A stretch of 36,059 nucleotides of DNA. Source: Octopus bimaculoides. Lineage: Eukaryota. A program made the translations under genes and the position numbers. Under the pieces are notes generated by a model. That model did not search any database and was not told the origin of the DNA. It saw only the letters and a program-made list of their open reading frames with translations. The stretch is taken from positions 27,148,284 through 27,184,342 of the forward strand of contig NC_068997.1 in NCBI RefSeq assembly GCF_001194135.2, in the 5' to 3' direction. Below are positions 1 through 36,059 of this stretch, piece by piece (the stretch's first letter is position 1; every line of letters begins with the position of its first letter).

Positions 1-42
<42 letters not shown>

Positions 43-728
43 AGACAAAATGAGATAACAAAGCCAAGGCTGTGTAAGCACAAATTCTTCCACCCCTTTT
101 AAATTCTTTCATAAATCTAAATGTAATCTCATCCCCCACGAATAGCACCCACATACAAATTCTTATGATCATTAACACATACCCCTTCTATATCTCTATA
201 ACTCTTATTCTACCTTATGTCATACCTTTCTTCTATCTACCTTGCCTCATCACAGTATGAGATAAATATTAATTCTTTAATTTATTCTTAATTTATTTTT
301 AAACCATAACCTAATAAATCCCCTAACTAACTCCCACTCATAAATGATTTAGCATTCAACTAGCGCTTCCATTCTTGACTACCTACATACTCATAACCCC
401 ATTACTAAAAATATACATATGCACATGTACATACATATACAATGGGTTACTTTCAGTTTCTGTCTGTTCTATCAAAATCACTCCCAAAGCTTTGGTTAGC
501 ATGGGGCTATAGTAGCAGACACTTGCCCAAAGTGCCAACAGTGCTTCAATAGTATATTCCTGTAATCTTTGCTAACATAACTCCACCCCTCAAGCAAAAA
601 CATAAAAATGAACAGACAAACGAATGAATTAATTAGGTTTTAAGATGAATAATGTGAAGAGAAGGATGTTGAAATAATGAGCTATTCTTTATTTTCTTTC
701 TAATTTTCTGTTTTGTCTTCCTCTTCAG

Positions 729-884
729 AACGTCTTTCACAGCTTGATGATCCCCCACCCTTGGCCATTCTTCCAATATATTCACAACTTCCTAGTGATT
801 TACAAGCGAAGATTTTCCAGAAAGCTCCAGATGGCATCCGGAAATGTGTGGTTGCCACAAATATTGCTGAAACTTCTCTGACAG
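729..884 (+). CDS. DHX38: DHX38 exon (motif IV/V region: [18 protein letters not shown]...[11 protein letters not shown])
   Basis: Polypyrimidine tract plus CAG at 726-728; donor ACAG|GTGATT at 884/885; phase 1 at both ends. Confidence 0.95.
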
Positions 885-3800
885 GTGATTTGGTAAATTA
901 TGGTTATTATGGTATAAGTGTGGGAGATTGGAAGTAGGTGTGGCACATTGCAGACAGGTATGATGTGTTGTTGACAGGTTTATTGTGGCCAGGTGTGGTG
1001 TGTTGTGGACAGGTGTGTATGTTGTTACCAGGTGTGGTGTGTTGTGGCCTGGTGTGGTGTATTGCAGACAAATGTGGTGTTAACAGATATTGCACACACA
1101 CACACATACAGCATTGTTCACTGTTCACACACTTCTCGTAGATATATACATGTAAGCTGTCTGCTGTTCAGCTACATATGAATAGATACACTCATCCAGC
1201 ATTGTTCCCTCCCTCTCTCTATGTGAGAGAGAGAGAGTCAAAGAATATTTCCCAATGCTTGTGTTAACCTTTGCTAAACTGTTCATCTTTCCAGTTGATG
1301 GTATTATGTTTGTCATTGATTCCGGTTACTGCAAACTAAAAGTGTTTAATCCCAAAATTGGTATGGATGCCCTTCAAGTATTCCCCATCAGTCAGGTAAG
1401 TGATGTTTTGCAGCTGTTTCCCATTAGTCACTAATTTGATGTTCTCCAATGTTTCACACTTTAAAAAATGCAGTATATAGAGATGAGTGAGTCCTAGATA
1501 ATCATGATGGGAGCACCTTTTCCATTGTTTTGACGAGGAGGTTTTTCCCTCTTTCTCAAAGACTGTCATTACTTTCGAGACAGTACTTCTTGATACACCA
1601 AACATTTCAGCCATATGAACACCAACAATTTGACCTCTTTAAAAGTCTGTAAGAGCTGACATTTTAATGAATTTTAATTACCTTTTTCTGATGGTATCTG
1701 AAATTTTAGCAAAACATATTAAGCAATACTAATAAATCAAAAAGCATAGAAATAAACAAACTTTTGATGGTTTTATAGATATTTCAAAATTTTGATGCTA
1801 TGATGCTAGGTGTTTCCATTATTTTGTCCAACCCCTGTATTGTTGGCTTTAAATAAATAAATTTGGTTACATGTAGGGAGTACTTTTTGTCTTCATTTGT
1901 TAACCCAAATAGATAAATAAATTATACATATATATGTAAATATACATACATACACATATTGATATATATAGGGATATATGTAATTGACTTACCCCTCCCC
2001 GCAAATTGCCTTGCACCAAAATTTGGAACCATTATTGATACTATGATTTACTAATTTGCATAATTACCACTGTCATTGACTACCAGACAATCTAAGTAAC
2101 ACCTGTATCCTGTCTTATATCTAGGCCAATGCTAATCAGCGATCTGGACGTGCTGGTCGAACTGGACCAGGGTAAGTTAATTTGTCTTCTTCTGAGACCA
2201 CCATCAATTTGGTGCTGGGGTAGTTTTAACATTTCTGCTTATTTTGTGACTGTTCATCATCATTATTGTAGAACATGTGGCAGCTGTGTAAAGATCGCCA
2301 CCTGGTGGGATGAGATGATTAGATGTGGCTGTTTGAATGGCTGACTGGAAATGAACCTGTTTTGGCACTGAAGGCCAAAAAACACACACATACAAAAAAA
2401 AAGTGAGAGAGAGAGAACAAGGGAACCATTTAAAAGTCTGATGTCAAATAAGTCAGCATTGAGTCAGCAAAACCAAAGAGGTTGGTAGTGCCATAATGGC
2501 TGTGCCAAAATGTCTCATACTCTTTGTATGATATATATTGAACACAGAATGGAGAGATGCAGACATTAGCCACCATTGCAATTCTCAGATCTAACAACAA
2601 AAATTGATAGGAAAAGACCACTGTCTGGGCCTCTGTGCATCAGAAAGGCCTTGAGCTATCCTACAGTTGAACCTTCTGGTCACTTGTCAAAAGGATCACT
2701 CCCAACTTTGCAGAATCCTATTCTCTTCCAACTATCAAATCAGGATGGTTCTGTAAGCACCCTTCTCCCTTTGCTGTCTGCTTTACATCCAATTCTACAC
2801 TGTACACATTTGACAAATCTCTAAATCTATTCCCTTCCAGGTCCACCACCTTGCTTACTCACTGGCCAAGTATAAATGTCTTTCCAGTTACTTCAAACTG
2901 ACATGGCCATCTAATAATGTCCCTTTAGGGCATTTGTCTTGTCTTGTGAGTTATTTGGTGATCTCACTGGTGCTGGAGCCTTGTAAAAAGCACTCAGTAC
3001 ACTCAATAAAGTGCTTGGTGTCAGGAAAGCATCCACCAGATATTGGCGCTTAGTGCAGTCCTCTGGTTTCCTGTTGAACCATCCAACCCATGCCAGCATG
3101 GAAAACAGCTGTTAAATAATGATAATGAAAGTAGTCTCTATATTCACCAAAGCTTTCTCTCTCTCTCTCTCTCTCTCTCTNNNNNNNNNNNNNNNNNNNN
3201 NNNNNNNNNNNNNNNNNNNNNNNNNNNNNNNNNNNNNNNNNNNNNNNNNNNNNNNNNNNNNNNNNNNNNNNNNNNNNNNNNNNCTCTCTCTCTCTCTCCC
3301 CCCTCCCCCTCTCTCTCTGGTTTATATCTTGATCTTTGAAAACAGAACGATACATCCCATTCCCAAGAGGGGCAACCCCTACCAACTATTGTTCTGTCTC
3401 ACCATACCTCAAAGGCTATGGAGATAGCCATTAACAATGTCACTTTAGAATGCTTTGAATTTTTCTCCTAAATGATCACAAATGAGACTTCCATAAACCT
3501 TGGTCTACTGGAAAACTACTTCCCTATGTCACCCACCACCTGCCAGCTCTTGTTCTTGAGAAATTTGATGACAGCAATGTTACTCCCCTTGATATCAGTG
3601 AGACTTTCAGTTGTACCTGGCATACAAATCTCCTTTCAGAACTATCTGCCTGCAGACTCCTTCCATCTCTCATCTCTTGGATTGGTAACTTCCTATCAAA
3701 TTGCACTATGAATTTATTTTTCTCTCATATTTTTATAAACTCTATGGACACAAAGGAATTCTGAAGTCAATCCAGTGTCATATAACTCCATACTGTTGAT

Positions 3801-5613
3801 GACATCAGGTAGCCAAACACTGTAAATGGGCTTTAAACAGCACACTACAAAGTGTATACCTAAATATAAAATTAGTACTTCTTTTTCATCATCATCATCA
3901 CCATCATCCTTTTATGTCAGATTTCCATGCTGGCATGGGTTGCACAATTTGGCCAGAGCTGGGAAGCTGTACTAGATTCCAGTCTGATTTGGCTTGGTTT
4001 CTATGGCTGGATTCTTTTCTTAGAAGCAACTTCTTTACAGAGTGTGTTGGGTGCTTTTAATGTGCCACCTGCACAAGTGCAATTTACATGGCTCTGGCAC
4101 ATTGTGTGTGTATGTACGTGTGTGCAGGCATGGCTGCATTGTTAAGAAATGTGCTTCCCAATCACATGGTTTCAGGATTTTGAGCACAGTCTTCTGTAGC
4201 CCCAGGCCAACCAAAGTCTTGTGAGTGGATTTGACAGGTAGAAACACACACACACTTTTGTCTCTGACAATATTAAGCCAAAGTGGGTATTTCAAGTGAA
4301 AGATGTCAACTGAATGACTAAAATTTCTTGTTGTCGTAATGGTGTGAATCATATCTGTTATCTCATGGTTGGTTGTAAAACAATCTACCATAGAATAAAT
4401 CTCTCTGTCAGAGGAGGAGATAAGGTACACTTTGAAAAGATAAAACACAAATGACTAGTAATCCTCATTTTGTACTTTGGTAAAATATAATCACATTTTC
4501 TTTTTTTTTTGTTAGTAAGCATGACATGAGAGGTGACAGTGAAGGGGTAGGAGAGCATGGGGGAAGGAATGCAAAAAAAAAATAATAAATCACCCAACAA
4601 TGGATACACCTTCGTCATCATCATCATCATCATCATCGTCATTGTTATCAGCATTGTTGTCATCTTTATCACCTTCACCATCATTATCATCATTGTTATG
4701 TTATCATCATCATCATCATCTCAGTACAAAGCTCACTGTTGTGTTGTGGTATTACACTTTTACTTGGTGGTAGTGTGGATGTTTAAACCTAGTCTAGACC
4801 TCCTCGACCCAACCACAACAATCCCGTTTAGAGATGTCTAGGGCTATATCTAATTTGTCCCTCTATATTCAACATAGCTGCTATTTCTAGCAGATTGGGC
4901 TATCCTCTACAGGATTCCTCATTGTTGCTGTTAGTTGTTTAACCCCAGGTCAATCCTACACCAGCAGTCCTATAATCAAAAGCATTCCAGCTGTGATTAT
5001 CCTGGTTTGTTTCCTTATGTGAATCAAACTCAAGACCACATTATCCAATATGTCCTTTTCTAATCTTGTAGGGAGAGATTTGAAGGCAGTTTTGCTGCTA
5101 CTTTCACCAGGTTGAGTGACCTTATAGAGGTTTCTTGGTTGTTGTGCTTTTGTTGGAGGTGTTGGTGTTGCCAGTGGAGATATTGGTGTTGGTATTGTTA
5201 GTGTTGTCATTTGCCTTGGACACACCAGCTTTCTCTTCGATGATTTCTAAATGTGGACATTGATATTTGTCACACTTGATGACTTTCCTTAGTAGCACCA
5301 GCTCACAAGCTAAAAAGATTCATGGAAACAGCAGCCAAATCTCCTTGAAATCTCACCCTAATGTTTATAAAAAAAAAGAGAAACTGAAGGACACTGAAAA
5401 TAATGCAGTCCTATAAACAGTATCTTTTATCTTTTATTTGTTTCAGTCATTAGACTGCGGCCATGCTGGGGCACCACCTTCAATTTTTAGTTAAACAAAT
5501 CAGCCCCAGGACCTATTTTAAAACCTGCTACTTATTCTACCGAACTTATTCTGCCGAACCACAGGGATGCAAACACACTAACACCAGTTGTCAAGCGGTA
5601 GTGGTGTGACAAA

Positions 5614-5660
<47 letters not shown>

Positions 5661-6024
5661 TGGGCTTCTTTCAGTTTCCATCTATCAAATCCACTCACAA
5701 GGCTTTGGCCAGCCCCGGGGCTATAGTAGAAGACACTTGCCCAAGGTGTCATGCAATGGGACTGAATCTGGAACTATGCAGTTGAGAAGCACCCTTTAGC
5801 ATTCAGATTATTCATAGCTTGTGTATTTTCCATAAGTATGGTGTCTGGTATACGTGTGTATGTGTGTGTGCACATATATAAAAATGTGTACCTACATGTA
5901 GACATACACATAAAATCATAAGTGATAGAGAAATAAGAAAATTCTGTTGCAAGTTTTTAAGTTACAAAACAATTTGTTGTGATATTAGAATTTTCTTATC
6001 TATATATATAAAAATGAGAATGTG

Positions 6025-6063
<39 letters not shown>

Positions 6064-6333
6064 GTGAATCCCTAAAACTCGAGAACTACGCAACCAATTT
6101 CATTCAAATTTTACACATGCCTTACTTAGGGTTCCAGTTGTATTTATTAACTTCTTGCAGAGTTCGAGCAACATAATATCTCCTCCACTATTTAAGTATT
6201 ACGTGTCAAAAGTGAAACAAAAACACTCATGTCAAATACTTTCACTTTAAAAATGAAACTATTCCACTAACTGAAACAATCACATTTGATACTGTTGTGA
6301 CAGATACTTTCACAGAGAGAGAAAGAGAGAAAG

Positions 6334-6366
<33 letters not shown>

Positions 6367-9300
6367 TGTATATGTATACATATACATGTATATGTACACC
6401 ATTTCGATACTGTAATGACAGATACTTTCAGAGAGAGAAAGAGAGAAAGAGAGAGAGAGATGTATATGTATACATATAAATGTACACGTATATGTATATA
6501 TATATAGATCTATACATACATGTATATGTATACATATGTGTAGATGTATATATATATATATATATAGATGTNNNNNNNNNNNNNNNNNNNNNNNNNNNNN
6601 NNNNNNNNNNNNNNNNNNNNNNNNNNNNNNNNNNNNNNNNNNNNNNNNNNNNNNNNNNNNNNNNNNNNNNNNNNNNNNNNNNNNNNNNNNNNNNNNNNNN
6701 NNNNNNNNNNNNNNNNNNNNNNNNNNNNNNNNNNNNNNNNNNNNNNNNNNNNNNNNNNNNNNNNNNNNNNNNNNNNNNNNNNNNNNNNNNNNNNNNNNNN
6801 NNNNNNNNNNNNNNNNNNNNNNNNNNNNNNNNNNNNNNNNNNNNNNNNNNNNNNNNNNNNNNNNNNNNNNNNNNNNNNNNNNNNNNNNNNNNNNNNNNNN
6901 NNNNNNNNNNNNNNNNNNNNNNNNNNNNNNNNNNNNNNNNNNNNNNNNNNNNNNNNNNNNNNNNNNNNNNNNNNNNNNNNNNNNNNNNNNNNNNNNNNNN
7001 NNNNNNNNNNNNNNNNNNNNNNNNNNNNNNNNNNNNNNNNNNNNNNNNNNNNNNNNNNNNNNNNNNNNNNNNNNNNNNNNNNNNNNNNNNNNNNNNNNNN
7101 NNNNNNNNNNNNNNNNNNNNNNNNNNNNNNNNNNNNNNNNNNNNNNNNNNNNNNNNNNNNNNNNNNNNNNNNNNNNNNNNNNNNNNNNNNNNNNNNNNNN
7201 NNNNNNNNNNNNNNNNNNNNNNNNNNNNNNNNNNNNNNNNNNNNNNNNNNNNNNNNNNNNNNNNNNNNNNNNNNNNNNNNNNNNNNNNNNNNNNNNNNNN
7301 NNNNNNNNNNNNNNNNNNNNNNNNNNNNNNNNNNNNNNNATAGTTTACAATGAGGTGTTATAATCACAACAGCAAGAAAGTATGTACATGATCACCTTCT
7401 TTTACGAAACTTCATTGACTTTCATATATTTATATTGATATACATATATATACGTGTGTTTGGGTGCGTGTGTGTATATACATCTCTATATATAAAGATG
7501 ATGCGTAGTCTAGACGGCGTTTTTAGATTTCATTATTCTCTTTAACCCGGGCAACGTCGGGTATTTCTGCTAGTTGTTAAATAAAATTTCATCAAACTAT
7601 TTCTCTGTCCTTTATGACTTTATAAACTCCTTATCCTTTTCTCTTATATATTACTATATATTCTCTATGTTTTGTGAAATGACACTTTAAGGAGCTTTTT
7701 TCATGAGTACTACCATATTACTTGAAATCATGTGTTGTGACTTAAATTTAGATATACACATAAGTATATATACGTACATATATTTATATACACACATGTA
7801 TGTAACCTATGTAATAGGCATACAAAAACAATTTAACTTTACTCTGTACATTGAAAATATGTCAAGCATTCTTAATTGGGTTCTTGTCAGCAGTGTTCAC
7901 ATCTTTTAATCAATCCAAGAGAAACAAGTAACCAATCTGTTTAGTTACACAACAAATCCAGTAACTTCAGAGAACTGGGGTAACTAATTTGCATACCATA
8001 AGTGTTTAACACTTAGTTTAATACCAGCAGTCAATATATATGTATGTTTGCTTATGTTATCTTTGTATGTGTATATATGCATATATACTTTTGCCTATGT
8101 GTGAGTGCATTTGTGCATACAATGTGTGTGTGTGTGTGTGTCTGTCTGTCCATCTATCTGTCCATCCATCCAAACAACACTTGCTAGCTAGATTGTGTGT
8201 TTGCATATGGGTATGTATGTCTGTCCGTCTGTCTGTCAACCTACCAAGCTATCCATCCTTCCATACACCAGCTAGCTAGTATGTGTTTGCATATGGGTAG
8301 GTGGGTGTGTATGTATGTATATACATGTATATATGTTTATGCATATGTGTATACACACATACACAAGTGAAAAAATTACAACGGAATCCAAATAATTGCT
8401 CTTCATAAGTTTGTGAAGAAAGACTAAGACAAGATAGATTTGTTTGTTCTATTGTAGATGACCTTCAAGTTTCGTTTGTGAAAGGTCTCTTTGATTTGTT
8501 GAATAACTTCATTAATGTTTGGTTCATTTCAGGCAATGTTACCGCCTATATACTGAAAGACAGTATAAAGATGAAATGCTGGTCACTTCAGTTCCAGAGA
8601 TCCAAAGAACAAACTTGGCCAATGTTGTATTGCTTTTGAAATCCCTTGGGGTCCAAGATCTCTTGCAGTTTCATTTTATGGACCCACCTCCACAGGTAAG
8701 CTTAATTACACAATTATCGTTCCTCTGTGATTCTTACCTATCTTTTTCATTTTGTTTTCAGACAAGAAGTATTCTTGAGAATGTGGAATAAGAATACATA
8801 CATAAATGTACAATATATCATCACCATTTAATGTCTCTGTTCCATGCTGGTATGGGTTGGACAGTTTGGCAAGGATCCAATGAGTGAAGGACTGTATTGA
8901 CATAGTTTCTATGGCTGGGTGCCTTTCCCAATGCCAACTACTTTACAGTGTGTAGTGAATGCTTTTTTCATGTCACTGGCACTATTGAGGTCACCATGTT
9001 GCTCACAAGTCAACAAATCCATGGACGGAGGATGTTACCTCTGTATGCTTGATGGGGTTAAGATATGAAAGAAAAGGTTGGAGTAGAACAGGTTCTTGAT
9101 GTGTGTACATACACACACACACACACACACACATGCACACACAAGGCGGTATCAAAAAGTTCCCAGACTAGTTCTGTAGCATGCCAACAGATGGCAGCAC
9201 ATGGTTGTGTGCACAGTGAGAGCTAGCAGTGTCCTTCATGAGGCAGTGAGCCATACCTGCTGTGTTTGGTTATAGGTCTGCTGTATCAAGGCTGCTTTGC

Positions 9301-12300
9301 AGCTATACAGCAAGAACAATGAAACATCACCTAAGAACTCTTTTGTTATTAACATACAACCATTCTTTTTGATAATTTATATTTAAAGTCTTGTTACATA
9401 CATTGTATCTTATTTGTGTCTCTCTCTTTCCACAGGACAATATACTGAATTCTATGTATCAGCTGTGGATTCTTGGTGCTTTAGACAACACAGGCATGCT
9501 TACACCACTTGGCCGTCAAATGGTAGAATTTCCTTTAGATCCTGCCTTATCAAAAATGCTTATAATTTCAATGGAGATGGAATGTAGTGCTGAAATTCTT
9601 GTAAGTATTCAAATTACTTATTTATCTTTTATGCTGCTGTTGTTGATGTTGTTATTATTATTATTATTAAGGTGGCAAGCTGGACAAAATACTTTGCGAT
9701 ATTTTGTCCATCTTTATGTTCTGGGTTCAAATTCTGCTGAGGTCAAATTTACCTTTCATCCTTTCAGGGTCAANNNNNNNNNNAATTTCAGACCTTGTGC
9801 CTATATCAGAAAGGATTATTGTTATTATTAAAGTGGTGAACTGGCAAAATCTTTAACACATAGGATTGAATACTAAGCAGCATTTTTTTTTTTGGCTCTT
9901 TATGTTCTGAGTTCGAACACCACTGTGGTTGACTTTACTTTCCATCCTTTCATTGTTGATAAAATAAAATATCAGTTGGACTCGGCAGGGGTTGATGTAA
10001 TTGACTTACCTCCTTCTCCGAAAATTGCTGGCCTTTTGCTGAAATTTGAAATCTTTATTTGTTGTACTCTAAAATTTTGTCCTAGTCAAACTTCTACATT
10101 ATTTACATTGAAGGTGATTTGACCGGGTGGTTAGAGTCTTGGATAGAATACCTCGTGGTATTTATTCTGAATCTTTGCACCCCAAGTTCAATTCCCACAG
10201 AGATCAACTTTACCTTCCATCCTTTAACCTTTTAGTATTTAAACTGGCCATTTCTGGCCTAAATATTCTACCTGTTTTATGTTCAAACTGGCCAGATTTG
10301 GCCACTCACACCTACCCTACAATGTCATTCTAAAAAAAATTATCACATCATCTGTTGCTCAAAACTATGAGATAATGTATGATTAAGTCAAAACAATGTA
10401 AATAAATCAGCATTACATTTGACAAAATTATCTGAATGCTAAAGGGATAAGGACCCCTCTCCCACCCTGGGTGGGGGAGGGGTCCTTATAAGATTTTGTT
10501 GCTAAAATTTATGTGCATTAAGTTGGTTATACTTCTACAATACACAAAATAGTTTAACAGTTTTTTTTTTTATATAATTCCTAAGATTATTTAATTACAA
10601 AAATATAATGGGATTTTTTAAACATTGAATGGCTAGGACAATCCATCTGAAGGGAATAAGAATCAAAGAGGTCTGTAGGTAAAAAATGGTTGAGAACCAC
10701 TGCTTTAAGGGGTGGATAAAATAGTGTAACAGTCCAGTGCAGTGGATTGGTAGAACTTTGGGGTAAGATACCTTGTAGTGTTTGTTCAGCCTTTTTGTGT
10801 TTTGAATTCAAATCCCACTATGACCTATTTGGAGTATGAAACTTAATTTGTCATCTAGCTTACTTGATGACATTAGTCGTTGGGTGCCTTTAGCAGGGTC
10901 CCTTCCATTGCAAGCATTCAGGTTAGATCTCTGATTTAAAGATAACTCCCTCTCTCCCGCTTGTCTTGAAGGTCTTGCCTTGCTCCTGTTGATTAGAAGA
11001 TAAAAAATAATGTATGAAAAAATATAAAAATAAAGAGAAAATTTAAAAGGAATATTTTTATTTTAGATTTATTATTAATTTTTTTTTCTGTAGTAAAATT
11101 CTTCCTTAAATGTTCTAATGTAATCTTTTGGCATTCAAAAGTGCTGAGTTCTGTTATAAAGATTGTGAATTTTGTTCAAACTGGTTTTTTTTATGACCTT
11201 TTTCAAGAGGTTACCATGTATTGCATCCAACCACTCTCTGTTTTTAATATTCAGGAAATCACATTTTATTTTATCATTTCATCATGAATGCATCAACTTA
11301 ATCTAACACCAGTCACTATCATGAAATGAAGAGGAAGGAGACCTTAGACAAGACTCTCTACTCTATATGCATACATTGTTTTTACATCTGACATTGTTAG
11401 TATTATGTATGGTGAAAGTTTAAACAAAAACAATTTTTGTATTCAATATCCACCAATGTTCTGACATAAAAGAAAATGTTTATAGATATGTAAGTTGGTT
11501 ATTGTTAGGATTTTCTGGAATTTCTACACTAGTTTGAGGTAGTTTCTCTACATTTTGATATTGTGAGCTTAATTTATCATCATCCGACTGAAACCCTTGA
11601 TTGTGATTTTCTTGTGGTGATGCCAGTTTAGCTGGTACTTTCTTGTCATTACTTTGCTGAAGATCAGATTTCTTTACTGGTTTTGTACTGATCTGCATAT
11701 CGCTGTTTAGTCTATGGTAGTTCCGATCTTTACACGTGATATAAATTAATCCAAAAACACAAGGTATTAATGCTAATAACCCTGCCACAATTCCTGTTAT
11801 TATGTTTACATCCTTCATGAAAACACTGATACATTTTTTTGAAATGATATCATCATCTCTGTCCAGAGCATTGACACATATGTGGTACGTGACAAATGCA
11901 GAGTCAGTATCAAAGGAATACTCATGTTCGTATTTCAGTGTAATGTCCTCGATCTGGTTTTCTGATGAGTCACTGATCGAAACATGGAAGCTATTCACAA
12001 TCAAACTTGTCATCCATTTAATTCTCACTCGGCCTTTCTCAATTTCGGTGCTAACATTCAAATTGGAAGAAGCATCAGAGTTGATATTTGGATTCCAGTT
12101 GTCACAAGTTTGGGGCTGGCATTTTAATTCCAAACTATTAATGAGTGCTTTGTCTATCTCTTTGCTGGAATTCCTGCAGGTCTTGATGTGAACTGAAGAA
12201 CCATACATGTTTATAATTGAATTCAAATGACAGTTACAAGGCAGAGAATTATGCTCAAGGTTTAAATTTTGGATGTCTTTTAGATTGTGGAATGGACACT

Positions 12301-15300
12301 GATCAATTTCCTGTAGTGAACAGTTACTCAAGTCAAAGTTTTTCAAATGGTACGGCAAACGGAGAGAGTTTATAGATTTTGTCATATTGTTTCCTTGTAG
12401 AGAAAAATTTTTCAATGATAAAAGTTGAATGAAAGCATCTGACGAAATCTCGGTCAGTTTATTATGACCGAGGTCAAGTTCATTAAGGTTTAACGGGACT
12501 TCACTGAACATATTTTTTGATAGGGTTTGAATTAAATTTTCAGACAGATCCAAACTGTTGAGCTTAGAAAGGGACAAGTGGCCATAAATTGTTTGAATTT
12601 GATTTTTTGATAAATTCAAACTTGAAAGATTTTTTAGATTGCTAAATGTTTTCAGTTTGATCTGTTTTAATTTGTTATTAGACAAATCCAGTTTTTCCAG
12701 ATTTGGACAATCCTGGAAAAGGCTGTCAGAAAGTTCCTGTATTTTGTTATTTTGTAGATGTAGATGTAGGCTGTTTGTTACTATTGGCTTGGTTAGATAA
12801 ATAATTTCATTCGAACTGATATCTAGTGTTTGCCATTTTGGGTAGCTGAGTAAACTGTAAGGAAGATCTAACAACTTGTTGTTGGATACATTTAGTCCTT
12901 GAAGATTGGGCATCGACCCGAGGTTGATAAGTATGGTATCATTTTGGTTTTGAGTGAAATTTAGTTGCAGGATAGTGTTGTTAGTAATTGAAATAGAGGA
13001 AATATTATTATATGACAGTTGAAAGAAGGTGACATTGCTGTAGGTACAGTTGAAGCATTTCAAGTTCATAAAGTCTGGTGAATAATTCAAAATATATGAT
13101 GTTGTTAATGTAGCGCCAAACAGCCAAGTAACAATCAGTGCATGTCGCAGCATTTTTCTGTAGAATGGTATCTGCTGGAATAAAAAAAACCCAAAATAGT
13201 TGAAAAATAAAAAACAGTTATATGATAGAAGAGCAGAATGAAATAAGTGGAGCAAAAGCACACACAAAGATGAAAAGTGTTATTGAAGAGGTCACAGATG
13301 TGTGATGAAAGATTTCCAGACAATGGACATGAGTTAGAATAAGAACAGCAATAAACCAGTGAAGAACAAATATATAGTGCATGTGTTTATTTTTATGTGG
13401 CACAAGCACCCATGAGCCCACAAGATTAGGATCACTTGGCTGAAGAGGAATACAGGGGACATACCTGTATGTAAGGACAACCACAATTTTACTTAGCTTG
13501 ACGTGTCATATATATTGTTGCATATATGTACATATATATATATATTACTTGTTTCACTTATTTGACTGCAGCTATGCTGGAGTGCCACCTTTAGTTGAAC
13601 AAATTGACCCTAGGGCTTATTCTTTGTAACCCTAGTACTTATTCTATCTGTTTCTTTTGCTGAACCACTAAGTTATGGGGATGTAAACAAACCAAGGTCA
13701 GTTGTCAAGCAATGGTGCGGGGACAAACATAGAAACAAACACACAAATATATACTTTATATATATTGCCAGAAACACTTCTGGTCTTTATTACTTTCCCA
13801 TTCTTCTTGTGTTTTGTAGCTTTAATACAACTCACGTGTCCCTTGTACAGTTGATAATCCTTGGTAGCTTCTAAATGCCCAAATGTGTGTACCCTTGTCT
13901 TGACATTATGTAATAATTGCAAATGCACATCAGTATCATACAAGTGTCTTTCATTTCTAGTCTTTCAAGGAAAACATCTCAGGTAATGAGGAAATATTAC
14001 CATGCTTGGAAACAGGTGAGGGTTGATGACAGGAAGGGCATCCAGCCACAAAATAGTCTGCCTCAGTGAATTCCATCTAATCCATGCAACCATTGAAGAG
14101 TGGATGTTAAATGATGATGATGTTGATTGTATATATGGCTGTAGGGTTATAAAGTTCACTTTGGAACCATGTGGCTTAAGAGTTCATTCCCAATATGTTG
14201 ATACTATCAGCTGCTATCTTTTATTGTAGCTGTGGGTTGACCAGAGCCTTGTGAGTGAAATTAATTAGATAGAAACAAGAAGAAGCCTTTCATATATTCA
14301 TACACACACACACACACACACACACATTATAGATATATGTTCATTTAATGTTTGCTTTTCCATATTAGCATGGAATGGGTTAATTACTTGAAGTAGTATT
14401 TTATAGCCAGACTAACTAATTTCAGATTAGAGGCATGCATGTGCGTGTTTGTGTATTTCCTTTGTCTTGACTTGTACGTGGTGATTGTAAACAAAGGTCA
14501 GTTAAAACCACTTTTCATTTGTTTGCAATCCTCCATGAAATTATGTCTCACCAATGAGTCATTTGTCGTTCAAAAGATGGGGAAATATCAACCCTGAATG
14601 GAACACCAGTCTATCACAAGGTTACTCATTTTTGCCAGTTGAGTGAACTGGAACAACATGACATGAAGTCTTTTGCTCAAGAACACAATGCACTACCCGG
14701 TATGGGAATCAAAATCATGATTTTGCGATCATGAATGCAATCCCCTAACCACTAGGCCATGCGCCTTCACTCAAATTTGTTTATTGTAATTTTATTTTAC
14801 CTTCAAACACAAAGATTATAAAAGAAATAGTTTATGATAATACAAAACACACTTGTACATTTAACGAACACTTTAAAACAGAGGCATGGCTGTGTGGTAA
14901 GAAGCTTGCTTCCCAACCACATGGTTCTGGGTTAAGTCCTATTGTGTGGCGCCTTATGCAAGTGTCTTCTACAGTAGCCTTGGACTGACCAAAGCCTTGT
15001 GAGTGGATTTGGTAGACGGAAACTGACAGAAGCTTGTCGTATAGATATGTATATATTCATGTGTGAGTGTCTTTCTGTCTGTGTTCCCCCACCATTGTTT
15101 AATAACCGATGTTGGTGTGTTTATGTTCCCATCAATCGAGCAGTTTAGATAAAGACACCGATAGAATAAGTACCAGGCTTACAATGAATAAGTCCTGGGG
15201 TCGATTNNNNNNNNNNNNNNNNNNNNNNNNNNNNNNNNNNNNNNNNNNNNNNNNNNNNNNNNNNNNNNNNNNNNNNNNNNNNNNNNNNNNNNNNNNNNNN

Positions 15301-18300
15301 NNNNNNATATATATATATATATATATATATACACACGCATATGTATGTATGTGTGTGTGTATACATCTATACCTATAGGTGTACATACATCTACATAAGC
15401 ATATGCAGAAGGGCGAGGATATATGGAGAAATTGCATAACACCTAGAATAAAGATCCGGTTGATAAAAGGCTGGTATTGGCTCAAAGTAGCTAAATTGTC
15501 CTCTAGAATTCACATTTCAGTTGAGACTTAACAGCACTCTTATTGTTTGCTGTTGTCCAAAACAACCGGATTTTCAATATTTACAAAAGATGCCACAAAG
15601 AAAGGAACAAAAACTGAGAAAGTGAAAGAAGCCAAGCAAGAGGAGATTAACGAAAGAAAGCAAAAGGGACAAAGAAGTATATAACAAATGACAATATCTA
15701 CTACATATGTGTGTTTGTAGCATTGTTAACTAACTCCTCCTACATCGTTTTATTGATTTTGATGAAACTTGACACGCAAGTAGAACTCATGTCTGGAAAC
15801 CTCATGGCATACTCAGATTGTTGAAAAACATTGATAATATGGTCCCTGGAAGGGACCATTATATCTACCTCATATAACTAATTTTTTTAAGCACCCAAGG
15901 GAAATAACCCATAGCACCTGTATAATATTTTTTTTAAACACTCAAGGGAAATAACCCATTTCATTGTTTATGAATTGAATTCGATTACTTTGAATATTGA
16001 TTTTTCTTGTGTCCTATTTCTAATTTTTGCAGACAATATCATTTGACATGTGAGTAGAACTCATGTCTGGAAATCTTGTAAAAATCAATAATAGGGCACT
16101 TCCAATGGATCCTTCTATCTACTACATATTACTAATATTTTATTTAAGCAACCCTAGGGAAATAACTCTTACCACCTGCAGAAGCAATCAATATTTGATT
16201 CTCATACTCAGCCGACCTATATATATATATATATATATATAATTATTATAAGATCTGGTAATTAGTCATATATTAATATATTAATTAATATCGATTAATT
16301 ATCAGGGGGCCAGCACATTTAAAGAATCAAAGAAATTCAGAAATATTATCTGCAATCTCAGGGGATTAAGGTACATTTTAAAAATAACGTCGACCACTAA
16401 CGTGGACAATTAATGTGCTAGAAATAGATCACATTTTGTGTCTATTAAGACCTAAAAAGTTCTCAACATGAAATATAGCAGCATACCAAAAACGTGAGCG
16501 GGCAAGACATTTAAAATCACCTAAAAAAATCATTATTAAACAGGAACCAGGTTTCAGATTTAACAAATTCTTACCATTTGTCTATTCCTCATCAGCCTGA
16601 TTTGTAATGTAGCAGCAATTATCAGAATCGTATGTATAGTTGCCCACTGCCATGGGTGTGCGTGCATATGGTTCTGCTAATTACAGCTTAATGGTAAAGT
16701 TCAAAAGTCTTCGTTTTGGCGCGCTAATTTCAGGAATATATCTGCAGAAACTATTTACTGCGTCGAATATATTCAGAATGAGAACATGAGTATGGGTAAA
16801 TATTATTATAAGATCTGGTAATTAGTCATATATTAATATATTAATTAATATCGATTAATTATCAGGGGGCCAGCACGTTAGTGGTCGACGTTAGTGGTCG
16901 ACGTTAGTGGTCGACGTTATTTTTAAAATGTACCTTAATCCCCTGAGATTGCAGATAATATTTCTGAGTCTCTTTGATTCTTTAAATGTGCTGGCCCCCT
17001 GATAATTAATCGATATTAATTAATATATTAATATATGACTAATTACCAGATCTTATAATAATATTTACCCATTACTCATGTTCTCATTCTGAATATATTC
17101 GACGCAGTAAATAGTTTCTGCGGATATATTCCTGAAATTAGCGCGCCAAAACGAAGTCTTTTGAACTTTACCATTAAGCTGTAATTAGCAGAACCATATG
17201 CACGCACACCCATGGCGGTGGGCAACTATACNNNNNNNNNNNNNNNNNNNNNNNNNNNNNNNNNNNNNNNNNNNNNNNNNNNNNNNNNNNNNNNNNNNNN
17301 NNNNNNNNNNNNNNNNNNNNNNNNNNNNNNNNNNNNNNNATATATATATATATATAGTAATAAATGAATAGCTGAATCACTACCAGAACTAGAGTACTTC
17401 CAGGTGTGGAAGCAAGGTCTAGAATCAAAGGGCCTTAGAGTTAACCTAGCAAAAACCAAAGTCTTAGTAAGTAGGAAGGCAGACAAATCACAAATCCCTT
17501 CAGGTAGATGGCCCTGCTTGATCTGTAGAAAAAGCATAGGTAGAAACTCGATAAGATGCACCCAGTGTAAGCTTTGGACACAAAAGGTGCAGCAATATCA
17601 GAGGAAGGTTAACAGGGAATATTGCTATTGTGTGTGTGGAAGATGCATAAGTACAATAAACACCAAACATGCACAGAAAATAGACTCCATCAACTGCCAG
17701 CAGGGATAAAGCTAGAGGTAGTAGATAGCTTCTGTTATCTAGGTAATAAAATTAGTAGCAGAGGTGGATGTGCCGAGACCATAATTGTGAGAATAAGATA
17801 AGGTTGGGCAAAGTTCAGAGAGCTCCTCCCTCTACTGGCAACAAAGGGCTTCTCTCTCAGAGTGAAAGACAGATTGTATGGTGCCTGTGTGCAAACAGCT
17901 ATGCTACATAGCAGTGAAACATGGGCTGTGACAGATGAGGACATGCGTAGGCTTGAAAGAAATGAAGCTAGTATGCTTCGCTGGATGTGCAATGTCGGTG
18001 TGCATGTTCGACAGACTGTAAGCATCTTGAGAGAAAAGTTGGGAATAAGAGGCATCAGATGTGGTGTGCAAGAGAGACAACTGCACTTGTATAGTCATGT
18101 GATGCGTATGGACGAGAACAGCTGTGTAAAGAAGTGCCGATCTCTAACTGTGGAGGGAACCTGTGGTAGAGGTAGACCCAGAAGACATGGGATGAGCTGG
18201 TGAAGCATGATCTTCAAACTTTGGGCCTCACAGAAGCAGTGAGTAGTCCCCAAGATTTTTGAGGATGTGCTGTGCTTGAGAAGACCTGTCAAGCCAAGTG

Positions 18301-19897
18301 AAATCGTAGGCATAGCTGATGCTGGTGTCACGTTACTGGCACGTAAAAAGCACCTTTCAGGCATTCGGTCTCATGGAGGCATAGTGGCTGAGCTCCTTTC
18401 AAGCATTTGGCCTCATCGAGGCAATGACCGAGACCTTTGGCATTATGCCGTACTTGAGAAGAAGACCCATCAAGCTGAGCAAAACCACAGTTGTGGCAGA
18501 TACCAGTGTCATACAAATGGTACCCATGTCGGCAGCACATAAAAGCACCTATTACACTCTTCTGAGTGGTTGGCATTAGGAAGGGCATCCAACTGTAGAA
18601 ACCATGCCAAATTGGACTGGAGTTTTGTGCAGGCTTCCAACTTGCCTGTCCTGGTCAAACTGTCCAACCCATGCCAGCATGGACAATGGATGTTAAATGG
18701 TGATGATGATGATGATGATGTTGGGTTACTAAATCATTGCTGAATTTCTCTATTGATGACTGCTAGCCCTCAATGTGCCTACTAAATAATGTGTTTTCCA
18801 TCAGTTTATCAAATTGGCTCATCACAAAATCTCATGTGTGACATATACAGATCCTCCTATTTGCATGAACCATTAAACAACAATAGTGACAACAGCACTA
18901 CTTGAACAGGTTCTACATTCTCTCAGCCATGGCTTGTTTTAGTGATATTAAAATTATACTCGGGTTTAGACCTGGGTCCCATATATGTGTGACCTGGTAA
19001 TAAATGTGTGTGTGTGTGTGTTTGTGTTTGTTTGTGTGCGTGTATGATACAGTTTATAAAATGTAGGTGACTGCTACTTGTCTTCTCATTGTTAATAAAG
19101 TGAAAATATGTGGAACTTATTAAAAACTCTAGTCAGAGGCAGTCAATGATGTCTATGAAAAGAAAGCAATGTGCAAAGGTGTTAGCATGTGATTAAATAT
19201 GCTGTTCTGGTTGATAAAGTAAGTAGGTATGTATTGTAGTTAGTCAAAAGGTGAGCTGGAGGTATGTAATCACTAAATATAAAGGACAAACTACGTTGGT
19301 GCATGTTAAGCACTTTTGAGGCAGTAAATAAGCTTATGGAGGCAGTTTTGGCTGCTATATTTTGTAGGTCAAACTACTACACAGAAACTGTCTTGCTTGT
19401 GTGGCCCCTATTTTATATACAGGTATTTATCAAGGAGATTGAGTAATTTTTTCTTGGGTTGTGCAGCCCATATTTTGAAACTAGATGGGTATTTAGTGAG
19501 TGAGATTGATCAAGCTTTTTACTGGGTTGTGTGGCCCTTATTTTGAAAACAGTAGGATGTTTAGCGTGGTGAATTGAGCAAATCTTTTTCTGGGTTGCAT
19601 GGTCCCTGTTATGAAAACACTTTAGAGTTTATTGAGAGAGATTGATTTTTCTTTTTATTGGATTGTATGATATCTGTTTTGAAAACAATTGAGAATTTAT
19701 CAAGGGAAGCTAAGTTTATCACTGGTTTGTATGGTTCCTGTTTTAAAGGAATATTCTTTGTGTTTGCTTTGAAGGGTTTTTGTCAAACAAATTGAGTCCA
19801 GGACTTATTTTTCATTTTTTCAAGAGTCTGGATACTTATTCTTAAGTTCACTACTTGTTTGTTTGGTCCCTGTTTTAAAGGAATCTTCTTTAAATTT

Positions 19898-19931
<34 letters not shown>

Positions 19932-22900
19932 GGGAGGCTCATGGATTCATTTGATCAGGATTGACTTGAGCTAAACAACAACATATAAAATGGCCATCAT
20001 GTTCATTGTATCCAAATTTAGCAACCAGTCTATATATTGTAACCATTCTGCCTTTGTAATGTTTGCTTTAGATTTAGGATATAAATATATGTGTGGTCAC
20101 TGCTTTAAAGATGGTCATTATTTGATTGTGACATTAATGTTAAGTTGATTTCATACAATCTCTTATAGGGCTTGTATGATCCTAATTTTTAAAAAAATCA
20201 TAAAAGCTCCAGCATGGTCACAGCCTTAGGGCTGAAACATATAAAAGAATAAAAGAAAACAATTACATGGTTGTGTGGTGTGGAAGCTTCCTTGTAACAT
20301 TGTGGTTTTGGATTTAGTCGCATTGCACGGCGTTGGGTGTCTTCTGTTATAGCCTCAAGCCAACTAACACTTTGTAAGTGAATTTGGTAGACAGAAATTA
20401 TATAGAAGCCCATGATTGTGTTTGTCCCCCACTTCTGCTTGACAACTGATGCTGGTTTGTTTATATCCCTTAACTCTGTGGTTTAGTGTAAGAGGCCAAT
20501 GCCGCCAGACTTAAAAAGTAGCACTAGAATTAATCTGTTTGGTTCAGACCCTTCAAGGTGGTACCCCCAGCATGGCTGTAGTTCAATGATTGAAACAAAT
20601 AAAAAAATTAAATAAAAGAATGGTAAATTTGTTGAGGATTACCTGGCTGTTATATTGAGAAGGATAAGTTACTGTGACATTGAAAACCCCTTACTGGTTT
20701 CCATGGAATTTATCTTAAAAATATCATGAAATTTCTTGAAGGACTCAACTGTTACACTGAATAAACCAAATGTCTTTCAGAAAGTGCTCTTGCTGGTTTT
20801 ATTTATTTATATTTTTATCTTTTAGTCAAGAAAGAAGCCCAGTGTTCCTCACCCATAACAGACCCCTTCTCCCCAAGACTAGTGGGAAGAAGGAAGATAT
20901 TTTCAAGCTGGAGACTTGGCCTGAATGCTTGCCTGCAATAGAGTGGACCCTGCTAAAGGCACTTAAGAGCATGGTGTCTTCATTTTAAAGACAGATGGCA
21001 GTTTTATTGTTTGATCCCTTTTATTATCCTAATTTTAAAGATAATAGGGAGTTTGTTTAGAGTTATATGACTGATAATTTAAATAAGTAGAGTGATTTAC
21101 TTAGAATCTTCTTCCATTGGTTCATCTGCGACCCAAGATGGAAGAAATTTGTAGAGTCAGATTTGTTGGGCTGCTATGTTTAGCTGTTCAGTTGACGTCA
21201 TAATCTTCCCACAGTTATCAGACTGTGTGTTGATGTAAGTCTGGGTGCAAAGCTAATTAATAGAACCTACCTTTGCGAAATAATTAACATTTCAGATTCC
21301 TGTCAAACAGGATTAGATATTTTGGTTGTGGGAGATTTGTTGTTGTGAGAATTAAAGCGATACGAATCCATTTAATACTCTTTGTCTCACTTTCTCTGTA
21401 AATCTGGCTTTGTCTATAAATCTCTCTTTCTCTATCCATAAGTATACACAGACACGTGTCAAGCATGAAGTGATGCGTGTGCAATCAAATATAACAAAAT
21501 TACAACTTGCATAGTTACACAAACCATTATGTCACTCTTCTTTAACTTCCTTCACTCCTTATACTCTGTCACTTTGTCTTTTCAACAGTTTTGGATGATA
21601 TATCTTGGCAGATAGTTTTTAGGTTAACACTAGAGAAGAAGGCTATGATACATTAAACTTTCTAGAATTACATTATACTGACCTTTCTAAGACCACATTA
21701 CATTCACTTTGTTAGGATCATACAGTGAATGACCTTTCTAGGAAAATTTTAAAAAGGTTCCTTTCTGGGTCCATACCTCAGTTAATGAGTTCTCATTAAC
21801 TGTTTTCTTACCATATTTCTGTTGTAACACACTTTCTTTGTTTCATTTATTTTGAAAATAATGAAGACCTTAGTATAACAACTTTGTCATTATTAACCTT
21901 TTCATTACCGTAACTTATTGGTGCGGCAAAAGAGACTGATAGAATAAGTACTAGGCTTATTTGTAAGTCCTGGGGTCAATATGTTCGATTAAAGGAGGTG
22001 CTCCAACATGGCCACAGCAATAAATGACCAGCAGCAATAAAACATCATGTTTAAAACAGCAAGAATATACATTATTGTCATTTATTTATGAAGGTTGAGC
22101 ATTGTACTTTTAATTTGGTGTTAGTGTGAATTTTGTGGTGTTTGACTTACATGGCAGGCTCCCATGCATTGCCCACCTTTCCCTAAACTGACATATACAT
22201 ACCCCCTTCCACAGATAGACATGTTTCAGGGTGTCTGTATGTACATGTAATTGATAAATAGCTGACTGGACAGATAGACAAGTAGGTGGATGTAGACAGC
22301 TAGCTAAGTTAGTGTTACCATATTTAATGCTATGAGCCTCCAAAATATATGGATGGTTAGATAGATAGATAGATAGATAAACAGACAGACAGACAAACAG
22401 ATAATACAGATTTATAGATGGCTGGGCAGACGTATACAGAGGTAAGCAAGCAGATATAAGAATAGACAGATAGATATATTGATAGATAAATAGATATACA
22501 AATAGATATATAGTCAAAGAGATAGATTGATATGTAGATAGACAGATGTATAGATAGGTATGTTGATAGACAGGCAGGCAGGTAAATAGATATATGGAAG
22601 GGTGTAAAGGTACATATATAGAAAAATGTAATGGAAGAGAAGTTATTACAACTAGAAGTGGGGTTTGTGCCTTTAAAAATAAGGAACTTTCCACAGAGTT
22701 TCTTAACACTCATTGCTAATTTGTTTTTTTTCTTTCTTTTCTCTAGGTAATTGTTTCAATGCTATCTGTGCCTGCCATATTCTACAGACCAAAAGGACGA
22801 GAGGAAGATTCTGATTCTTCAAGAGAGAAGTTCCAAGTGCCTGAGAGTGACCATTTAACTTATCTGAATGTCTATCAGCAATGGAAAAGAAATGGGTGAG

Positions 22901-22998
22901 TTAGAATATTGCAACTGTATAACAAATCATGGAAGTTCTTACGCTATTGGTAACTAAGGGTGGATGATGAATATAGGAGAGAGGGAGANNNNNNNNNN

Positions 22999-23042
<44 letters not shown>

Positions 23043-34400: not shown

Positions 34401-35825
34401 GCCATGTGGGAAGATGAATGGAGGCTTAAGGAGTTCTTTTCTTATCAGAACAATCAGTGTGAGTTTTCTGAGCTGCTGTACCGCATTATTTATGGGATGA
34501 CCCAATATTTTACATTTCATACTTTATGTTTTACATTCATTATATCAATGATATTTACCAATTATTTTTGTTGCTTCAGGGCATTGGAGAATATGTTAAC
34601 TGCCGAACGGGGATGCCATGTCACTTACACCCTACCAGTGCCCTCTTTGGCATGGGCTACAATCCTGACTATATTGTCTACCATGAATTGGTTATGACAT
34701 CCAAGGTAAAATATTCACATGCTGACACTCTTGAACAAACTTTGTTAATTTATTTCATTGCATTGTATTTTATTTGTTGAGTTATTTTTCTCCCTGACTG
34801 GTCACCCTTGCCAAAGCTTACTTGTAAGAAAGGGTCCAAGTAAGAAAGCATTCGGATTACTCTGTATAACAAAATTAAGATTTTTTTTTGCCTTTGGTCA
34901 GTAAGTGTTATTTCCTATTTGCTTCTATCTAGAAATCAAACAAAATGACTACTGTTCCCTTCAGACTTTGCTTTTGTAACCTGAGACACCGATGTTTTGA
35001 AACTGACCTATTTTTCCATTACATTTCAAACAGATTCAGCACTGAGTTGCTGAAGCAGAAATATCATTATAGCAAATATTCTGCTCAATACCACAGATTT
35101 GCCTGTCAGTTGTTTAACCACAACCACTTGAGTATGTCCCTTGGTGGCTGATGATATGAGCAGGAGTAGTTGGAGGAGCACCATAGCCATATATTGAGAG
35201 GGATTCTTTGGGGTTTGAGTAAATGTAACAAAAGCAAAGTTTGAAGGAAATATTAGCCATTCTTTCAATATTTTCTAGGGGTAAGCAAATAGGAAATAAC
35301 AGTTGCTACCCACGGACAAAAGTCATATTGCACAGTGTTATTTTTTTACAGTTTTGAATTAACCCTTTAGCATTCAGATTACTCTGTTAAATGTAATACT
35401 TATTTATTAATATTGTTTTCAATTAATCATGCATTATCTCACCACCATCTCTACCACTAACACTATCACCACCAGTACCACCATCGTCAACCACTACTCC
35501 CACTTCTACCATAACAACCATCATTACTACCACTGTTCTCCACCACCACCGCCACCATTCTTGTCGCCATCACTTCCACCATAGCCACAATGATAACTAC
35601 CATCACTATCACAATCACCATCACCACAACCAATGCCACTCACAACCATTGCCACCAACAGCACTTACCACCACCACCACCACCACCACCACCACTTGGT
35701 ATTAACCTTATCTGTTTCTTTTATTACAGGAATACATGCAATGTGTAACTGCTGTGGATGGTCAGTGGCTAGCAGAGATGGGACCAATGTTTTATACAAT
35801 TAAGGACTCGACAAAGTCAAGACAG
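729..35825 (+). CDS. DHX38: Pre-mRNA splicing factor ATP-dependent RNA helicase PRP16 (DHX38), partial; 10 exons: 729-884, 1295-1395, 2125-2171, 8533-8695, 9436-9600, 22747-22895, 27118-27172, 30465-30599, 34580-34705, 35730-35825
   Basis: The exons join in one frame through GT-AG introns with matching phases (1193 nt). Translation reads [16 protein letters not shown]...[22 protein letters not shown]...[12 protein letters not shown]...[14 protein letters not shown]...[10 protein letters not shown]...[12 protein letters not shown]...[23 protein letters not shown]. This closely matches PRP16/DHX38 as I recall it (motifs IV-VI, HA2, OB-fold). Confidence 0.97.
1295..1395 (+). CDS. DHX38: DHX38 exon ([34 protein letters not shown])
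   Basis: Acceptor ttccag at 1289-1294; donor CAG|GTAAGT. Confidence 0.96.
1525..1839 (-). mobile_element. Tc1-like transposon 5' fragment (TIR plus N-terminal HTH)
   Basis: The minus strand begins TA|CAGGGGTTGGACAAAATAATGGAAACACC and encodes RGQIVG...[26 protein letters not shown]. Confidence 0.7.
2125..2171 (+). CDS. DHX38: DHX38 exon (motif VI: [16 protein letters not shown])
   Basis: Acceptor ctag at 2121-2124; donor GG|GTAAGT; DEAH motif VI QRxGRAGR. Confidence 0.96.
2650..3710 (+). mobile_element. Degraded L2/CR1/Jockey-group LINE reverse transcriptase remnant, interrupted by a short repeat, (TC)n and a gap
   Basis: FWSLVKRI at about 2670; HPIPKRGNP at about 3355; [12 protein letters not shown]...[17 protein letters not shown]...[10 protein letters not shown] at 3501-3700, corresponding to RT motifs PIPKxG and LDISKAFDRVWH. 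Confidence 0.75.
3887..4090 (-). mobile_element. Short element matching the RTE 3' end, with (GAT)n tail
   Basis: CCATGCTGGCATGGGTTG...TTTCTATGGCTGGA is the reverse complement of the 18540-18720 RTE tail. Other copies: 2985-3130 (+), 8817-8995 (-), 14030-14125 (+), 28061-28150 (-). Confidence 0.7.
4615..4720. repeat. (CAT)n microsatellite
   Basis: Direct reading; explains the poly-Ile/poly-Met ORFs. Confidence 0.9.
5441..5794 (-). mobile_element. SINE family A, near full length with internal (CA)n
   Basis: Reverse complement of the 14881-15206 type; both modules present. Confidence 0.75.
5999..7573 (+). mobile_element. Non-autonomous Helitron (gap inside)
   Basis: 5' A|TC start (TCTATATATATAAAAATGAG) followed by (GTCT)n. 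3' hairpin ACCCG-GGCAACGT-CGGGT at 7545-7562, then CTAG|T at 7570-7574. No target-site duplication; inserted between A and T. Confidence 0.72.
6572..7339. other. Assembly gap (N run); other gaps near 3181, 9774, 15207, 17232, 22989, 30940, 32209, 32698
   Basis: Runs of n, mostly flanked by (TA)n, (CT)n or (CA)n. Confidence 0.99.
8533..8695 (+). CDS. DHX38: DHX38 exon ([10 protein letters not shown]...[18 protein letters not shown]...DPPPQ)
   Basis: Acceptor tttcag; donor CAG|GTAAGC; phase 2 entry matches the previous exon. Confidence 0.96.
9142..9250 (+). mobile_element. Possible mariner 5' terminal fragment
   Basis: CAAGGCGGTATCAAAAAGTTCCCAGACT and CAACAGATGGCAGCAC resemble mariner TIR/5' UTR motifs; recalled, not searched. 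Confidence 0.4.
9436..9600 (+). CDS. DHX38: DHX38 exon ([17 protein letters not shown]...[12 protein letters not shown]...AEIL; HA2 domain)
   Basis: Acceptor ccacag; donor CTT|GTAAGT; 55 codons. Confidence 0.96.
9669..10225 (+). mobile_element. Three head-to-tail copies of SINE family B
   Basis: AAGGTGGCAAGCTGG...GTTCTGGGTTCAAATTCTGCTGAGGTCAAATTTACCTTTCATCCTTT motif recurs at about 9670, 9830 and 10110; same family at 26606-26830. Confidence 0.7.
10224..10450. mobile_element. piggyBac-like MITE (TTAA-flanked, imperfect TIRs)
   Basis: Begins TTAA|CCTTTTAGTATTTA and ends TGAATGCTAAAGGG|ATAA. A homologous half copy starting TTAA|CCCTTTAGCATTCAGA is at 35359-35441, and a TIR fragment is at about 5791. 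Confidence 0.6.
11480..13153 (-). CDS. Nested single-pass LRR receptor/adhesion protein (signal peptide, about 12 LRRs, LRRCT, FN3-like, TM, 83-aa tail), 557 aa
   Basis: Uninterrupted ORF. Likely start is AAAAATG at 13153 ([19 protein letters not shown], a signal peptide). Repeated LxxLxLxxNxL motifs ([33 protein letters not shown]). LRRCT is NSLPCNC...C. FN3-like segment is VRIKW...YHICVNA. TM is [23 protein letters not shown]. About 14 NxS/T sequons. AATAAA candidate at 11270-11265. Confidence 0.9.
   Translation of the reverse strand: MLRHALIVTWLFGATLTTSYILNYSPDFMNLKCFNCTYSNVTFFQLSYNNISSISITNNTILQLNFTQNQNDTILINLGSMPNLQGLNVSNNKLLDLPYSLLSYPKWQTLDISSNEIIYLTKPIVTNSLHLHLQNNKIQELSDSLFQDCPNLEKLDLSNNKLKQIKLKTFSNLKNLSSLNLSKNQIQTIYGHLSLSKLNSLDLSENLIQTLSKNMFSEVPLNLNELDLGHNKLTEISSDAFIQLLSLKNFSLQGNNMTKSINSLRLPYHLKNFDLSNCSLQEIDQCPFHNLKDIQNLNLEHNSLPCNCHLNSIINMYGSSVHIKTCRNSSKEIDKALINSLELKCQPQTCDNWNPNINSDASSNLNVSTEIEKGRVRIKWMTSLIVNSFHVSISDSSENQIEDITLKYEHEYSFDTDSAFVTYHICVNALDRDDDIISKKCISVFMKDVNIITGIVAGLLALIPCVFGLIYITCKDRNYHRLNSDMQISTKPVKKSDLQQSNDKKVPAKLASPQENHNQGFQSDDDKLSSQYQNVEKLPQTSVEIPENPNNNQLTYL
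13549..13745 (-). mobile_element. SINE family A, 3' module
   Basis: TTGACTGCAGCTATGCTGGAG...TAGTACTTATTCTATC...GTTGTCAAGC, shared with 5441-5600 and 27466-27640. Confidence 0.65.
14598..14769 (-). mobile_element. tRNA-headed SINE (third family)
   Basis: Minus strand GGCGCATGGCCTAGTGGTTAGGG (A-box-like) followed by GCATTGTGTTCTTGAGCAAAA...; a related fragment lies at about 24900-24970 (+). Confidence 0.55.
14881..15206 (+). mobile_element. SINE family A (tRNA-derived head, microsatellite, second module)
   Basis: CATGGCTGTGTGGTAAGAAGCTTGCTTCCCAACCACATGGTTCTGGGTT...GACCAAAGCCTTGTGAGTGGATTTGGTAGACGGAAACTGA, with at least 8 related copies in the window. Confidence 0.75.
16242..17231. mobile_element. 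Hammerhead-bearing non-coding retroelement (Penelope-like pLTR or retrozyme) with partial-tandem and inverted structure
   Basis: 75-bp direct repeat 16242-16316 = 16802-16876 (560-bp period). Inverted copy 16988-17231 of 16634-16876 (3 mismatches and 1 indel). 16877-16987 is the inverse of 16317-16403 with a triplicated 13-mer. Flanked by (TA)n on both sides; the right end runs into a gap. Confidence 0.65.
16531..16609 (-). ncRNA. Putative minimal type I hammerhead ribozyme
   Basis: The minus strand reads CAUUA-C-AAA-U-CAGG CUGAUGA GGA AUA GACAAAU GGUAAGA AUUUGUU AAA UCU GAAA C CUG GU U / CCUG UUU AA UAAUG. It has the core CUGAUGA and GAAA, helix I (CAGG/CCUG, AAA/UUU, CAUUA/UAAUG), a helix II hairpin, a 2-bp palindromic helix III (ACCUGGU) and a GUU cleavage triplet. 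Folded by hand only. Confidence 0.7.
17368..18720 (+). mobile_element. 5'-truncated RTE-clade LINE remnant (end of RT, Cys-rich finger, C-terminal region, 3' UTR, (GAT)n tail)
   Basis: Broken frames read IAESLPELE...[64 protein letters not shown]. The element ends in (GAT)n at 18701-18720. Confidence 0.88.
19395..19760. repeat. Degenerate minisatellite, unit about 68 bp, 5-6 copies
   Basis: The TGG(G/A/T)TTG...TTTTGAAAAC core recurs at 19456, 19524, 19592, 19660 and 19724 (spacings 68, 68, 68, 64). Confidence 0.8.
20266..20620 (+). mobile_element. SINE family A, diverged full-length copy
   Basis: Head at 20266, second module ending in CAGCATGGCTGTAGTTCAATGATTGAAAC plus an A-rich tail. Confidence 0.65.
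22350..22620. repeat. Degenerate (GATA)/(GACA)n microsatellite
   Basis: Direct reading; explains the low-complexity ORFs at 22110-22713. Confidence 0.85.
22747..22895 (+). CDS. DHX38: DHX38 exon ([20 protein letters not shown]...[18 protein letters not shown])
   Basis: Long pyrimidine tract plus ctag; donor GG|GTGAGT. Not in the ORF track; read by hand. Confidence 0.95.
23095..23680 (+). mobile_element. Mariner-like (maT, reconstructed DD37D) transposase 3' half pseudogene
   Basis: Frameshifted VITSDGD.MPPFIFPH.RLNT...[17 protein letters not shown]...SAPCH...WLSDNF...[16 protein letters not shown]. Ends in the TIR-like aatttagatgacaatttattcac. Confidence 0.85.
25760..26130 (-). mobile_element. 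Related maT/mariner transposase central fragment
   Basis: [45 protein letters not shown], homologous to the GVITSDGDxMPP segment of the other copies. Confidence 0.75.
26606..26830 (+). mobile_element. SINE family B copy
   Basis: Same head and ...GGGGTCAATGTAATTGACT...AAATTTCAGGCCTTGTGCC tail ending in (ATT)n. Confidence 0.7.
27118..27172 (+). CDS. DHX38: DHX38 exon ([18 protein letters not shown])
   Basis: Acceptor ctgtag; donor AAG|GTGAGT; phases match the flanking exons. Confidence 0.94.
27466..27640 (-). mobile_element. SINE family A, 3' module
   Basis: Same motifs as 13549-13745. Confidence 0.6.
29456..29619 (-). mobile_element. SINE family A, head module
   Basis: GCTTTGGTTGAC...GAAGACAATTTTCCCAAGGCACTGTGCTGTGGGACTGAAC...CTTAACCACACAG. 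Further head fragments lie at 442-543 (-), 4129-4255 (+) and 24270-24455 (+). Confidence 0.65.
30465..30599 (+). CDS. DHX38: DHX38 exon ([16 protein letters not shown]...[10 protein letters not shown])
   Basis: Acceptor tttcag; donor AAG|GTAAGC; 45 codons. Confidence 0.96.
31780..32620. repeat. (ACC)n-rich low-complexity array with about 200-bp internal duplication
   Basis: ACAACATCACTTA.CTAG.CACTGCACTCCC occurs three times; a 105-bp block at 32104-32208 is repeated at 32306-32410. Confidence 0.8.
32970..33236. repeat. Degenerate 15-16 bp tandem repeat (GGTTACCTGTTGCCAT-like)
   Basis: Recurrent GTTGCCATGGTTAC-like units. Confidence 0.75.
33874..34426 (-). mobile_element. Second copy of the same maT/mariner 3' half, in opposite orientation
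   Basis: [46 protein letters not shown] (ORF 34266-34520). TA plus TIR CAGGGGGCGGTGAATAAACTGTCATCTAAATT at 33874. Clearly alignable by eye to 23140-23680. Confidence 0.87.
34580..34705 (+). CDS. DHX38: DHX38 exon ([24 protein letters not shown]...YHELVMTSK; OB-fold)
   Basis: Acceptor cttcag; donor AAG|GTAAAA; 42 codons. Confidence 0.96.
35359..35441. mobile_element. Partial copy of the piggyBac-like MITE
   Basis: Reverse complement aligns to about 10367-10450. Confidence 0.6.
35440..35695. repeat. (ACC)n-rich tract just upstream of the last visible exon
   Basis: Direct reading. Confidence 0.85.
35730..35825 (+). CDS. DHX38: DHX38 exon ([32 protein letters not shown])
   Basis: Acceptor ttacag; donor CAG|GTCAGT; 32 codons. 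Confidence 0.95.
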
Positions 35826-36059
35826 GTCAGTCGAATTTCTGTCGTTACTTCACTAATCTTCCTATAATGCCTTACTAACCTCCACCAAATCTGTGCAGAG
35901 ATAATTTAGATTTTGACAATCTTAGCTTTGGTCCTTGTTTTGGGTGCACCTGTATGAACTAATCTTGACATGGTCCACCTCGGGTTTCCCAGGTAGGCCT
36001 GTTTGCAACTGGATTAAATCCAAAGAGGTTGAAATCTCAGTGATATATATATATATATA

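What the first reader, a model, noticed from the sequence alone, without database searches (positions are those of the whole stretch)
16531..16609. Minimal type I hammerhead ribozyme with a palindromic helix III inside a DHX38 intron
Seen in sequence: on the minus strand the catalytic boxes CUGAUGA (16595-16589) and GAAA (16555-16552) are correctly spaced. They are joined by a 33-nt helix II (GGA/UCU base; GACAAAU/AUUUGUU stem). The tiny helix III, A-C-[CUG]-G-U, is a self-complementary ACCUGGU. A GUU triplet predicts cleavage between 16545 and 16544. Helix I extends over 12 bp (CAGG/CCUG, AAA/UUU, CAUUA/UAAUG). Established knowledge: minimal type I hammerheads with short palindromic helix III occur in Penelope-like element pLTRs and metazoan non-LTR retrozymes, and they cleave as dimers in tandem transcripts. 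Inference: this is a young self-cleaving-RNA retroelement family in this genome, possibly undescribed. It lies antisense to DHX38 and sense to the nested LRR gene about 3.4 kb away. The G-U closing pair, AUA/AAA loop and GUU triplet may indicate a partly decayed copy.
Basis: partly seen in the sequence, partly recalled or inferred. Interest (0 to 1): 0.82.

Follow-up and report, generated by a model that had tools for sequence, protein, structure and literature searches.

The report
Hammerhead-like motif in an octopus retroelement
A short sequence in an Octopus bimaculoides intron has all the conserved bases of a self-cleaving hammerhead ribozyme and sits inside a mobile-element-like repeat, so it is probably one more example of a known kind of ribozyme-carrying retroelement, but neither a repeat family nor cleavage could be shown here.

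Summary
On the minus strand, 16609-16531 carries CUGAUGA, GAAAC and GUU in the right order. The three helices are as described. My own descriptor finds this site and no other in the window. Chance expectation is 0.005-0.009 per window.

The window is Octopus bimaculoides, in a DHX38/PRP16 intron. The motif lies on the sense strand of a 560-nt unit (16242-16801). Two more-than-unit-length arrays of this unit meet head-to-head. Their 3' ends face (TA)n, and one array runs into an assembly gap. This matches the published architecture of Penelope-like element (PLE) insertions. The unit RNA is unusually self-paired (z = -3.9).

Against the ribozyme reading:
- No Rfam hammerhead model matches, even at E<=10.
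- Position 10.1-11.1 is G-U, and the extra base after A9 typical of PLE hammerheads is missing.
- The hammerhead fold is not the minimum-free-energy fold.
- The motif-bearing segment occurs once, so covariation cannot be tested.
- No other genomic copy could be retrieved.

Verdict: probably a genuine hammerhead of a PLE-derived, retrozyme-like element (about 0.55). It would be a new member of a known kind. Interest is moderate to low.

The parts
16531..16609 (-). Candidate type I hammerhead. Helix I 5' strand 16609-16596; CUGAUGA 16595-16589; helix II 16588-16556; GAAA 16555-16552; helix III 16552-16546; H17 = U16545 (predicted cut between 16545 and 16544); helix I 3' strand 16544-16531.
   Evidence: Read directly. 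Pairs listed. Only descriptor hit in the window. No Rfam hammerhead match.
16242..16801 (-). One full 560-nt repeat unit in the sense orientation of the motif, GC 33%. The motif occupies unit positions 193-271, with the predicted cut after position 257.
   Evidence: Repeat analysis. Unit RNA folds with z = -3.9 on the sense strand and -2.8 on the antisense strand.
16802..16879 (-). 78-nt 5'-truncated unit (the last 78 nt of the unit) directly upstream of the full unit. This creates the head-to-tail junction TTATAATAAT|ATTTACCCAT.
   Evidence: 99% identical to 16242-16319.
16888..17231 (+). Inverted second array: unit positions 386-560, then the next unit's positions 1-168. It crosses the same head-to-tail junction and ends at an assembly gap 25 nt before the motif would start.
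   Evidence: 334/344 identical to a tandem dimer of the unit.
16875..16919 (.). Head-to-head junction of the two arrays, with 3.5 copies of a 13-mer (ACGTTAGTGGTCG). The other copy of this segment has about 1.5 copies. CCAGCAC/CTAGCAC microhomology occurs at the join.
   Evidence: Tandem Repeats Finder; inverted repeat I4; sequence.
16218..16241 (.). (TA)12 microsatellite abutting the 3' end of the left array; presumed target site.
17232..17339 (.). Assembly gap (run of N) that hides the rest of the right array, including any second hammerhead.
17340..17356 (.). (AT)n tract right after the gap; presumed other half of the microsatellite target.

Best explanation
The motif is the hammerhead domain of a non-coding, roughly 560-nt retroelement of the Penelope-like element (PLE) / non-LTR retrozyme kind in Octopus bimaculoides.

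Inferred mechanism:
1. A more-than-unit-length transcript, from a tandem copy, carries two hammerhead copies.
2. Their short helix III strands (ACCUGGU) pair with each other to form a double hammerhead.
3. Each copy is cut after U16545 (GUU), releasing a unit-length RNA that can be ligated into a circle.
4. A PLE reverse transcriptase/endonuclease supplied in trans nicks both strands of a (TA)n target.
5. It primes cDNA synthesis on the UA-rich stretch UUAUAAUAAU of the tandem or circular template.
6. It copies more than one unit from each side, and the two cDNAs meet head-to-head.

Shown: the motif, its helices, the unit, the two arrays, their shared head-to-tail junction, the (TA)n flanks and the high self-pairing of the unit RNA.

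Inferred: transcription, cleavage, circularisation, the PLE enzyme, and the existence of other copies.
For: - The conserved core bases and A15.1-U16.1 are present and H17 is not G, matching CUGANGA/GAAAY/RUH.
- It is the only descriptor hit in the window, with chance 0.005-0.009 per window. The distal helix II stem is better than 98% of shuffles.
- The double-hammerhead fold is -25.9 kcal/mol against -13.0 for two monomer hammerheads.
- The motif is the only CUGANGA...GAAA pair in the roughly 1-kb element. It lies on the strand whose 3' ends face outward to (TA)n and whose 5'-truncated ends meet in the middle, as target-primed reverse transcription on both strands predicts.
- PLE insertions are described as partial tandems with an adjacent inverted 5'-truncated copy and a microsatellite, often (TA)n, preference (PMC8557442). 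A PLE enzyme cleaves and extends both target strands in vitro (PMC11167929).
- The unit is AT-rich (33% GC) and strongly self-paired (z = -3.9, 0 of 100 shuffles), like retrozyme RNAs (PMC7229834).
- A non-G-C pair at 10.1-11.1 occurs in a documented retrozyme hammerhead: axolotl HHR_Amex2 has U-U.
- Octopus genomes do carry PLE-type minimal hammerheads at (TA)n. Two were found in the O. sinensis orthologous locus.
Against: - No Rfam hammerhead covariance model matches at gathering score, nor at E<=10, even when only 111 nt are searched.
- Position 10.1-11.1 is G-U rather than the highly conserved G-C. There is no extra nucleotide between A9 and 10.1. Helix II has only a 3-bp base before a 3x3 internal loop. 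No loop-loop tertiary motif is recognisable.
- GUU is an unusual cleavage triplet.
- The local fold is not better than shuffles (z = -0.69). The hammerhead fold (-6.5 kcal/mol) is far from the minimum free energy (-15.3).
- The segment 16417-16633 is single-copy in the window, so no conservation or covariation test was possible.
- No other copy was found in the O. sinensis orthologous 21.7 kb, in protein-space searches of the unit's ORFs, or in metagenome and viral collections.
- The 560-nt unit is longer than the 170-400 nt reported for invertebrate retrozymes.
- No PLE ORF was seen in the window.
Confidence: 0.55

Rival explanations
1. The repeat is a real retroelement insertion of PLE type, for instance derived from a Naiad-like PLE. 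Those target (TA)n and lack canonical hammerheads. On this reading the hammerhead-like motif is fortuitous or a dead remnant and does not cleave.
For: - Naiad PLEs prefer (TA)n, occur in Octopus spp., and lack canonical HHRs, although some carry the bare catalytic boxes (PMC8557442).
- No Rfam hammerhead match.
- Two PLE minimal-hammerhead hallmarks are missing.
- The hammerhead fold is thermodynamically disfavoured.
- The bare descriptor would hit hundreds of times by chance genome-wide.
Against: - The chance of a descriptor hit inside a given 560-nt unit on one strand is about 6e-5 at the simulated rate of 1e-7 per nt.
- The hit lies on the inferred sense strand.
- Its helix III is nearly palindromic, as in real dimer-acting hammerheads.
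Confidence: 0.3
2. The structure is not a retroelement. It is a local DNA-level duplication/inversion, a fragment of a satellite or foldback sequence, or a short-read assembly artefact. The motif inside it is a chance match.
For: - The element sits in a 1.9-kb contig bounded by two N gaps in a short-read-based assembly.
- The A segment contains its own AT-rich palindrome.
- No target-site duplication can be read, because both flanks are (TA)n.
- No second locus was found.
Against: - Both arrays cross the same head-to-tail junction at different truncation points. They differ at about 3% of positions, so they are distinct sequences rather than a collapsed repeat.
- 3' ends facing outward and 5'-truncated ends meeting inward is what reverse transcription from both target strands gives.
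- Both strands of the unit fold better than all shuffles.
Confidence: 0.12
3. The motif is a box C/D snoRNA-like element: C box UGAUGA (16594-16589), D box CUGA (16557-16554), and a terminal stem CAGG (16599-16596) / CCUG (16551-16548).
For: With lax thresholds the only Rfam matches on this stretch are weak C/D-box snoRNA families (SNORD82, snoU2_19, sR7, snoZ278; 11-14 bits, E 0.85-7.5).
Against: - All scores are far below the gathering thresholds of 36-43 bits.
- The C-to-D span is only about 52 nt, and no C'/D' boxes were noted in reading the sequence.
- It is antisense to its host intron (DHX38), so it would not be released by splicing.
- It lies inside a repeated mobile-element-like unit.
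Confidence: 0.02

Closest known systems
Metazoan non-LTR retrozymes (Cervera & de la Pena 2020, PMC7229834)
   Same: A non-coding, AT-rich repeat unit arranged head-to-tail. It carries a type I hammerhead with a short, nearly palindromic helix III expected to act as a dimer. The unit RNA is highly self-paired. A weak 10.1-11.1 pair has a precedent in axolotl HHR_Amex2.
   Different: - The unit is 560 nt, against 170-400 nt in invertebrates.
- Only one full unit plus partial units is visible, not a multimer array.
- Helix II is 33 nt with an internal loop, instead of about 4 bp plus a loop.
- No loop 1 / loop 2 tertiary motif is recognisable.
- The cleavage triplet is GUU.
- Helix III is an odd-length near-palindrome (central U-U), not a perfect even one as in the four published constructs.
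- Rfam models do not match.
Minimal hammerheads of Penelope-like elements (Cervera & de la Pena 2014, PMC4209133)
   Same: A long helix II, a short helix I next to the core, palindromic 15.2-16.2 / loop 3, expected dimeric action, and location in an element with tandem and inverted copies.
   Different: - It lacks the extra nucleotide between A9 and 10.1.
- It lacks the G10.1-C11.1 pair.
- No RT/GIY-YIG ORF lies between repeats in the window.
- The bona fide-looking octopus examples in O. sinensis (L002 19391 and 19252) have both hallmarks and share no other sequence with this candidate.
Naiad-clade Penelope-like elements (Craig et al. 2021, PMC8557442)
   Same: (TA)n insertion preference, tandem/inverted insertion structures that trouble short-read assemblies, and a reported presence in Octopus spp.
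   Different: Naiads are reported to lack canonical hammerheads, and cephalopod Naiads are described as old remnants. Here the two arrays are 97% identical and a complete hammerhead consensus is present.
Amphibian satellite 2 / newt hammerhead (dimer-acting type I HHR)
   Same: A very weak helix III that becomes a stable helix only between two copies in a tandem transcript.
   Different: The amphibian motifs have the canonical 4-bp helix II and conserved loop-loop contacts. The repeats are about 330 bp, in very large arrays.

Membership tests
Hammerhead ribozyme, type I | Conserved core C3 U4 G5 A6 N7 G8 A9 / G12 A13 A14 / A15.1-U16.1 / H17 not G, in type I order | tested here: met
   CUGAUGA 16595-16589; GAA 16555-16553; A16552-U16546; U16545. 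Matches CUGANGA/GAAAY/RUH.
Hammerhead ribozyme, type I | Three helices around the core, with helix I open | tested here: met
   Helix I 4+3+5 bp, helix II 3+7 bp, helix III 2 bp. Only descriptor hit in the window.
Hammerhead ribozyme, type I | Match to a curated hammerhead covariance model (Rfam release 15) | tested here: not met
   No hammerhead family was reported at gathering score or at E<=10 on 601 nt or 111 nt.
Hammerhead ribozyme, type I | G10.1-C11.1 pair closing helix II | tested here: not met
   G16588 pairs with U16556 (G-U). Precedent for a weak pair: axolotl HHR_Amex2 U-U.
Hammerhead ribozyme, type I | Tertiary contact between loop 1 (or a helix I bulge) and loop 2 | tested here: inconclusive
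   No canonical loop motifs. A bulged U in helix I and the AUA/AAA internal loop in helix II could interact, but nothing tests this.
Hammerhead ribozyme, type I | Self-cleavage at the predicted site | not testable with these tools
   Needs in vitro transcription of monomer and dimer.
PLE minimal hammerhead (Cervera & de la Pena 2014) | Unpaired nucleotide between A9 and 10.1 | tested here: not met
   Helix II pairs directly from G16588. A register with a bulged G breaks the next pair.
PLE minimal hammerhead (Cervera & de la Pena 2014) | Palindromic positions 15.2-16.2 and loop 3 | tested here: met
   ACCUGGU gives 6 intermolecular pairs around one U-U. The double hammerhead is 13 kcal/mol better than two monomers.
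PLE minimal hammerhead (Cervera & de la Pena 2014) | Consensus families in the genome with covariation in the helices | not testable with these tools
   The octopus genome cannot be searched by DNA here. Indirect routes found nothing.
PLE minimal hammerhead (Cervera & de la Pena 2014) | Location in pseudo-LTRs flanking an RT / GIY-YIG ORF | tested here: not met
   The unit's longest ORF is 49 aa, with no relatives. The neighbouring ORFs tested gave no RT or GIY-YIG Pfam hit. A non-autonomous derivative remains possible.
Non-LTR retrozyme | Head-to-tail repeats, each with a type I hammerhead (at least two consecutive HHR-bearing units in the criterion of bioRxiv 10.64898/2026.07.22.740005) | tested here: inconclusive
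   The head-to-tail junction is seen twice. Only one unit shows the motif: the 78-nt partial unit lacks that region, and the second array enters a gap 25 nt before it.
Non-LTR retrozyme | Low GC, non-coding, highly self-paired unit RNA | tested here: met
   GC 33%. No ORF over 49 aa. z = -3.9.
Non-LTR retrozyme | Expression as unit-length circular RNA | not testable with these tools
   Needs RNA-seq back-junction reads or divergent-primer RT-PCR.
PLE-type insertion | Partial tandem plus adjacent inverted 5'-truncated copy, in a microsatellite target | tested here: met
   Left array 78 + 560 nt. Right inverted array 175 + at least 168 nt. (TA)n on both outer sides. Compared with the descriptions.
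Box C/D snoRNA | Score above a family threshold, C/D and C'/D' boxes, sense orientation in the host intron | tested here: not met
   11-14 bits against thresholds of 36-43. Antisense to DHX38.

The most novel reading that the evidence does not exclude
Octopus bimaculoides carries an active retrozyme family with an unusually long (about 560-nt) unit and a divergent hammerhead: a 33-nt interrupted helix II, G-U at 10.1-11.1, a GUU cleavage site and an odd-length helix III palindrome. It cleaves as a dimer and yields abundant circular RNAs. It would be the first such family described in cephalopods, and it tolerates an intronic, antisense position.
Probability: 0.2. Interest if true: 0.5.

Novelty: new member of a known kind. 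Interest (0 to 1): 0.33.

Why it matters
If real, it extends ribozyme-bearing PLE/retrozyme elements to cephalopods. It also adds a hammerhead variant that the current Rfam models miss, which would help widen search descriptors. It would give a candidate source of small circular RNAs in octopus tissues. It would not change the general picture, since hammerheads in PLEs and retrozymes are already known across most animal phyla. If the motif is fortuitous, the locus is simply a PLE-like insertion in an intron.

Tried and rejected
1. Rfam cmscan on the whole window, on 601 nt and on 111 nt gave no hammerhead family. The only weak hits were C/D snoRNAs, rejected as far below threshold.
2. Finding other copies through protein space failed. 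The unit's 49-aa ORF gave no hit. A concatenation of all stop-free stretches of at least 14 aa in six frames also gave none.
3. The orthologous O. sinensis locus was fetched through the nested LRR gene. It holds no copy of the unit. Colinearity is lost beyond window 15206, so the empty site could not be located.
4. Exact-pattern scans gave nothing useful. The hammerhead pattern had 0 hits in metagenome contigs and 0 in viral contigs. A 22-mer from segment B hit one GC-rich contig (63% GC, probably bacterial) that shares only that 23-nt stretch, a chance match.
5. Thermodynamics does not discriminate. The local z-score is -0.69. The hammerhead fold is 9 kcal/mol above the minimum free energy. 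The double hammerhead is better than two monomers but still above the cofold minimum.
6. The tRNA/SINE-head idea failed: no tRNA in 15300-18800.
7. Pfam on neighbouring transposon-like ORFs gave no RT or GIY-YIG hit.
8. Supplementary files of the PLE papers, which might have held octopus consensus sequences, are not held as text.
9. A Helitron or TIR-transposon reading was considered and rejected from the sequence: the inverted repeats are internal, not terminal, and the ends lack TC...CTRR.
Full report
**Where the window comes from.** The nested single-exon LRR protein (window 11480-13153, minus strand) is encoded exactly on chromosome CM046617.1 of Octopus bimaculoides assembly GCA_001194135.2. 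The fetched locus is identical to the window. Plus-strand exon peptides match human PRP16/DHX38 best (E = 1e-119, against 1e-67 for DHX8). The candidate lies between exons at about 9.6 kb and 30.5 kb. It is therefore inside a DHX38 intron, antisense to DHX38.

**The observation.** Reading the minus strand confirms every element at the stated coordinates.
- Helix I is CAUUA/UAAUG, AAA/UUU and CAGG/CCUG.
- CUGAUGA is at 16595-16589.
- Helix II is 33 nt, with a G-U, G-C, A-U base, an AUA/AAA internal loop and a 7-bp distal stem.
- GAAA is at 16555-16552.
- Helix III has two base pairs and a CUG loop.
- The cleavage triplet is GUU, with a predicted cut between 16545 and 16544.

The motif fits the catalytic-centre consensus CUGANGA / GAAAY / RUH used by the de la Pena laboratory. 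ACCUGGU is only a near-palindrome. The four experimentally used retrozyme hammerheads in that supplement have perfect even-length palindromes: ACAGUACUGU, ACGCGCGU, ACACGUGU and ACAUGU.

**Chance.** I wrote a descriptor requiring CUGANGA, a helix II base of at least 3 bp, GAAA, a helix III of at least 2 bp with A15.1-U16.1, H17 not G, and a helix I of at least 4 bp.
- It finds this site and nothing else in the window.
- Simulated sequence of matching composition gives 0.005-0.009 sites per window, about 1e-7 per nucleotide per strand.
- With the descriptor positions kept and the rest randomised, 4-16% of versions fold the hammerhead shape as well.
- The motif is thus improbable in one window. 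A 2.3-Gb genome would still hold hundreds of bare chance hits, so context decides.

**Context.** The motif lies in a 560-nt unit (16242-16801). The arrangement is as follows.
- Read on the motif's strand, the left array is a 78-nt 5'-truncated unit (16879-16802) followed by the full unit. It ends at (TA)12 (16241-16218).
- The right array, on the other strand, starts at unit position 386. It crosses the same head-to-tail junction (TTATAATAAT|ATTTACCCAT) and runs to position 168 of the next unit. It then enters an assembly gap (17232-17339), which is followed by (AT)n.
- The two arrays are 97% identical (334/344).
- They meet head-to-head at 16880-16887, at a short microhomology and an expanded 13-mer.

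Published descriptions of Penelope-like element insertions match this: partial tandems, an adjacent inverted 5'-truncated copy, microsatellite and often (TA)n targets, and trouble in short-read assemblies (PMC8557442). A PLE enzyme cleaves and extends both target strands and initiates reverse transcription internally (PMC11167929). The orientation implied by this architecture, with 3' ends outward, agrees with the strand of the motif. The unit is 33% GC, has no ORF over 49 aa, and its sense RNA folds far better than shuffles (z = -3.9; antisense -2.8). These are properties reported for retrozyme RNAs. The motif is the only CUGANGA...GAAA pair in the element.

**Evidence against a working or canonical hammerhead.**
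- No Rfam hammerhead model matches, even at E<=10 on 111 nt.
- Of the four features that Cervera & de la Pena (2014) list as arguing against randomness of PLE minimal hammerheads, one is met: palindromic 15.2-16.2 / loop 3.
- Two are not met: the extra nucleotide after A9, and G10.1-C11.1.
- The fourth, covarying consensus families, could not be tested.
- A weak 10.1-11.1 pair does occur in the axolotl HHR_Amex2 hammerhead, which belongs to a documented retrozyme.
- The local fold is no better than shuffles (z = -0.69). The hammerhead fold is 9 kcal/mol above the minimum free energy.
- A double hammerhead is much better than two monomers (-25.9 against -13.0 kcal/mol) but still above competing folds.

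**Search for relatives.** The tools cannot search the octopus genome by DNA.
- Protein-space proxies for the unit found nothing.
- Metagenome and viral scans found nothing related.
- The O. sinensis orthologous 21.7 kb holds no copy of the unit. Colinearity is lost before the insertion site.
- The segment that holds the motif (16417-16633) is single-copy in the window.
- The claims of a family, of youth and of covariation therefore remain untested.
- Non-coding flanks are 84-94% identical between the two species, while the two arrays are 97% identical. By inference only, this suggests an insertion after the species split.

**A side finding that raises the prior.** In the O. sinensis locus, a 1,016-bp segment absent from O. 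bimaculoides contains two diverged, collinear elements of about 200 bp, head-to-head, each bounded by (TA)n.
- One carries UCUUU-CUGACGA-A-GAGUGUAGGCUC-GAAAUGUA-AAAGA.
- The other carries CCGACGA-A-GAGCUCCACUC-GAAACGUC.
- Both have the extra base after A9 and the G10.1-C11.1 pair. Their helix II loops differ while the stems are kept.
- The chance of such a hit in all the sequence scanned is about 0.003. This estimate is rough, because it rests on one random hit in 40 Mb.
- PLE-type hammerhead elements that target (TA)n therefore exist in Octopus. They belong to a different family from the candidate.

**Verdict.** The best reading is a hammerhead domain of a PLE-derived, retrozyme-like non-autonomous element (confidence about 0.55). 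The main rival is a fortuitous or dead motif in the same kind of element (about 0.3). Whether this copy cleaves is unknown. It would be a new member of a known kind, of moderate to low interest.

Noticed in passing
L002 18606-19621 (O. sinensis GCA_006345805.1, CM016875.1); motifs at L002 19391-19418 (+) and 19252-19226 (-): A 1,016-bp segment absent from O. bimaculoides (its flanks are contiguous at window 4244/4245). It holds two diverged elements of about 200 bp, head-to-head and each bounded by (TA)n. Each carries a PLE-type minimal hammerhead with an extra base after A9 and a G10.1-C11.1 pair. One has core CUGACGA with GAAAUGUA. The other has CCGACGA with GAAACGUC.
   Followed up: partly
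window 16548-16599 (-): The same bases can be read as a box C/D arrangement: stem CAGG, C box UGAUGA, D box CUGA, stem CCUG. This explains why the only weak Rfam hits are snoRNA families (11-14 bits, far below threshold).
   Followed up: yes
window 16875-16919 versus 16385-16410: A 13-mer (ACGTTAGTGGTCG) is present 3.5 times at the head-to-head junction, but only about 1.5 times in the other copy of the same segment. This is a copy-number difference between the two arrays.
   Followed up: partly
window 15757-16200: Two diverged copies (75-88% over the aligned 34-44-nt blocks) of a unit of about 270 bp lie directly left of the (TA)n target. No counterpart was found in the O. sinensis locus. Identity unknown.
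   Followed up: no
window 17404-18203 (+): ORFs resembling the C-terminal part of a LINE-type reverse transcriptase ([14 protein letters not shown], a Cys-rich finger, [16 protein letters not shown]) start right after the (AT)n tract. The resemblance is judged from memory. Pfam gave no hit.
   Followed up: partly
window 11480-13153 (-): The nested single-exon gene encodes a 557-aa LRR protein. Its O. sinensis orthologue (92% identical) is named 'toll-like receptor 6' by NCBI. Only LRR Pfam families are recorded for it, with no TIR domain.
   Followed up: no
window 18535-18719: A repeat of about 180 bp with several copies (76-82% identical) in the O. sinensis locus. Possibly a SINE (not tested).
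   Followed up: no
window 32083-32490 and 19448-19646: Other tandem repeats in the intron: a 202-bp unit x2 (82% matches, CAC/ACC-rich) and a 68-bp unit x2.9. No hammerhead core in them.
   Followed up: no
window 34266-34520 (-), 23077-23376 (+), 25775-26032 (-): ORF fragments with motifs such as [12 protein letters not shown] and DVMPPHIF. I would guess they are Tc1/mariner-type transposase remnants. Pfam gave no hit.
   Followed up: partly
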